From: Thiothrix sp.
GTDB lineage: Bacteria > Pseudomonadota > Gammaproteobacteria > Thiotrichales > Thiotrichaceae
Reading direction: 5' to 3'
Length of the DNA stretch: 64,000 nucleotides
Assembly (NCBI GenBank): GCA_020442915.1
Contig: JAGRJD010000022.1
Span: 4,748 to 68,747, forward strand
Every line of letters starts with the position of its first letter. Position 1 is the stretch's first letter. Below, one piece after another: positions 1-64,000 of this stretch. The notes below the pieces were generated by a model. The model saw only the letters and a program-made list of their open reading frames with translations. It did no database searches and was not told the DNA's origin. The translations under genes were made by a program, and so were the position numbers.

Positions 1-231
1 GGGATTCCGAACAATCCGCCGCGCTGGCCGGAAGCCACGGCGATCGTGAAAAAGATACTGCAGTGCTACAAGGACGGTGCCAAGGACTGGGAGCGCATCA
101 ATGAGTGGGTTGAGCGTATTGGCTGGCCACGCTTCTTTGAAGTCACCGGGCTGCCGTTCACCAAGTACCACATCGACAACTGGCGGGGTGCGCGCAACAA
201 CCTGAACTCCTCAACCCATATCCGATTCTGA
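1..231 (+). CDS. dsrB: dissimilatory sulfite reductase beta subunit, C-terminal fragment (5' end lies outside the window)
   Basis: The reading frame is open from base 1 to the TGA at 229-231. The C-terminal peptide ...ERINEWVERIGWPRFFEVTGLPFTKYHIDNWRG... sits directly upstream of dsrEFHC, as in the Allochromatium vinosum order dsrABEFHCMKLJOP. Confidence 0.7.
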   Translation, partial: GIPNNPPRWPEATAIVKKILQCYKDGAKDWERINEWVERIGWPRFFEVTGLPFTKYHIDNWRGARNNLNSSTHIRF

Positions 232-255
232 TGGCGTCTGGAGAGCAAGAGCGGC

Positions 256-648
256 ATGAAATACACGATTCTGGTCAATGAAGGTCCGTATCAGCACCAG
301 TCTGCTGATACCGCCCTGCAGTTCGCCCGTGCCGCCTTGGCGCAGGGGCATGAAATCTTCCGGGTCTTTTTCTACCATGACGGGGTCAATAACGGCACCC
401 GGCTGGCGGTACCGCCCAAGGATGACCGCATGCTCCAGAAGGAATGGTCGGAGCTGGCGGCTCAGCATGGTGTCGATCTGGTCATCTGCATTGCGGCAGC
501 CCAGCGCCGGGGCCTGATGGATGCTGATGAGGCCAGGCGTCAGGGACTGGATGCCGACAATATTGCCCCCGGTTTCCGCATTTCCGGTCTGGGGCAGCTG
601 ATTGAGGGCGGCATCGAGTCCGATCGCCTGCTGGTATTCGGGGACTGA
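256..648 (+). CDS. dsrE: sulfurtransferase complex subunit DsrE
   Basis: 130 aa, MKYTILVNEGPYQHQSADTALQFARAALAQGHEIFRVFFYHDGV..., a DsrE/TusD-type fold. It is the first of the E-F-H triplet. Confidence 0.9.
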   Translation: MKYTILVNEGPYQHQSADTALQFARAALAQGHEIFRVFFYHDGVNNGTRLAVPPKDDRMLQKEWSELAAQHGVDLVICIAAAQRRGLMDADEARRQGLDADNIAPGFRISGLGQLIEGGIESDRLLVFGD

Positions 649-658
649 GGAGAAAGGC

Positions 659-1066
659 ATGAGTCAAACCAAGCAATTCATGTATGTGAACCGCAAGGCC
701 CCGTATGGCACGGTCTATGCGCTGGAGTCGCTGGAGGTGGTGCTGATTGCGGCAGCCTTTGAACAGGATGTCAGTCTGGCCTTCATTGATGACGGGGTTT
801 ACCAGATTGTCCGTGGGCAGTCACCCAAAGCGTTGGGGATGAAAAATTTCTCCGCCACCTACAATGCACTGGGTGACTATGATGTGCGCAAGCTGTATGT
901 TGAGCGCGAATCGCTGGAGGCCCGCGGCCTGAGCGCTGATGACCTGATGCCGATCGTGTACGAGGATGAAGATGATGACTATGCGGAAAAGCCTTCCGTA
1001 CAGCTTGTCTCCCGTGCTGAAATGGCTGCCATCATGGCGGGTCAGGATGTGGTTCTGAGCTTCTGA
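659..1066 (+). CDS. dsrF: sulfurtransferase complex subunit DsrF
   Basis: Start trimmed to the ATG at 659 (MSQTKQFMYVNRKAPYGTVYALESLEV...), preceded by GGAGAAAGG. It has the TusC/DsrF pattern and lies between dsrE and dsrH. Confidence 0.9.
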   Translation: MSQTKQFMYVNRKAPYGTVYALESLEVVLIAAAFEQDVSLAFIDDGVYQIVRGQSPKALGMKNFSATYNALGDYDVRKLYVERESLEARGLSADDLMPIVYEDEDDDYAEKPSVQLVSRAEMAAIMAGQDVVLSF

Positions 1067-1077
1067 GGGGATGTGAA

Positions 1078-1386
1078 ATGAGCATGCTGCATATCGTTAA
1101 CAAGTCCCCGTTTGAGCGCAATGCGCTGGAAAGCTGTCTGGGGTACGCGCTGGCAGGGGATTCCATCTTGCTGATTGAGGATGCCGTGGTCGGAGTGGTC
1201 GCAGGCAACCGCTTTGCCGGCCTGCTCACGGCGGCACTGGCCGACAGGCATATCTGCGTACTGCGGGAGGATCTGGTTGCCCGTGGCATCCCGGATGAGC
1301 GGGTGCTTGAAGGAATCCGGCTGGTGGATTATGCCGGCTTCGTTGAACTGACGGTTGAAAATGACAGGACACAGAGCTGGCTGTAA
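1078..1386 (+). CDS. dsrH: sulfurtransferase complex subunit DsrH
   Basis: 102 aa, MSMLHIVNKSPFERNALESCL...SILLIEDAV, a TusB/DsrH-like sequence. It is the third member of the triplet. Confidence 0.9.
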   Translation: MSMLHIVNKSPFERNALESCLGYALAGDSILLIEDAVVGVVAGNRFAGLLTAALADRHICVLREDLVARGIPDERVLEGIRLVDYAGFVELTVENDRTQSWL

Positions 1387-1423
1387 GGCTGGCCGAACTT
1401 AACCATTAACAGGAGGCCGTATT

Positions 1424-1756
1424 ATGGCACTGGAAATTGACGGCAAAAATATTGCTACCGATGAAGAGGGTTATCTGGAAAACCTGAATGACTGGAGCAA
1501 GGAAGTCGCCGAGGCAATGGCAATATCCGAAGATGTCAACCTGACCGATGAGCACTGGGAAATCATCAATTTCCTGCGTGAATACTATGAAGAGTATCAG
1601 ATTGCACCGGCGGTCCGGGTGCTGACCAAAGCTGTCGGCAAGCGCCTGGGTGCTGACAAGGGTAATTCCAAATACCTGTACAGCCTGTTTCCCTACGGTC
1701 CCGGCAAGCAGGCCTGTAAATACGCCGGTCTGCCCAAGCCTACCGGCTGCGTCTGA
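1424..1756 (+). CDS. dsrC: DsrC (TusE/DsrC family) with both conserved C-terminal cysteines
   Basis: 110 aa ending ...GKQACKYAGLPKPTGCV. This is the C-X10-C swinging-arm motif. An AGGAGG Shine-Dalgarno sequence lies upstream. Confidence 0.95.
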   Translation: MALEIDGKNIATDEEGYLENLNDWSKEVAEAMAISEDVNLTDEHWEIINFLREYYEEYQIAPAVRVLTKAVGKRLGADKGNSKYLYSLFPYGPGKQACKYAGLPKPTGCV

Positions 1757-1773
1757 TCCCGGCTAGACCCCGT

Positions 1774-1856
1774 CCCCCCGTCTGGCGGGGGGCGTGTGGT
1801 GGCAATCCTTATTGGCAGATCTGTCCGGTCCCTGTTCAGGGACGGGGGTGGTTTTG
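1774..1856 (+). terminator. two stem-loops in the dsrC-dsrM spacer (possible partial terminator or attenuator)
   Basis: Hairpin 1 is CCCCCCG-tctgg-CGGGGGG at 1774-1792. Hairpin 2 is GTCCCT-gttc-AGGGAC at 1828-1843, followed 8 nt later by TTTT at 1852-1855. Neither has a canonical adjacent U-tract. Confidence 0.25.
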
Positions 1857-1924
1857 TCTGACAGCCGCTCCTCAAGCCCTGCAGCAGCAGGTTTTCAGCA
1901 GCGGTTTTACCAGGAGTTCTGACA

Positions 1925-2698
1925 GTGACATTCATAAGCATCCTGTACGGATTGCTGTTCTGGGCCGCCACGCTGATACTGGTCATCGGTGTGGGGCGCA
2001 GGGTGCATCTGTACTGGAAGGTCCCGGCCCCCTTGAAGATCGTCACGACACCGGCGCCCGTCACCCGCAGCGGCGTGGTGTGGCGCATGTTCAAGGAGGT
2101 GGTGTTTTTCACCAGCCTGTTTCGTGCCAGCAAGTACACCTGGGTATTTGCCATCCTGTTTCACATGGCCCTGTGGCTGGTACTGCTGCGGCATACGCGC
2201 TATTTCATGGACATGAACAGCTTTCTGGTCTTCATGCAGCCGTTCGGTCGATATGCCGGTTTTGCCATGTTGCTGGGCCTGACCGGTCTGCTGGGCCGGC
2301 GCATGTTGGTGGACCGGGTGCGCTACATTTCGGCACCATCCGACTTCCTGATGCTGCTGCTGCTGCTGTCCATCGGTGTGTCCGGGATGATGATGAGCTT
2401 CGGGGTTCATACCGACATTGTGCAGGTCAAGGCTTTCTTCCACGGACTGATGACCTTTGACTGGCAGCCCCTGCCCGGTGATCCGCTGCTGCTGCTGCAC
2501 CTGCTGCTGGTGGCGGTGCTGATGATCATTTTCCCGATCAGCAAGCTGCTGCATGCGCCCGGCGTGTTCTTCAGCCCGACCCGCAACCAGGTCGACAATC
2601 CGCGTGAAAAACGGCATGTCGCTCCCTGGGCGCGTGAACTGGAGCGGGAGCACAAGCTGTATGCCGACGATACACCAACCGCGCCGGTTTCCAGATAA
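1925..2698 (+). CDS. dsrM: DsrM, NarI-like di-haem b membrane subunit of the DsrMKJOP complex
   Basis: GTG start, 257 aa, multiple hydrophobic helices. It lies immediately upstream of dsrK. Confidence 0.85.
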   Translation: MTFISILYGLLFWAATLILVIGVGRRVHLYWKVPAPLKIVTTPAPVTRSGVVWRMFKEVVFFTSLFRASKYTWVFAILFHMALWLVLLRHTRYFMDMNSFLVFMQPFGRYAGFAMLLGLTGLLGRRMLVDRVRYISAPSDFLMLLLLLSIGVSGMMMSFGVHTDIVQVKAFFHGLMTFDWQPLPGDPLLLLHLLLVAVLMIIFPISKLLHAPGVFFSPTRNQVDNPREKRHVAPWARELEREHKLYADDTPTAPVSR

Positions 2699-2708
2699 GG
2701 GGTGCAGC

Positions 2709-4289
2709 ATGGCGGATTATGACATTCCAGAACTGAACGGTGCCGGTTACATCAAGGTTCCAGCCCTCGAACGGGATACCATGAAGGGCAAGGGGCCGTT
2801 TATGGCCAAGCCCGAGTTTCAGGAGGCGCTGCATTTTCCGGATGATTTCGAGCCGGTTGAGGGCGGCGGCTATACGCTGGTACCGGACTGGAAGGAAAAG
2901 GCACTGGCGAAGCTGGATGACCTGCGGCACCGCTACCGCTCCCTGCAGCTGTATCTCGACATCTGCGTCAAGTGCGGCGCCTGCACCGACAAGTGCCATT
3001 ACTTCATCGGCACCCGTGATGCCAAGAACATGCCGGTGGCGCGTCAGGACCTGCTACGCAAGGTCTACCGGCGGTATTTCACTTTTGCCGGAAAGCATTT
3101 CCCCCGGCTGGTGGGTGCGGTCGACCTGACCGAGGAGGTGGTGAACGACTGGTACAATTACTACCATCAGTGTTCCCAGTGCCGGCGCTGTTCGGTGTAC
3201 TGTCCCTACGGGATTGATACGGCTGAAATTTCCATGGCCGCACGGGAAATCCTGGACACCATCGGGCGCGGCACCAAGTACAATAACGAGATCATCGGCA
3301 AGGTCTTCAAGATCGGCAACAACCTCGGCCTGCCGGCCATGGCGCTGGCGGATACCCTGGAAGGGCTGGAGGAGGATGTCGAGGATGATACCGGTATCAA
3401 GGTACGCTTCCCGCTGGATGAGGAGGGGGCCGAGGTCCTGCTGATTACACCCTCTGCCGATTTTTTTGCCGAGCCGCATGTGGATGGCCTGATCGGCTAT
3501 GCCAAGGTATTCCATGAGGCCGGTATCAGCTGGACCCTGAGTTCCCATGCCTCCGAGGCCGCCAACTTCGGCATGTTCATCGGCTCTTACGAGAACATGC
3601 GCCGTATCGCCCTGCGCATCCGTGAAGCCGCCATTCGGCTCAAGGTCAGGCGTATCGTGTTCGGTGAGTGCGGGCATGCCTGGCGGGTGGCGTACAGTTT
3701 CCTCAATACCTTGGCCGGTCCGTTTGACTTTCTGGACCCGAAATACCCGGTTCCCCAGCATATTCTGGAGATTACCTGGGGCCTGATCCAGGAGGGGCGG
3801 CTGGTGCTGGACAAGTCGCAGAACGATGACAAGGTACTGACCTTTCACGATTCCTGCAATGTGGCCCGTGCCACGCGCATGGGTGACAGGCCGGGCGGGC
3901 AGTTCGAGATTCCGCGTCAGGTCATCCGGGCGGTGTGCAACCACTTTGTCGACATGCCGGCAGACACCATTCACGACGCGACTTATTGCTGTGGCGGCGG
4001 TGGCGGCCTGTTGACCGATGACCTGATGGAGTTGCGGGTCAAGGGAGCCCAGCCGCGCATGGAGGCGCTCAAGTACGTGACCGAGCAGCAGGGCGTGACG
4101 CACATGGCGGCCATCTGCGCCATCTGCAAATCCCAGTTCACCAAGGTCATCCCCTATTACGGTTTCACCATGGACCAGATTGTCAGTGTGCACCAGCTGG
4201 TGAGCAATGCCATCGTCCTCAAGCGGGAGGTTTCGGTCCAGGCCCGCCCCGATGCGGATGACGCAGATGATGACAGTGATGACGCCTGA
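2709..4289 (+). CDS. dsrK: DsrK, HdrD-like Fe-S subunit
   Basis: Start trimmed to the ATG at 2709 (MADYDIPELNG...). Cysteine clusters: CVKCGACTDKC, CSQCRRCSVYCP and the CCG-type YCCGGGGG. It has an unusual acidic tail. Confidence 0.9.
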   Translation: MADYDIPELNGAGYIKVPALERDTMKGKGPFMAKPEFQEALHFPDDFEPVEGGGYTLVPDWKEKALAKLDDLRHRYRSLQLYLDICVKCGACTDKCHYFIGTRDAKNMPVARQDLLRKVYRRYFTFAGKHFPRLVGAVDLTEEVVNDWYNYYHQCSQCRRCSVYCPYGIDTAEISMAAREILDTIGRGTKYNNEIIGKVFKIGNNLGLPAMALADTLEGLEEDVEDDTGIKVRFPLDEEGAEVLLITPSADFFAEPHVDGLIGYAKVFHEAGISWTLSSHASEAANFGMFIGSYENMRRIALRIREAAIRLKVRRIVFGECGHAWRVAYSFLNTLAGPFDFLDPKYPVPQHILEITWGLIQEGRLVLDKSQNDDKVLTFHDSCNVARATRMGDRPGGQFEIPRQVIRAVCNHFVDMPADTIHDATYCCGGGGGLLTDDLMELRVKGAQPRMEALKYVTEQQGVTHMAAICAICKSQFTKVIPYYGFTMDQIVSVHQLVSNAIVLKREVSVQARPDADDADDDSDDA

Positions 4290-4381
4290 TGCCCCCGGAC
4301 GGGTTCCGTCAGGATTGCCGCTTCAGGTAACAGATTTAATGATCCGGCCCAGCCGCCGGGTTTAGCGACAGGAGATCAAAC

Positions 4382-6340
4382 ATGGCAACAGCAGCTGATG
4401 ATTCACGCCTGGGAGGCCGGACCTTCCGCCGTTTCAAGGACGGCAGTCATACCTGGGACAGTATGCACGAAAAGATTTTTGTCGCGGACACGACCCACAA
4501 GTGCCCGACCTATGTGCACAAGACTCCGCCCTGTCAGGGCAGCTGCCCTTCCGGTGAGGACATCCGGGGCTGGCTGCAGATTGTGCGCGGGATTGAAAAG
4601 ACACCACCGGACATGTCGATGCAGGAGTATGCCTTCCAGCGCCTGACGTCGGCCAATCCGTTCCCGTCCATGATGGGGCGGGTATGCCCGGCACCGTGTC
4701 AGGAGGGCTGCAACCGCAATGATGTGGATGATTTCGTCGGCATCAATGCGGTAGAACAGTATATCGGTGACAGTGCCATTGCCATGGGTTTCGGATTCGA
4801 GGCCGCACCGGCACTGTCCGGCAGGAAGGTGGCGATTATCGGTGGTGGTCCTGCCGGCATGGCTGCTGCTTACCAGCTGCGCCGTCTGGGGCATGCCTCC
4901 ACCCTTTTCGAGCAGCACCCGGAGCTGGGCGGCATGTTCCGTTACGGGATTCCAGGCTACCGGATTCCACGCGACAAGCTGGATGCCGAAATCCAGCGCA
5001 TTCTGGATCTGGGTGGTATTGAGGTACGCTGCAACACCCGCGTGGGTGCCGATGTCAGCGTGGAGACCCTCGAGCAGGATTACGATGCCGTGCTGTGGGC
5101 ACTAGGCTGCTGGAACGGGCGTGGCCTGTTCGTGGAGCAGTTTGATGCCACCCCGAACTGTGTGGTCGCCGTCGACTTTCTGGAAGCCTTCAACAAGGGC
5201 ACCCTGAAATACACCGCCCCGCGTGTGGTCTGCGTCGGCGGCGGGGATACCTCAATCGACGTGGTATCGGTTTCGCGCCGTATCGGCACCCTGCCGGATT
5301 ATCAGGAGCTACCGGAAGCCGCTGCCACCGGTCGGGAGGTGCATACACAGGAGCCGGCGGCCAAGGTCGCATCCCAGGTGACCTTGACCACCCTGTTCCC
5401 GCTGGACCAGATGACCGCGGCCGAGCACGAAGTGCAGGATGCCCTCAAGGAGGGGGTCACCATCCTGACTGAAGTCATGCCCAAGGCGCTGGTACTGGAT
5501 GAAAACGGGCGTGCCACCGGCCTGATCGTGGTCGAGTGCGAAATGAAGGGCAACCTGCCGCAGCCGAAAGAGGGCGGGAAGGAGACCCTGATCGAGGCCG
5601 ACCTGATCGTGTCCGCCATCGGCCAGTATGGCCGGCTGGATGGTGTGGAGGACATGAACAATGGCCGTCACCTGATCAATGCCGATGCCCTGTACCAGGT
5701 GCCAGGCAAGGCGGGGCATTTTGTGGCCGGTGACATCATTCGCCCGCATCTGCTGACCACGGCCATCGGTCAGGGGTCGATTGCCGCCGAAACCATCAAC
5801 CAGTACCTACGTCAGGAGGACATGACCAAGCGTCCCAAGGTGGACAAGCACCACTTCAACCTGATGCAGAAGCTGCACGAAGCCGGGCTGGACCCGAAGC
5901 ACTTTGAGGAGGCTCATACGGACGACCTGCGCGGGACTTCAGAGCTGGATTATGCGGTCCATAATTACGAAGACCGTTCCAAATCGGTGATCGTGCCTTC
6001 CAGCAGCCTGTTCCTGGGGCATTTCCAGACCGAGGCCCGCCAGCAGCGTACTGAGGATGTGCCCAGTGCGGAAGCCGTACTGGGGCATTTTGCCGAGCGC
6101 ATGAATTCGCTGGCGGAGGAACAGGCAGTCAGGGAAGCCAAGCGCTGCATGAGCTGCGGCATGTGTTTCGAGTGTGACAACTGCGTGATTTACTGCCCGC
6201 AGGATGCGGTTTACCGGGTGCCGAAGAAGCAGGCCACCATGGGCCGCTATGTCGCCACCGATTATGACCGCTGCATCGGCTGTCATATCTGTGCGGATGT
6301 CTGCCCGACCGGTTATATCGAAATGGGTATGGGTGAGTAA
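4382..6340 (+). CDS. dsrL: DsrL, GltD-like NAD(P)H oxidoreductase with a C-terminal ferredoxin domain
   Basis: 652 aa. Dinucleotide-binding motif KVAIIGGGPAGMAAA. C-terminal 2x[4Fe-4S] motifs CMSCGMCFECDNC and CIGCHICADVCP. It lies between dsrK and dsrJ. Confidence 0.9.
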   Translation: MATAADDSRLGGRTFRRFKDGSHTWDSMHEKIFVADTTHKCPTYVHKTPPCQGSCPSGEDIRGWLQIVRGIEKTPPDMSMQEYAFQRLTSANPFPSMMGRVCPAPCQEGCNRNDVDDFVGINAVEQYIGDSAIAMGFGFEAAPALSGRKVAIIGGGPAGMAAAYQLRRLGHASTLFEQHPELGGMFRYGIPGYRIPRDKLDAEIQRILDLGGIEVRCNTRVGADVSVETLEQDYDAVLWALGCWNGRGLFVEQFDATPNCVVAVDFLEAFNKGTLKYTAPRVVCVGGGDTSIDVVSVSRRIGTLPDYQELPEAAATGREVHTQEPAAKVASQVTLTTLFPLDQMTAAEHEVQDALKEGVTILTEVMPKALVLDENGRATGLIVVECEMKGNLPQPKEGGKETLIEADLIVSAIGQYGRLDGVEDMNNGRHLINADALYQVPGKAGHFVAGDIIRPHLLTTAIGQGSIAAETINQYLRQEDMTKRPKVDKHHFNLMQKLHEAGLDPKHFEEAHTDDLRGTSELDYAVHNYEDRSKSVIVPSSSLFLGHFQTEARQQRTEDVPSAEAVLGHFAERMNSLAEEQAVREAKRCMSCGMCFECDNCVIYCPQDAVYRVPKKQATMGRYVATDYDRCIGCHICADVCPTGYIEMGMGE

Positions 6341-6345
6341 AGCCG

Positions 6346-6888
6346 GTGATGATGCTCAAGTTGTTTAATCCTCCGGTTTCCGGCGGGCGGCTGCTGGCCG
6401 CCCTGCTGTTGGCGGGATTGCTGGCGGCTTGTGATGCTGCCGTGCCGCAGCCCGAGCTCGGGGTGGCCAGGGCCAAGGCCGATCAGTGTGTCGAGCCGAC
6501 CGGGGATATGCGCCGGAACCACATGCAATACCTGCTCACGCACCGGGACGAAACCGTGATTGAGGGCATTCGTACCACGCAGCACAGTCTGGTCGAGTGT
6601 GTGAACTGCCATGTCGCACCGGTGCGGGCGGATGGTTCTGCCGTGCATTATCCGGACAAGGATCATTTCTGTGCCAGCTGTCATACTTATGCCGGTGTGA
6701 AGATTGACTGTTTCCAGTGCCATGCCGACCGTCCGCAGGTCATGGACAACCCGGATTATCCGCACCCGCTCAGCGCCAACCGCTACCATCAGCTGGCCAG
6801 TGGCGGTGGCACCACCGTCAGCCTGTCCGACATGCTGGCGGTGAGTGGTATGGGGAGTGGTTCCACTGCCGGGGAGGTGAGACCATGA
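6346..6888 (+). CDS. dsrJ: DsrJ, periplasmic trihaem cytochrome c
   Basis: Hydrophobic N-terminal signal or anchor. Exactly three CxxCH motifs: CVNCH, CASCH, CFQCH. Confidence 0.85.
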   Translation: MMMLKLFNPPVSGGRLLAALLLAGLLAACDAAVPQPELGVARAKADQCVEPTGDMRRNHMQYLLTHRDETVIEGIRTTQHSLVECVNCHVAPVRADGSAVHYPDKDHFCASCHTYAGVKIDCFQCHADRPQVMDNPDYPHPLSANRYHQLASGGGTTVSLSDMLAVSGMGSGSTAGEVRP

Positions 6889-7667
6889 GTGACGGACTGC
6901 AACAGGTGCCGCAACGCAATCAGGTCGATGCCTACCGGCGTCATTTTATGGCTGCTGTCACGGGGGCGGCGACGCTGGCCACCCTGGCACCGGGGGTGAT
7001 CCTGCGCGAGGCCAGTGCAGCCACCCGCCCGGATGTCACTGCCCGCCCGCCGGAGCAGCCGGCCACCTCCGTTGTGCGCTGGGGCATGCTGATCGATACC
7101 GCACGCCTTGGTGATGGCGGGGCGGCGATGGTGGCGGCCTGCCGGCGTGAGCATGGCTGGGGCCATGATCCCAGGGCTTCCCCGGAGCAGCAGCCGCAGT
7201 GGGTCCGCACGGTCAGGGTCACGGACAAACTCACGCAGCACAGTTTCACCCTGCCGGTCATGTGCCAGCACTGTGAGCACCCGCCCTGTGTGGATGTGTG
7301 CCCGACCGGAGCTTCCATGAAACGTGCCGATGGCATTGTGCAGGTCAACAAGCACATCTGCATTGGTTGCCGCTACTGCATGATGGCCTGTCCCTACAAG
7401 GCTCGAAGCTTTGTGCATGAGCCGCTGACCGACCAGCGTCCGCATTCGCCGCGTGGCATGGGGACGGTGGAATCCTGCAACCTGTGCGTGCACCGGATTG
7501 ATACCGGGCGGATTCCGGCCTGTGCCGAGGCAGCCCCGCAGGCGGTGATTTTCGGTGACCTGAACGATCCGGACAGTCGCATCAGTCAGGCCGTGCAGGC
7601 GCTGGGTGGAACCCAGATCCGGGCCGACCTTGATCTCAATACCGGTGTGCGCTACCTCAATATCTGA
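6885..7667 (+). CDS. dsrO: DsrO, periplasmic Fe-S (ferredoxin-like) subunit with a Tat signal
   Basis: Start trimmed to the ATG at 6885, which overlaps the dsrJ stop (ATGA). It has a twin-arginine signal (YRRHFMAAVTGAATLA) and several 4Fe-4S motifs (CQHCEHPPCVDVCP, CIGCRYCMMACP). Confidence 0.9.
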   Translation: MSDGLQQVPQRNQVDAYRRHFMAAVTGAATLATLAPGVILREASAATRPDVTARPPEQPATSVVRWGMLIDTARLGDGGAAMVAACRREHGWGHDPRASPEQQPQWVRTVRVTDKLTQHSFTLPVMCQHCEHPPCVDVCPTGASMKRADGIVQVNKHICIGCRYCMMACPYKARSFVHEPLTDQRPHSPRGMGTVESCNLCVHRIDTGRIPACAEAAPQAVIFGDLNDPDSRISQAVQALGGTQIRADLDLNTGVRYLNI

Positions 7668-7684
7668 TTCACGGAAATGTCATC

Positions 7685-8893
7685 ATGAGCAATACAGCAA
7701 TCGTTTATCGTGAAGTCGGCGAGGGCAGGGGGTTTTATCTGCTGCTGGTCCTGTTCGGAGCCGTTGTGGCCATGGGGGCGCTGGCATTTTTCCATCTGGA
7801 GCACGAGGGGCATCATGTCACCGGCATGAACAACCAGATTGTCTGGGGCCTGCCGCACGTGTTTGCCATTTTCCTGATTGTGGCGGCCTCGGGGGCGCTG
7901 AATGTCGGCTCCATCGGCACCGTGTTCAGAAAGCCGCTGTACCAGCCCATGGGGCGGTTGTCGGCACTGGTGGCCATGGCGCTGCTGCTGGGCGGGCTGG
8001 TGGTGCTGGTGCTGGACCTCGGGCACCCGGATCGCCTGATCGTGGCCATGACCCATTACAACTTCAAGTCCATCTTTGCCTGGAATATCATCCTGTACAA
8101 CGGCTTTCTGGCCCTGGCCGGGTTTTACCTCTGGACCATGATGGACCGCCAGCTCAAGGCCCTGTATCCCTATGCCGGTTTTGCCGCTTTCAGCTGGCGG
8201 CTGATCCTGACCATGGGCACCGGCTCGATTTTCGGCTTTCTGGTGGTGCGCCAGTTCTATGATTCCGCCATCATGGCGCCACTGTTCATCGCCATGTCGT
8301 TCTCCTTCGGTCTGGCGGTGTTCATTCTGGTGCTGTATGCCGGTTTTGCCTGGACCCGGCGCCCGCTGGGGGATGTGGTGCTGAACCGGCTGCGCTACCT
8401 GCTGGCGGTGTTCATCGGGGCGGCATTGTTCCTGGAGCTGATGCGCCATCTGGCCAACCTGTATGTCACGCGCCGGCACGGAGTCGAGCAGTTCATCCTG
8501 AGTGATGGCGGAATTTATACCCAGTTGTTCTGGGTCGGGCAGGTGTTTCTGGGCGCACTGGTACCGCTATCGCTGATTTTCTGCCGTCGGCTGGTGGGCA
8601 ACCGCCTGTCGCTACTGGTGGCCTGTGTGCTGGTGATCCTCGGCGGTTTCGCCCAGCTGTACGTGATCCTGATTGGCGGGCAGGCGTACCCGCTGGAACT
8701 GTTCCCCGGTGCCACGGTGGAAAGCACCTTCTTTGATGGCCAGATCAGCCGTTATGCACCCACGGTCTGGGAGTGGATGCTGGGGCTGGGCGGGGTGGGG
8801 ATATCCCTGCTGCTGGTGACGGTCGGGGTCAGGGTACTCCGCTTTCTACCGGTGTCGCTGGCGGATGAAGTGCTTGATTCTGATGACTCCTGA
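7685..8893 (+). CDS. dsrP: DsrP, NrfD/PsrC-like integral membrane subunit
   Basis: 402 aa polytopic membrane protein directly after dsrO. Confidence 0.9.
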   Translation: MSNTAIVYREVGEGRGFYLLLVLFGAVVAMGALAFFHLEHEGHHVTGMNNQIVWGLPHVFAIFLIVAASGALNVGSIGTVFRKPLYQPMGRLSALVAMALLLGGLVVLVLDLGHPDRLIVAMTHYNFKSIFAWNIILYNGFLALAGFYLWTMMDRQLKALYPYAGFAAFSWRLILTMGTGSIFGFLVVRQFYDSAIMAPLFIAMSFSFGLAVFILVLYAGFAWTRRPLGDVVLNRLRYLLAVFIGAALFLELMRHLANLYVTRRHGVEQFILSDGGIYTQLFWVGQVFLGALVPLSLIFCRRLVGNRLSLLVACVLVILGGFAQLYVILIGGQAYPLELFPGATVESTFFDGQISRYAPTVWEWMLGLGGVGISLLLVTVGVRVLRFLPVSLADEVLDSDDS

Positions 8894-8928
8894 ATGCGGA
8901 CGGAGCCACCGTAATGCGCTGGCTGTGA

Positions 8929-9305
8929 CATGCCCCGCACCAGACCGGCAAGAAGACCAGCACCCTGCTGGCGATGATGGATGCGCTCAACCAGTCGAGG
9001 GCTTACAGTGCACTTTACATGGGGGTGGAGTCGGCCCAGTCGGCCCGCAATGATGTCGCATGTGGCATGACCACCATGCTTGGCAGTCTGGTGGACGGGG
9101 CTGCCTTGCACCTCAATGATGAACGCCTGGCGGCGTGGCGGTCCGGGCTGTGGGCGAAACATGGCCCGGATGGCACTTTAAAAGCCCTGCTCAGCCAATG
9201 ACCTGGGAGGATAAGTCCGCCCGTGACCACCGCACCCCGATCACACGGGAGCGCTATTTTGCCGCCCGCGAGCACCTGATCCAGTCACGGGCCACGCTAC
9301 CTTAA
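8929..9305 (+). pseudogene. decayed remnant of an AAA-like ATP-binding protein gene (Walker A fragment plus an out-of-frame C-terminal fragment)
   Basis: Frame 1 reads HAPHQTGKKTSTLLAMMDALNQSRAYSALYMGVES... and has no start codon before the P-loop (a TGA lies at 8926-8928). It stops at 9201. A second frame continues MTWEDKSARDHRTPITRERYFAAREHLIQSRATLP*. The whole is far too short for the roughly 400-aa family it resembles. Confidence 0.45.
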
Positions 9306-9829
9306 CCTCTGGGTTTGTGCGGCTTCGGGCGATCCGGTTTGGGCCGATCCGGTTTGGGGCGGTCAGGTTTCGGACGGTCCGGCTTGGGGCGGTTGGGATG
9401 GTAGCTGCCATGATGCGGACGCGGGCGCACCGGCACATAAACCGGGCGGTAGACCCATGGATCACGCCAGCCATAGCCATAACCGCCATACCACCAGCCG
9501 TCAACCCGATCCCAGCGGTCAAAGTCACGCATGGCCTGATTGCGGCGTACTGCCTCCAGATAGGTCAGCTGCATGTAGTCGATGACCTGATCCGATACGC
9601 CCTGACGGCGCAGGTCCGCCAGCTGGGAGGCGCTCAGATGGTAATAGGTGCCGGACGCGCGCATGCGGGCAACGATCTGGTCGGGGGGGACTTTCTGCCG
9701 GCTGAGCTGGATGATCTCCGGTACGGTGGCTGTCGGGCGCGGTTCTGCCGGTGCAACCACACAGCCGCCAAGGGACAGGGCCAGCAGTAACAACAGGGCT
9801 CCGCCGAGTGGACTTCTGAGGTTGATCAT
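9302..9829 (-). CDS. lipoprotein with a C-terminal (R-P-K-P-D)n repeat tail
   Basis: Start trimmed to MINLRSPLGGALLLLLALSLGGC (lipobox LGGC). There is an aromatic/Gly-rich segment GWWYGGYGYGW. The tail is RPKPD x4 plus RPKPH. Confidence 0.7.
   Translation of the reverse strand: MINLRSPLGGALLLLLALSLGGCVVAPAEPRPTATVPEIIQLSRQKVPPDQIVARMRASGTYYHLSASQLADLRRQGVSDQVIDYMQLTYLEAVRRNQAMRDFDRWDRVDGWWYGGYGYGWRDPWVYRPVYVPVRPRPHHGSYHPNRPKPDRPKPDRPKPDRPKPDRPKPHKPRG
9320..9394 (-). repeat. five imperfect tandem 15-bp units encoding (R-P-K-P-D/H)
   Basis: Read codon by codon on the minus strand: CGN-CCN-AAR-CCN-GAY repeated from 9391 down to 9320. Synonymous differences occur between units. Confidence 0.85.
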
Positions 9830-10031
9830 GTTCGTTTTCCTTGCTTGTTTGGTTCGTGTTCCAGACATGGGGACTCCTGATCATAAGACAACAGCCTTTA
9901 TCCTGAGTTTCTTCACTTTCCCGGACTGGCCATCAGCCCTGACGGATGGCATGATCAACGCCTGATTCAATGGCGTCCTGTTACCTCTGTGCATGTGCGG
10001 TGGGCGGATGCCGGTTTTGAGGGCAAACAGC

Positions 10032-11207
10032 ATGGGGCAACAAGACCCAGTACCACTACAGCAGGGCGCAGACCCGCGCGGGCCTTTACATCTGGCCGTG
10101 CTGCTGTCGTTTTCCGGCGCGGGCGGCGTGGAGCGCATGGTCATGAACCTGGTGCGCGAGCTGGCCGCCATGCCGGGGCTGCGGCTGGACCTGCTGAGCA
10201 TCCGTGCCGATGGTCCGCACCTGACAGCCATTCCGGCCAATGTACGCTGGCTGCCGCTGCAGGCCGGCCACACCCTGACAGCCATTCCGGCGCTGGTGCG
10301 CTACCTGTGCCGGGAAAAACCCCAGGCCTTGCTGGTGGCCAAGGACCGGGCCGGGCGGGCCGCGCTGATGGCCCGGCAACTGGCCGGAGTGGATTGCCGG
10401 GTGGTGATCCGGTTGGGAACCAATCTGTCGGCTGCCCTGAAAAACCGTTCCGGTATCCGGCGCTGGTGGCGGACCCTGCCCATGCGCTGGCTGTACCCGC
10501 TGGTGGATCGGGTGGTGGCGGTTTCCGACGGGGTGGCACGGGATACGGTAGCCATTACCGGCCTGCCGGCGGCGCGGGTGACGGTGATCCGCAATCCGGT
10601 CATCACGCCGGGGCTGCTGGCACAGGCTCAGGCACCCGTGGCCCATCCGTGGCTGAATCTGAAGACCGTACCGGTGATTATGGGCGCGGGGCGACTGAGT
10701 GACCAGAAAGATTTCCTGACGCTGCTGGAAGCCTTTGCCCAGGTACGCCGGCAGCGTGACTGTCGGCTGATGATTCTGGGAGAGGGCGGTTTGCGTGCGG
10801 CACTGGAGCAGCGGGTAGCCGCTTTGGGACTGGATGCCGTGGTGAGTCTGCCCGGTTTTCAGGCCGATCTGCCCGCCTGGTTGCAGAAGGCGGACCTGTT
10901 TGTGCTGTCTTCCCGCTGGGAGGGTTCACCCAATGTGCTGACCGAGGCGCTGGCGCTCGGGGTGCCGGTGGTCGCGACCGCCTGCCCCAGTGGTCCGGAT
11001 GAAGTGCTGGCACAGGGTCGTTTCGGGCCACTGGTGCCGGTCGGGGATGTCGGGCGGCTGGCACAGGCCATGCTGGACACGCTGGCGCAGCCGCTGCCCG
11101 GAGCCGAGCTGCAGCAGGCAGTGCAGGCCTACCGTGCCGACCGGAGTGCACGCGAGTATCTGGCGGTTCTGCAGGGGCTGCCGGGAGGCCGTTCATGTGC
11201 GGCATAG
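10032..11207 (+). CDS. glycosyltransferase family 4 (GT-B, RfaG-like)
   Basis: Start trimmed to the ATG at 10032. N-terminal LHLAVLLSFSGAGGVERMV; C-terminal ...LSSRWEGSPNVLTEALALGVPVVAT... (the E-X7-E region). Confidence 0.8.
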   Translation: MGQQDPVPLQQGADPRGPLHLAVLLSFSGAGGVERMVMNLVRELAAMPGLRLDLLSIRADGPHLTAIPANVRWLPLQAGHTLTAIPALVRYLCREKPQALLVAKDRAGRAALMARQLAGVDCRVVIRLGTNLSAALKNRSGIRRWWRTLPMRWLYPLVDRVVAVSDGVARDTVAITGLPAARVTVIRNPVITPGLLAQAQAPVAHPWLNLKTVPVIMGAGRLSDQKDFLTLLEAFAQVRRQRDCRLMILGEGGLRAALEQRVAALGLDAVVSLPGFQADLPAWLQKADLFVLSSRWEGSPNVLTEALALGVPVVATACPSGPDEVLAQGRFGPLVPVGDVGRLAQAMLDTLAQPLPGAELQQAVQAYRADRSAREYLAVLQGLPGGRSCAA

Positions 11208-13000
11208 CCGGGGTCTTCCTGTGGCAGGGTGAGCCTGATACACAACGTCTCAAACGTGCCTTGCAGGCCCTGCGTCATCGCGGGCCGGATGCGCAGCAGC
11301 TCTGGTGCCGGCGGGGGGTAGGGCTGGCACATGCCCGGCTGTCCATTATCGATCTGGAAGGCGGTATCCAGCCGCTGCACAGTCGTGACGGTCAGCTGCA
11401 TCTGGTGGCCAATGGTGAGATTTACAATGATCCCGCCCTGCGGATGCAATACCGGAATGCGTCTGTCCAGCCCGGCAGCGGCTCGGATTGCGAGTCTATC
11501 CTGCAGGTGTATCAGGCCGGAGGGCGGGATGGCATCCGCCGATTGCACGGCATGTTTGCCTTTGCCCTGTATGATGAGCGCCAGAACTGCCTGTTGCTGG
11601 CCCGTGACCGGCTGGGGATCAAGCCGCTGTATTATGCCCGTCTGCCGGGGGGGTGGGCCTTCGCCTCGGAAATCAAGGGGCTGCTGCCACTGCTGGGGCG
11701 GGTGCCGGTGCTTGATGCGCAGGCGCTGGCCGGGTTTCTGGATTACCAGTTCAGTACCGGATGCGATACCATTTTCCAGGGTATCCGGCGCGTGCTGCCG
11801 GGGCAAAGCATTCTGCTGACGGCTGAGGGGACACAGGACGCTGAAACCTACTGGAGCCCCCTGGCTATCCGGCCCCGGTCACTGGGGCTGGAGGAGGCGG
11901 TAGAAGCGTTCGGACCGCTGTGGGACAGCGTCATGCGCGAGCATCTGCGTTCTGATGTGCCGCTGGGGCTGTTCCTGTCCGGTGGCATTGATTCATCCGT
12001 GCTGCTGGCCAGCCTCTGCGAGCAGTACGGCCAGCCGCTGCACACCTATTCGGTCGGTTTCGGAGAGGGCCGGGACGAGCTGGCGCAGGCCGAGGCACTG
12101 GCGCGCCGCTTCGGCAGTGAGCACACCAGCCTGGTCCTGACGCGGGCGCAGCTGTTCGAGCGCATTGCCCATACGGTCTGGGCCACGGATGACCTGATGC
12201 GTGATTATGCCTGCCTGCCACTGAGCCTGCTGGCCGAACGGGCGGCGCAGGACCTGAAGGTGGTTTTTTCCGGAGAGGGAGGGGATGAGGCATTTGCCGG
12301 CTACCGACGTTATGCGGACTCGGTGGAAGGTTGGCTCAAGGCGCTGGCTTTCGGTACCGGCGGCTTTCGCACCCATGGTGAATGGGGCCGGCGGCGTGAA
12401 ACCCGTGCCGCCCTGTCCGGGGCCTTGCGGGCGGTTGATACCCGTTTGCCATTCCGGACCCACTGGGCGGAAACACCACCGGACTGGAGCCGGATGCAGC
12501 AGCGTCAGTATGTGGACCTGAAAACCGCATTGCCGGACAATCTGCTGGTCAAGGCTGACCGCATCCTGATGGCTTTCGGGCTGGAAGGGCGGGTGCCGTT
12601 CTGTGATCACCGGCTGGTGGCTTTCGGGCTGTCGCTGCCGGATGCAGTCAAATACCGGCAGCGTCGGGGCAAGTACCTGATCCGGCGCTGGGCGGAAAAG
12701 GTGCTGCCTAAGGATCATCTGCAGCGGCCCAAGCGCGGTTTTTATGTGCCGGTGCCGGAGTGGATCAGTGGCCGCTTTCTGGACCAGTTGGAGCTGGTCT
12801 TGCTGGCGGACCGGGCGGTGCGTGAGTGGTTTGATCCGATTGCCTGCCGGCGGCTGTTTGATCGCCAGCGCAGCAAGGGAGGCTGTACGCGGGCGATCTG
12901 GGGCCTGATGCAGTTTGCCATCTGGCACCGGTTCATGGTGGAACAGCCGGGGTTGCAGCCTGCGGTCTGTGAAAATCCGCTGGACGTGATTCGGGGATAG
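11195..13000 (+). CDS. asparagine synthase (glutamine-hydrolysing) family amidotransferase
   Basis: MCGIAG N-terminal nucleophile cysteine. PP-loop LSGGIDSS. 601 aa. It overlaps the GT4 gene by 13 nt. Confidence 0.85.
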   Translation: MCGIAGVFLWQGEPDTQRLKRALQALRHRGPDAQQLWCRRGVGLAHARLSIIDLEGGIQPLHSRDGQLHLVANGEIYNDPALRMQYRNASVQPGSGSDCESILQVYQAGGRDGIRRLHGMFAFALYDERQNCLLLARDRLGIKPLYYARLPGGWAFASEIKGLLPLLGRVPVLDAQALAGFLDYQFSTGCDTIFQGIRRVLPGQSILLTAEGTQDAETYWSPLAIRPRSLGLEEAVEAFGPLWDSVMREHLRSDVPLGLFLSGGIDSSVLLASLCEQYGQPLHTYSVGFGEGRDELAQAEALARRFGSEHTSLVLTRAQLFERIAHTVWATDDLMRDYACLPLSLLAERAAQDLKVVFSGEGGDEAFAGYRRYADSVEGWLKALAFGTGGFRTHGEWGRRRETRAALSGALRAVDTRLPFRTHWAETPPDWSRMQQRQYVDLKTALPDNLLVKADRILMAFGLEGRVPFCDHRLVAFGLSLPDAVKYRQRRGKYLIRRWAEKVLPKDHLQRPKRGFYVPVPEWISGRFLDQLELVLLADRAVREWFDPIACRRLFDRQRSKGGCTRAIWGLMQFAIWHRFMVEQPGLQPAVCENPLDVIRG

Positions 13001-13025
13001 TTCGGGGCTGGAAGGAGGTTCGGGC

Positions 13026-13679
13026 ATGCTGTTGTCCCACAAGTACAATTTTCTGTTCGTGCATATCGCCAAGACCGGCGGTACCAGTGTGCGTGCGGCT
13101 TTAAGTCCCTTGCGCTGGCGTGATCCCGTATATTACCTGATGTGGCCCTGTCACCGGCTCAGCGGCCTGAGCGGGCACCGGCTCGGTACCCGTTTTCCGC
13201 GCCACGCGCATATCATTGCCGCCAAAGAGATGCTGCCGGAGCCGTTTTTTCAGGGGCTGTTCAAATTTGCCTTTGTGCGTAATCCCTGGGATCTGCAGGT
13301 CAGCTCCTTTCACCATATCCGGCGCGAGCGCCCCGAGCACCTGAACGGTATCAGCGATTTCAATGCCTTCATGCGCTGGAAGTTCAATCCAGCGCGTCCG
13401 TATCAGTACCATATCGATACCTCGCTGTCGTTGCAGTCGGATTATCTGGTGGACCTGCATGGCAACCTGCTGACCGACTTTGTCGGACATTATGAAACCC
13501 TGCCGGCGGATTTTGAACAGGTCTGCGTCCGTATCGGCATTCCGCTGCGTTCCCTGCCGCACAAGCGTGAGGCCAGCGATCGGGAGCGTGATTACCGCCG
13601 TTACTATGCCGATGATGTGGCCGAGCAGGTGGCCCGGCATTTCGAGCGTGATATTCGCTTGCTGGGGTATCAGTTTTGA
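13026..13679 (+). CDS. sulfotransferase family protein (family 2-like)
   Basis: N-terminal FLFVHIAKTGGTSVRAAL matches the PAPS 5'-phosphosulfate-binding loop (PKxGTT/S type). 217 aa. Confidence 0.65.
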   Translation: MLLSHKYNFLFVHIAKTGGTSVRAALSPLRWRDPVYYLMWPCHRLSGLSGHRLGTRFPRHAHIIAAKEMLPEPFFQGLFKFAFVRNPWDLQVSSFHHIRRERPEHLNGISDFNAFMRWKFNPARPYQYHIDTSLSLQSDYLVDLHGNLLTDFVGHYETLPADFEQVCVRIGIPLRSLPHKREASDRERDYRRYYADDVAEQVARHFERDIRLLGYQF

Positions 13680-14284
13680 CGCCGGTGCAGCTGGTGATCC
13701 TGGACCGGGACGGGGTGATCAATGAGGACTCCGATGATTACATCCGTACAGTGGCGCAGTGGGTGCCGATTGCCGGCAGTCTGGAGGCCATTGCCAGCCT
13801 GAACCGGGCTGGATTCAGGGTGGGCGTGGCTACCAACCAGTCCGGCATCGGACGGGGTTATTACAGCCTGGAAACACTGGCGGGCATGCATGCCAGAATG
13901 ACGGAACTGCTGACGCATGCCGGGGGGCGGATTGATGCACTGCGCTGTTGTCCGCACTTGCCGACAGACCATTGCCGCTGCCGCAAACCCAGGCCGGGCA
14001 TGCTGCTGGCCTTGATGCGGGAATTTGCCGTCGAGCCGCAGCAATGCTGCTTTGTCGGGGATGCGTATTCTGATTTCAGGGCAGCCGAAGCAGCAGGCAT
14101 GGCCTTCCATCTGGTACGCACCGGCAAGGGGGAGCGTACACTGGCGGCCCATCCGGCGCTGGCCTGTGCCGGAATCTGGAATTCACTGGCAGAGTTTGCT
14201 GCAGCACTGACAGCCTTGTCTGCACAGCTGGCAGCATCCGGGATGGCGACCGGCGTTACAGGAAATCATCCGGGTCCAGCTTGA
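13676..14284 (+). CDS. gmhB: D-glycero-beta-D-manno-heptose-1,7-bisphosphate 7-phosphatase (HAD family)
   Basis: TTG start overlapping the upstream stop. HAD motif I LVILDRDGVIN. The zinc-loop region C...CRCRKPRPGML is typical of GmhB. Confidence 0.8.
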   Translation: MTPVQLVILDRDGVINEDSDDYIRTVAQWVPIAGSLEAIASLNRAGFRVGVATNQSGIGRGYYSLETLAGMHARMTELLTHAGGRIDALRCCPHLPTDHCRCRKPRPGMLLALMREFAVEPQQCCFVGDAYSDFRAAEAAGMAFHLVRTGKGERTLAAHPALACAGIWNSLAEFAAALTALSAQLAASGMATGVTGNHPGPA

Positions 14285-15050
14285 TCTGGCGCGTGATGCT
14301 TTCATTCCTGAAGGCCATGGTGCGCATGCGTGCACGGGTACGGGCCAGCATGCGGCGCTTGTGGAACTGCCAGCGCTCATACAGGGTGAGGTAGCTGACA
14401 TCCGGCAGGGGTTCGTGGAAAATGGTGCTGGGGAATTTGATTTTGTTGCCCACGCCGTAATGCTCGCAGGCATCCAGTTGCACGGCTGCGGCAGGTTCGA
14501 GCTGGTAGGCATTCAACTTGTAGGTGGTGGAAATAAAGGCATCCACCAGTCCGGGAGTGGCATCCTGGGCACGCTCCAGCAGGATTTCGGCTCCGGAGGG
14601 CCAGAGCACGTAAGCGGCAGCACCGATACTGTCCTGGAACAGGGGCAGCAGGTGGTATTCGCCCAGAATGTTCTTGCCGCGTCGGGCGACGGTTTTCTTG
14701 CGGCCCCGGACCTCGAACTTGACCAGATCGCAGCCACCGTAGTTGTCCAGCTGGCGCAGCAGGTAGGGCACATGGCGCGAGAGCATGGCATCATCTTCCA
14801 GAATGAGGGCCGGTTGCTGACGTTTGTGCACCAGCTGCCAGATTTTGTGATGGCTGAGATAGCAGGCGATTTCGGTCTTGCGCAGCGGACGCTCCCAGCC
14901 GATGGCCATGTAGTGCCGGGCACGGGTATGCAGGTGACTGGGCGAGACGGCACGCACCAGCTCGAATTCCAGCCCCAGACGCGCCATCTGGCTTTGCTGG
15001 AAGGCCAGCCGGTCTTTGGATTCCGGCAGGTTGATGACAAAAATCTGCAT
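14256..15050 (-). CDS. glycosyltransferase family 25 (LPS/LOS core galactosyl- or glucosyltransferase type)
   Basis: Start trimmed to the ATG at 15050 (MQIFVINLPESKDRLAFQQSQMARLGLEFELVRAV...EIACYLSHHKIW), the characteristic GT25 N-terminus. Confidence 0.75.
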   Translation of the reverse strand: MQIFVINLPESKDRLAFQQSQMARLGLEFELVRAVSPSHLHTRARHYMAIGWERPLRKTEIACYLSHHKIWQLVHKRQQPALILEDDAMLSRHVPYLLRQLDNYGGCDLVKFEVRGRKKTVARRGKNILGEYHLLPLFQDSIGAAAYVLWPSGAEILLERAQDATPGLVDAFISTTYKLNAYQLEPAAAVQLDACEHYGVGNKIKFPSTIFHEPLPDVSYLTLYERWQFHKRRMLARTRARMRTMAFRNESITRQIKLDPDDFL

Positions 15051-15083
15051 TTGTTGTTGTTCCGGCAAGTTTTCTGGTGTTGT

Positions 15084-15100
15084 GTTGACACGCGTTGACA
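15084..15100. repeat. direct repeat GTTGACA-cgc-GTTGACA upstream of the GT25 gene
   Basis: Two identical heptamers at 15084-15090 and 15094-15100, with a 10-bp period. The start of the first lies 34 bp upstream of the GT25 start. Confidence 0.6.
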
Positions 15101-15177
15101 GGTGGCCCCGCCCCGTCTTTGTCGGGTTGGTCAGAGAATACACCGGCCTTGGGGTAAAGGCCAGCCTGCAAACCCTG

Positions 15178-15303
15178 TCACCAGCAGCCCGGCAGGGCGG
15201 ACAGGGACAGGAAGGCAAAGCCCATGTCGGTGGAGCCATACTGCAGCAATACCCAGCCGATCAGCAGCCCGGCCAGTCCGGCCAGCAGTAACCTGCGTTT
15301 CAT
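15178..15303 (-). CDS. possible 41-aa hydrophobic peptide translationally coupled to the MFS gene
   Basis: The ATG at 15303 overlaps the MFS stop (ATGA at 15300-15303). Sequence MKRRLLLAGLAGLLIGWVLLQYGSTDMGFAFLSLSALPGCW: a basic N-terminus followed by one or two hydrophobic segments. Confidence 0.3.
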   Translation of the reverse strand: MKRRLLLAGLAGLLIGWVLLQYGSTDMGFAFLSLSALPGCW

Positions 15304-16508
15304 GCGGCCTCCGCTGCCAGTCTGGCAACCGGCCGTTCCCTGATCGGCAGGTTCAGCAGGGCGGCCATGACGCTCAGGGCCATGCACAGGGCCCAGACCA
15401 GGTTGTAATTACCACTCAGGTCGTAGACATAACCGCCAAGCCAACCGCCCAGAAAGGAGCCGAGCTGGTGGAACAGGAACACGATGCCGCCCAGCATGGA
15501 CATGTTTTCCACGCCGAAGACGGTGGCGACGATGCCGTTGGTCAGAGGGACGGTGCTGAGCCACAGCAGGCCCATGGCCATGCCGAAGGCGTAGGCACTC
15601 CAGGTGGTGACCGGCAGCAGCAGGAAAATGGCGATGATGACCAGGCGCCCGCTGTAGATGCCGGTCAGCAGCCAGGGCTTGGAGACCCTGCCCCCCCAAA
15701 GGCCGGCCAGATAGGAGCCGAACACGTTGAACAGGCCGACCAGGCCCAGGACCACGGCACCGGTACCGGGAGTCAGCCCGGCATCAGTGAGGTAGGCAGG
15801 CAGGTGTACACCGATGAACACCACCTGAAAGCCGCACACAAAGTAACCCAGGGCCAGCAGCCAGAAGTCCCGGTGCCGGGCCGCTTCGGACAGGATGGCC
15901 CCGAGTGGCAGGCTGATATGGCTTTGGGCATGATGGCTGTCAGCACGCATGCTGATGGCCAGCGGGATCATCAGGGCGCTGATGGCGGTCAGGATCAGCA
16001 GGGCACTGCTCCAGCCGAATTGTTGCAGCAGGGCATTGCTGCCTGGCAGGAACAGAAACTGGCCCAGGGAGCCCATGGCGGTCGACACACCCATGGCCCA
16101 GCTGCGTTTTTCCGGCGGTACCACCCGGCTGATGGCGCTGAACACCACCGGGAAAGTGGTGCCGCTGAGGCCCAGGCCGATCAGGATACCGGCCCCGATG
16201 ATCAGTTCGGTTTCACTGCCGGTGCGACTCATCAGGTACAGGCCGGCCACGTACAGGAGGCTGCCGAAAAACGCCACCCGCCCGCCGCCATACCGGTCCA
16301 CAAAGCGCCCCGCCACCGGCTGGCTCAGGCCCCAGACCAGATTCTGGATCGCCATGGCCAGCGCATAGGATTCGCGCCCCCAGCCCAAGTCATCGGTCAT
16401 CGGCTGCAGGAACAGGCCGAAACCATGGCGGATGCCCATGGAAATGGCCAGAATGATGGCTCCGCACAGCAGGATGATGAACGGACTGCGCCAGTCGGGT
16501 GATTTCAT
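15300..16508 (-). CDS. MFS transporter
   Basis: 402 aa with about 12 hydrophobic helices. It shows typical MFS loop motifs (GRFVDRYGGGRV). Confidence 0.85.
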   Translation of the reverse strand: MKSPDWRSPFIILLCGAIILAISMGIRHGFGLFLQPMTDDLGWGRESYALAMAIQNLVWGLSQPVAGRFVDRYGGGRVAFFGSLLYVAGLYLMSRTGSETELIIGAGILIGLGLSGTTFPVVFSAISRVVPPEKRSWAMGVSTAMGSLGQFLFLPGSNALLQQFGWSSALLILTAISALMIPLAISMRADSHHAQSHISLPLGAILSEAARHRDFWLLALGYFVCGFQVVFIGVHLPAYLTDAGLTPGTGAVVLGLVGLFNVFGSYLAGLWGGRVSKPWLLTGIYSGRLVIIAIFLLLPVTTWSAYAFGMAMGLLWLSTVPLTNGIVATVFGVENMSMLGGIVFLFHQLGSFLGGWLGGYVYDLSGNYNLVWALCMALSVMAALLNLPIRERPVARLAAEAA

Positions 16509-16676
16509 GTCGGCTCCGAAAGTGGACTTGCGGTATTTGTGGCATCCGATTTTAATGCGTGTACCTGATGCCGGGGAAGAGGCTTGATAATATACCCGGA
16601 CTTGCGTCCCGGAAAAGGTGGGGCTGGCTGCCGGACCGGTGGTTTGTTTTTGTTTGTGGGTATTGGGGAGTCATGA

Positions 16677-17219
16677 ATGCAGAATGAAGAAAACCTGATC
16701 TGGATTGATCTGGAAATGACCGGACTGGATACGGTGAATGACCGGATTCTGGAAATTGCCACGGTGGTGACGGACAAGGCCCTGCGGGTGCTGGCCGAGG
16801 GGCCGGTGCTGGCGATTCATCAGCCGGAGGCGGTACTGGCGGGTATGGATGAATGGTGCCAGACCCAGCATGGTGGTTCGGGGCTGACACAGCGGGTGCG
16901 TGACAGTCGCTGTGATGAGGCGGAGGCCGAGCGCCTGACGCTGCAGTTTCTGGCGCAGCATGTCCCGTCCGGCGTCTCACCCATGTGCGGCAACAGCATC
17001 TGCCAGGACCGGCGTTTTCTGGCGCGTTCCATGCCGACACTGGAAGCTTTTTTCCATTACCGCAATCTGGATGTCAGTACCCTCAAGGAACTGGCGAAGC
17101 GCTGGAAACCGGAGATTCTGGGCAGTTTCAGGAAGGACTCCAGCCATCTGGCACTGAATGACATTCATGATTCGATTGGTGAGCTGCGCTTTTATCGGGA
17201 GCATTTGCTGCGGGTCTGA
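16677..17219 (+). CDS. orn: oligoribonuclease
   Basis: [12 protein letters not shown]... DEDDh exonuclease motifs (H-x4-D: [11 protein letters not shown]). 180 aa. Confidence 0.95.
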
Positions 17220-17401
17220 AGGGATTGTGGCCGTGTGGCAGGCAGGAAGGGGGATGAGCGGGGTCAGGCGGAAGGGCCGTCTGCCTGATCGGGTGCTGTC
17301 GCTCCGGCTATTCAGGTGCTAGTATTGTGCTTTGGGATATGATCACCCTGCTTGCCTGTTCTGGAAATGAAAAAAACAATACGCAAATCGTGTTCCCTGC
17401 T

Positions 17402-18283
17402 ATGAATGCCATAATGTCTGACAACCTGTATGCTGCCGGCCGGAATACCTTTTACAAGGCGCTTGTCGTTGCGGCTGTCGTGCATGCCCTGCTGATTTTC
17501 GGGGTATCATTTGCTCCGGCTGAACGCAGCAGTCCGCCCCGTCCGCCGGTGCTGGACATCACGCTGGTGCAGACCCGCAGTGAGGAGGCCCCGGAGCAGG
17601 TGGAGTTCATTGCCCAGGCCAACCAGCAGGCCAGCGGCAGTTCCGATCAGAAGAACCGGCCCCGCAGCCCGCTGGCATCGCTGCAGCCGGATGTGGCTGA
17701 AGGGGAGGCACCTTTGCAGGTGGAAGCTTCCGCCCCGGATGAAACCCCCAAGCTGCAGCCGGAAATCCTGACCACCAAGGGTGAGACCTTCCGGCGTGTG
17801 GACAAGACACCGGAACAGCCGGAGGAGCAGGAGCTGCCGCTGGCTGAAGCCCTGTCGGACAGTTCACTGGAAATCGCCCGTCTGCTGGCGGAGGTGGATG
17901 AGGCGGAAGCCCGTTATGCCAAGCGCCCCCGCATCCATTTTATTGATGCCGTGAGTGCCAAGAGTGCCGTGGAGGCGGAGTATGTGGATGCCTGGGTCAA
18001 GAAGATCGAGCGGGTCGGGAACCTGAACTTTCCCGCCGAGGCGATCAACAGAAACATCAGTGGGAAATTGATTCTTAATGCGACTCTCGACCATAATGGC
18101 AGGGTACAGGACATCCAGATTGATGTGTCATCCGGGTATAACATCCTTGACAAGGCCGCCATGCGGATCGTGAAGCTGGCCTCCCCCTACCCGCCACTTC
18201 CCAGGGAAGTCCGGGAGAAATGGGACCAGCTCAACATTACCCGGACCTGGATTTTCCACAGTGGGGTTTTGAATACGGAATAA
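17402..18283 (+). CDS. TonB-family energy transducer (start uncertain: 17327, 17402 or 17414)
   Basis: N-terminal TM helix (FYKALVVAAVVHALLIFGVSF), a Pro/Glu-rich spacer, and a C-terminal TonB domain (...NFPAEAINRNISGKLILNATLDHNGRVQDIQIDVSSGYNILDKAAMRIV). Confidence 0.75.
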   Translation: MNAIMSDNLYAAGRNTFYKALVVAAVVHALLIFGVSFAPAERSSPPRPPVLDITLVQTRSEEAPEQVEFIAQANQQASGSSDQKNRPRSPLASLQPDVAEGEAPLQVEASAPDETPKLQPEILTTKGETFRRVDKTPEQPEEQELPLAEALSDSSLEIARLLAEVDEAEARYAKRPRIHFIDAVSAKSAVEAEYVDAWVKKIERVGNLNFPAEAINRNISGKLILNATLDHNGRVQDIQIDVSSGYNILDKAAMRIVKLASPYPPLPREVREKWDQLNITRTWIFHSGVLNTE

Positions 18284-18288
18284 TCACC

Positions 18289-18855
18289 ATGCAAATCATT
18301 TCCAGTCTGCGCAATAGTCTGCTGATTGCCACGCCGGTCATGCATGACGTCCATTTCAACCGTACGGTCACCCTGATCTGTCAGCACGACGAGCACGGTG
18401 CCTTTGGTGTGACTGTCAACCGTCCGCTGGAGGTCACGGTCGGCGAGCTGCTGAAACAGCTCAATATTGAGGTGGAATCCCCGGAAATCGGGAGCCAGTC
18501 CGCTCTGAGTGGCGGACCGGTACAGCCGGAGCAGGGCTTTGTCCTGCACTGCACCGGCGAACAGGAATGGGAAAGCACGCTGCAGGTTGACGAGGGGGTC
18601 GGTATCACCTCCTCACGTGACATTCTGGTGGATATTGCCCGGGGGCGGGGGCCGAAACAGTTCCTGCTGGTACTGGGGTGTGCGGGCTGGGGATCGGGGC
18701 AGCTGGAGGCGGAACTGAAGGAAAATGCCTGGCTGACCTGTCCGTCCGACAGCCGCATCCTGTTTGACATGCCCTATCCGCAGCGCTGGAAAGGCGCAGC
18801 TTCCCTGCTGGGTATCGACATGAGCCTGTTGAGCCCTGCTGCCGGGCATGCCTGA
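18289..18855 (+). CDS. yqgE: YqgE/AlgH family protein
   Basis: Start trimmed to the ATG at 18289. LLIATPVMHDVHFNRTVTLICQHDEHGAFGVTVNRP is the family signature. Confidence 0.9.
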   Translation: MQIISSLRNSLLIATPVMHDVHFNRTVTLICQHDEHGAFGVTVNRPLEVTVGELLKQLNIEVESPEIGSQSALSGGPVQPEQGFVLHCTGEQEWESTLQVDEGVGITSSRDILVDIARGRGPKQFLLVLGCAGWGSGQLEAELKENAWLTCPSDSRILFDMPYPQRWKGAASLLGIDMSLLSPAAGHA

Positions 18856-18888
18856 GGTACCCCTGCGAATGGCTGGAAGCGGGTTTTT

Positions 18889-19326
18889 GTGAGCAGGGTG
18901 CTGGGATTCGATTTCGGGCTGGCGCGTACCGGTGTGGCCGTGGCCAGTCCCTTGGCCGGTGTGGCCAGTGCCCTGACAGTACTGCATGCCCGTCAGGGGG
19001 AGCCGGATTGGGCGGCTATCCTGCAGCTGGTGCGGGAGTGGCGTCCCGTTGTGCTGGTGGTGGGGATGCCACGCAGGCTGGATGGCAGCCCGAGTGCCAT
19101 GCAGGATGCCATTACCGCTTTTGCCCGGCGACTGGGGCAGCAGACAGGATTGCCGGTGGAGCTGGCCAGTGAGCAGTTGTCATCGCGCGAGGCTGAACAG
19201 CGCCTGCGTCTGGCGCGTCAGTCCGGGCGTAAACGCAGGGTCCGCAAGGAGGAAATTGACCAGCTTGCGGCTGTCATCATTCTGGAAAACTGGATGCAGG
19301 AACGTGGACGACATGGCGAACAATAA
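18889..19326 (+). CDS. ruvX: Holliday junction resolvase-like nuclease RuvX (YqgF)
   Basis: GTG start. VLGFDFGLARTGVAVAS is the N-terminal RNase H-fold motif. 145 aa. Confidence 0.9.
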   Translation: MSRVLGFDFGLARTGVAVASPLAGVASALTVLHARQGEPDWAAILQLVREWRPVVLVVGMPRRLDGSPSAMQDAITAFARRLGQQTGLPVELASEQLSSREAEQRLRLARQSGRKRRVRKEEIDQLAAVIILENWMQERGRHGEQ

Positions 19327-19825
19327 TTATAACCTTGAGCAACTGGTGGATCAGCTGGTGGCCCAGCTGCAGGATTATATCCGTGCACATCAGCTCGGGG
19401 ATCCGGTCATGGTCGGCATCCACCGCTCCGGGGTCTGGCTGGCCCAGGTGCTGCATCAGCGTCTGGGCATCCGTGAAGAGCTGGGCGAAATCAATGTCAG
19501 CTTTTACCGTGACGACTTCCGGCGCAGCGGCCTGCCGATACAGACCCAGCCTACACGTCTGCCCCTGAGCCTGGAAGACCGCCATGTTCTGCTGATTGAT
19601 GATGTGATCCATTCCGGGCGTACCGTGCGGGCGGCCCTGAACGAACTGTTTGATTACGGGCGTCCGGCTTCGGTCACGCTGGCGGTACTGGTGGCCCGCC
19701 AGCATCGGGAGCTGCCGATTGAACCGCAGCTCAGTGTGCTGCAGGAAGAACCGGGCAGGGCATTCAACTATCAGATCAGCGGACCCGAGCCGATGACGAT
19801 GACACTGGTGCGTAAAGCCGGTTGA
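19313..19825 (+). CDS. pyrR: bifunctional pyr operon regulator / uracil phosphoribosyltransferase PyrR
   Basis: Start trimmed to the ATG at 19313. It has the PRPP-binding motif VLLIDDVIHSGRT and the INVSFYRDD motif. Confidence 0.9.
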   Translation: MANNNYNLEQLVDQLVAQLQDYIRAHQLGDPVMVGIHRSGVWLAQVLHQRLGIREELGEINVSFYRDDFRRSGLPIQTQPTRLPLSLEDRHVLLIDDVIHSGRTVRAALNELFDYGRPASVTLAVLVARQHRELPIEPQLSVLQEEPGRAFNYQISGPEPMTMTLVRKAG

Positions 19826-19901
19826 AGCGGTCGGTGAGGCTTTACCTTCGGTGCTAAAGTTGTAAAATAGCGTCAATATTCATGAGTCCGCATAACAACT
19901 G

Positions 19902-20897
19902 ATGCATTCCCATTTTCGACCGGGGCCGCTGCCGCTTGCCATGCAGCTTACGCCTGAGGGCAGACTCAAACATCTGCTGACCACCGAAGGACTTCCTGCT
20001 TCCCTGATCCATGAGATCATGGACCGGGCCGAGCAGTTTGTCACCCTGCCGGCCAAGCAGCAGAAAAAGGCCCCCCTGCTGCGCGGCAAGACGGTGATGA
20101 ACCTGTTTTTCGAGAACTCCACCCGTACCCGCGTGACTTTCGAGACCGCTGCCCAGCGCCTCGGGGCCGATGTGGCCAACCTGGATATCCGCACTTCCTC
20201 GGCTTCCAAAGGCGAGTCACTGCTGGATACCGTGCGTAACCTGGAGGCCATGAATGCCGACATTTTTGTGGTGCGCCATGAGCATGCCGGTACCGCACAG
20301 TTCATTGCCCGTTACTCCGCCCCCCATGTCAGTGTCCTGAATGCAGGCGATGGCCGCCATGCCCATCCGACCCAGGCCCTGTTGGACATGTTCACCATCC
20401 GGCAGCGGAAGGGCGAGTTCGCACCGCTGCGGGTGGCCATTGTCGGTGATGTCATGCACTCACGGGTGGCACGTTCCCAGATTCATGCCCTGTCGATACT
20501 GGGCACGGGTGAAATCCGGGTGATTGCCCCCAGAACGCTGGTGCCTACCGGACTGGAGCGTATGGGCGTCAGGGTATTTCATGAACTGGATGCCGGTCTG
20601 AAGGATGTGGATGTGGTGATCATGCTGCGCCTGCAGCGTGAGCGTATGGAAGGCGCCCTGCTGCCGTCGGAAAGTGAGTTTTTCAAGCTCTACGGCCTCA
20701 AGCCGGAGAATCTGGAGCGGACCCGGCCGGATGCCATCGTCATGCACCCCGGCCCTATCAATCGCGGGGTGGAAATCGACACTGAAGTGGCGGATGGCCC
20801 GCGTTCGGTGATCCTGACACAAGTGACCAACGGGATTGCCGTCCGCATGGCGGTAATGGCCATGGTGATGGGCGCCCAGGCCGGAGGTGTTGCATGA
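19902..20897 (+). CDS. pyrB: aspartate carbamoyltransferase catalytic subunit
   Basis: Contains [13 protein letters not shown] and HPGP motifs. 331 aa. Confidence 0.95.
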
Positions 20898-22186
20898 GTG
20901 TGGTGATCCGTAATGCCCGTGTGTTGGACCCGGCGACCGGGCGGGATGAAGTCACCTCGGTGGTGATCGGGGACGGGCGTATCCGTTCCGTCGGTGCTCC
21001 CGAAGCACCGGCCCCGGATGCCCGCCTCATTGAGGCTGGCGGGCTGTGGCTGTTTCCGGGACTCATTGACCTGGCGACCTGGCTGCGCGAGCCGGGGCTG
21101 GACCATAAGGCCACGCTGGCCACTGAAACCCGGGCCGCAGCAGCCAGCGGCATCACCACCCTGTGCCATCAGCCGGAGCCGGATGTCAGCATCGACAGCT
21201 CGGCCCAGGTCAACCTGATTCATGATATTGCCGACAGTCTGGGCAAAGCCAATGTGCGCGTGGTCGGCAACATGACACGCCGGCTGCGTGGCCAGCAGCT
21301 CACCAATATGGGCAGTCTCCGGCGGGCCGGCTGTGTGGGAGTCACCAATGGCTGGCAGCCGTTTGCCGACCTTTACTACATGCGTCGGGCCATGGAATAT
21401 GCGGCTACCCATGATCTGACCGTGTTTGTCTATCCGCTTGAACATGCGCTGGCAGCGGAAGGCGTTGCCCATGAAGGTGAGGTGGCCAGCCGCCTGGGCC
21501 TGCCTGCGATACCGGCGGTAGCCGAGACGGTAGCCGTGGCCCAGACCCTGGCGCTGCTGGAGCTGACCGGGGCACGGGTGCACTTCTGTCGTCTGTCGGC
21601 GGCGGGCAGTGTGCGCCTGATCCGCCAGGCCCGGCAGGAGGGGTTGCTGGTGACTGCTGATGTGGCGGCGCACCAGTTGTTTCTGACTGAAAAAGACCTG
21701 ATGGATTTCAATTCCTTGTGCCATGTAATGCCACCCCTGCGTTCGGAGGCGGACCGGCAGGCGCTGCTGGAAGGGTTGCAGGATAATACCATTGATGCCA
21801 TCTGCTCGGATCACCAGCCGCATGAGATTGATGCCAAAATGGCACCCTTGCAGCAGACCGCACCGGGTATTTCGGCTCTGGAAACCCTGTTGCCCCTGTC
21901 GATGCGACTGGTGCAGGACGGGGTGCTGGATGAGCTGACCCTGCTGGGCAAGCTGACCTGGCAGCCGGCACACATCATCCGGAGCGAGGCGGGCCGCATT
22001 GCGGTGGAGGCTCCGGCTGATCTGGTGCTGTATGATCCGGAGGTGCTGTGGGAGCTGTCATTCCAGGGCATGCTCAGCAAGGGCAGGAACACGCCGTTTG
22101 CCGGCTGGTCCTTCCACGGGCAGGTCAGGCAGACCTTCCTGTCCGGCCTGTGTGTCCACCCGGATGAACGCCGGGAGCCGGAATGA
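20894..22186 (+). CDS. pyrC': dihydroorotase-like protein, probably the non-catalytic PyrC' type
   Basis: Amidohydrolase fold, overlapping pyrB (ATGA). Where DHOases carry D-x-H-x-H, this protein reads [13 protein letters not shown], so the metal-binding His pair is absent. Confidence 0.75.
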
Positions 22187-22647
22187 TTCACGTCGCCCTG
22201 TATGAGCCCGAGATTCCGCCGAATACCGGTAACATCATGCGTACCTGTGCCAATGCGGGTTGTATGCTGCACCTGATTCACCCGCTCGGGTTTCAGCTGG
22301 ATGAAAAACGTCTGCGCCGTGCCGGGATGGATTATCGTGATCTGGCGGTGGTGCGTGAGCACGCAGGTTTTGCGGCTTTCAGTACTGCCATGGCGGACCG
22401 GCGCGTGTTTGCACTGACGACCCGGGGTGACACCTGTTATGCCGATGCCCGTTTTGAGGCGGAGGATGTCCTGCTGTTTGGCCCCGAGACCCGGGGGCTG
22501 CCGGACAGTCTGCTGGCTGTTCTGCCTCCTGAGGCCCGGCTGCGCATTCCCATGCTGCCTGACAGCCGCAGTCTGAACCTTGCCAATACGGTGGCGGTTG
22601 TGGTGTATGAAGCACTGCGCCAACACCGCTTTGCCGATTTGCGCTAA
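22183..22647 (+). CDS. trmL: tRNA (cytidine/uridine-34 2'-O)-methyltransferase TrmL
   Basis: SPOUT family. YEPEIPPNTGNIMRTCANAG ... SLNLANTVAVVVYEALRQ. 154 aa. Confidence 0.9.
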   Translation: MIHVALYEPEIPPNTGNIMRTCANAGCMLHLIHPLGFQLDEKRLRRAGMDYRDLAVVREHAGFAAFSTAMADRRVFALTTRGDTCYADARFEAEDVLLFGPETRGLPDSLLAVLPPEARLRIPMLPDSRSLNLANTVAVVVYEALRQHRFADLR

Positions 22648-22656
22648 ACTGGCTGC

Positions 22657-23577
22657 ATGAAACTGCTGCGCCATCCGCCTGTATTGCCCCCGGATTTTGC
22701 CGGTTGCGTTGCCACTATCGGTAATTTTGACGGGGTGCATGTCGCACACCAGCAGATCATCACCCGGGTGCGCAGATTGGCCGCCGAGCAGGGACTGGTG
22801 TCGGCGGTCATCAGTTTCGAGCCTTTGCCGGGGGAGTATTTCCAGGTGCCCCTGACCCGGATTCAGCCCCTGCGTGACAAGGTGCAGGCTTTGCAGGGGT
22901 TGGCACCTGACTGGTTTGTCTGCCTGCCGTTCCGGCAGCTGCTGGCGGAGATGGTGGCCGAGGATTTTGTGCACGCCATTCTGTTGCAGGGCCTGCGGGT
23001 GCGTCGGCTGGTGGTGGGGGATGATTTCCGTTTCGGGTGCCGGCGGCGTGGTGATCTGGCGCTGCTGCGGACCATGGGGGCGCAGCATGGCATGCAGGTC
23101 ATGGATACGCCGACCCTGTTGCAGGATCAGGAGCGGATCAGCAGCACCCGGCTGCGGGAGTATCTGGGGGCCGGGCAGTTAGCGGCAGCCCGGGAGCTGC
23201 TCGGGCGCCCCTACCGGTTATGCGGACGGGTCCGGCATGGGGACCGGCGCGGGCGTACCATCGGGTTTCCGACCCTGAATCTGGTCATGCCGGATAATCT
23301 GGCGCTGGCACACGGTGTCTATGTGCTTCAGGTACACGGGCTGGGTGACCGGGTCTATGGCGGGGTGGGTAATCTGGGGCTGCGTCCGACGGTCAACGGG
23401 ATGGGCAACCGCCTCGAAGTCCACGTTTTCGACTTTTCAGCGCAGGTCTATGGCCAGCATGTGAGCATTGAGCCCCTGGCTTTTCTGCGTCCTGAGCACC
23501 GTTTTCCGTCATTTGAGGCCCTGAGGCAGCAGATTGCACAGGATGCCGCACAGGCCAGAAGCCTGCTCGGCATGTAG
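22657..23577 (+). CDS. ribF: bifunctional riboflavin kinase / FMN adenylyltransferase
   Basis: IGNFDGVHVAHQ at the N-terminus and GFPTLNL...LEVHVFDF in the kinase half. 306 aa. Confidence 0.95.
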   Translation: MKLLRHPPVLPPDFAGCVATIGNFDGVHVAHQQIITRVRRLAAEQGLVSAVISFEPLPGEYFQVPLTRIQPLRDKVQALQGLAPDWFVCLPFRQLLAEMVAEDFVHAILLQGLRVRRLVVGDDFRFGCRRRGDLALLRTMGAQHGMQVMDTPTLLQDQERISSTRLREYLGAGQLAAARELLGRPYRLCGRVRHGDRRGRTIGFPTLNLVMPDNLALAHGVYVLQVHGLGDRVYGGVGNLGLRPTVNGMGNRLEVHVFDFSAQVYGQHVSIEPLAFLRPEHRFPSFEALRQQIAQDAAQARSLLGM

Positions 23578-23598
23578 GGGGGGCTGGCCGGGCCTGTG

Positions 23599-24615
23599 TC
23601 AGTCTCCACGATGGTAGCTGTCGACCCTTTCAACCTCGTTGCGTGAACCGAGAATCACCGGTACGCGCTGGTGCAGGTCCTGCGGTTTGATGTCCAGAAT
23701 CCGCTCCCGTCCGGTGGTCGATACGCCACCCGCCTGCTCCACGATCAGGCTCATGGGGTTGGCCTCATACATCAGGCGCAGTTTGCCGGTTTTGCCGGAA
23801 GCACCGGTTTTCGCATCCATCGGATACAGGAAAATGCCACCCCGGGTCAGGATGCGGTGCACTTCGGCTACCATGGAGGCAACCCAGCGCATGTTGAAAT
23901 CTCTGCCACGCGGGCCTTCCCGGCCTTGCAGGCATTCGTCGATATAGCGCCTGACCGGTGCCTCCCAATGACGCTGGTTGGAGGTATTGATGGCGAACTC
24001 ACCGGTATCGGGCGGAATCTGTACATTCTGGCGTGTCAGGATGAATTCGCCGCACTCGCGGTCGAGGGTAAACATGTTGACACCATGGCCGGTAGTCAGC
24101 ACCATGATGGCAGACGGGCCGTACAGGCAGTAACCGGCGGCAATCTGATGGGTTCCTGGCTGCATGAAGTCTGCTGCTGTCGGGTTATTGATACCGGGCG
24201 GAGCTTTCAGGATGGAGAAAATGGTACCAACCGATACATTCACATCCATGTTGGATGAGCCATCCAGCGGGTCAAACGTGACCAGATAGTTGCCACGTGG
24301 AGCACCGGCAGGCAGGTGGTAAACCGTCTCCATTTCTTCGGAAGCCATGGCAGCAACATGGCCATTGTTTTCCAGCGCTTCAATGAAGACATCATTGGAG
24401 ATGATGTCCATTTTTTTCTGTTCTTCGCCCTGAACATTTTCGGAGCCTGCCGCGCCCAATACGTCAACCAGCGCACCTTTGCTGGTCAGTGCGGCAATTT
24501 TTTTGCAGGCGGTCGTGATGTCATTCAGCAGGCCGGTGAAACGGCCGGTTGCCTGGGTGTGCAGACGCTGCTCCTCAATGATGAACTGCGTCAGGGTGGT
24601 GCCGATTTTGTACAT
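23599..24615 (-). CDS. fbp: class 1 fructose-1,6-bisphosphatase
   Basis: [11 protein letters not shown]...DPLDGSSN...[11 protein letters not shown] motifs. 338 aa. Confidence 0.95.
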
Positions 24616-24665
24616 TCTGGAGGTCCTGGGTGATCAAAATGCTGTTGATTTACCGCGGCAGGGGG

Positions 24666-24717
24666 CATGGCCTTGCCGGAATGGCCTTGATACCGAATAA
24701 TAGCAGCTATTTATCGG
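24666..24717. promoter_or_regulatory. operator-like elements upstream of fbp: a direct repeat ATGGCCTTG x2 and a 25-bp imperfect palindrome
   Basis: ATGGCCTTG occurs at 24666-24674 and 24681-24689, a 15-bp period. The palindrome CCGAATAATAGC-A-GCTATTTATCGG at 24693-24717 has 20 of 24 symmetric positions matching. Confidence 0.3.
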
Positions 24718-24742
24718 GGGACGGTATAGGCCTTGTGGGGAT

Positions 24743-24768
24743 AAAAAAGGCGGATCCGGAGACCCGCC
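24743..24768 (-). terminator. intrinsic terminator on the minus strand, 128 nt upstream of the fbp start codon
   Basis: The minus-strand RNA reads GGCGGGUC-uccg-GAUCCGCC followed by UUUUUU. The one imperfect stem position is a G.U pair on the minus transcript but an A/C mismatch on the plus transcript. Confidence 0.5.
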
Positions 24769-24784
24769 AGACTTGCGAGGGAGT

Positions 24785-24812
24785 ATTATAATTTTGTGAT
24801 GACTAAGTTCGA
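24785..24812 (-). promoter_or_regulatory. candidate sigma70 promoter on the minus strand (TCGAAC-16 nt-TATAAT)
   Basis: A perfect TATAAT lies at 24790-24785, with a weak -35 TCGAAC at 24812-24807. The hairpin stem of the 24743-24768 terminator begins 17 nt downstream of the -10. Confidence 0.3.
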
Positions 24813-24870
24813 GTGTGTAGTGTCAGTTTTTGGCCGTAGCCGGTTATCGAACTTATCATGTCAAGCTGAG

Positions 24871-24899
24871 GGAACTCAGGCGCTCTTCATGAGCTCGAT
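24871..24899 (+). promoter_or_regulatory. candidate ECF-type promoter (GGAACT-N18-TCGAT)
   Basis: A GGAAC -35-like element at 24871 and TCGAT at 24895 lie about 120 nt upstream of the ECF sigma gene. Many ECF sigmas are autoregulated from GGAAC-type promoters. Confidence 0.25.
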
Positions 24900-24929
24900 G
24901 ACCATAAGTCGCGCCTGTCTGCAAGCTGG

Positions 24930-24959
24930 TTCAAATCAGCATGAAATTTTTCTGATAAT
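24930..24959 (+). promoter_or_regulatory. candidate sigma70 promoter (TTCAAA-17/18 nt-TGATAAT)
   Basis: TTCAAA at 24930-24935 and TGATAAT at 24953-24959, about 60 nt upstream of the ATG at 25022. Confidence 0.3.
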
Positions 24960-25021
24960 TTTTTTGCCGTAAAAAACTGAAAAAATACCTAAACCTTGGA
25001 AGGACTTAGAGCGACGAAGTA

Positions 25022-25633
25022 ATGAGCGGATTAAATCAGCATGGGGGAAAAAACGTACCGGCGTCCAGTGTGGCGCTTGATGATGAAAAGCTGCTGGGGC
25101 GGATAGCAAACGGGGATCGTGAGGCTTTTACCCAGTTGTATCTCAGGTACCAACCCCGGCTGGTCAGCTACTGTGCGCGCATGCTCAGGGATGATCTGGC
25201 GCAGGCAGCGGATATTGTGGACGATGCGCTGTTTGATGTCTGGCGCTCGGCTGACAAGTTTGCCGGCAAATCGAAGCCATCCACCTGGATTTATTCCATT
25301 GCCCGCAACAAGCTGATTTCCTGGCTGCGCAAGACATCAGAAGTCTATCTGGATGACGAGCAGATGATGCTTGCCATGGTGGACCCTTCCAGTACACCCG
25401 AAGAGTCACGCGAGCAGGAAGACATGAAGCAGCAGCTGATCCGTATGATGAATCATCTGACTGATGAACACCGGGATGTGCTGCGACTGACCTATTTTGA
25501 AGACAAATCGGTCAAGGAGGTCGCAGACATGCTGGGAATTTCTGAAAATACCGTTAAAACCCGGATGTTCTATGCCCGCAAACGCTTGGGGCAGATGCTT
25601 GAAAAGGCAGGTATTCTGGGTTTTGATGCATAA
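25022..25633 (+). CDS. ECF-family RNA polymerase sigma factor
   Basis: Region 2 (DIVDDALFDVWRSADKF...STWIYSIARNKLISWLR) and region 4 HTH (LTYFEDKSVKEVADMLGISENTVKTRMFYARKRL). Confidence 0.9.
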   Translation: MSGLNQHGGKNVPASSVALDDEKLLGRIANGDREAFTQLYLRYQPRLVSYCARMLRDDLAQAADIVDDALFDVWRSADKFAGKSKPSTWIYSIARNKLISWLRKTSEVYLDDEQMMLAMVDPSSTPEESREQEDMKQQLIRMMNHLTDEHRDVLRLTYFEDKSVKEVADMLGISENTVKTRMFYARKRLGQMLEKAGILGFDA

Positions 25634-26426
25634 GCTGGTTGCACTACCTATGAGTCATCAAGAAAGCAATAAATTATTGGACGAGGCAAGAATGCTTTTA
25701 CCCTGGTACCTGACCGGCAGGTTGTCTGGTGAGGAAAAAGGGGTTTTTGAGCAGGCGCTGGCAGTTTTTCCGGAGCTGCAGCGGGAGCTGGGGCGTGAAC
25801 AGCAGGTCATGAAGCTGGTACGCGAGAATGCCAGCCTGCTGGAGCTGACTGCGCTGGATACCACCCAGCAGCGGCTGGACAAGGTACTGGGGCGCATTGA
25901 TGCCAGAGAAGGCGTAGCCGTTGTTGCGGGCATGGTTACGCGTGATGTCCCGGTGGCGGCCAGCGGGCCGGTGCGCAGCCGTTTTGCCGACTGGTTTGAC
26001 CGCCTGTTTCGCCAGCCGCTGTTTTTTGAGTGGCTGACGCCTGCGAATGCAGTGTTTGCCTGTCTGCTGGCCGTGCAGCTGGGTTTGCTGGGGATGTACC
26101 TTTACAGCCAGCCTGCGGGTAAAGATTCGGCGCTTTATCAGGCAGCCTCTGCCGCCGGCAGTGGCGGGACGGACAGTTTGCCGGGATCGGGCCACCTGCT
26201 GGTTATCCGGTTTGAAGATGGTATTGCCTATGAGAAGGTTTTTGACTTCCTGAGAAAAACCCGATCCCGTATTGTGGCTGGCCCTGATCAGAGCAATGTC
26301 CTGACCGTGGATATCATGGGGGTCAGCACCCATGATGAGGCGGTATCGCTGGGCCAGCGCCTGATGACGGATTATGCGGGCGTGGTCGTTACTGCAGGAG
26401 CCGGCTTTTCGGATCGCCTGGAGTGA
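25626..26426 (+). CDS. putative single-pass anti-sigma factor (alternative start at 25650)
   Basis: It overlaps the sigma gene by 8 nt. The N-terminus LLDEARMLLPWYLTGRLSGEEKGVFEQAL resembles the anti-sigma LLPWY-type motif. One TM helix (VFACLLAVQLGLLGMYLY) is followed by a periplasmic C-terminal domain of about 100 aa. Confidence 0.65.
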   Translation: MHKLVALPMSHQESNKLLDEARMLLPWYLTGRLSGEEKGVFEQALAVFPELQRELGREQQVMKLVRENASLLELTALDTTQQRLDKVLGRIDAREGVAVVAGMVTRDVPVAASGPVRSRFADWFDRLFRQPLFFEWLTPANAVFACLLAVQLGLLGMYLYSQPAGKDSALYQAASAAGSGGTDSLPGSGHLLVIRFEDGIAYEKVFDFLRKTRSRIVAGPDQSNVLTVDIMGVSTHDEAVSLGQRLMTDYAGVVVTAGAGFSDRLE

Positions 26427-26451
26427 TCCTGCCGGGTAAGGTGAAGATCTT

Positions 26452-27687
26452 ATGTGCAGGCTTTTGATGTTTACATGGCTGGCGGGGCTGCCGTTGTTCG
26501 GGTTGTCCGCCCAGGCGGCGGAAGTTGCCGGTCCTGCCACACCTGACTGCCGGATTGCCAGTTCCTGGTGTGTGCAGCAACCGCCCGGACCACCTGGTTA
26601 TGTCCCGGATGAATTGCTGCTGACCTATGACAGCTCCCGGCCTGCCAGTGCGGCGGAGGGGCTGATCGACCGTTTTCGTCTGCGGGAGAAGCGCAATGAT
26701 GTACTGGCTTCGGTGGGTACAGCCATGGTGACTGCAGCAATCGGCAAGCGTGACCCCGTGGCCCTGAGCCAGCTGATCAACCGCAGCAGTGATGTGGTGG
26801 AGGCGGCTCCCAGCAAGCTGTTTTATGCCATGGATGCGGCTGCACCAGCCAGTGGTGGCCGGGAACGGGGGGGGTATCCGCTGGGGCTGACGGGGATTGA
26901 GGCGGTTCATCGCCTCACCAAAGGTGCCGGTGTCAAGATCGGCATGATTGATACACCTATCGATATTTCCCATTTCGCACTGCAGAATGCCAAGGTCCAG
27001 CGTCTGGAGCTGGTCCATCCCGGCAACGCCAAAAATCAGCAGCATGGTACCGAGGTCGCCGGTATTCTGGTAAGCCAGAATCCGCGTATCGGCATCGCGC
27101 CCGAGGCCAGTCTGCTGGCCGTCAGTGCCTTCAGTGTGGACGTGAACAATCCTGATGTTCGTTCCAGTAATGCCGGTCTGGTGGCGCGTGCGATTGACCT
27201 GTGCATTCGTGAAGGGGTGGATGTGCTGAATCTCAGTTTTGCCGGAGGACAGGACAAGCTGGTTGACCGGATGATCCGGAAAGCCGTGGACTCCGGCATC
27301 ATCGTGATTGCCGCTGCCGGTAATGAAGGGCCTGCTGCAGCACCGGCCTATCCGGCAGCAACCCTGGGCGTCAAGGCGGTCACTGCCGTGGATCGTGCCG
27401 AGCAGGTATTCCGGGATGCGAACCAGGGCGATTATATTGATCTGGCCGCTCCGGGGGTCGATATCCTGACCACGGCGCCCCGGAGCTCTTTCAATGTGAC
27501 AACCGGGACTTCCATGGCTGCAGCGCATGTCACGGGGGTGGTGGCTTTGCTGCTGTCGATGAGGCGTCAGGGCTTTGATCAGGGCATCCTGGAAAAAACC
27601 GCTACGGACCTGGGAGAGCAGGGACGGGACCGTGCATTTGGCTATGGCCTTGTCAATGCGGCCCGTGCCATCAACACCATGAAGTGA
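26452..27687 (+). CDS. secreted subtilisin-like serine peptidase (S8 family) with a propeptide
   Basis: Signal peptide ...FGLSAQA-AE. Catalytic Asp (VKIGMIDTPID), His (HGTEVAGIL) and Ser (GTSMAAAHVTG) occur in S8 order. Confidence 0.9.
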   Translation: MCRLLMFTWLAGLPLFGLSAQAAEVAGPATPDCRIASSWCVQQPPGPPGYVPDELLLTYDSSRPASAAEGLIDRFRLREKRNDVLASVGTAMVTAAIGKRDPVALSQLINRSSDVVEAAPSKLFYAMDAAAPASGGRERGGYPLGLTGIEAVHRLTKGAGVKIGMIDTPIDISHFALQNAKVQRLELVHPGNAKNQQHGTEVAGILVSQNPRIGIAPEASLLAVSAFSVDVNNPDVRSSNAGLVARAIDLCIREGVDVLNLSFAGGQDKLVDRMIRKAVDSGIIVIAAAGNEGPAAAPAYPAATLGVKAVTAVDRAEQVFRDANQGDYIDLAAPGVDILTTAPRSSFNVTTGTSMAAAHVTGVVALLLSMRRQGFDQGILEKTATDLGEQGRDRAFGYGLVNAARAINTMK

Positions 27688-27688
27688 C

Positions 27689-28642
<954 letters not shown>

Positions 28643-28691
28643 TCAGGTCTTGTACAAATCTTTACAAAGGATTCTGTGCTGTCTGAGTCGT

Positions 28692-29330
28692 TCAGGGGTT
28701 CCAGTGCATGAAATTGGACAGCAGCTGCAGGCCGGCATCAGCCGATTTTTCCGGGTGGGCCTGGATGGCAAATACATTGTTGCGGGCAATAGCCGAGGCG
28801 TAGCGGATGCCATAATCCGTGCTGCCACAAACCAGTCCGGTGTCTGCCGGGTCAATGTAATAACTGTGTACAAAGTAGAAGCGTGCGCCATCAGGGACAC
28901 CTTCCCAGAGCGGGTGTGGGCGGGTGTGCCAGATCTGGTTCCAGCCGATCTGTGGAATTTTGAGGCGTGGGGCGTTTTTTTGCTGGACCCGCCCAAAATA
29001 GCGTACTTCGCCTGCATAAAAACCGGTGCAGGCAATACCGCCGTTTTCTTCGCTGTGTTCCAGCAGGACTTCAAGCCCCATGCAGATGCCGAGAAACGGA
29101 CGTTTCTGCATGACTTCATGGATGACCGGGATGAGTTCGCGGGCATGCAGTTCACGCATACAGTCGCGTGCGGCACCCTGGCCGGGGAAGATGATGCGTT
29201 CGGCCTGGAGAATGGCATCCGGATCACGGGTCACAATGACCCGGGTATCTGGCGGTGCAACGTGTTCGGCGGCCCGATGGACCGAGTGCAGGTTGCCCAT
29301 ATTGTAATCAATGATGGCGACAGTCTGCAT
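28692..29330 (-). CDS. hisH: imidazole glycerol phosphate synthase, glutaminase subunit
   Basis: VAIIDYNMGNLHSV...PFLGICMGLEVL (catalytic Cys)...FAIQAHPEKS. 212 aa. Confidence 0.95.
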   Translation of the reverse strand: MQTVAIIDYNMGNLHSVHRAAEHVAPPDTRVIVTRDPDAILQAERIIFPGQGAARDCMRELHARELIPVIHEVMQKRPFLGICMGLEVLLEHSEENGGIACTGFYAGEVRYFGRVQQKNAPRLKIPQIGWNQIWHTRPHPLWEGVPDGARFYFVHSYYIDPADTGLVCGSTDYGIRYASAIARNNVFAIQAHPEKSADAGLQLLSNFMHWNP

Positions 29331-29929
29331 TACAGGCTTCCCTTGGTGGAAGGCATGATGCCGGCCATGCGCGGGTCCGGTTCCAGCGCCATGCGCAGTG
29401 CCCGTCCGAAGGCCTTGAAGACGGTCTCGGCAATGTGGTGGGCGTTGTGCCCGCGCAGGTTGTCGATGTGCAGCGTGACCTGGGCATGATTGACAAAACC
29501 CTGAAAGAACTCATGAAACAGGTCGGTATCAAAGCGCCCGATATGAGAGCGCCGATAATCCACCTGATGTTCCAGACCCGGACGTCCGGAAAAATCGATC
29601 ACCACCCGTGACAGGGCTTCATCCAGCGGTACATAGGCATGTCCGTAACGGCGCAGGCCCTTTTTGTCGCCGACGGCTTTGGCCAGTGCCTGCCCAAGGG
29701 TGATGCCAATATCCTCAACACTGTGATGATCATCAATCTCCCGGTCTCCCTGACAGCTGATGTCCAGATCAATCATGCCATGGCGGGCAACCTGATCCAG
29801 CATGTGCTCCAGAAACGGAATCCCGGTATCAAAGCGGGACTGGCCGCCGCCGTCCAGGTTCAGGGACACCTGTATCCGGGTTTCCAGCGTATTGCGCTCT
29901 ACACTGGCGATTCGGTCTGTCATGGTCAT
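29330..29929 (-). CDS. hisB: imidazoleglycerol-phosphate dehydratase
   Basis: Start trimmed to [19 protein letters not shown]... Contains ...[16 protein letters not shown]...[11 protein letters not shown]... Its stop overlaps the hisH start by 1 nt. Confidence 0.95.
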
Positions 29930-29984
29930 TTCAGCCTTGGAGGAAAACGCGAATATACCATAATCCGGCGCAGAAACCGTGGGT

Positions 29985-31139
29985 TCAATGCTGCTCTGGT
30001 GCCGGTTCCAGCACCACCTGCTGACCCCTGATCTGCAGGTGGCTGCGACCGGCCAGCAGGTCGGCAAACATGTCGTTCAGCAGATTCCCGCGCCAGTCAT
30101 CGGACAATTTTTGCCGTCCTTCGGTGAGCATTTTTTCCACCTGGGCACGGGAAGCCAGCATCTGTGGTGAGATATTATGCTGTTCAGCCTGCTGGCTGAC
30201 CGCCACCATCAGCAGGTCGGCCACCAGTGACAGCTGGCTGTCCAGCTTGCGCTTTCTGGGCAGTTGTGGCCACTGCTCCTGCGGTAGTGCTTCGGCCTGC
30301 CGGATCAGCTCCAGCCAGGTTCTGGCATGGCGCTTGATCTGGTCTTCAGTAAGTCCCCGGATCTGGTGCAGGTCATCCACTTGCTCAAGGGTCATGCGGC
30401 TCATGTCGACCAGCACTTCATCACCCAGAATCCAGCGTCGGGGCCGATCCTTATGCATGGCCTGTTCCTCACGCCAGGCGGCCAGTTCGCGCAGTATGGC
30501 CAGCCGGGCCGGTTTCAGCAGCTGCAGGTTGCGGATGCGCTCCCAGCTGCTGCGGGGGGCCGGCTCGTAGGTGGCTGGGTCCGTGAGTTTCCGGAATGAT
30601 TTTTCAAGCCAGTCCATGCGCCCGCTCTGTTTGAGTTCGGCATGCAGCAGGGGATAAACCTGGCGCAGGTAACGGACATCATCAATGGCGTAATCCAGCT
30701 GGCGCTGCCTGAGCGGACGCTGCTGCCAGTCGGTCCGGGACTGGGACTTGTCCAGCTGTACCTTGAGCAGCTGTTCCACCAGTCTGGCGTAGCCCATCTG
30801 GTCGCCCAGCCCCAGGACGGCAGCCGCGATCTGGGTGTCAAAAACCGGCGCTGGAATCTGCCGGGCCAGATAATGGAAAATTTCCAGATCCTGCCCTGCC
30901 GCGTGAAACACCTTGGTGATGCGGGGCTGTTGCAGCCACGCGAACAGGGGTTGCAGGTCGTGGATGGTCAGTGGATCAATGCAGGCCAGCGTGTCGGTGG
31001 TGGCAATCTGGATCAGGCACAGGCGTGGAAAATAGGTTTTCTCACGCATGAACTCGGTATCCAGCGCCACCCATTCGGTCTGGTCGATGGTCTGCAGGTA
31101 CCGGGTCAGTTTGGCGTCGGTGTCGATGTACTGGCTCAT
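29985..31139 (-). CDS. rnd: ribonuclease D
   Basis: DEDDy exonuclease motifs ([24 protein letters not shown]; [11 protein letters not shown]) plus an HRDC region. 384 aa. Confidence 0.9.
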
Positions 31140-31243
31140 GGATCAGTGTCGGTTCGGAAGCAGCGGCCATTATAGCGCTTCCACCCCCGGTCAGGGATAT
31201 TAGTATTTGAAAATATATTAATATTAGTTGAATCAATTGCTTA

Positions 31244-31272
31244 TTGACTTGTTGGCAGGCTGGTAGAATAAT
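31244..31272 (+). promoter_or_regulatory. candidate sigma70 promoter TTGACT-17 nt-AATAAT with no plus-strand CDS downstream
   Basis: TTGACT at 31244-31249 and AATAAT at 31267-31272. An alternative -10, TAGAAT at 31264-31269, gives only a 14-nt spacer. Confidence 0.35.
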
Positions 31273-31278
31273 GATTTA

Positions 31279-31381
31279 AAGCAGGTTTTATTCCTCAACC
31301 GCTAGAGAGGAGCGTTACCGCCGAAGTTGAATGAGGTGTAACGTTACGGCCCATCCTCAGATTCAGGGTGGGTCTTTTTTA
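31279..31381 (+). ncRNA. candidate small RNA of about 100 nt (three predicted stem-loops, the last an intrinsic terminator)
   Basis: It is bounded by the promoter above and the terminator at 31348-31380. SL1 pairs UUCCUC with GAGGAG. SL2 pairs AGCGUUAC with GUAACGUU. The 5' arm of SL1 (UUCCUC) and the 5' arm of the terminator stem (AUCCUC) carry CCUC motifs. No ORF was identified in this interval. Confidence 0.3.
31348..31380 (+). terminator. plus-strand intrinsic terminator overlapping the 3' end of the convergent protease gene
   Basis: (GG)CCCAUCCU-cagauuc-AGGGUGGG(UC) followed by UUUUUU at 31375-31380. The imperfect stem position is a U.G pair on the plus RNA but an A/C mismatch on the minus RNA. 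Confidence 0.55.
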
Positions 31382-33150
31382 TGTTCTTGGCCCTGAAGCA
31401 GCTGTGCCAGATAGGCGCTGATCTGTTCCGGCGTGTTACGGAAGGCGCCGCCCTGATCAATGCCTGCCAGCAGGTCAGTGCCCCGGTAGCCCGTCAGGTA
31501 ACGAATCAGCAGCAGACCATCCCGGCTGGCAGTACTGGCACCGTCAGCATCAATGTCCAGGTAGGGCAGGGCATCAGCGAGTTTCTGTTCCAGTGCCGCC
31601 GTATCAATGTTCTCACCTGAGACACCATCCGTCAGGGTCTGCCCGCGCAGACCGTTCATGTAGCGTGCTGCCAGCACGCCATCGACCAGTGCGGTTGCCG
31701 GTGCCTGGCTGTTGATGAAGCTTGGCAGGGCTGGAGCCTGTCCCAGCCAGGGGGCGATATGCGGGTAAAAGCGTTCCAGGCGGGTATACTCGTCCGGCCC
31801 GGCAGGGTTGGTGCAGGAGGAAGAGCCGCCCACCAGTGTGCCCTTGAGAAAACGTTCACCACCTACCGCCAGCCACAGCCCCGAGCCGCTGCTGCCGGGT
31901 GCCGTGATCCCCTGATACCAGGAAACCCGGGTGAAGTCACCGGATGGATTCGGGGTCACGGAATACCCGCCGGAGGTTGTTACCAGCGAAGTATAGGTGA
32001 CAAAATTACCTTCACTGTATTGGCGTTTGTCGCCGTTGCCGTGTTGCAGGCTGTGGGTGATCGCGTTATCGGCCAGCGGGTCCAGCCGCCAGCCGGACAG
32101 CCGGACGCCATCCGGGGGCGGGTTTTTGAGTAATACCAGGGTGCTGTCCAGCTCCGGACGGGTGCTGAGCAGGGTGGCTCCAGCGCCAGTTTGTTGCCAG
32201 CTGGCATCATTGCTGCCACAGCTGCTGTCCTGGTAAAACCAGAACGGCTCCATGCTGTCGGCTGCTGCCGTGTTGTTGATGCAGTGAGCGGCCGTCAGGA
32301 AATAGGGAATCTGGCTGGCGGTGTCACTGTCGGCGATCAGGGTGCCGGTACACAGGTAGCTGAAACCACTGGTATCCGTATAGACATAGCGTGCGACCGC
32401 CTTGCCTTCCTCCTGCCATTCTGTCGGGGCGCAGGCGGCACTCACCTCGCAACTGGACAGACGCAGGGCAGCGCTGGTATTGCGCAGGCCGCTGTTTCCT
32501 CCGGGTCCCTGAATCAGGTGTGACAGGCGTGGGAAAGACAGGTGGATATCAGCCGGATTGATCGTTGGGGGTGCATAAAGCTCCAGCCCCAGGGATTCAC
32601 CGGGAAAGGAGGGGGTCCACAGAGCCGCCGGATGGCTGCCCTGTGGCCGGAAGTTGTTGCTGCGGAATGGTCCCAGTACATGATTCGGGTCAAGCGGGTC
32701 AAACAGGCGGATTTCCACTCCGTCCGGCAGGGCATTGGCCTGAATCAGCACCCGGATGCGGCTGGCCTGACGTGAAATCAGTTCAAATGCGGCGGCCTGC
32801 CCGCCATCCGGCAGTTCACTCCAGGCCCAGTCGGCCACATCCGGCAGGTCAGGGATGACACGGCTGATTCCGATCGGGTAGGGACGCAGGCGGGCGTTGT
32901 TCTGGTTCAGGGGGGCCAGCTCCTGAGCGGAGGGGCTGCCGAGGTCCATGGTCATGGGGCGACCGCGAGCCATCCGTGAGGAGGCGACCGCTGCCGATTT
33001 CAGCATGGCCGGTGAGGCTGGCTTGACCTGCTGCTGTGCATGATAGGTTTCACCGCTCACCTGCAGGCTTTCTGCTGCCATGACAGGGAGGCGGGTGCCC
33101 AGCCACATGAGCGGCAGAAGCAGAAGCAGCCGGCAGGTTGCTGATTTCAT
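31363..33150 (-). CDS. secreted trypsin-fold (S1-type, lysyl-endopeptidase-like) serine protease with a C-terminal dockerin-like repeat tail
   Basis: Start trimmed to the ATG at 33150 (MKSATCRLLLLLPLMWLG..., signal peptide). Triad motifs are FLTAAHC, ELDSTLVLL and APGSSGSGLW. The last 109 aa hold two DGxLxxRYxxGxRGxxLxxG repeats, the second preceded by DIDADGASTASRD. Confidence 0.8.
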   Translation of the reverse strand: MKSATCRLLLLLPLMWLGTRLPVMAAESLQVSGETYHAQQQVKPASPAMLKSAAVASSRMARGRPMTMDLGSPSAQELAPLNQNNARLRPYPIGISRVIPDLPDVADWAWSELPDGGQAAAFELISRQASRIRVLIQANALPDGVEIRLFDPLDPNHVLGPFRSNNFRPQGSHPAALWTPSFPGESLGLELYAPPTINPADIHLSFPRLSHLIQGPGGNSGLRNTSAALRLSSCEVSAACAPTEWQEEGKAVARYVYTDTSGFSYLCTGTLIADSDTASQIPYFLTAAHCINNTAAADSMEPFWFYQDSSCGSNDASWQQTGAGATLLSTRPELDSTLVLLKNPPPDGVRLSGWRLDPLADNAITHSLQHGNGDKRQYSEGNFVTYTSLVTTSGGYSVTPNPSGDFTRVSWYQGITAPGSSGSGLWLAVGGERFLKGTLVGGSSSCTNPAGPDEYTRLERFYPHIAPWLGQAPALPSFINSQAPATALVDGVLAARYMNGLRGQTLTDGVSGENIDTAALEQKLADALPYLDIDADGASTASRDGLLLIRYLTGYRGTDLLAGIDQGGAFRNTPEQISAYLAQLLQGQEHKKDPP

Positions 33151-34607
33151 GAGTGGCCTCCTCCGCCGGGTGTTGTATGGGGCGGGACAGTGATGCGCTG
33201 CCCGTGAGGCAGGGCCGGGAGCGCCAGCAGGCTCAGCAGCAGCCCCAGCAGAATCAGCAGCCATTCCTGCAGGGTGGGAATGGCGGCAGTACCGGGAGTG
33301 GCCGTGGTGCTGGCCGTGGTCGCCGTTGCTGATGCCGTCACCGCACCGGTCTGGGGAACAGTGACCTGATTCAGGGGCTGGCTCTGATCCGTATTCCGGG
33401 AATTTGCCAGGCTTTCATCATCCCGAATCAGCAGGTTGATCTGGCTGGCAGGACCGGGTTGATAGCCGTCACCGGCCACAATGCCCAGCTGCAGGGTTTC
33501 ATCACTTTCCAGGTGATTGTCATCACGGATGATCAGGGCCGTAAAGGTGGTCTGGCTGTTGGCATCAAAGGTGATGGCGGTATTGTCCAGCTGGTAGTCC
33601 TGCCCGGCTGTGGCCGTGCCGTCAAGCTGCAGCTGCACGGTCAGCGGAACGGATAAATCGCCCTGGGTCCGGGTCAGGGCCAGCAGCACGGTACCGGATC
33701 GGGCTTCATCCAGAGTGCTCTGGCTGCTGCTGATGCTGACCAGGGTTGGCAGGACTGGCTGGTCTGCGTCCCGGATCTGCAGGGTCGCGGTTGTCGGTGC
33801 CACGAGGATATAGCCGGTTTCCGGTACCAGCGTCAGGCTCAGGCTTTCATCCACCTCGGATGCCTGATCAGTCCGCGCTGTGATGGCGACATCGGTAAAC
33901 TGGCTGCCGGCAGGCAGGATGATACTGGAGGGCAGGGCGGTGTAATCCTGATCCGGGGTGGCTGTACCGCCAGCCTGCAGGCTGACCTGAAGATCGCCAC
34001 AACCCTCTGGAAGTACGGTCTGGCTGCGGATACGCACCAGCCCTGCCGGCCCGCCTTCTGTCGCGGCCTGGCTCAGGGCGGTTATGGAGAGTTCGGGCTT
34101 TTGGCACAGGATCAGCGGTGGTGCATGAAGGTTGGTATTGCGTGCCGTGGCGGCGGTTGACAGGTTGATACGGGTATGGGCGGAAAAATTGCCAGTGGTC
34201 CGGACCTGGAGCTGGAACAGCGGCAACGGCAATTGTCCGGTTCCGGGCCAGCCAGCGTCCAGATCAAGCCAGGACAACAGGTAATACCGGTCGGTGCGCG
34301 GGTCATGGTCAGCATCCTCACTGTCTGGCCAGGGGCCGCTCAGGGGCTGCAGTCCATCGGGGTAGCGCGTGTTGACAGCCAGCTCCAGCGCACGGGTATC
34401 AAAATGAATCCGAACGCCCAGGCCGGTTTCCTGTCCGGTTTCGGGCTGGCTGACTGTGTAGTACCAGGGGATATCAAGGGTCGTGTTGCTGTCGATGAAA
34501 CGGGTCGGTGCCTGTGCTGTCAGGTTCTGGCTGGCCCACAGGGACGTACTGCCGGACAGCAGACACAGGATGAAGCAGGCTTTAAGGGGCAGGGCAGGCG
34601 TCTTCAT
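33147..34607 (-). CDS. secreted surface protein: beta-rich N-terminal domain, two Calx-beta-like modules and an IPTL-CTERM-like sorting tail
   Basis: Signal peptide MKTPALPLKACFILCLLSGSTSLWA. Two Calx-beta-like modules (GGTATPDQDYTALP...ATLQIRDAD; DGTATAGQDYQLDN...INLLIRDDE). A T/A-rich linker is followed by IPTLQEWLLILLGLLLSLLAL. Its stop overlaps the protease ATG (ATGA). Confidence 0.75.
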   Translation of the reverse strand: MKTPALPLKACFILCLLSGSTSLWASQNLTAQAPTRFIDSNTTLDIPWYYTVSQPETGQETGLGVRIHFDTRALELAVNTRYPDGLQPLSGPWPDSEDADHDPRTDRYYLLSWLDLDAGWPGTGQLPLPLFQLQVRTTGNFSAHTRINLSTAATARNTNLHAPPLILCQKPELSITALSQAATEGGPAGLVRIRSQTVLPEGCGDLQVSLQAGGTATPDQDYTALPSSIILPAGSQFTDVAITARTDQASEVDESLSLTLVPETGYILVAPTTATLQIRDADQPVLPTLVSISSSQSTLDEARSGTVLLALTRTQGDLSVPLTVQLQLDGTATAGQDYQLDNTAITFDANSQTTFTALIIRDDNHLESDETLQLGIVAGDGYQPGPASQINLLIRDDESLANSRNTDQSQPLNQVTVPQTGAVTASATATTASTTATPGTAAIPTLQEWLLILLGLLLSLLALPALPHGQRITVPPHTTPGGGGHS

Positions 34608-34699
34608 GCGACCCGATTGTTGTTTTTTATTAATGGTAACTATAAATGAAAACTATCAGAGATAATAAGTTAAATCCCGTGTGAATGAAATGGATTGAT

Positions 34700-34727
34700 C
34701 AAAAAAAGCGGATACCGTTCATCCAGC
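34700..34727 (-). terminator. probable intrinsic terminator after uup
   Basis: On the minus strand, just after the TAA: GC(U)GGAU-gaacggu-AUCCGC followed by UUUUUUU. The stem is 6 bp with one bulge. Confidence 0.45.
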
Positions 34728-34730
34728 GGG

Positions 34731-36560
34731 TTATTCCTGCTGCTGTGCTTCCAGTTGTGCCCAACGCTCAAACGCCTGTTCCAGCGTCTGCTCCAGCTGC
34801 TGCAGCTGCGCCTGAACACGGGTGATGTCGGTTGGTGCCTGCTGGTAGAAGGCCGGGTCGGAAAGTGTGGTTTGCACTTCAGCCAGTCGGGCTTCCAGCT
34901 GTTCAATGTGCTGTGGCAGCTGCTCCAGCTCGCGCCGGTCCTTGTAGCTCAGTTTGGCGGGCCTGGTGGCAGGTCTGGCTGCCGTTGTCGTGGTGTCTGC
35001 CTTGCTGCTGGTATCGGCTGGCCGGGTGGAAGTTTTTTCCGGGTTCCTGGGCAGTGATTCCGGCGGCGGACGTTGCAGCAGCCAGTCATCATAACCGCCG
35101 GCATATTCGCACAGGCCGCCGTTTTCAAACACGATGCTGCGTGTCACGACGGCATTCAGGAAGCTGCGGTCATGCGAAATCAGCAGCAGGGTGCCCTGAT
35201 AATCCACCAGCAGTTCTTCCAGCAGCTCCAGGGTTTCCGCATCCAGATCATTGGTGGGTTCGTCCAGTACCAGCAGGTTGGAGGGCCGGGCGAACAGGCG
35301 GGCCAGCAGCAGGCGGTTGCGCTCACCCCCGGAGAGCACCTTGACCGGCTTCTGGATCTGCTGCGGGGTGAACAGGAAATCCTGCAGATAGCTGATGATG
35401 TGCTTTTTCTCGCCGTTGATTTCCACGTAATCATTGCCGGGAGCAATGTTTTCACGCAGGTTCAGTTCATCATCAAACTGACTGCGATGCTGGTCGAAAT
35501 AGGCCAACTGCAGGTTGGTACCCATACGGATATCACCGCTGTCCGGTTGAATTTCACCCAGCATCAGCTTGATCAGGGTGGTTTTGCCCACACCATTGGG
35601 GCCGATAATGCCGATTTTGTCACCGCGCAGTACCAGAGTGGAAAAATCACGGATCAGGGATTGGCCATCAAAGCCATGGCTGATGTTGCGTACTTCCAGT
35701 ACCTGTTTGCCACTGGCATCGGCGGCACCGATCCGGGCCGAGACCTTACCCTGTACCTGCTGCCGTTGCCTGAAGGTCTCGCGCATGGCTTCCAGACGCC
35801 TTACCCGACCTTCATTGCGGGTGCGGCGGGCCTTGATGCCCTGACGGATCCAGGCTTCCTCTTCCGCCAGACGCCGGTCGAATTCGGCAGCCTGTCGGGC
35901 CTCGGCCTCCAGAGCAGCCTGCTTGTTGTGCTGGTATTGACGGAAATCACCCGGCCAGCTGCTCAGCTGGCCCCGGTCGAGTTCGATAATGCGGGTGGCG
36001 AGCTTCTGGACAAAGGTACGGTCATGGCTGACAAACAGCAGGCTGCGGTTGAAGCCGAGCAGAAATTCCTCCAGCCATTCAATGGCCGGAATGTCGAGGT
36101 GGTTGGTGGGCTCATCCAGCAGCAGCAGGTCCGGTTCCGCCACCAGTGCCCGTGCCAGCAATGCCCGCCGTTTCCAGCCGCCGGACAGGGCATCGAAGCG
36201 TGTCGTCCCATCAAGCTGCAGGCGTGACAGGACCGTATCCACTTTCCACTGCTGCTGCCAGTCCTCTTCCTCAGGCAGCTGTCCGGCCAGCCCGGCTGCG
36301 ACGACTTCGAACACGCTGTCAGTGAGTACATGGGGTACATCCTGCTGCAGACGGGCGATGCGCAGATCGGGAGAGTGGATGATTTCACCATCATCCGCAG
36401 TGACGTCACCGCACAGCAGTTTCATCAGGGTGGATTTGCCACTGCCGTTCCGGCCCAGCAGGCACAGGCGTTCCTGCGCCTCGATCCGCAGGTCGATGTG
36501 GTCAAACAGGGTCCGGTCGCCGGTTTCCAGGCGGATATTGCGCAGGTGTAGTAAAGCCAT
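34731..36560 (-). CDS. uup: ABC-F family ATPase (Uup-like)
   Basis: Start trimmed to the ATG at 36560. Two ABC cassettes (GRNGSGKST...LSGGWKRR; GPNGVGKTT...LSGGERNR) and a C-terminal coiled-coil domain. Confidence 0.9.
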   Translation of the reverse strand: MALLHLRNIRLETGDRTLFDHIDLRIEAQERLCLLGRNGSGKSTLMKLLCGDVTADDGEIIHSPDLRIARLQQDVPHVLTDSVFEVVAAGLAGQLPEEEDWQQQWKVDTVLSRLQLDGTTRFDALSGGWKRRALLARALVAEPDLLLLDEPTNHLDIPAIEWLEEFLLGFNRSLLFVSHDRTFVQKLATRIIELDRGQLSSWPGDFRQYQHNKQAALEAEARQAAEFDRRLAEEEAWIRQGIKARRTRNEGRVRRLEAMRETFRQRQQVQGKVSARIGAADASGKQVLEVRNISHGFDGQSLIRDFSTLVLRGDKIGIIGPNGVGKTTLIKLMLGEIQPDSGDIRMGTNLQLAYFDQHRSQFDDELNLRENIAPGNDYVEINGEKKHIISYLQDFLFTPQQIQKPVKVLSGGERNRLLLARLFARPSNLLVLDEPTNDLDAETLELLEELLVDYQGTLLLISHDRSFLNAVVTRSIVFENGGLCEYAGGYDDWLLQRPPPESLPRNPEKTSTRPADTSSKADTTTTAARPATRPAKLSYKDRRELEQLPQHIEQLEARLAEVQTTLSDPAFYQQAPTDITRVQAQLQQLEQTLEQAFERWAQLEAQQQE

Positions 36561-36639
36561 GTGGCGGATTATCCCAGCATGCCCTGCTGCTGACCAGTCC
36601 CCGGTTCCCAAAATTTCGGGGTCGGGGGCTGGCTGAACC

Positions 36640-37539
36640 TCAGGTCTCCTGCTGCAGCAGGTGCATTGCTGCCTGCAGACGCCGGCTGTGCTCGCTCAGG
36701 GATTGCAGGGACTGGCGCAGGGCCTGTACCTGCCGGTGCGCCTCATCCAGTTCGGTTTGCTGCCACAGGATGGCCAGCGTGCGGCGTCTTTGCTCACGTT
36801 CGGCCTGACGTTTTGCCGCCCAGACAGGATCAAGCCGGGTGGTGACGGCGGGGCGGCCATGACGGTACTGAAAATCCACCACGGTTTCACGGAACAGCTT
36901 TTCCATGTCAGCTTCGGCCTGCCGGAAGACTTCCGGGCTGTTTGTACGCAGGCGGGTGCGGAAATAATCACGCACGGCTGGCGGTAATTCCAGCAGGTCA
37001 TGGCGACCATTTCGGGGTGGTTCCAGCAGTTTCAAACGGCGCAGGTTTTCAATCACCCAGTGCCAGTGTTCCTCACTCAGGCGCCCGAGCGGCCCCAGAA
37101 AGCGCACGTACTCGTCACGCCGGGTCAGCCAGCGCTCCATCAGGGTAGAGCGAAACACGGCTTTCAGCGGTTGTTGCGGAACCGGCTGGTCACTCAGGCT
37201 CAGCAGCGTCAGCAGGGTCAGGTCCGATGAGCCCTGCATCTTGTTTTCAAAGGCTGCCAGCACCTGGCGCACGGCCTGTATGGCCGGATCGGCACCGGCA
37301 GACAGCGGAAGCACCGGCAGGGTGTCGAGCCCGTTGAGACGGCCCGCGTACCAGCGTCTGAGGTAGGTGGCCAGCAGGCTCAGAGCCATGGTATTGGCCT
37401 GATAGCGCTCAACCACCTGACGCAGCCGCTCCGGGGAACCCTTGATGCCGGCAGCCGACAGCAGCGTCAGGCCCTGCTCCTGGTCTGCCTGTGTCAGGTG
37501 AGTGATCATCAGGTGTGATTCTGTGGATGAAGCTGACAT
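36640..37539 (-). CDS. hypothetical protein resembling the winged-helix/arm region of a STAND (NB-ARC-type) NTPase, without the NTPase domain
   Basis: ...LTQADQEQGLTLLSAAGIKGSPERLRQVVERYQANTMALSLLATYL... follows the 'L-x-L..ea..LL....G.PLAL..la.yL' pattern. No Walker A or B motif occurs anywhere in the ORF or upstream of it. The C-terminus is a coiled coil. Confidence 0.45.
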   Translation of the reverse strand: MSASSTESHLMITHLTQADQEQGLTLLSAAGIKGSPERLRQVVERYQANTMALSLLATYLRRWYAGRLNGLDTLPVLPLSAGADPAIQAVRQVLAAFENKMQGSSDLTLLTLLSLSDQPVPQQPLKAVFRSTLMERWLTRRDEYVRFLGPLGRLSEEHWHWVIENLRRLKLLEPPRNGRHDLLELPPAVRDYFRTRLRTNSPEVFRQAEADMEKLFRETVVDFQYRHGRPAVTTRLDPVWAAKRQAEREQRRRTLAILWQQTELDEAHRQVQALRQSLQSLSEHSRRLQAAMHLLQQET

Positions 37540-37596
37540 GTATGCCCCTTTTCAGATAAGCCCCGGTCGGTTGTTTCCGGTTGGTCCGGCCATTTT

Positions 37597-38022
37597 TTAA
37601 TTGGATGGATGACTGCCGGATGAATGAGCGTCTGTTGACAGCTGTTCCGCTGCCGGGTCCGGGTGCTCGACCAGCTCGTCAGCAACCAGCTGTTCCGGTG
37701 TGAGCTTGCGCGTCAGCCCGGAGGCTTCAGGCGGTGGTTCCATACCACCGGCTTCGATCACACCGGTTGTGGATGGCTCCATGTCGCTGAGACCTGACGT
37801 CATGTTGGTACGGCAGTCATCCATGTAGCGGGCGTAATCGGCTGGTGTGACTTCATCTTCACTGGCATAGGATTCGCACAGGGCATCAACCCCCTCATCC
37901 ACGGATTCCATGGCCACTTCGGCCTCCCCCGGCTCATCCGCTGGCAGGATGGTATCCTCGGCCTGAAGTGTGGCCGTGAACATGAAACAGGCCAGCAGGA
38001 GCTGACCGGAAGCTTTCTTCAT
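37597..38022 (-). CDS. hypothetical secreted acidic protein
   Basis: Start trimmed to the ATG at 38022. Signal peptide MKKASGQLLLACFMFTATLQA-ED. The mature part is rich in Asp and Glu with two Cys. No recognisable family. Confidence 0.5.
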   Translation of the reverse strand: MKKASGQLLLACFMFTATLQAEDTILPADEPGEAEVAMESVDEGVDALCESYASEDEVTPADYARYMDDCRTNMTSGLSDMEPSTTGVIEAGGMEPPPEASGLTRKLTPEQLVADELVEHPDPAAEQLSTDAHSSGSHPSN

Positions 38023-38162
38023 ATTGACCTCAATGCATTGTTCAGGATGGGCGAAAGCCCACTTCACCGGTTTGACTGTCCGCGTGCAGATTCGTTCTGC
38101 TTTCCCATCCCGTGCAGCCCTGAACCTGCCGTGCGGTGCCTGTTCGTATGCAGTGCACCTGC

Positions 38163-39806
38163 TCAGTCATCGCTGGAAATCACCGCCTGTTTGATATTCA
38201 GCAACTCATGGGACAGGGCCAGACGGGTGTCCTGATCCTGAACCGCTTTCAGCCAGGTATTGGCCGCCTCCATCTGCCCGGTGTCCATGGCCATTCCAGC
38301 CATCCGGACCACCAGCCGGTAATGTTCCAGCGGTGTGTCAGGCTGTTGGCTTTTTACCAGCTCGTCGGCCTGTGCCGTCAACTGGCTGATACCGGCCTGG
38401 TTGCCTGTGCGCAGCTGGCCCTGCAACATGTAACGCAGTTTCTCCAGCCGGTCAATCACTGGCAGTTTTTCCCGCTCCAGGGCGTCAATACTTTTGCCCA
38501 GTGCCATGCGGGCATTCTCCTGCTGCCCGAGCAGGGTATAGGAGCCCGCCAGATTGGACAATACCAGCGCTTCATCCGGGCTTTCCGTTGTACGGGCGGC
38601 CAGATTCCGGATGCCGGTGACTATTTCATTGCTGAATTCCCGGCGTTGAGCCGGATTCTCCAGGGCCAGCAGCTGGGTGAGCAGCCAGGAGCGCAGATTG
38701 GGGTTTTTCTGTTCGTCGGCATAAACCAGTGCCAGCCGGGGGCGTCCCAGCTCAATCAGGCGCTTGATGGAGGCTCTGTGCTGGGCCAGCTGATCGGTAT
38801 CGGTCTCGCCCATGTGTGTGCTCATCGCGGGCGGGTGCAGGGCATTGATCAGGTGTTCGCGTTCTTTGGCAGGGATGGCCGTCCCCTTGGCAGGGGCTCC
38901 GGCATCCACGCCCTGGGCAAGTTCGCTGTCAGCGGAAAGCTCGGGTGCAAGCTGCCGGGCCATGGCCAGTATATTGCCGCCAACCTGTCCCTGAACCATG
39001 GGCAGGCCGGTTTCCGGGTCAAGGCCGCTGCGGGTGCCGTTTGCCTGACGGGCCGCCTGTGTGACCGTGGAAAATTCGAGGCCACCCGGCTGGGGGGCGG
39101 CTCCGGACAGACCGGACTTGGCCCCGCGTGCACCAGGCTCTGCTGCCTGAGTAGGGGACGGCACCTCAGTATCATCCAGTAACAAGGTATTGGCCGCATA
39201 ATAACCGCCAACGCTCATGGCCATCACGACCACCGCCGAGACGGCATAATCCAGGGTTCGGGTCTGGCGCTTGAAACCCAGTCGCTGACGGGCTTCTTCG
39301 CGCAGGTGTTGCTGATCTTCAGCTTCGGCCCGTTCCCGCGTTTCCTTGAGCTGCTGTTCCCGCGTCAGCTCCAGTTTCTTTTTTTCTTTTTCGTAGATGG
39401 CCTGGCGCTGCTGTTCCCGTCGGTATTTTTCCCCGAAAACACCGCATTTTTCACATTTCTGTTCCGGATTCAGGGGTTGTTCGTGTTTGCAGGCTGGGCA
39501 GGTGTAGGTTTCCTCATCCTTCGAGGTGTCCTTTGCGACCAGTCCCAGGGCCGGACGCAGCTCGGTGGTGACTTGCTGCTCCAGAAACAGCTGCCGGATT
39601 TTTTCTCCGTCCGCCTGGGTCAGGTCTTCCAGTACCGCCGTCTTGTTGGCGCTGTTGGCACCGAACAGCAGGGCTTCGGAGAGCTTGTATTCCAGATAGG
39701 GATCATCCTTGCGTTGCAGCAGGTGCAGCAGGTCATTGACCAGCTGTTCAACCTTTTTTTCTGAATGGTGCTGAAGAACGACCAGATCGTAACGTACATC
39801 AGGCAT
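38163..39806 (-). CDS. hypothetical single-pass membrane protein: L7/L12-CTD-like N-domain, zinc ribbon, charged coiled coil, TM helix, periplasmic helical (TPR-like) repeats
   Basis: CPACKHEQPLNPEQKCEKCG zinc ribbon. A K/E/R/Q-rich segment. TM helix YAVSAVVVMAMSVGGYYAANTLL. The C-terminal 250 aa or so are helical-repeat-like. Confidence 0.6.
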   Translation of the reverse strand: MPDVRYDLVVLQHHSEKKVEQLVNDLLHLLQRKDDPYLEYKLSEALLFGANSANKTAVLEDLTQADGEKIRQLFLEQQVTTELRPALGLVAKDTSKDEETYTCPACKHEQPLNPEQKCEKCGVFGEKYRREQQRQAIYEKEKKKLELTREQQLKETRERAEAEDQQHLREEARQRLGFKRQTRTLDYAVSAVVVMAMSVGGYYAANTLLLDDTEVPSPTQAAEPGARGAKSGLSGAAPQPGGLEFSTVTQAARQANGTRSGLDPETGLPMVQGQVGGNILAMARQLAPELSADSELAQGVDAGAPAKGTAIPAKEREHLINALHPPAMSTHMGETDTDQLAQHRASIKRLIELGRPRLALVYADEQKNPNLRSWLLTQLLALENPAQRREFSNEIVTGIRNLAARTTESPDEALVLSNLAGSYTLLGQQENARMALGKSIDALEREKLPVIDRLEKLRYMLQGQLRTGNQAGISQLTAQADELVKSQQPDTPLEHYRLVVRMAGMAMDTGQMEAANTWLKAVQDQDTRLALSHELLNIKQAVISSDD

Positions 39807-39911
39807 TATGCTAGACCTTGTTGTTATGGCATCAGATTTATAATTTTTATGTATCCGGTAAGGTTAGCCTTTGAGCGCAGGGCTGTAAACTGTTTCCCTG
39901 CAAGCGGTGGA

Positions 39912-40163
39912 TCAGGAGGGTGGGGGATGGTTCTGCCGGCGGCAACAGGGGGGATCCGGAACCGGATCCAGCCCGCCTTCATGCCAGGGGTTGCAGCGCA
40001 GAATGCGCCTGATACCCAGCCAGCTGCCCCGGAGTGCACCGTGTTTTTCCAGCGCTTCCAGCATGTAATGGGAGCAGCTGGGATAAAAGCGGCAGTTATT
40101 GCCCAGAAACGGACTGAAGAACAGCTGGTAGCCCCGTACCATGCCTTTGAGCAGCCTTTTCAT
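39912..40163 (-). CDS. yidD: membrane protein insertion efficiency factor YidD
   Basis: [31 protein letters not shown]...[14 protein letters not shown] is the YidD signature. 83 aa. Confidence 0.9.
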
Positions 40164-41170
40164 CGCCCGACTGCACCATTTGGGTGTTTGTGCGGCTGAA
40201 GCACTTCCGGATTGGCGATATTGTGCGCCTGACCGGATGCGAAAGCATTCACGCTCTCGAAGGCTGCCTGAAAGTACAGCTCGTAACTGTTTTTCTCCAC
40301 ATAGCCCAGATGCGGCAGGCCCAGGACATTGGGCAATTGCAGCAGGGGTTCGTTCGCCGGTGTGGCGGGTTCATGCGCATAGACATCCAGAGCCGCCATG
40401 CCGGGATGGCCGGCCTGCAGGGCATGGTGCAGGGCACCAGGCTCGATCAGCTCGGCCCGTGCGGTATTGACCAGCAGGGCATCCGCCTTCATGCGCAGCA
40501 GGTCTTCGCGGGTGACACAGGCACGGGTGGTATCATTCAGGCGCAGGTGCAGGCTCAGCACATCGCTTTGAGCAAAGAAGTCAGCCCGGCTGGCCGCAGC
40601 GGCATAACCGTCTGTTACCGCCCGGGTGCGTGAATCTTCACTGCCCCAGACCAGTACCGGCATGGCAAAGGCCCGTCCGAAGGCGGCGATGCGCTGGCCG
40701 ATTTTGCCGTAGCCCCAGATGCCGAGGGTCAGCCCGTTCAGGGTCCGCCCCAGACCCGGTGTGCCGGAATCCTGCCAGTGTCCGGCGTGCAGGCGCGAGG
40801 CATAAGGCACCAGATGGCGGCTGGCAGCCATGATCAGACCCCAGCATAGCTCTGCCGGAGCCACGGGGGAACCGATACCTTCGGCAACGGCCACACCATG
40901 GTGGCTGCAGGCTGTAAGGTCGATATGGTGGCTGAGCTTGCCGGTCTGGCTGATAAATTTCAGTGCCGGCAGGCGTGCCAGCAGCGCCTCGCTGATGGCT
41001 GTCCGCTCCCGGATCAGGATCAGGGCTTCCCGGTCCTGCAGGCGTGCCGCCAGCCTGTCCAGGGTGTCAGGCGTGTCCGTGAAAATGCTGACATCATGTC
41101 CGGCCAGCAGCCTGAAGCAGTCCAGCTGGCTGACAGCATTCTGGTAATCATCGAGAATGGCAATTTTCAT
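40160..41170 (-). CDS. D-isomer-specific 2-hydroxyacid dehydrogenase family protein
   Basis: NAD-binding motif [14 protein letters not shown]. It has the catalytic R...E...H arrangement. Its stop overlaps the yidD start (ATGA). Confidence 0.85.
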
Positions 41171-41203
41171 GGGAGCAGGCTCATGGGTTCGGCAGGTCGT
41201 GGA

Positions 41204-41626
41204 TCAGTGTGTGTACAGGGTGTCCGGATCGACCAGCGGCTCCCGGTCGATGATTACCTTATCACCCGCCACTTTGCGGTAAAAACAGTCACGTCGTCCG
41301 GTGTGACAGGCCGCGCCCAGTTGGTCGACTCGCAGCAGCAGGGTGTCCAGGTCACAGTCCAGACGCATTTCCACCAGGGTCTGGTGCTGCCCCGAGGTCT
41401 CGCCCTTGCGCCAGAAGGACTGGCGTGAGCGGGACCAGTAGCACACTTGTCCGGTCTGCAGGGTTTCCTCAATGCTGGCCCGGTTCATCCAGGCCAGCAT
41501 CAGTACTTCACCGGTATCATGCTGTTGGGCAATGGCCGGGATCAGGCCGTCTGCCGTGTATCTGAGCTGTGCCAGTATGGCGGTCAGGGCTTCCGGCGTG
41601 CTGGCGGCTGCTGGTGCTGCGGTCAT
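41204..41626 (-). CDS. hisI: phosphoribosyl-AMP cyclohydrolase
   Basis: GLIPAIAQQHDTGEVLMLAWMNRASIEETL...WRKGETSGQHQ...DCDLDTLLLRV...ACHTG. 140 aa. Confidence 0.9.
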   Translation of the reverse strand: MTAAPAAASTPEALTAILAQLRYTADGLIPAIAQQHDTGEVLMLAWMNRASIEETLQTGQVCYWSRSRQSFWRKGETSGQHQTLVEMRLDCDLDTLLLRVDQLGAACHTGRRDCFYRKVAGDKVIIDREPLVDPDTLYTH

Positions 41627-41997
41627 CAGATCACCTGTCCCGGCTGCTTGCGCTGGTAGCCCCGGGCCTTGAGTTTGTCCAGGTAGGCCGGCCAGTACTG
41701 CTCCTGATGTTTCCCCAGGTCGTAGAGCAGGTTCCAGTCGTACAGGCCACTGTCATGGTTGTCATCAAACACCAGCTTGACGGCATAGTGGCCGACCGGT
41801 TCAATGGCGGTGATGTTCACGTTTTCCTTGCCGAGCTGGAGCGTTTCCTGACCGGGACCATGGCCGCGCACTTCCGCAGAAGGTGAATGTACGCGCAGGT
41901 ATTCACAGCTCAGGGTGTGTACCTCGCCATTCGGCCAGGTCAGCTGCAGCTCTCGGCTTTTCTGGTTCAGGGTAATGTCGGTGGGGGTCATGTTCAT
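41626..41997 (-). CDS. DUF971 (gamma-butyrobetaine hydroxylase-like N-terminal domain) protein
   Basis: ...LQLTWPNGEVHTLSCEYLRVHSPSAEVRGHG...YAVKLVFDDNHDSGLYDW is typical of DUF971. 123 aa. Confidence 0.8.
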   Translation of the reverse strand: MNMTPTDITLNQKSRELQLTWPNGEVHTLSCEYLRVHSPSAEVRGHGPGQETLQLGKENVNITAIEPVGHYAVKLVFDDNHDSGLYDWNLLYDLGKHQEQYWPAYLDKLKARGYQRKQPGQVI

Positions 41998-42000
41998 TCC

Positions 42001-43371
42001 TCACAGGATATAGCGACTCAGATCTTCATCCTTGACCAGTTCTCCCAAGGTGTCATTGACAAATGCCGCATCAATTATTTTTTCTGCCGCACAGTCCGGG
42101 GCTTCAAACAGGATGTTTTCCAGTAGCCGTTCCATGACGGTATGCAGACGCCGGGCACCGATGTTTTCGGTCCGTTCGTTGACCTCGAAGGCAATCTCGG
42201 CAATCCGGCGCACACCGTCCGCTTCAAATTTCAGGTTGACACCCTCGGTCCGGAGCAGGCCGACGTACTGTTCGGTCAGGGAGGCATAAGGCTCGGTCAG
42301 GATGCGCTCGAAGTCATTGGCGCTCAGGGCATCCATTTCCACCCGGATGGGCAGGCGTCCCTGCAGCTCCGGAATCAGGTCGGAAGGCCTGGAAACATGG
42401 AAGGCGCCGGAGGCAATAAACAGGATATGATCAGTTCGGACCATGCCGTACTTGGTATTGACGGTGCTGCCTTCAATCAGCGGCAGCAGGTCACGCTGCA
42501 CCCCTTCACGTGACACGTCGGCACCACCACTGGCCTGGCCACCGCTGCGTGCCACCTTGTCGATTTCATCCAGGAACACGATGCCGTTCTGTTCCACGGC
42601 ATGCAGGGCGCGTTGCTTGAGCTCTTCTTCATTGACCAGTTTATAGGCTTCTTCTTCAGTCAGGAGCTTCATGGCTTCCCGGATGCGGAGTTTGCGCCGG
42701 CGTTTACGGTTGTTGCCGATGTTCTGGAACATGCTCTGGAGCTGGCTGGCCATTTCCTCCATGCCGGGCGGTGTCATGATCTCCACACCGAGGTTGCTGG
42801 CTGAAACGTCGATTTCGATTTCCTTGTCATCCAAGTCGCCTTCACGCAGTTTTTTGCGGAATTTCTGGCGTGTGGGATTTTCTTCCTGGGGCTTGATCTT
42901 GCCGGCTTCGTCCACTTCCAGTGCGACCCACTCGTTGTGTTGCGGGTCTTTTCTGGGGCCGGGCAGCAGAATGTCGAGAATGCGCTCTTCAGCCGCCTCC
43001 TCGGCCCGGAACCGTACCTTGTCGACCTCCTGTTCACGCAACATCTTGACTGCGACATCCGCCAGATCGCGGATAATGGAGTCCACTTCCTTGCCGACAT
43101 AACCGACTTCGGTGAACTTGGTGGCCTCCACCTTGATGAAGGGGGCGTTGGCCAGCCGGGCCAGCCGGCGGGCAATTTCCGTCTTGCCCACACCGGTCGG
43201 GCCGATCATGAGGATATTTTTCGGTGTGACTTCATGCCGGATGCTGTCATCCAGTTGCTGCCTGCGCCAGCGGTTGCGCAAGGCAATGGCAACCGAGCGC
43301 TTGGCCTTGTCCTGCCCGATCACATGCTGGTCCAGCTCCTGTACGATTTCGCGCGGGGTCATGGTGGACAT
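42001..43371 (-). CDS. hslU: ATP-dependent protease ATPase subunit HslU
   Basis: [34 protein letters not shown]...[15 protein letters not shown]. 456 aa. Confidence 0.97.
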
Positions 43372-43374
43372 GGC

Positions 43375-43908
43375 TTACAGTTCCTCGATAGTCAGGTTGT
43401 TGTTGCTGTAAATGCAGATGTCGGCGGCAATTTCCAGCCCCTTCTGCACAATGTCACGGGCGCTGAGATCGGTATTTTCCAGCAGGGCACGGGCAGCGGC
43501 CTGGGCGAAGGCGCCACCGGAGCCGATGGCAATCAGGTCATGCTCCTGTTCGACGACATCACCGTTGCCGGTGATCAGCAGTGAGGCGGTATTGTCCGCC
43601 ACAATCAGCATGGCTTCCAGCCGGCGCAGCATGCGGTCGGTACGCCAGTCCTTGGCCAGCTCCACTGCCGAGCGGGTCAGGTTGCCGTTGTACTGCTGCA
43701 GTTTGGATTCAAAGCGTTCAAACAGGGTGAAGGCATCTGCCGTTCCGCCTGCAAAGCCGGCCAGCACCCTGTCATCATACAGGCGTCTGACCTTGCGTGC
43801 ATTGCCTTTCATGACGGTATTCCCGAGTGTGACCTGTCCATCGCCACCGATCACCACACTGTTGTGCCGGCGGACACTCAGGATGGTTGTCCCTCTGAAC
43901 TGTTCCAA
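43375..43908 (-). CDS. hslV: ATP-dependent protease subunit HslV (TTG start preferred over the upstream ATG at 43938)
   Basis: The TTG at 43908 gives [14 protein letters not shown]..., the conserved N-terminus exposing the catalytic Thr. A GGAG Shine-Dalgarno lies 6 nt upstream. The ATG at 43938 lies within a few nt of the sigma32-type -10 element. Confidence 0.9.
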
Positions 43909-43942
43909 GACTTTCTCCAGTACATGCTTCGATTGCATCTGA

Positions 43943-43970
43943 TATATGGGAGCCGGACAGGAATTTCAAG
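43943..43970 (-). promoter_or_regulatory. sigma32 (heat-shock) type promoter for hslVU
   Basis: The minus strand reads CTTGAAA (43970-43964), then 13 nt, then CCCATATA (43950-43943). The E. coli sigma32 consensus is CTTGAAA-N13/14-CCCCATnT, and hslVU is a classic sigma32 regulon member. Confidence 0.5.
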
Positions 43971-44157
43971 CCCGTGCCTGAAATGTGCGGGGTGGTGCGC
44001 CAATCCGTTCTTGCTGCTGCAGCGGGAATGCTACACTCTGGTGGCTATCTGGCCTGTCCGGCCTGTTTTTAGGGATTGGCGCACCCGTTGTACTTGCTGG
44101 TTTGCTGTGCAGGCAACACCGTGCAGTGCGGGGTGTGGTTTTGATGATGGAAACGAT

Positions 44158-45210
44158 ATGGTGAAAAAATACCCGCTTAATAACTGGGCCCTGAATATGG
44201 CTGCCTTGCTCCTGCTGGTGATCATGATCGGCTGGTTGCTGGTCATCGGGCGCAACCTGCTGATTCCGGTCGTGATGGCCCTGATCATCTGGTACCTGCT
44301 GGACAGCATTGCCTCCTACCTGCAGTCCTGCCGGGTGTTCGGTTATCCCGTTTCACATTCGCTGGCAATGGTCGGGGCTTTTCTGGTCATGGGAACGGTC
44401 ATCATACTGGTCATTAACATGGTGGCCGAGAATGCGGTCGCCATGGCGGTCAATGCGCCGGAATACCAGCTGAAAATTCAGGCGCGGATTCAGGAGCTGT
44501 TTTCCTGGGTTGCGCCCAGGGCCGAGTTCAGCATGGACAAGCTGGCCGACCTTTTCAATCTGCAACGCCTGCTGGGCTGGGTCACGGGGCTGGTCAGCAG
44601 TGTCACCAGCACCCTGATGCTGGTCGTGGTCTATCTGCTGTTCATTTTTCTGGAGCGCCCCTGGTTTGATGCCAAGTTTGCCGCCCTGTTTTCCGAACCG
44701 GAGCGGCATGCACATGCCCTCACCATCCGGCGGGAAATCATGCGGCGTATTCAGGTTTACCTGAGTGTCAAAACCCTGGTCAGTGTGCTTACCGGCGTGT
44801 TGAGCTGGCTGCTGCTGACCCTGATCGGCGTGGATTATGCGGTCTTCTGGGGATTCATCATTTTTCTGCTCAACTACATTCCTACCATCGGTTCGATTGT
44901 GGCCGTGATTTTTCCGGCCCTGCTGGCCCTGGTGCAGTTCGATACCATTACCCAGTTCCTGCTGGTGGCGATATTGCTGGGCTCGTTGCAGTTCATGATC
45001 GGCAATGTGCTGGAGCCCCGGCTGATGGGGGCCAACCTGAATATCAGCGGCCTGGCCATCATGCTGACCCTGTCATTGTGGGGGACAATCTGGGGCATTA
45101 CCGGGATGATCCTGTCGGTACCGATTACCGTGGTGCTCATGATTGTCTGTGCCCAGTTCAGGTCCACCAGAGGCCTGGCCATCATGCTGTCTGCCGAGGG
45201 CAAGGTCTGA
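44158..45210 (+). CDS. AI-2E family transporter (PerM/UPF0118)
   Basis: Start trimmed to the ATG at 44158. About 8 TM helices. The C-terminal half (...NYIPTIGSIVAVIFPALLAL...GLAIMLTLSLWGTIWGITGMILSVPIT) is the family signature. Confidence 0.85.
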   Translation: MVKKYPLNNWALNMAALLLLVIMIGWLLVIGRNLLIPVVMALIIWYLLDSIASYLQSCRVFGYPVSHSLAMVGAFLVMGTVIILVINMVAENAVAMAVNAPEYQLKIQARIQELFSWVAPRAEFSMDKLADLFNLQRLLGWVTGLVSSVTSTLMLVVVYLLFIFLERPWFDAKFAALFSEPERHAHALTIRREIMRRIQVYLSVKTLVSVLTGVLSWLLLTLIGVDYAVFWGFIIFLLNYIPTIGSIVAVIFPALLALVQFDTITQFLLVAILLGSLQFMIGNVLEPRLMGANLNISGLAIMLTLSLWGTIWGITGMILSVPITVVLMIVCAQFRSTRGLAIMLSAEGKV

Positions 45211-45280
45211 TGTGCTGTCAAGCCCCGGCAGGGTATCGGCTGCCAGCTATGTTGCTGCCGGTTCAGGGCCGGGGCGGGTG

Positions 45281-45982
45281 ATGGATACACCGGGGCCGGT
45301 TGTCGGCGGTGATGCCATACCGGCCTGTCCGTTGTGCCATGGGAGTACGGACTTTTACTGGGCCGACCGGGTTCGGCATTATTTTCAGTGCTGCTGTTGC
45401 CAGCTGGTCTTTGCCGACCCGGCCACCCGGCTGGGGCCGGCTGCGGAGCGTCGGGTCTATGAGCTGCATCGCAACTCAGCGGAAGATGCCGGCTATCGGC
45501 GTTTTCTGATGCGTCTGGTGGAACCGCTGACTCAGCGTCTGGGGATTGATGCCGGGAAGGGGAGTGCGGATGGGGCAACGCTGCAGGGGCTGGATTTCGG
45601 CTGTGGGCCGGGACCTGCCCTGTCGGTGCTGCTGGAGGCACGGGGCTGTTGCATGCAATTGTATGATCCGTTTTTTGCACCGGACCGGAGGGTACTGGCG
45701 GCGCGCTATGACTTCATTACCTGTACCGAGGTCGTGGAACATTTGTACACCCCGGCACGGGAATGGGCACTGCTGCTGCAGGGGCTGAAACCGGGAGGCT
45801 GGCTGGGAATCATGACCAAGCTGGTGCTTGATCGGGAAGCATTTGTACACTGGCACTACAAGAATGATCCGACCCATGTGAGTTTTTTCAGTCGCCCGAC
45901 CTTCCGGTTTCTGGCGGCACGGGATGGCCTGATGCCGGAGTTTGTCGGCAGGGATGTCATCCTGCTGCGCAAGCCACTGTGA
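45281..45982 (+). CDS. class I SAM-dependent methyltransferase with an N-terminal Cys4 zinc ribbon
   Basis: Start trimmed to the ATG at 45281. CPLCHG...CCCCQ zinc ribbon. SAM motif I LDFGCGPG. Also ...TCTEVVEHLYTP. Confidence 0.75.
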   Translation: MDTPGPVVGGDAIPACPLCHGSTDFYWADRVRHYFQCCCCQLVFADPATRLGPAAERRVYELHRNSAEDAGYRRFLMRLVEPLTQRLGIDAGKGSADGATLQGLDFGCGPGPALSVLLEARGCCMQLYDPFFAPDRRVLAARYDFITCTEVVEHLYTPAREWALLLQGLKPGGWLGIMTKLVLDREAFVHWHYKNDPTHVSFFSRPTFRFLAARDGLMPEFVGRDVILLRKPL

Positions 45983-45993
45983 GCCGGCTGGCA

Positions 45994-46518
45994 TTAGTGC
46001 CGGCGCAGACGGTAACAGGGTCGGGAGCTGTTGTCGATCAGTGCATGCCGGAGCAGCCACTGGCGTGCATCTTCAGCATCTTCTTCAAACCAGCGCTGCG
46101 CCGAGCCGAGCCGGAAGGTATAACCCCAGGCATCCATGTCACTCAGGGCTCGTTTCCGCCCGAACCCGGGAATCCGGTCTGCCAGCAGAATCTGCAGGTA
46201 GCAGACGGCATCCTCTTCCGGGGTCTCACCGCCGGCATCGGTATGCAGCTGCTCACGCCGGGTCTCGTCCATGCAGATCACATGACAGCTTTCATGCAGC
46301 AGTGAGTGCAGCGGGGTATCCGGACGCACGTAAACCGTGGTACCGATCAGACCGGCTTCCGGTGCGCCCCAGTAGCTGCCCGGAATCGCCTCGTCCAGAG
46401 GCAGTAGCTGTAACCGGAGGCCGAACTGTGCCAGCAGGGTGCTGACTGTCCGTGTATCCGTCCGGGCCAGGGGCATGATGGCCCCGGCTTGTGGTTCGAG
46501 GGGCTGAAACGGTGGCAT
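45994..46518 (-). CDS. hypothetical protein with an HExxH motif (start uncertain)
   Basis: Contains LHSLLHESCHVICMD. No signal peptide or TM helix. No family recognised by eye. Confidence 0.45.
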   Translation of the reverse strand: MPPFQPLEPQAGAIMPLARTDTRTVSTLLAQFGLRLQLLPLDEAIPGSYWGAPEAGLIGTTVYVRPDTPLHSLLHESCHVICMDETRREQLHTDAGGETPEEDAVCYLQILLADRIPGFGRKRALSDMDAWGYTFRLGSAQRWFEEDAEDARQWLLRHALIDNSSRPCYRLRRH

Positions 46519-46552
46519 GCGCGGGATTGGTGTGTCTCTGCCTGCGGGACGC

Positions 46553-47011
46553 TTACAGCAGGTAGCGCCCGGCTGTTGCCACCGTGACGGTGATCAGGCC
46601 CAATACCAGATTAATGCCCACCAGCAGGCGGATCTGGTTCAGGGCTTTGCCACCATCGGGCCAGCGCTGCCCGGCGACCGCCTGACGCAGGCGGCGGTAG
46701 GGAGCAAAAAAGACATGGGCGAAAACAGCCATCATGACCAGTCCCAATCCCTGCATGACATGGATGAACAGCGGTGTTCCCGCCATGCCACCGTACTGCA
46801 TGAAGATGACCCAGTAGCCGGAGCCGAGGATCAGGGCTACACAGGCCCAGACCCAGGGGAAGAAGTGTGCAAATACGCCCTGCCACAACGTGAGACGTTG
46901 CGGGGGCTCCAGCCGGGCTGCTGCCACCGGGCGCAGGCACATATAGGCAAAAAACATTCCACCTACCCAGATCACAACGGCGATAACATGGAGAGCAATA
47001 GCGACTGACAT
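46553..47011 (-). CDS. small 4-TM membrane protein, CopD-family-like
   Basis: MSVAIALHVIAVVIWVGGMFFAYMCLRP... is the CopD-type first helix. 152 aa. Its start lies 3 nt downstream of the end of the wzc-like gene. Confidence 0.5.
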   Translation of the reverse strand: MSVAIALHVIAVVIWVGGMFFAYMCLRPVAAARLEPPQRLTLWQGVFAHFFPWVWACVALILGSGYWVIFMQYGGMAGTPLFIHVMQGLGLVMMAVFAHVFFAPYRRLRQAVAGQRWPDGGKALNQIRLLVGINLVLGLITVTVATAGRYLL

Positions 47012-47014
47012 GGC

Positions 47015-48964
47015 CTAACCTCGTGCGACCGGGTATTGGTAGTAATCATTTTCATAACCGATACGCTCGGCATTGGTAACCTGATTCAGCAACAGACCGT
47101 TGACGGTGATGCCGGACTGGCGCAGACGTTTGAGGGCGTTGTTGATGGTGGTCATGCTGGTATTACCGGCATGAACAGCCAGAATGGTCAGGGTTGCCAG
47201 TGAGGCCAGAATCAGGGAATCTGCCAGCCCCAGCACCGGCGGGCCGTCCAGAATGACGATGTCGTAGTGTTCGGTGGCAGCCTTGAGCAGGTCTTCCATG
47301 CGGCGGTTGGCCAGCAGTTCCGCAGGGTCATGTGCAGTTTCGCCAGCAGCAATCACATCCAGATTCTGTACATTCGCACTCTGGATCAGCTTGTCCTGGG
47401 CCAGGCGTCCGGACAGGTAGTTGGTCAGACCCTGTGTGTTTTTTACGCCCAGCAGTTTGTGCATGGAGGGGTTGCGCAGGTCGGCGTCAATCAGCAGCAC
47501 CCGGTTGCCGGCATGGGCATAGGTGCTGGCCAGGTTGACTGAAACCGTGGTTTTGCCCTCATTGGCCTTGGCACTGGTGATAAAGATGATGTTGGTGCTG
47601 TCTTCCCGCCGGCGCAGTTTGAAGCGCAGGGTGGTGCGCAGGGTGCGGAAGGCTTCAGCAATGCTGGAGTGGGGCTCGCTCAGTGCCAGCTGGGCGATTT
47701 TTTTCTCTTCCCGTACCTTCGAGGCGGGAATGATGCCGATGACATCCAGCTGGGTCTGACGCTCAAGGTCGTTGACGTTCTTGACACTGTCATCCATGTA
47801 TTCACGCAGGAAGGCAGCGGCGATACCGAGAAACAGCCCCAGCAGGGCGGCAAAGCCCAGGTTGGTGGAAAGTTTGGGCTTGTATTTTTTCAAGGGTACC
47901 TGGGCCTGATCCACCAGCATGATATTGTTGGTACCCACACCACCGGCAACGTTGATTTCCTTCATGCGCTGCAGCAGCCCCTGATACAGGGCCTGGTTGG
48001 TTTCCACTTCCCGCTGCAGGGTTTTGTAAGTAACGGTCTGGCTCTGGAGCTGCTGGGCTCTGGCCTGTTCGCGCCCCAGTTCGTCACGTACCAGTTCGGC
48101 CTTTTTCTGGGCTGCTTCCAGTTCAGCCCTGCTGCTTCTGGGGTCGGACTTGAGGGAGATGACTTCACTTTCTGCCTTCACCACCTCTTCGGACAGGCGC
48201 ATGATGGCATGGGTGCCGGCGGTGGAGTCCTTGTCATCCAGCATGATGATGTCATTTTCTTCCGCATAGCGGTTCAGGTTGGCCTCGGCCTCCTGTAATT
48301 TGGCCTTGGCATCCTTGATACGGTCGGTCAGAAAGTCCTGGGCATTCTGGGTGGTTTCAAAGCGCCGCTCCAGATTGAGTTCGATGAAGGTGTCGACAAT
48401 CGCGTTGGCTACCCTGGCCGCACCCTCGGGGCTGGAGCCATCAAAATGGACCTCGACCAGACGTGAGTTTTTGATGGGCTCGATGGTCATGTTCTCGATA
48501 ATGGCATTGGCCAGGCTGGCTTTCTGATCCCGGGTGTTGTCCGGCAGGATGGTGTCCCTGAGCCGGGTCAGCAGGGAACGGCGGATGATGCTGTCATCCA
48601 GTTTCAGTTTGTCAATCACGCGCTCTACCAGACCAAAACTTCTGATCAGTTCGAACTGGGTCTGGTAAAAATCGCGGGTATCACGAATGTCACCGGGGTT
48701 GATGAAATCGACATCAATCACCTTGGTGGTTTCCCGTTCCACCTGGACTCTGGCGGTGGCCCGGTACTCAGGGCTGCTGAGCAGGGTGAACAGCAGGGTC
48801 AACAACAGGACTATAACCAATACGGCAAGAATCAGCCCTTTCTGACGGGTCAGTGTCCTCCAGAATTCGCGCAGATCAAGGCTGTCCTGTTTCTGGGCAA
48901 AGTCGGGCATGTATGGTCGGGTTGCCGCGCCAGTGGCGGCAATGTTTGATTTGGAGTTTTGCAT
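47015..48964 (-). CDS. polysaccharide co-polymerase / tyrosine autokinase (Wzc/GumC-type, PCP-2a)
   Basis: Start trimmed to the ATG at 48964. Two TM helices flank a coiled-coil periplasmic domain. Walker A SAKANEGKTT, Walker A' VLLIDADLRNP, Walker B YDIVILDGPP. C-terminal Tyr cluster YENDYYQY. Confidence 0.85.
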   Translation of the reverse strand: MQNSKSNIAATGAATRPYMPDFAQKQDSLDLREFWRTLTRQKGLILAVLVIVLLLTLLFTLLSSPEYRATARVQVERETTKVIDVDFINPGDIRDTRDFYQTQFELIRSFGLVERVIDKLKLDDSIIRRSLLTRLRDTILPDNTRDQKASLANAIIENMTIEPIKNSRLVEVHFDGSSPEGAARVANAIVDTFIELNLERRFETTQNAQDFLTDRIKDAKAKLQEAEANLNRYAEENDIIMLDDKDSTAGTHAIMRLSEEVVKAESEVISLKSDPRSSRAELEAAQKKAELVRDELGREQARAQQLQSQTVTYKTLQREVETNQALYQGLLQRMKEINVAGGVGTNNIMLVDQAQVPLKKYKPKLSTNLGFAALLGLFLGIAAAFLREYMDDSVKNVNDLERQTQLDVIGIIPASKVREEKKIAQLALSEPHSSIAEAFRTLRTTLRFKLRRREDSTNIIFITSAKANEGKTTVSVNLASTYAHAGNRVLLIDADLRNPSMHKLLGVKNTQGLTNYLSGRLAQDKLIQSANVQNLDVIAAGETAHDPAELLANRRMEDLLKAATEHYDIVILDGPPVLGLADSLILASLATLTILAVHAGNTSMTTINNALKRLRQSGITVNGLLLNQVTNAERIGYENDYYQYPVARG

Positions 48965-49062
48965 AACGGAATCTTGGTCTGAAAATATCCTGTTTAAGAG
49001 CGAGGTGTCATCTGGACCCGGGCAACCATCCATGAGCGGCTGCTACCGTGTTAGTGTGCATT

Positions 49063-50172
49063 TCAGCCGCTTGCAGTGCCAGTTTTCCCTGATGAAGCGT
49101 AAAACCCGTTAATGTAGCGCCTCAGGGGGGTTTCGATCAATTTGAACGAGATTATAGCCGTAATGGTGAGGAGTACCACAAAAAGGTAGAAATGTAATTG
49201 CTGACCCAGCGGAAGCCATTGACCCAGTGTGCGATCATAGACAGCATAAAACGGGCGCTGCAGGAGATAAAGTGAATAACTGGCTTCTCCCAGCAGTATC
49301 GGGAGCGGGTGGGCGAACAGCTGTGTCAGCCTGCCCCGGTTCTGGGCGATCAGGACCATCAACAGAATGAACAGTGGTGACAGTAACCCGTTGTTGTAGT
49401 CGATCAGAAAGCCCAGTCTGGCTTCAATCCAGGTCTCGAATACGAGCAGCAGCAGGATGGTCAGTGTACACAGAAAAAGGGCAAGGCCGTTCCGGTTCTG
49501 AGCCAGATGATTCAGTTTGCCGTCGACAAACCAGACACCTGCCAGAAATCCCGACAGAAACAGGTTGAGGTGCATGAGCGGGAAGTAGTAAATAAAATCA
49601 TGCAGCAGGGTATGTGGCTTGTAAGCCGGCAGGTTATGCAGTCCTATCTGTATCAGCTGGGTGACAGCCCAGAGTATCAGGGTCAGCCACAGCAGGCGTT
49701 TCATGTGCCGGTGTTGCACCATCATCAGGAGTGGAAAAATCAGGTAGAAGAAAGCTTCGACCGAAATCGACCAGCCTGGGGAGTTGATGCTCAGGGCATA
49801 ACCGGGAACCCATGCCTGCAGCACCAGCAGATTCAGCAGCACCGCGACCGGGTCTTTGCCATCGGTATCGAAGTTGGCAACGATCATCAGCAGCAGAACC
49901 AGCAGGTAGATCGGATAAACACGGGCAAAACGGGCCAGCCAGTACTTTCCCGTCTTGAAACGGCCTGCGTTGGCTGTCGTTTCCGGACGGTAATAGGCAA
50001 TGGCCATGATAAAGCCGGACAGAAGGTAGAAGTAGGTGACTGCGGTCGGACCCGACATGAATATGGGGGCCAGCCAGTCCACAGAAGCGGGAAATACCGT
50101 CCCGCCAAAATGAAAAAACAGGACAGTCAGGGCCGCAAGGTAACGGGTAAAGGTCAGTTGCTCCAGTTTCAA
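49063..50172 (-). CDS. acyltransferase family 3 membrane protein (sugar O-acyl/acetyltransferase)
   Basis: FTRYLAALTVLFFHFG N-terminal motif and about 10 TM helices. 369 aa. Confidence 0.8.
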   Translation of the reverse strand: MKLEQLTFTRYLAALTVLFFHFGGTVFPASVDWLAPIFMSGPTAVTYFYLLSGFIMAIAYYRPETTANAGRFKTGKYWLARFARVYPIYLLVLLLMIVANFDTDGKDPVAVLLNLLVLQAWVPGYALSINSPGWSISVEAFFYLIFPLLMMVQHRHMKRLLWLTLILWAVTQLIQIGLHNLPAYKPHTLLHDFIYYFPLMHLNLFLSGFLAGVWFVDGKLNHLAQNRNGLALFLCTLTILLLLVFETWIEARLGFLIDYNNGLLSPLFILLMVLIAQNRGRLTQLFAHPLPILLGEASYSLYLLQRPFYAVYDRTLGQWLPLGQQLHFYLFVVLLTITAIISFKLIETPLRRYINGFYASSGKTGTASG

Positions 50173-50197
50173 GGGCAGGCAGCTTCAGTTGTTGTGA

Positions 50198-51640
50198 TCA
50201 GTAGGCATTTTTGTCGGACAAGGTTTTGAACGCTGTCACCAGTATGATGCGCAGGTCCAGTCCCAAGCTCCACTTGCGGATGTACTCCATGTCGTATTCC
50301 ACCCGCTTCTGCATTTTATACAGGGTGTCGGTCTCACCGCGCCAGCCATTCACCTGTGCCCAGCCGGTGATGCCGGGTTTCATCAGGTGGCGCATCATGT
50401 AGCCGGGAATCAGCTGCTGGTATTCCTCGTTATGGGAAATGGCATGAGGACGCGGGCCTACCACTGACATGCGGCCCTGCAGCACGTTGAAAAACTGGGG
50501 CAGTTCGTCCATGGAGGTTTTACGGAGCAGGGCACCGACACGGGTGACGCGCAGGTCATTCTTGGTTGCCTGCCGAATGGTCCCCTCGTTTTCGCAGACG
50601 GTCATGGTGCGGAATTTCCAGACCAGAATCTTTTCACCACGCAGGCCATGGCGCCATTGTTTGAAAAGAACAGGGCCGGGAGAGGTGAGCTTGACCGCCA
50701 GTGCGATAACGACCATGACCGGCAGGGTTAGTGTGAGCAGGGCAGCACCAATCAGCAGATCCTCCAGACGCTTGATGAGCGCGTTGCGCACCGACAGAGG
50801 GGCGTCATAGATGCAGAGCACCGGCGTATCGGCAATTTCCAGGTATTTGCTGTGCATCAGGGAGCTGGTGAAGGTGTCCGGAATCAGGCGGATCGGCGTG
50901 ATGGTATCGGACAGGCTGCCGATCAGCCGGGCTGCCAGCTCACGCTTCTCCGGTGGCAGGGCAAGGTAGATCTGGTCCCAGGTCCCCATGCGTGCATCCT
51001 CGATCATGGTGTCCAGGTTGCCGATATGGGCATGATGACCGGAAAGCCAGGTGCTCTCATCCTGTTCCGGACCGTCAGCACCGGTACTGTAAAAACCGGC
51101 GACATGAAGACCTGACTCCGGCTGACTGTCGATCGCCTGGGCGAACTTGAGGCCACTTTCGGTGATCCCTGCAATGGCAATGTTGCGGTTGTTGATGCCC
51201 ATGCTCTTGAGCCTGGCCTGCAGGCTTCGGAGGATCAGACGGTTGATGATGAGCAGGGCGGGAGCCACGAACAGCCAGCCGATCAATACCATGCGTGAGA
51301 GCTGATCGGAGGTCTTGGAGACAAAGATGATGAAGACCAGGATGAAGAAGGTGGCGAGCCAGGTCACGATGATGCGCATGACCTCGTCCCGGAAGAAGGC
51401 CCGCCCTCCCCAGGAGGTATAAATGTCCGTGAACCGCCCTACCAGACCGAATACCAGGGAGGCACCCAGTCCGGTGGCAAGGTAGCCGCCCAGGTTGTAG
51501 TCGCTGGAATAGGCTATCGCCAGCAGCAGAATACTCAGGATGACCAAGGTATCCGTACTGCGGTAGATGAGTTCAGAGCTGATTTTTTTATCTACCATTT
51601 CGGTTGTCCGTCCAAAAAAATCATTATCCTCAGGGGCCAT
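50198..51640 (-). CDS. polyprenyl-phosphate hexose-1-phosphate transferase (WcaJ/EpsB-type initiating enzyme; alternative start at 51598)
   Basis: N-terminal TM block. The C-terminal bacterial sugar transferase domain reads ...DELPQFFNVLQGRMSVVGPRP...KPGITGWAQVNG... Confidence 0.85.
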   Translation of the reverse strand: MAPEDNDFFGRTTEMVDKKISSELIYRSTDTLVILSILLLAIAYSSDYNLGGYLATGLGASLVFGLVGRFTDIYTSWGGRAFFRDEVMRIIVTWLATFFILVFIIFVSKTSDQLSRMVLIGWLFVAPALLIINRLILRSLQARLKSMGINNRNIAIAGITESGLKFAQAIDSQPESGLHVAGFYSTGADGPEQDESTWLSGHHAHIGNLDTMIEDARMGTWDQIYLALPPEKRELAARLIGSLSDTITPIRLIPDTFTSSLMHSKYLEIADTPVLCIYDAPLSVRNALIKRLEDLLIGAALLTLTLPVMVVIALAVKLTSPGPVLFKQWRHGLRGEKILVWKFRTMTVCENEGTIRQATKNDLRVTRVGALLRKTSMDELPQFFNVLQGRMSVVGPRPHAISHNEEYQQLIPGYMMRHLMKPGITGWAQVNGWRGETDTLYKMQKRVEYDMEYIRKWSLGLDLRIILVTAFKTLSDKNAY

Positions 51641-51916
51641 GTCTCCGGCCTTTGGAGAATTTTATTGTCACATTTGTATCGGTATGTCAGCATCGGGTTC
51701 ATCGCTCTGGAAAAAAAGCAACAAAACTGAGGCCGCCTTGTTTAACTTGCATTAAGAGAGTTGATTGTTAACCTGCTGATATACCTGAATAATACTTTAT
51801 GGCGACACGATGACACTCAGGCCGCTCAAACTTATGCCTCTAACTATAGCTGAATTTCACTGGATTTGTAGTAAAAAAAATACAAGCTGGCGGTTTTCGG
51901 GGATAACTGCTCAGGT

Positions 51917-52756
51917 TCACGGTACTGTTTCCTGTCGTGAGGTCTGGTCGGTTTCCCAGCGGTAACTGTCCAGGCTTTTGAACTGGTGTCTGGCCCGTAT
52001 CCGGATGGCAAGACTGATCAGGATGTAGCAGAGGGTTGGCACACAGTCACGGCTGAACAGACGGGCGCGCAGGATTTGGGAATAAGGCTTGTGCTCCGGG
52101 CGGCTGCAGAGCTTTTTGGTGGCGAGTTCCATGTTGCCCAGCCGGGCACGTGCCTTGATCTTGATCAGGGAATGCAGGTTGCTGGGGGCCGTAATGTAAA
52201 TCCGGGCACCGGGGATGTTGCCGCGCTCTGCCGGGCTGAACTGGCAGCGCACATAGCCGTCATCATTGATGATGGGAGGAAAGTCCGTAAAACGCTGGCG
52301 GCCCTGCTCGGAAATGACATAGCTGCAGGTGGCAACCACGCCGTCACGGATATAAGGCAGGCTGAGCCAGGTATGGTAGTATTGACGTACCAGCCAGGAG
52401 GCGTGTGACACGTCGATTTCGGGTTCCGGTGCTGCCAGCAGCAGACCGTTGCGGGCCATGCCGTCAGTAATGATGGCAATGGCGTTTTCCGACAGGCGTG
52501 TATCGGCGTCAATGTAGAATACCGGCCAGTCTGCCAGGTGTTGCTCTGCTTCGTTCAGGGCATTGACTTTGGAAGGCGTCGGAATGTCAAGGCACAGTGC
52601 ATCCGGATACTCCATACGCACAATGTCGGCGGTATTGTCGGTGCAGCCGTTGCAGGCCACGATCAGGCGCGTTACGCCGGGCTGACGGCTCAGGCTGTCA
52701 AGGCAGCGACGGATGACACTGGCTTCATTATGGGCCGGTACGATAATGGTGGCCAT
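51917..52756 (-). CDS. glycosyltransferase family 2
   Basis: Start trimmed to the ATG at 52756 (MATIIVPAHNEASVIRRCLDSL...). It has a DxD-like YIDADT motif. Confidence 0.8.
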   Translation of the reverse strand: MATIIVPAHNEASVIRRCLDSLSRQPGVTRLIVACNGCTDNTADIVRMEYPDALCLDIPTPSKVNALNEAEQHLADWPVFYIDADTRLSENAIAIITDGMARNGLLLAAPEPEIDVSHASWLVRQYYHTWLSLPYIRDGVVATCSYVISEQGRQRFTDFPPIINDDGYVRCQFSPAERGNIPGARIYITAPSNLHSLIKIKARARLGNMELATKKLCSRPEHKPYSQILRARLFSRDCVPTLCYILISLAIRIRARHQFKSLDSYRWETDQTSRQETVP

Positions 52757-53682
52757 CAGCGATACCCCCGGAGCCAGTCGGTGCGCTGTTCGAAGACTGT
52801 ATGCCACTCCCGCTCCTGTTCTGTGCCGGATTTGAGGAGTCGATGGGACAGGTATTTGTTCAGTACATAAAGGTATAGCAGAAACCTGTAGAACGGTTTT
52901 TTCCAGCCGGGCACGTGACGGTTGATCAGCTCCACCTTGCCTTTGAGCAGCTTGATCTGTTTACTGGAGAAGCGGTTATGGCTGACACCACCGTGGTGGA
53001 TGATGCGGGCCTTGGGCGCCACAATGGGCTGGTAGCCGGCCCGGATGGCACGCAGGCAGAAGTCGGCTTCCTCGGCATACATGAAAAAGGCAGGATCAAA
53101 ACCACCCAGCTCATTCCATAGCTGATGCCGGGTCAGAAAGAAGCAGCCGGAGATGATATCGACTTCGCGCACGCTTTGCCGGTCCCAGCAGCCGTAATTG
53201 GCATGATTGAAAAAGCAGCTCCCGGCAAAGCGCTTGCTTAAACCCAGCGCACTGAACAGCAGGGAGGCAAAGTCCGGTCGTGCCCAGGCATGCTGGGTAT
53301 TGAGGCTCAGGTCATTATTAAGGGTGACGCCACCCCAGATGCCATGCTCCGGGTACTGGCGGGCAAAAGCCATCAGCCGGTCAATCGCCTGCTCCAGTAC
53401 GACGGTATCCGGATTGAGCATCAGGACGTACTCACCCCTGCTGGCTTCGATGCCGATGCTGACGCCGCCGGCAAATCCGAGGTTGGCACCGGATTCGATC
53501 AGCCTGACAGTCGGAAAGTGCTCACGGATCATGGCTACGGAATGGTCTCCGGACTGGTTGTCGACCACGATCAGCTCGAAGGTGGTGAGCCGGGTTTCGG
53601 CAAACACGGAGCGCAGGGCGCGCACGGTATAGTCCGCCGTGTTGTAGGATACCAGAATGATACTGAGTTCCGGGGCGGTCAT
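52756..53682 (-). CDS. glycosyltransferase family 2 (rhamnosyltransferase-like)
   Basis: Start trimmed to the ATG at 53682. LSIILVSYNTADYT...LIVVDNQSGD...NLGFAGG...LNPDT motifs. Confidence 0.85.
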   Translation of the reverse strand: MTAPELSIILVSYNTADYTVRALRSVFAETRLTTFELIVVDNQSGDHSVAMIREHFPTVRLIESGANLGFAGGVSIGIEASRGEYVLMLNPDTVVLEQAIDRLMAFARQYPEHGIWGGVTLNNDLSLNTQHAWARPDFASLLFSALGLSKRFAGSCFFNHANYGCWDRQSVREVDIISGCFFLTRHQLWNELGGFDPAFFMYAEEADFCLRAIRAGYQPIVAPKARIIHHGGVSHNRFSSKQIKLLKGKVELINRHVPGWKKPFYRFLLYLYVLNKYLSHRLLKSGTEQEREWHTVFEQRTDWLRGYR

Positions 53683-54248
53683 GGGGCCGTTCCTGCGGGA
53701 TTGATCACCCGGCATTCCTGTCGGGGTGCCTGTTCATGCGGGGTTTGCTGTTCTTCTTTTTCCATTGCTCCAGTATTCCGGTTTTCATCCGGGATCAGGC
53801 GTCCGAACGGCAGGGTCCGGATACCGGAGCGGATGACTTTGGCAGGATTGCCTGCCACGATCGAGTGTGCCGGTACGTCACGTGTCACCACACTGCCGGC
53901 GGCAACAATGCACTCGTCACCAATCCTGATGCCGGGCATGATGATTGAGCCGCAGCCGATAAAACAGCGGGCACCGATATGGGTGGTTTCCCCATATTTG
54001 CCCGAATGACGCTGGGTTGCAAAATCATGCGACAGAATGATGCTGTCAAAGGCGACCAGCGTCTGCTCGTCGATGCGGATCCCGCCGGGATTGGTCTTGT
54101 CCATGCGCGCCTTGAGCGAGATGCGGACATCCGGCGCCAGCTGCATGCCATAGAAGCGGCGCAGGTACCAGTTGTAGGCCCAGAGCAGGCTGTGGCGCAG
54201 GTGGATGATCCACAGGAAGGCCCGCTGGCTGACAAATCGGGGTTTCAT
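53679..54248 (-). CDS. hexapeptide-repeat (LbH) acetyltransferase
   Basis: ...HIGARCFIGCGSIIMPGIRIGDECIVAAGSVVTRDVPAHSIVAGNPAKVI is the left-handed beta-helix signature. Confidence 0.8.
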   Translation of the reverse strand: MKPRFVSQRAFLWIIHLRHSLLWAYNWYLRRFYGMQLAPDVRISLKARMDKTNPGGIRIDEQTLVAFDSIILSHDFATQRHSGKYGETTHIGARCFIGCGSIIMPGIRIGDECIVAAGSVVTRDVPAHSIVAGNPAKVIRSGIRTLPFGRLIPDENRNTGAMEKEEQQTPHEQAPRQECRVINPAGTAP

Positions 54249-55516
54249 GCACTCGGCTCCTGCGGTACCGCCGGGGGTTCGGGGGACATGTCTACATCAA
54301 GGTAGTACCTTGCCCAGCCCCCCATGCCCAGCGCGAAAAAGAAAATGGGCTGCAGTTTGCCGAAATAGTCCACCGAGAAGCCGATCAGGATCAGGGACAG
54401 GAAGGCCAGTATCCAGGCGGTCACCATCCAGCGGATGGCATCGTGAAAACGGTGTACCCGGTTCAGCAGGTTGAAAACTGCATAGAAGCAGGCTATCAGC
54501 AGGAACAGGGTGGCAAATACCCCATGTTGCAGGGTCAGCAGCAGCCAGAAACTGTCGATGCTGTCGCCCATCCACTCCTGCCAGTAGGGTCTGCTCCAGT
54601 CATTGTGGGCGATACCCAGAATCGGATTGTCAAGGATGTCGTCCATGCTGTACTTCCACTGCAGCATGCGGAAGTACCCGGTGTTCGGATTGAAGGTCAG
54701 GTAGGAAATCAGGAGGCCGAAAAAGCCGCGGTTGGACAGTACGTTCAGCAGCATGGCTCCGGCCAGGCCACCGAAGAACAGGGCCACCCAGAACCGGCGG
54801 GCGCTGTTCCAGAACCGGACCAGCAGCAGGCTGACACCCTGAAAAATGAGGGAAAGCAGTGGAGCCGAGGATAGGGTTGTGAGCATGGAAAGGACCAGGC
54901 CGGCAAGGCCGGCGAAATGGCCGGAAGTCCGCTGGCGCAGGAACAGCATGATGGCAAAGGGGAAGAACAGCGCTGCGAGCGTACCGAACAGGATCGGGTG
55001 GGCAAAGACGCTGGTGGCCCGCATCAGGGGGCCGCGGATATAGTCGTCGGTATACAGTCGGTAGTCCAGTGACTGGTTGCCGGTAATCTGCTCTGCCAGC
55101 TCATGCAGGATGCGGTGGTGGCTCAGGGCCTCGTACAGGGTCAGGGGCAGCAGCAGCAGGATGAGGAAGATAAACAGGCGGTTGACCTGAAAAAACCGTT
55201 CCGGGGTCGTGATGTAAAGACGGGCCAGATAAAAGGCCCCCAGCGTTTCCAGGGCGTAAAGCCCGGTGGATTCAATGGCTTTCTGCAGGCTGTGGTTATA
55301 CCAGAAGCTGGCAAAGGACAGGCCGATCAGGGCAAACAGCAGGATGTCTACCAGATCGGCCTGGGCCAGAAGCTGACGAAAATTCAGCAAGGCATAGACC
55401 AGGGCTGCGATCAGGATGATCCGGTAGGCCTCCAGCCGTACCGTGCCCGCCATGGTGTAGAACTCGAACGGGATGAACAGCGACAGGATGAACAGTAGGG
55501 CTAGAATTCTCAGCAT
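54245..55516 (-). CDS. O-antigen ligase / Wzy-type polymerase family membrane protein
   Basis: More than 10 TM helices. The periplasmic loop RATSVFAHPILFGTLAA resembles the Wzy_C motif. Confidence 0.7.
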   Translation of the reverse strand: MLRILALLFILSLFIPFEFYTMAGTVRLEAYRIILIAALVYALLNFRQLLAQADLVDILLFALIGLSFASFWYNHSLQKAIESTGLYALETLGAFYLARLYITTPERFFQVNRLFIFLILLLLPLTLYEALSHHRILHELAEQITGNQSLDYRLYTDDYIRGPLMRATSVFAHPILFGTLAALFFPFAIMLFLRQRTSGHFAGLAGLVLSMLTTLSSAPLLSLIFQGVSLLLVRFWNSARRFWVALFFGGLAGAMLLNVLSNRGFFGLLISYLTFNPNTGYFRMLQWKYSMDDILDNPILGIAHNDWSRPYWQEWMGDSIDSFWLLLTLQHGVFATLFLLIACFYAVFNLLNRVHRFHDAIRWMVTAWILAFLSLILIGFSVDYFGKLQPIFFFALGMGGWARYYLDVDMSPEPPAVPQEPSA

Positions 55517-55521
55517 GGTAT

Positions 55522-56799
55522 TCAGTCAGCCTTGTTTAGCAGGCGTTTGTGGAAGAACAGCACCATGACTCCCATGGTGAGTGTCAGGTTGGCCAGCAGT
55601 CCGGCACTTGCCGCCCCTGCAATACTGAACCGGGGGGTCAGGATCAGGTTGGCGATGATGTTGACCGCCAGTGCGGAAAACAACAGGATGTTCAGATGCG
55701 TGACCTGCCTGCGGATGATGAACATGAAGGAAAAGGTGAGCGAGAGGCCACGTACCAGCTGGGACAGCAGCAGGATCAGCAGTGCCTGATGGGCGGCCAC
55801 GTATTCAGGACGGAATACCTGCAGCAGGTATTTGCTGGCCAGGGCCATCAGGGCGGTACTGAGCAGCATGATGCCGGCCACCAGTACCGTGCCCTGCCAG
55901 AACAGCGGGCGCAGTTTGTCCGGTGTTTGTTTGGCGGTTTTAAGCAGGCGCGGATAAACCGTGGCATCCAGGGCCGTCAGAAATATCCCGACGATAAAGG
56001 CCAGCCGGGCTGCGATACTGAACAGGGCCACCTCGTCATTGCTCAGCAGCAGGCCGGTCATCAGGGTATCGGCCCACAGCATCAGGAATGCCATCCAGGA
56101 GATCGGTGCCAATGGCAGGGATTCCTGCATGATGCCTTTCAGGGTGAAGGGTGCCTGCTGCTGTTGCTGCTGCCACCAGGGCCTGAGCCAGAGCAGGGAC
56201 AGGGCGGCTGCCAGACCCAATGACAGGGTATAGATCCAGAAGTAGTTCTGGCTGCGAGGAAACCAGAACCATAATGCCAGCAGCAGCAGCAGCTGTGTCG
56301 TGGCAGGCAGGGCATTCTGGGTCAGCAGCGATTCGGTGATCCGGTGTGCACCCTTCATGAAGGCGGCATTACCGGCCACCAGATTGAAAAACAGAATGCC
56401 GAGGGCTGACAGCAGTAACAAGGGTGTGTGTATCTCACCATCGAACAGGTGCTTCTGCATCAGGGGTGAGAGCAGCAGCCACAGGGCCATGAAAGCCAGG
56501 CTGCTGAACAGCAGGAAGCGCCAGCTGCTGAGCAGGTAGCGGCTCTGGCTTGATGTGAGGTCTTCATCCGGCAGGGCTGCGACATCGCGCACCAGCCACT
56601 GTTCGACCCCAATGCGGCTGAACAGGGCAAAGCCCGTGACCAGCGTCATCATGAGCAGGATCATGCCGGCTTCATTCACGCGCAGGTTGCGGGTCAGAAT
56701 GATGATCACCATGAAGTTGAGGCCGACACCGGCAAAGCGGGCCACCAGTGAGACCAGCGTCTGCCTGATCAGGGAGGGGTTCAGGCTTATCCCCTTCAT
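55522..56799 (-). CDS. Wzx-type oligosaccharide flippase (MOP superfamily)
   Basis: 425 aa with about 12 TM helices. It has the typical polysaccharide biosynthesis protein N-terminus (LVARFAGVGLNFMVIIILTRNL). Confidence 0.75.
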   Translation of the reverse strand: MKGISLNPSLIRQTLVSLVARFAGVGLNFMVIIILTRNLRVNEAGMILLMMTLVTGFALFSRIGVEQWLVRDVAALPDEDLTSSQSRYLLSSWRFLLFSSLAFMALWLLLSPLMQKHLFDGEIHTPLLLLSALGILFFNLVAGNAAFMKGAHRITESLLTQNALPATTQLLLLLALWFWFPRSQNYFWIYTLSLGLAAALSLLWLRPWWQQQQQQAPFTLKGIMQESLPLAPISWMAFLMLWADTLMTGLLLSNDEVALFSIAARLAFIVGIFLTALDATVYPRLLKTAKQTPDKLRPLFWQGTVLVAGIMLLSTALMALASKYLLQVFRPEYVAAHQALLILLLSQLVRGLSLTFSFMFIIRRQVTHLNILLFSALAVNIIANLILTPRFSIAGAASAGLLANLTLTMGVMVLFFHKRLLNKAD

Positions 56800-57269
56800 G
56801 TGCCGATGGCCCGGTCAATGAAGTCGATCAGGCGCTGGCGCCGGGCCGTGGTGATGGCATCTGCCGGTTTGAGTTCTGTCATGCGGGCCAGCAGCCGGCG
56901 GAGCGCTTCGCAGTTGCGGGCGGTATAGACTCCCGGCAGCCTACCCATCCAGGCCAGACCATCGGCCTGATGGTTGTTGCGGTGTTCCCCCAGCTCATGC
57001 TGACGGTTCATGACGATGATGGGCTTGCGGTGTTCCAGTGCGGTGATGATGTTGCCCATGCCGGCGTGGGAGATGATCAGGTCAGCTGCGGCCAGATGCC
57101 GGTTGAAGGTGTCGGTGGCCATGAAGCGTTCCCAGTCCGCATGGGACGGCTCGTATTCGCCGGTCGCAATCTGGGCCACGACGCTTTGTCCGGTACTGGC
57201 AGCCCACTCGTCCACACAGCGGATCAGGCGGTCAAAAGGAAACTGGGTGCCGACGGCAACAAAGATCAT
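56796..57269 (-). CDS. Alg13-like glycosyltransferase subunit (Glyco_tran_28_C; PssE/Cps14G type)
   Basis: MIFVAVGTQFPFDRLI...ISHAGMGNIITALEHRKPIIVMNR. 157 aa. Confidence 0.75.
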   Translation of the reverse strand: MIFVAVGTQFPFDRLIRCVDEWAASTGQSVVAQIATGEYEPSHADWERFMATDTFNRHLAAADLIISHAGMGNIITALEHRKPIIVMNRQHELGEHRNNHQADGLAWMGRLPGVYTARNCEALRRLLARMTELKPADAITTARRQRLIDFIDRAIGT

Positions 57270-57721
57270 AGTACCGACCCCTGATATTGCACCTGCCCGC
57301 CATCACTCAGGTGTTCCCACTGGGTCAGGAACACATCGGCACGGTGGCGTACCAGTTCACCCGAGCGCGAGATTTTCTGGACATTGGCAATACTGTCTAC
57401 CCAGATGGTGCGGATACCCAGCAGGCGGCCCAGCAGGATGGCCACCACGCCGGGGGCGGCACCGGTGGAGAGGATGGCCTGCGGTCGCTCCTTCAGCAGT
57501 ATCCACAGCACCTGGAGTGCGCAGGGAATCAGGCGCCATTTGTCATCGGCACTGACATCGGTAACGGCATAAACTTTCTGTGACTGCCGGGACTGGAAGT
57601 GGCGGTCCGGCATGGCGTACACGATGTCGTAACGCTGTTCCAGCCCGGCGCACAGGCGGGTGAGCTGAATCCAGTGCCCACCCGGCGAGGAAATGGCGAA
57701 CAGGCGGGCTTTGCGGCTCAT
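57266..57721 (-). CDS. Alg14-like glycosyltransferase membrane-anchor subunit (PssD/Cps14F type)
   Basis: ...AISSPGGHWIQL...ILSTGAAPGVVAILLGRLLGIRTIWVDSIAN... 151 aa. It overlaps its Alg13-like partner. Confidence 0.7.
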   Translation of the reverse strand: MSRKARLFAISSPGGHWIQLTRLCAGLEQRYDIVYAMPDRHFQSRQSQKVYAVTDVSADDKWRLIPCALQVLWILLKERPQAILSTGAAPGVVAILLGRLLGIRTIWVDSIANVQKISRSGELVRHRADVFLTQWEHLSDGGQVQYQGSVL

Positions 57722-58686
57722 GCGGGTGCGGTTCCACTGACTTTGCGCAGGTAAAAGGCGGCCTGATCTCCCTGGTTGACGGCGTTCAGTTCCTGAGCAC
57801 GTTTTTCAAAGGCGGCAATCTGCTTGCGGGTGAAGATGGCATTATCCGGCGATTCGGCCCAGGATCGGGGTGAGCGCAGGGCAATGCCTTTTTCATATTG
57901 CTCGCTGCCCCAGAACTGGAAGGCGTTGGAGTCATAAACGACCCGTTCCACCTCAAAACCGGTCTGGCGGGCCAGTTCGTGCACACTTTCCTGTGCATGC
58001 AGGAACAGGTGCCGGGGAGCATCCAGCTGGGACCAGTTGACCCCGTAATGCTGCCAGGCCCAGGACGAGACGGTCGGTATCCGCAGCAAGACCTTTCCTT
58101 CCGGTTTGAGCAGTTTGAACACCTGCTGCAGGGTCTGCTGCTGCGCCGGCAGGTGTTCGAATGCGTGATGGAACATGATGGCGTCCCACTGGCCACCGGT
58201 CTGGAAGATGTCCTGTCTGGCAATGCGCAGGCCGTTCGGGTATTCGATATGATCCTGGTTGAAGGGATCGATGCCGAGCAGCTTGGTAAAACCCAGTTCA
58301 CGCAGGGAGTACAGAATCAGTCCGGCACCACAGCCGACATCCAGCACCGTGCTGTCCGGCTTCAGATTCAGGGGACGCAGGGTGGCGAGTTTGGGGTTCG
58401 GCATCAGCAGGTTGAGCAGGTGTCCGGGCTGGGATTCACCGGTGACGGCATAATAATCACGCAGGCGTACCAGTGCTCGCCTGAGGCGGTTGCCGCGGGC
58501 AGGTGCCTGATAGGAGTAATAGTTCTGTGGATAATAATCCTGCAGATTATCCGGTATGACCGCAATTTGCAGGCACTGGCACTGGCTGCACTGGAAATAG
58601 GTGTGCTCATCCTGCAATCCGAGCATCATTTCCCGGACCTGATAGGTTTTATGTTCGGCACTGCTGCCACAGATACGGCACTGCAT
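57718..58686 (-). CDS. class I SAM-dependent methyltransferase with an N-terminal zinc ribbon
   Basis: CRICGS...CSQCQC zinc ribbon. SAM motif LDVGCGAGLIL. 322 aa. Confidence 0.8.
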   Translation of the reverse strand: MQCRICGSSAEHKTYQVREMMLGLQDEHTYFQCSQCQCLQIAVIPDNLQDYYPQNYYSYQAPARGNRLRRALVRLRDYYAVTGESQPGHLLNLLMPNPKLATLRPLNLKPDSTVLDVGCGAGLILYSLRELGFTKLLGIDPFNQDHIEYPNGLRIARQDIFQTGGQWDAIMFHHAFEHLPAQQQTLQQVFKLLKPEGKVLLRIPTVSSWAWQHYGVNWSQLDAPRHLFLHAQESVHELARQTGFEVERVVYDSNAFQFWGSEQYEKGIALRSPRSWAESPDNAIFTRKQIAAFEKRAQELNAVNQGDQAAFYLRKVSGTAPA

Positions 58687-59756
58687 CAGGCCTTTTCCTT
58701 GTGCTCGCCAAACAGGGCAATGTCGCCGTTTTCCCAGAATTCACGGTGCTCCAGATACCAGTCCAGCGTTCTGGACAGGCCAGACGCCAGGGTTTCTACC
58801 GGCCTGTAGCCCAGTTCGGTACTGATCCTGCTGTTGTTGATGGCATAACGGCGGTCATGACCGGGGCGGTCGGCAACGTGGGTGATCAGCTGCCGGTGGG
58901 GAGCATGCGGCGCATGCGGGAAACGCTGGTCCAGCAGCTGGCACAGGGTGCTGACCAGGTTCAGGTTGGTCTGTTCATTGTTGCCGCCGATATTGTAGGT
59001 TTCGCCCAGCCGCCCCTGGTGAATGATGAGGTCGATACCGCGATTGTGATCATCCACATACAGCCAGTCGCGAATCTGCTGGCCGTCACCGTAAACCGGC
59101 ACCGGCCTGCCCTGCAGCAGCTTGGCAATGGTCAGGGGGATCAGTTTTTCCGGATACTGCCAGGGGCCGTAATTGTTGGAGCAGTTGCTGGTGGTGGTAT
59201 TCAGGCCGTAAGTATGCTGATAGGCGCGCACGATATGATCGGATGCGGCTTTGCTGGCGGCATAGGGGGAATTGGGCGCATAGGGTGTGGTTTCGCTGAA
59301 GGCCGGGTCAGCGGGCCCCAGGGTGCCGTAGACCTCATCCGTGGAGACATGGTGAAAGCGGTGCTGATCCAGGCGTCCCTGATCCAGCCAGACGGTCTTG
59401 GCAGCCTTGAGCAGGCTGTGGGTGCCGTCAATATTGGTGCGCAGGAAGGCATCCGGTCCGTAAATCGAGCGATCCACATGGGATTCAGCGGCGAAATGTA
59501 CGATGGTGTCAATCTGGGCACCACGCAGCAGGTTTTCTACTCGCTCCTGTTCCAGGATGTCGCCCTTGACAAAGCGGAAGTTGGGTTTTTCATCCAGGGG
59601 TTGCAGGTTTTCCTGCCGCCCGGCATAGGTCAGGGCATCAAGGACAGTGATTTTGCAGTCCGGGTATTTGTCCAGCCAGTAATAAACAAAATTGGTGCCG
59701 ATAAAGCCGGCACCACCGGTGACCAGCAGGTGTCTGGGGTGATAGGCAGGGTTCAT
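58686..59756 (-). CDS. rfbB: dTDP-glucose 4,6-dehydratase
   Basis: LLVTGGAGFIGTNF...YAASKAASDH... 356 aa. Confidence 0.95.
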   Translation of the reverse strand: MNPAYHPRHLLVTGGAGFIGTNFVYYWLDKYPDCKITVLDALTYAGRQENLQPLDEKPNFRFVKGDILEQERVENLLRGAQIDTIVHFAAESHVDRSIYGPDAFLRTNIDGTHSLLKAAKTVWLDQGRLDQHRFHHVSTDEVYGTLGPADPAFSETTPYAPNSPYAASKAASDHIVRAYQHTYGLNTTTSNCSNNYGPWQYPEKLIPLTIAKLLQGRPVPVYGDGQQIRDWLYVDDHNRGIDLIIHQGRLGETYNIGGNNEQTNLNLVSTLCQLLDQRFPHAPHAPHRQLITHVADRPGHDRRYAINNSRISTELGYRPVETLASGLSRTLDWYLEHREFWENGDIALFGEHKEKA

Positions 59757-60658
59757 GCGTGTGCCGTTTCCGTTTTCAGTTGTTGCAGCATGGCGCGCAG
59801 GCTGACCCGCCAGTAAGGCAGGATACGGCCCAGCACCTGCTCGGTTCTGGATTTGTCCATGACGCTGTAGGCCGGGCGTCGGGCCGGAGTGGGGTAGTCC
59901 CGTGTGCGGATTGGGTAGACAGGGATGGCACGTTCCAGCAGGCCCAGCTGCAGGGCTTCTTCCTGAATGGCTACCGCAAAATCGTACCAGCTGGCCACGC
60001 CGTTATCGGAGCAGTGGAAAATGCCGTCCGGCTGCTGCCCGATCAGGTCCCAGAGGGTCAGCGCCAGGGTTCTGGCCCAGGTCGGGCTGCCGGTCTGGTC
60101 GAAGACCACACCCAGGTGCGGTTTTTCCCGCATCAGGCGCAGCATGCTTTTGACAAAGTTGCTGCCATGCGTGGAGTAAAGCCAGGAGGTGCGCACGATC
60201 AACGCATCGGTCAGGACCCGCTGCACGGCCTGCTCCCCGGCCAGCTTGGTGATTCCGTAAACACCGGTCGGCGTACCGGTTGGCTGTTCCGGTGTCCATG
60301 GGCTTGAGTGTTCACCATCAAACACGAAGTCGGTGGAAACCTGGAGCAGGCGGGTTGGCAGCCCCTCTCCACGGGCATGGGCAATGGCCTGTGCCAGCAG
60401 GCCCGGTGCCTGCGCATTGACCCGTTCGGCAGTGAGCCGCTCAGACTCGGCCCTGTCCACGGCGGTATAGGCGGCACCATTGATGAGCCAGTGCGGCTGG
60501 TGCTGTTCCAGTGCGGCCCGGATCTGTTCGGGGTCGCAAATATCCAGGGTATCATGGTCGGTTTCAATCAGGGTGACATGGGCCGGGCGGCATTGGCGCA
60601 GCTCAAAACCCAGTTGACCACGGGAGCCTGTGACCAGTACCTTCAGAGGGGGTGTCAT
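59753..60658 (-). CDS. rfbD: dTDP-4-dehydrorhamnose reductase
   Basis: VLVTGSRGQLG...YGITKLAGEQ... 301 aa. Confidence 0.93.
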   Translation of the reverse strand: MTPPLKVLVTGSRGQLGFELRQCRPAHVTLIETDHDTLDICDPEQIRAALEQHQPHWLINGAAYTAVDRAESERLTAERVNAQAPGLLAQAIAHARGEGLPTRLLQVSTDFVFDGEHSSPWTPEQPTGTPTGVYGITKLAGEQAVQRVLTDALIVRTSWLYSTHGSNFVKSMLRLMREKPHLGVVFDQTGSPTWARTLALTLWDLIGQQPDGIFHCSDNGVASWYDFAVAIQEEALQLGLLERAIPVYPIRTRDYPTPARRPAYSVMDKSRTEQVLGRILPYWRVSLRAMLQQLKTETAHA

Positions 60659-61206
60659 CAGTCAAATACCTCGGCATCGGACAGGGGCAGGCCCAGCGCA
60701 TCCTTGGCAGACAGTTGGGGGGGCTGCCCGTCCACCAGGGGCCAGTCAATACCGATCTCTGTCGCATCCCAGCGGATGCAGCGTTCATGTTCGGGGGCAT
60801 AAAGTCGGGTGCATTTGTAAAGGAAGTCGGCGGATGCACTCATAACATAGAAACCGTGGGCAAAACCTGCCGGTACCCAGAGCATGCGGTGGTTGTCAGC
60901 GGACAGCGCCACCCCGGTCCATTGTCCGAAGTGCGGCGAGCTGCGACGGATGTCCACGGCGACATCAAACACCCGCCCGGCAGTGACACGCACCAGTTTG
61001 CCCTGCGGGTTGTGAATCTGGTAGTGCAGGCCGCGCAGGATGCCCTGACGTGAACGGCTGTGATTGTCCTGCACAAAATCCAGCTCCAGGTCCTGTGCGG
61101 CGAAAGCCTGCCGGTTCCAGCTTTCCAGGAAAAAGCCGCGTTCGTCGCCGAAAACTTTCGGCTCGATAATGAGCACGCCCGGCAGTGCCGTTTCAATGAT
61201 GTTCAT
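60658..61206 (-). CDS. rfbC: dTDP-4-dehydrorhamnose 3,5-epimerase
   Basis: ...[12 protein letters not shown]...RGLHYQ...[17 protein letters not shown]...VPAGFAHGF. 182 aa. Confidence 0.95.
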
Positions 61207-62078
61207 GCCACCAGCCCCGTCAGATAGTGGCCATACCCGCTTTTTTTCAAGGGCTCGGCCAAGGTGAGCAGGGTGTCGGTATCAATGTACTGCATGCGCC
61301 AGGCCACCTCCTCCGGGCAGGCGATCTTGAGCCCCTGCCGTTCTTCGATCACGCGGATGTAGTTGGCGGCATCCAGCAGTGAGGCATGGGTGCCGGTATC
61401 CAGCCAGGCAGTTCCGCGCTTGAGGATTTCGACCTGCAGCCGCCCCTGCTGGAGGTAAATCTGGTTCACGGTGGTGATTTCCAGTTCGCCCCGTGCGGAA
61501 GGTTTGACGGTGCGGGCGATGTCGATGACTTCGTTGTCATAGAAATACAACCCGGTAACGGCATAGTGCGAACGGGGTCTGGCCGGCTTTTCCTCAATGC
61601 TCAGGGCTTTGCCGGCAGCATCGAATTCGACCACGCCATAGCGCTCCGGATCACGCACGTAATAGGCGAAGACACAGGCTCCATGGGGTTGATGAGCGGC
61701 CTGCTGCAGGCGTGCCGACAGCCCCTCCCCATAGTAGATGTTGTCACCCAGAATCAGGGTGCAGGGCGCATTGCCGATGAAGTCCCTGCCGATCAGAAAT
61801 GCCTGGGCCAGCCCTTCCGGGCGGGGCTGGATTGCATAACTGAGATTGATTCCCCACTGGGAGCCATCACCCAGCAGTTGCTGGAACTGGTCCCTGTCAT
61901 GGGGCGTGGTGATGATCAGGATATCGCGGATTCCGGACAGCATCAGTACTGTCAGTGGATAGTAAATCATCGGCTTGTCATAGACCGGCATCAGCTGTTT
62001 GCTGATCGCCTGGGTCAGTGGGTAAAGCCGGGTGCCGCTGCCACCGGCAAGAATGATGCCTTTTCTGTCGTTAGCCAT
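61203..62078 (-). CDS. rfbA: glucose-1-phosphate thymidylyltransferase (alternative start at 62087)
   Basis: [17 protein letters not shown]...[16 protein letters not shown]... About 291 aa. Confidence 0.95.
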
Positions 62079-62268
62079 GTTAACCATGATTCATTCTGGT
62101 TGTGTCGTCGCGTTATCGTGTTGCATATTGCCGGGAATTTTAGTCGATCAGGGCCGTATTGCACCAACCCTCCCGGCGAAAGGCGGCATTTTAGCGTGCC
62201 ATGCCCATCAGTCACAGCATTGTTTTTTCCCGATTGCCAAATTCCGGCAGGCTGGCGACAATGCGGGC

Positions 62269-63321
62269 ATGAAAATTCATGAAAATCATTCTCTCAAAGG
62301 GTTGAACAGTTTCGGGCTGGCTGTGCGGGCGCGTTTTTTCTGTGAGCTGCGCAGGCTGGGCGGGCTCAAGTCCGTGGTGCAGTGGCGCAGGCAGCACCCG
62401 GAACTGCCGGTGCTGCTGCTGGGCGGGGGCAGCAATCTGCTGTTTACGGCGGATTATCCCGGACTGGTGCTGCGGGTGCGCCTGCAGGAGCGGGAGGTGC
62501 TGGGTTCGGATGGCGAGTTTGTCTATGTCCGGGCCGGTGCCGGAGAGGACTGGCATGCCTTTGTGCGCTGGACGCTGGAACAGGGGCTGGCCGGGCTGGA
62601 GAACCTGTCACTCATTCCGGGGACTGTGGGAGCGGCACCGGTGCAGAATATCGGTGCCTACGGGGTGGAGCTCAAGGATGTGTTTTATGAGCTGCAGGCA
62701 CTGGACTGGCGCACGGCGGAGCTGCGTGAGTTCAGGCTGGCGGATTGCCGTTTCGGTTATCGGGACAGTTTTTTCAAATCGGTGGAACCGGAGCGCTGGC
62801 TGATTGCCTCTGTCACTTTCAGGTTGCCGCTGCAGCCGCAATGGAACATGGCCTATGCGGGGATAGCGGAGCAGTTGCAGGGAGCCGAGCCCAGTGCACT
62901 GCGTATCAGCGATGCTGTCACTGCGCTGCGACGCAGCAAGCTGCCGGACCCGGCGGTACTGGGCAACGCCGGCAGTTTTTTCAAGAATCCGCTGGTTTCA
63001 CCCTCACAGTGGCAGGGGCTGAAAAAAGCCCATCCGGAGCTGCCGGGCTGGCCGCAGCCCGACGGCCCGGTGAAGCTTTCTGCGGCCTGGCTGATTGAGC
63101 AGTGTGGCTGGAAAGGTCGGCGAGAAGGGGATGCCGGCGTTTATGCCGGGCATGCACTGGTGCTGGTTAATTACGGTGCTGCCACCGGTGCGGCGCTGTG
63201 GCAGCTGGCCTGTACCGTCATGACGGCAGTGCAGGTGCGTTTCGGTGTGGCACTGGAGCCTGAGCCGCTGGTGCTGCCTCGTCTGCCCTGCCGGCACGAG
63301 GGTGGGGTGCTGCCTGGGTAA
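62269..63321 (+). CDS. murB: UDP-N-acetylenolpyruvoylglucosamine reductase
   Basis: Start trimmed to the ATG at 62269 (MKIHENHSLKGLNSFGL...). Contains GGGSNLLF...GLENLSLIPGTVGAAPVQNIGAYG...NAGSFFKNP. Confidence 0.93.
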   Translation: MKIHENHSLKGLNSFGLAVRARFFCELRRLGGLKSVVQWRRQHPELPVLLLGGGSNLLFTADYPGLVLRVRLQEREVLGSDGEFVYVRAGAGEDWHAFVRWTLEQGLAGLENLSLIPGTVGAAPVQNIGAYGVELKDVFYELQALDWRTAELREFRLADCRFGYRDSFFKSVEPERWLIASVTFRLPLQPQWNMAYAGIAEQLQGAEPSALRISDAVTALRRSKLPDPAVLGNAGSFFKNPLVSPSQWQGLKKAHPELPGWPQPDGPVKLSAAWLIEQCGWKGRREGDAGVYAGHALVLVNYGAATGAALWQLACTVMTAVQVRFGVALEPEPLVLPRLPCRHEGGVLPG

Positions 63322-63375
63322 GACATGTTCTGGAATGCCTTTTGTCGTTCTGGACAGGCGATGATCGGCTTTACT

Positions 63376-63403
63376 TTTACACCCTGCTGCTCTGGGCTAT
63401 ACT
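63376..63403 (+). promoter_or_regulatory. candidate sigma70 promoter TTTACA-16 nt-TATACT upstream of phoH
   Basis: TTTACA at 63376-63381 and TATACT at 63398-63403. Confidence 0.35.
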
Positions 63404-63418
63404 GAAGGCCATCATCCA

Positions 63419-64000
63419 TTGAGATTGCAATACCGTTTGAGTACCGTAATTCCTTCGCCACCGATTGATGACCGGATCACTGTCCGTTTCGAGCTGGAAC
63501 CTGTCGATACCGAACGGCTCATCAATCTGTGTGGCCAGTTTGACCGCCACCTGCGCCAGCTGGAAGCTGCGTTGGGGGTTGATATCCTGAATCGTGGCCA
63601 CCAGTTCAGTGTGACGGCCTCTCCTGATGTTGCCCAGACTGCTGTCAACCTGATTCGCGACCTTTACCGGGAAACCCGCGAGCAGGTGCTCAATGCCGAG
63701 CAGGTGCATCTTTTTCTGCAGCAGGCCAATCTGGAACAGCTGGCCGGTACGCATCAGGAGAGCGTACGCATCCGTACCCGGCGCGGCTATATCAAGCCCA
63801 AGGGCGCTGCCCAGGCCCGGTATATCGAGAATATCCGCCGCCATGACGTGAGTTTCGGGGTCGGCCCTGCCGGTACCGGCAAGACCTGGCTGGCGGTGGC
63901 CTGCGCGGTCGAAGCCCTGGAGCGTGACGAGGTGCGGCGGCTGGTGCTGGTGCGTCCGGCGGTTGAGGCCGGTGAGCGACTGGGCTTTCTGCCCGGCGAT
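63419..64000 (+). CDS. phoH: PhoH-family ATPase (YbeZ-like), 5' part; runs off the window end. Start uncertain (TTG at 63419, 63425 or 63437).
   Basis: The frame is open from 63365 to 64000. It reads ...LEPVDTERLINLCGQFDRHLRQLEAALGVDILNRGHQF...FGVGPAGTGKTWLAVACAVEALE...RPAVEAGERLGFLPGD, colinear with E. coli YbeZ. Confidence 0.85.
   Translation, partial: MRLQYRLSTVIPSPPIDDRITVRFELEPVDTERLINLCGQFDRHLRQLEAALGVDILNRGHQFSVTASPDVAQTAVNLIRDLYRETREQVLNAEQVHLFLQQANLEQLAGTHQESVRIRTRRGYIKPKGAAQARYIENIRRHDVSFGVGPAGTGKTWLAVACAVEALERDEVRRLVLVRPAVEAGERLGFLPGD

What the first reader, a model, noticed from the sequence alone, without database searches (positions are those of the whole stretch)
31363..34607. 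Coupled gene pair: anchored scaffold (cohesin-like N-domain, two Calx-beta, IPTL-CTERM) and an S1 protease with a dockerin-like tail, a possible protease-display system
**Gene 1 (34607 to 33147)**
- It encodes a signal peptide and a beta-rich domain of about 150 aa. The segment GLGVRIHFDTRALELAV...YYLLSWLDLDAGWPGTGQLPLPLFQLQVRT reminds me of cohesin modules.
- It then has two Calx-beta-like modules, a Thr/Ala linker and an IPTL-type C-terminal sorting signal.
- Its TGA overlaps the ATG of gene 2 (ATGA at 33147-33150).

**Gene 2 (33150 to 31363)**
- It encodes a secreted trypsin-fold protease with a long pro-region and a complete His/Asp/Ser triad (TAAHC, DSTLVLL, GSSGSG).
- It ends in a 109-aa tail with two copies of DG(V/L)L(A/L)(A/I)RY(M/L)xGxRGxxLxxG.
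- The second copy is preceded by an acidic loop, DIDADGASTASRD, like the Ca-binding loop-helix of dockerins.

**Hypothesis**
The protease is tethered non-covalently, through a Ca-dependent cohesin-dockerin-like contact, to a scaffold that is itself anchored in the envelope by the IPTL-CTERM pathway. I am not aware of a described cohesin-dockerin protease display system in a sulfur-oxidising proteobacterium. All domain assignments except the protease triad and Calx-beta-like motifs are by eye.
Basis: inference. Interest (0 to 1): 0.7.

Follow-up and report, generated by a model that had tools for sequence, protein, structure and literature searches.

The report
Cohesin–dockerin-like protease docking gene pair
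Two overlapping genes of a Thiolinea/Thiothrix-type sulfur bacterium encode a membrane-anchored protein with a divergent cohesin domain and a lysine-protease-like enzyme with a divergent double-dockerin tail, so the cellulosome's plug-and-socket system is probably used here to hold a protease on a partner protein.

Summary

- **Gene 1 (33147-34607, minus strand):** signal peptide, a 150-aa all-beta domain, two Calx-beta domains, a Thr/Ala linker and an IPTL-CTERM anchor.
- **Gene 2 (31363-33150, minus strand):** a lysyl-endopeptidase-type S1 zymogen with a propeptide, plus a 126-aa helical tail.
- **Junction:** the genes overlap by ATGA, behind a GGAGGAGG ribosome-binding site.
- **Cohesin call:** the AF2 model of the N-domain (pLDDT 94) gives cohesins as 11 of the top 12 PDB fold hits. 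Pfam Cohesin is hit by 13 of 51 family members.
- **Dockerin call:** Pfam Dockerin_1 is hit by 13 of 31 orthologous tails, two above the curated cut-off. The best PDB sequence hits are dockerins.
- **Tail anatomy:** the tail is two tandem dockerin-like units. The first has a degenerate Ca loop.
- **Conservation:** 27 of 27 genome loci with a tailed protease have the cohesin-like gene directly upstream. None of 52 tail-less homologues do.
- **Domain fusion:** elsewhere the two modules are fused side by side (55 of 152 family representatives), including in S1 proteases.
- **Modularity:** the dockerin-like module caps many unrelated secreted proteins.

Physical docking is strongly suggested but not shown. 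I rate this a new variant of a known kind (a Gram-negative, non-cellulosomal cohesin-dockerin system), with interest about 0.6.

The parts
33147..34607 (-). Gene 1: 486-aa secreted partner or scaffold protein (signal peptide, cohesin-like domain, two Calx-beta domains, Thr/Ala linker, IPTL-CTERM anchor)
   Evidence: ORF. Pfam results. A 72%-identical orthologue lies in the same synteny.
34533..34607 (-). Signal peptide of gene 1 (about residues 1-25, ...SLWA|SQ)
   Evidence: Read from the sequence. The domain that follows begins with an A-x-Q that is invariant in orthologues. No predictor was run.
34074..34535 (-). Cohesin-like N-domain (residues 25-178). It is the only part of the partner conserved in all orthologues.
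   Evidence: AF2 pLDDT 94.3, all-beta. Foldseek: 11 of the top 12 PDB hits are cohesins. Exhaustive phmmer finds 806 representatives. 13 of 51 members hit Pfam Cohesin. Alignment A2.
33759..34073 (-). Calx-beta-like domain 1 (about residues 179-283)
   Evidence: Pfam PF03160 reports two stretches. The boundaries of this first one are approximate.
33420..33743 (-). Calx-beta domain 2 (residues 289-396)
   Evidence: Pfam PF03160 best stretch 289-396, E 1e-15.
33288..33419 (-). Thr/Ala/Ser-rich low-complexity linker (about residues 397-440)
   Evidence: Read from the translation.
33210..33287 (-). IPTL-CTERM sorting or anchor signal (AIPTLQEW plus a hydrophobic helix), followed by an unusual 20-aa tail
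   Evidence: PF18203 scores 22.8 bits against a 20.8 cut-off. TIGR04174 scores 12.2 bits, below its 20.5 cut-off. Orthologues carry IPTL/IPSL/VPTL plus a helix and an Arg/Lys cluster.
33157..33164 (-). Shine-Dalgarno GGAGGAGG for gene 2, lying inside the 3' end of gene 1
33147..33150 (-). ATGA start/stop overlap (translational coupling)
   Evidence: The same ATGA overlap is seen in most orthologous loci.
31363..33150 (-). Gene 2: 595-aa lysyl-endopeptidase-type S1 protease precursor with a C-terminal double dockerin-like tail
33073..33150 (-). Signal peptide of gene 2 (about residues 1-26, ...PVMAA|E)
   Evidence: Read from the sequence. No predictor was run.
32515..33021 (-). Propeptide (residues 44-212), homologous to the lysyl endopeptidase propeptide
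   Evidence: PDB 9omd_I at E 9.7e-7. Precomputed PF27052 Lysyl_endopep_N.
31756..32457 (-). S1 catalytic domain (residues 232-465) with the triad H289, D335, S421
   Evidence: PDB 9omd_A at E 1.3e-31. Pfam Trypsin and Trypsin_2. The triad is invariant in alignment A1.
31561..31722 (-). Dockerin-like unit 1 (residues 477-530). The Ca loop is degenerate (INSQAPATALVDG), followed by the helix VLAARYMNGLRG.
   Evidence: hhalign of unit 1 against unit 2: probability 97.3%, E 2.4e-11. AF2 helices 18-29, 35-38 and 48-61 of the tail.
31384..31560 (-). Dockerin-like unit 2 (residues 531-589). Acidic loop DIDADGASTASRD, helix GLLLIRYLTGYRG, then a second helix.
   Evidence: The tail profile's best PDB hits are dockerins aligned on this stretch. 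In orthologues Pfam Dockerin_1 positions 3-57 align to exactly this unit, at 27.1 and 25.8 bits against a 22.9 cut-off. AF2 helices 72-84, 89-92 and 105-117.

Best explanation
**Proposed mechanism**
- The two genes form a translationally coupled operon that makes a two-part extracytoplasmic complex.
- Gene 1 is exported by Sec and held by its C-terminal IPTL-CTERM helix. It presents a divergent cohesin domain at its N-terminus, on a stalk of two Calx-beta domains and a Thr/Ala linker.
- Gene 2 is exported as a zymogen of the lysyl endopeptidase (Lys-C/API) type, with an inhibitory and chaperoning propeptide.
- The C-terminus of gene 2 is two tandem dockerin-like units. The second keeps an acidic EF-hand-like Ca2+ loop.
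- The most likely mechanism is that this tail plugs, Ca2+-dependently, into the cohesin-like domain of gene 1. The mature protease is then held on the partner, cell-bound in the Thiolinea type, instead of diffusing away.

**Shown here**
- The gene structure and the overlap.
- The domain families and folds.
- The operon conservation.
- The fusion of the two modules elsewhere.

**Inferred**
- The physical contact and its Ca dependence.
- The final location (outer surface or periplasmic side of the inner membrane).
- The substrate.
For: **Cohesin identity of the N-domain**
- The AF2 model has pLDDT 94.3.
- In Foldseek, 11 of the top 12 PDB hits are cohesins: 5lxv, 6kgc, 4ums, 1anu, 2ccl, 3ul4 and others. 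TM-scores are 0.52-0.63 and E values 1e-5 to 4e-4.
- 13 of 51 family members hit PF00963, best E 1.3e-7.
- P0283 scores 41.7 bits, above the cut-off. It also hits PDB cohesin 4uyp_A at E 0.0095.

**Dockerin identity of the tail**
- The best PDB sequence hits are 1ohz_B, 2ccl_B, 3ul4_B, 4fl4_A and 4uyp_B.
- 13 of 31 orthologous tails hit PF00404, best E 4.8e-6, and two are above the cut-off.
- The AF2 model has two helix / short-helix / helix units.
- The internal repeat is confirmed.

**Coupling**
- ATGA overlap plus a Shine-Dalgarno sequence.
- The partner gene lies directly upstream in 5 fetched loci and in 27 of 27 tail-bearing genome loci.
- None of 52 tail-less homologues, and neither L006 nor L007, has the partner nearby.
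- One assembly (JAYMYJ01) holds both a tailed protease with partner (L028) and a tail-less paralogue without one (L006).
- Only the N-domain of the partner is conserved across partner types.

**Domain fusion (Rosetta stone)**
- 55 of 152 cohesin-like family representatives also carry the dockerin-like module. It is almost always immediately C-terminal to a cohesin-like module.
- Two S1 proteases, P0190 and P0307, carry the modules in cis.

**Dockerin-like modular logic**
- The module sits at the extreme C-terminus of unrelated proteins: metalloprotease, amine oxidase, LRR, beta-helix and FG-GAP.
- Some loci have runs of small cohesin-only ORFs next to them.
Against:
- The window's own N-domain and tail give no Pfam hit, even at E<=10. 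The assignment rests on relatives and on a predicted fold.
- Foldseek of the tail model found no PDB dockerin, or anything else, below E=1.
- The PDB sequence hits of the tail profile are marginal, at E 0.06-0.7.
- The Ca loop has 13 residues rather than 12. The first unit has lost its loop, and the second helix's loop is degenerate in the window protein.
- The cohesin-like family has a conserved acidic loop (DxxDxDxDPxTD) that I do not recall as typical of cohesins (own knowledge).
- All tail-bearing loci belong to one clade (Thiotrichaceae) in one syntenic position. The perfect co-occurrence could therefore reflect a single ancestral event.
- Thiothrix sensu stricto partners lack any anchor, so display on the cell is not general.
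- Cis adjacency of the two modules could mean intramolecular packing rather than a trans plug-and-socket contact.
Confidence: 0.6

Rival explanations
1. The two proteins are co-expressed but do not bind each other. The dockerin-like tail targets the protease to something else, such as another cohesin-like protein encoded elsewhere in the genome, LPS, or a sheath polysaccharide. Alternatively it only stabilises the enzyme with Ca2+. On this reading the partner is an independent surface adhesin or stalk protein.
For: - The dockerin-like module caps many unrelated proteins whose loci show no cohesin-like ORF: 74 of 80 metagenome loci have D-only ORFs, and only 3 of those also have a separate C-only ORF within the flanks.
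- The cohesin-like domain occurs in 2-7 tandem copies in giant cadherin and Calx-beta proteins that look like fibrillar adhesins.
- One non-cohesin stalk domain, CLIPPER 9ifr, is also among the top fold hits.
- No interface has been demonstrated.
Against: - The 4-bp overlap, and the 27 of 27 association of tail with partner, including the within-genome contrast of L028 against L006.
- Only the cohesin-like domain of the partner is conserved, while its C-terminal half is swapped.
- Where the two modules share a polypeptide, they are immediately adjacent.
- Only one cohesin-like and one dockerin-like module exist in the 64-kb window.
Confidence: 0.2
2. Both modules are generic Ca-binding structural elements of large surface proteins, with no plug-and-socket function. 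The cohesin-like sandwich would be a stalk unit and the helical repeat a spacer or folding unit. Their similarity to cohesin and dockerin would then be fold-level ancestry only.
For: - The conserved acidic loops in both modules and the association with Calx-beta, cadherin and RTX repeats.
- The recurrent C-D-D-C arrangement in cis could be one rigid supermodule.
- The window's domains fall below Pfam thresholds.
Against: - It does not explain why a single cohesin-like domain and a protease with only the helical module are kept as an overlapping gene pair across a whole family.
- It does not explain why the helical module sits at the extreme C-terminus of dozens of unrelated enzymes. That placement is how dockerins are deployed (own knowledge of cellulosome architecture).
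Confidence: 0.12
3. The partner is a dedicated inhibitor, chaperone or substrate of the protease. It might, for example, be processed by it, or might protect the cell from it.
For: Tight translational coupling is typical of enzyme/inhibitor or enzyme/chaperone pairs (general knowledge). Both proteins are exported.
Against: - The protease already has its own propeptide, homologous to the lysyl endopeptidase propeptide.
- The N-domain has no similarity to known inhibitor families in Pfam.
- It belongs to a large family of tandem surface modules.
- The protease cannot be the IPTL-CTERM sorting enzyme, because type B partners lack that signal yet keep the pair.
Confidence: 0.08

Closest known systems
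Cohesin-dockerin systems of Firmicutes (cellulosome; Ruminococcus bromii amylosome; mucinolysome)
   Same: - A roughly 150-aa beta-sandwich cohesin on an anchored, non-catalytic protein, and a Ca-loop/helix dockerin at the C-terminus of secreted enzymes.
- Fold and Pfam family links are shown.
- Dockerin-bearing peptidases and protease inhibitors exist in cellulosomes (PMC12484212).
- Cohesin and dockerin also occur in presumably non-cellulolytic bacteria, with unusual cargo such as aspartic peptidase-like domains (PMC11557425).
   Different: - The host is a Gram-negative gammaproteobacterium, and the cargo is a Lys-C-type protease, not a CAZyme.
- It is a minimal one-cohesin/one-dockerin pair encoded by overlapping genes.
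- The dockerin is a tandem double unit of about 2 x 57 aa with a 13-residue loop and a degenerate first unit.
- Anchoring is by IPTL-CTERM instead of SLH or sortase.
- The cohesin family carries a conserved acidic loop.
- Neither window domain reaches Pfam thresholds itself.
Non-cellulosomal cohesin- and dockerin-like modules catalogued across bacteria and archaea (Peer et al. 2009, FEMS Microbiol Lett; recalled from own knowledge, not read here)
   Same: Divergent cohesin and dockerin modules outside cellulolytic organisms. They are often in the same polypeptide and attached to proteases and adhesin-type domains.
   Different: - As far as I could check, no paper in the library combines cohesin, dockerin and Thiothrix.
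- IPTL-CTERM is mentioned in only one paper.
- The operon-split protease/partner pair and its clade-wide conservation are not described there, to my knowledge.
Lysyl endopeptidase (Lys-C, Achromobacter protease I family; PDB 9omd, 4nsy)
   Same: The propeptide and the S1 catalytic domain are homologous (E 9.7e-7 and 1.3e-31). The triad is intact.
   Different: It carries a C-terminal double dockerin-like tail, which was absent from the 62 more distant homologues examined. Lys specificity was not tested here.
VesB/rhombosortase (GlyGly-CTERM) surface-retained S1 protease of Vibrio cholerae (own knowledge)
   Same: A trypsin-fold protease of a Gram-negative bacterium is retained at the cell surface through a C-terminal sorting signal of the PEP-CTERM/GlyGly-CTERM/IPTL-CTERM type.
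   Different: There the protease itself carries the sorting signal. Here the signal is on a separate partner protein, and the protease would be attached non-covalently.
CLIPPER (DUF11) and other stalk domains of fibrillar adhesins (10.1101/2025.04.25.650565; PDB 9ifr)
   Same: A beta-sandwich that recurs in tandem in giant surface proteins. PDB 9ifr is rank 6 in the fold search.
   Different: No family member hit DUF11 in Pfam, whereas 13 hit Cohesin. There is no sign of the isopeptide Lys/Asn/Asp signature (not examined in detail).

Membership tests
Cohesin (Pfam PF00963) | About 140-150-aa nine-stranded beta-sandwich (jelly-roll) fold | tested here: met
   The AF2 model has pLDDT 94.3 and is all-beta. 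In Foldseek, 11 of the top 12 PDB hits are cohesins, with probability 1.00 and TM-scores 0.52-0.63.
Cohesin (Pfam PF00963) | Sequence match to the family profile | tested here: inconclusive
   The window domain itself has no hit at E<=10. Its homologues do: 13 of 51 hit PF00963, best E 1.3e-7. P0283 scores 41.7 bits against a 24.1 cut-off. Membership is therefore transitive, at superfamily level.
Cohesin (Pfam PF00963) | Binds a cognate dockerin | not testable with these tools
   The evidence is indirect only: operon coupling and module fusion.
Dockerin type I (Pfam PF00404) | Sequence match to the family profile | tested here: inconclusive
   The window tail itself has no hit at E<=10. Among orthologous tails, 13 of 31 hit. 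Two exceed the 22.9-bit cut-off, at 27.1 and 25.8 bits, with model positions 3-57 aligned on unit 2. The tail profile's best PDB hits are dockerins at E 0.06-0.7.
Dockerin type I (Pfam PF00404) | Two F-hand segments, each a 12-residue Asp/Asn Ca2+ loop followed by a helix | tested here: inconclusive
   - Unit 2 has the loop DIDADGASTASRD, which is 13 residues, with conserved Asp at loop positions 1, 3, 5 and 13, followed by a helix.
- Its second loop (DQGGAFRNTPEQ) is degenerate in the window protein but D-x-T-x-S-G....D-like in some orthologues.
- Unit 1 has lost its loop.
- Sources.
Dockerin type I (Pfam PF00404) | Small three-helix fold matching solved dockerins | tested here: not met
   The AF2 model (pLDDT 88.5) shows two helix / short-helix / helix units. 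However, Foldseek against the PDB returned no dockerin and no hit below E=1.7. Small helical domains are hard for this method.
Dockerin type I (Pfam PF00404) | Ca2+-dependent binding to a cohesin | not testable with these tools
   No multimer prediction or experiment was available.
IPTL-CTERM sorting domain (PF18203 / TIGR04174) | C-terminal IPTL motif, a hydrophobic helix and a basic cluster | tested here: met
   PF18203 scores 22.8 bits against a 20.8 cut-off. TIGR04174 scores only 12.2 against 20.5. Orthologues show clearer IPTL plus helix plus Arg/Lys (L012 scores 27.6 bits). The window copy has a weak basic cluster and an extra 20-aa tail.
Calx-beta (PF03160) | Profile match above the curated cut-off | tested here: met
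   58.2 bits against a cut-off of 27, in two stretches.
Lysyl endopeptidase family (S1, Lys-C/API type) | Homologous propeptide and S1 catalytic domain with a His/Asp/Ser triad | tested here: met
   9omd_A at E 1.3e-31 and 9omd_I at E 9.7e-7. PF27052 is precomputed. The triad is invariant.
Lysyl endopeptidase family (S1, Lys-C/API type) | Lys-specific S1 pocket | not tested
   The specificity residues were not mapped.
CLIPPER / DUF11 (PF01345) | Profile match and an isopeptide-forming Lys/Asn/Asp | tested here: not met
   None of 51 members hit DUF11. There is only a fold-level hit to 9ifr.

The most novel reading that the evidence does not exclude
The pair would be the founding, experimentally tractable example of a widespread but unannotated Gram-negative cohesin-dockerin system. 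On this reading, a divergent double-dockerin module at the C-terminus of many unrelated secreted proteins plugs into divergent cohesins. The cargo proteins include S1 and metallo-proteases, amine oxidases, LRR proteins and beta-helix proteins. The cohesins sit on anchored or giant adhesin-like scaffolds. In Thiotrichaceae this has been reduced to a core-genome 1:1 protease-docking operon linked to the uncharacterised IPTL-CTERM sorting pathway.
Probability: 0.45. Interest if true: 0.75.

Novelty: new variant of a known kind. Interest (0 to 1): 0.6.

Why it matters
**If docking is real**
- Cohesin-dockerin assembly is studied almost entirely in Gram-positive polysaccharide degraders (cellulosome, amylosome, mucinolysome). 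It would also organise proteases and other enzymes on the envelopes of Gram-negative environmental bacteria.
- These include the filamentous sulfur oxidisers that I know to cause sludge bulking (own knowledge).

**What the pair offers**
- It is a minimal and clade-wide conserved test case: one socket, one plug and one enzyme.
- It could be used to define the specificity of this divergent module family.
- It could help annotate hundreds of currently 'hypothetical' proteins. The cohesin-like domain alone has 806 representative clusters, mostly without a Pfam call.
- It could help learn where IPTL-CTERM proteins end up.
- It could provide an orthogonal plug-and-socket pair for protein engineering.

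Tried and rejected
**Searches that found nothing or little**
- Direct Pfam and NCBIfam scans of the window's N-domain, tail and pro-region found nothing, even at E<=10. The identification needed relatives.
- A word-indexed homologue search with whole gene 1 found only one full-length relative, which wrongly suggested the scaffold was nearly unique. The same tool with the N-domain profile found only 4 proteins. The exhaustive search and context look-ups corrected this.
- A PDB profile search with the N-domain alignment gave no hit.
- Foldseek of the tail model gave no meaningful hit.
- The search for related loci with the 31-sequence tail alignment failed for lack of a conserved stretch. The whole-protease alignment and a D-module alignment from other proteins were used instead.

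**Ideas considered and rejected**
- CLIPPER/DUF11 identity for the N-domain: there is only a fold-level hit and no Pfam DUF11 hit in any member.
- The protease as the IPTL-CTERM sorting enzyme: type B partners lack the signal.
- The longer 633-aa reading of gene 2 from the ATG at 33264: it has no signal peptide, whereas the 33150 start has a Shine-Dalgarno sequence, a signal peptide and agreement with orthologues.

**Literature and what could not be done**
- Searches found no description of this system.

Full report
**1. The observation**

- Gene 1 is 33147..34607 on the minus strand and encodes 486 aa.
- The ORF for gene 2 extends to 33264. The ATG at 33150 is the sensible start:
  - It is preceded by GGAGGAGG at a 6-nt spacing.
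  - It overlaps the TGA of gene 1 as ATGA.
  - It gives a typical signal peptide.
  - It matches the start of the orthologues.

Domain calls for gene 1:
- Pfam confirms two Calx-beta stretches (E 1e-15).
- Pfam confirms an IPTL-CTERM at residues 441-466, above its cut-off. The TIGRFAM version is below its cut-off.

Domain calls for gene 2:
- It is a lysyl-endopeptidase-type S1 protease. The catalytic domain matches PDB 9omd_A at E 1.3e-31.
- The long 'pro-region' matches the separately crystallised lysyl endopeptidase propeptide, 9omd_I, at E 9.7e-7.
- The triad is invariant in 33 homologues.

Neither the 150-aa N-domain of gene 1 nor the 126-aa tail of gene 2 gives any Pfam hit by itself, even at E<=10.

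**2. The N-domain is a divergent cohesin**

An exhaustive phmmer search with residues 25-178 found 806 representative clusters at E<=1e-3.
- Many are giant proteins with 2-7 tandem copies, together with cadherin, Calx-beta and Big domains.
- The family therefore exists but is largely unannotated.

I built a 51-sequence alignment (A4) and predicted the structure.
- AF2 gives a confident all-beta model, with pLDDT 94.3 and pTM 0.89.
- In Foldseek against the PDB, 11 of the 12 hits with E<=1e-3 are cohesins from cohesin-dockerin complexes or scaffoldins. They include 5lxv, 6kgc, 4ums, 1anu, 2ccl, 3kcp, 5nrk/5nrm and 3ul4.
- The twelfth hit is the CLIPPER/DUF11 stalk domain 9ifr.

Sequence evidence then decides between cohesin and CLIPPER.
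- Scanned one by one, 13 of the 51 family members hit Pfam Cohesin (best E 1.3e-7) and none hits DUF11.
- One member, P0283, is above the Cohesin gathering score. It also hits the PDB cohesin 4uyp_A.

The most conserved parts of the family are:
- the GLGLRxHYD strand;
- an acidic loop, DxxDxDxDPxTD;
- a WPG loop;
- the TxIxFSASST strand.

I do not recall the acidic loop as typical of cohesins (own knowledge). It may be an extra Ca site; that is an inference.

**3. The tail is a tandem pair of divergent dockerin units**

The tail is conserved in about 58 protease clusters from Thiothrix and Thiolinea.
- A profile of 31 tails (A5) finds dockerins as its five best PDB sequence hits: 1ohz_B, 2ccl_B, 3ul4_B, 4fl4_A and 4uyp_B.
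- These align DiDadgs..a.kDglLliRYLl to DVDKNGSIN-STDVLLLSRYLL, but at marginal E values of 0.06-0.7.
- Scanned individually, 13 of 31 tails hit Pfam Dockerin_1. Two are above the curated cut-off (T. lacustris at 27.1 bits and P0049 at 25.8 bits, against 22.9).

In those alignments the whole 57-position dockerin model maps onto the second half of the tail only.
- hhalign shows that the first half is a duplicate of the second (probability 97.3%, E 2.4e-11).
- The AF2 model (pLDDT 88.5) has two successive helix / short-helix / helix units.
- So the tail is two dockerin-like units. Unit 1 has lost its Ca loop (INSQAPATALVDG against IDADGASTASRDG).

Foldseek of this small helical model found nothing, so the fold-level test for dockerin is not met.

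**4. The pair is a conserved unit**

The only full-length relative of gene 1 found by the indexed search sits in the same synteny, with the same overlap. Context look-ups for more distant proteases showed a gene overlapping the protease start each time. Those genes share only the N-domain with gene 1.

A genome-collection scan with the protease alignment returned 80 loci. A six-frame HMM scan of these gave:
- 27 loci whose protease has the tail, all Thiotrichaceae, and all 27 have the cohesin-like gene immediately upstream;
- one further locus that is cut before the tail;
- 52 tail-less homologues (Burkholderiales, Xanthomonadales, Phycisphaerae and others), none of which has the cohesin-like gene in the available flanks.

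Two tail-less Thiothrix-related paralogues also lack it. One of them (L006) comes from the same assembly as a tailed, partnered copy (L028).

There are two partner types:
- **Type A** (Thiolinea, T. eikelboomii): cohesin-like domain, one or two Calx-beta domains and an IPTL-like anchor.
- **Type B** (Thiothrix sensu stricto): cohesin-like domain plus an unknown domain of about 260 aa, with no transmembrane helix.

Caveat: all tailed loci are orthologues in one syntenic position, between an ABC-F gene and rnd. The perfect association therefore counts as roughly one evolutionary event.

**5. Independent evidence that the two modules belong together**

- Among the 152 cohesin-like family representatives held, 55 also contain the dockerin-like module. 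It is nearly always within a few residues of the C-terminal end of a cohesin-like module, in a recurrent C-D-D-C arrangement.
- Two S1 proteases carry the modules in cis: P0190, with a Lys-C-like catalytic domain, and P0307.
In the 80 loci kept, the module is typically at the extreme C-terminus of unrelated proteins.
  - These include a reprolysin/M10 metalloprotease, a flavin amine oxidase, LRR proteins, a beta-helix, FG-GAP/TSP3 and fn3/Big proteins.
  - Several D-bearing genes sometimes lie in a row, or next to runs of small cohesin-only ORFs, as in L143, L093, L091, L116, L153 and L158.
- This is the deployment logic of dockerins and cohesins (own knowledge of cellulosome architecture).

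**6. Mechanism**

Shown:
- an overlapping, Shine-Dalgarno-coupled gene pair;
- a secreted, C-terminally anchored cohesin-like protein;
- a secreted Lys-C-type zymogen with a double dockerin-like tail;
- clade-wide coupling of the two genes;
- fusion of the two modules elsewhere.

Inferred:
- The tail binds the partner's cohesin-like domain, probably through the Ca-loaded unit 2, so that the mature protease stays on the partner.
- In the window organism the partner would hold the complex at the envelope.
- Whether that means the outer surface or the periplasmic face of the inner membrane depends on what happens to IPTL-CTERM proteins. That appears almost unstudied: only one paper in the library mentions the signal.
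- The substrate is unknown. Peptide scavenging or remodelling of sheath or holdfast proteins are guesses.

The rival explanations are scored separately in this report:
- co-expression without binding;
- purely structural modules;
- an inhibitor, chaperone or substrate role for the partner.

**7. Comparison and novelty**

The closest known systems are the cohesin-dockerin assemblies of Firmicutes: the cellulosome, the amylosome and the mucinolysome.
- Dockerin-bearing peptidases and inhibitors are known there (PMC12484212).
- Cohesin and dockerin genes are also known in presumably non-cellulolytic bacteria (PMC11557425).
- From memory, there is also a 2009 catalogue of non-cellulosomal modules by Peer et al.

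What is new here:
- a Gram-negative host;
- a minimal, operon-encoded 1:1 pair;
- a Lys-C-type cargo;
- a double-unit dockerin with a 13-residue loop;
- an IPTL-CTERM/Calx-beta carrier;
- the link to a large unannotated module family.

No paper in the library combines cohesin, dockerin and Thiothrix.

**Verdict**

Binding remains to be shown. I rate this a new variant of a known kind, with interest 0.6.

Noticed in passing
P0190 (1110 aa) and P0307 (1331 aa), proteins from the searches: Two S1 proteases carry the cohesin-like and dockerin-like modules in one polypeptide. P0190 has a Lys-C-like catalytic domain followed by C-D-C. P0307 has Trypsin_2, three Flg_new_2 domains and then C-D-C. These are fused versions of the split gene pair in the window.
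   Followed up: partly
L089-L168 (metagenome loci), e.g. L101:3727-6351, L096:4267-6360, L143: The double dockerin-like module sits at the extreme C-terminus of very different secreted proteins: metalloprotease, flavin amine oxidase, LRR, beta-helix and FG-GAP. Some loci have several such genes in a row, or runs of roughly 190-aa cohesin-only ORFs. This looks like a broad unannotated cohesin-dockerin-like system in environmental bacteria.
   Followed up: partly
L003:4712-6004, L020-L024, L026-L028, L030, L032, L035, L038, L052 (Thiothrix sensu stricto partners): Type B partners replace the Calx-beta and IPTL-CTERM part with an unknown domain of about 260 aa. It ends in an F-hand-like motif, DLNLDGKTLYVGPDNDVNxLLGNILL...STNYILPGSLP. 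It has no transmembrane helix and no Pfam hit, and its role is unexplained.
   Followed up: partly
L006 and L028 (both from WGS prefix JAYMYJ01): One Thiothrix assembly holds two paralogues. One is a tail-bearing protease with the cohesin-like partner. The other is a 479-aa tail-less protease without a partner, lying next to a TonB-dependent receptor and a CHAT/TPR gene.
   Followed up: partly
L008 / L033 (contig_607) and L017:3466-4083: In one long-read MAG the partner-protease pair is broken into five short ORFs, although both modules are still detectable. In L017 the partner stops at 205 aa. This could be pseudogenisation or assembly indel errors.
   Followed up: no
window 26452-27687 (+): A secreted subtilisin-type (S8) peptidase gene lies about 4 kb from the pair. 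In the related locus L001 it is conserved in the same neighbourhood, together with an ECF sigma factor gene. That makes a second exported protease in the same region.
   Followed up: no
window 36640-37539 (-), 37597-38067 (-), 38163-39806 (-): Three genes upstream of the ABC-F gene have no Pfam domain in the orthologous locus L001. One is a small acidic protein with a signal peptide. Another is a 547-aa protein with a CxxC...CxxC stretch and a long charged coiled region. All three are conserved in synteny but uncharacterised.
   Followed up: no
window 34074-34535 (-), residues 71-82 of the N-domain: The cohesin-like family has a strongly conserved acidic loop, DxxDxDxDPxTD. I do not recall this as a feature of cellulosomal cohesins, and it may be an additional Ca2+ site.
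   Followed up: no
window 31348-31374: A 10-bp GC-rich hairpin overlaps the stop codon of gene 2. The scan scores it as a terminator on the plus strand, where a T-run follows it. On the minus strand it is preceded by an A-run, so it may act as a bidirectional terminator between gene 2 and rnd.
   Followed up: no
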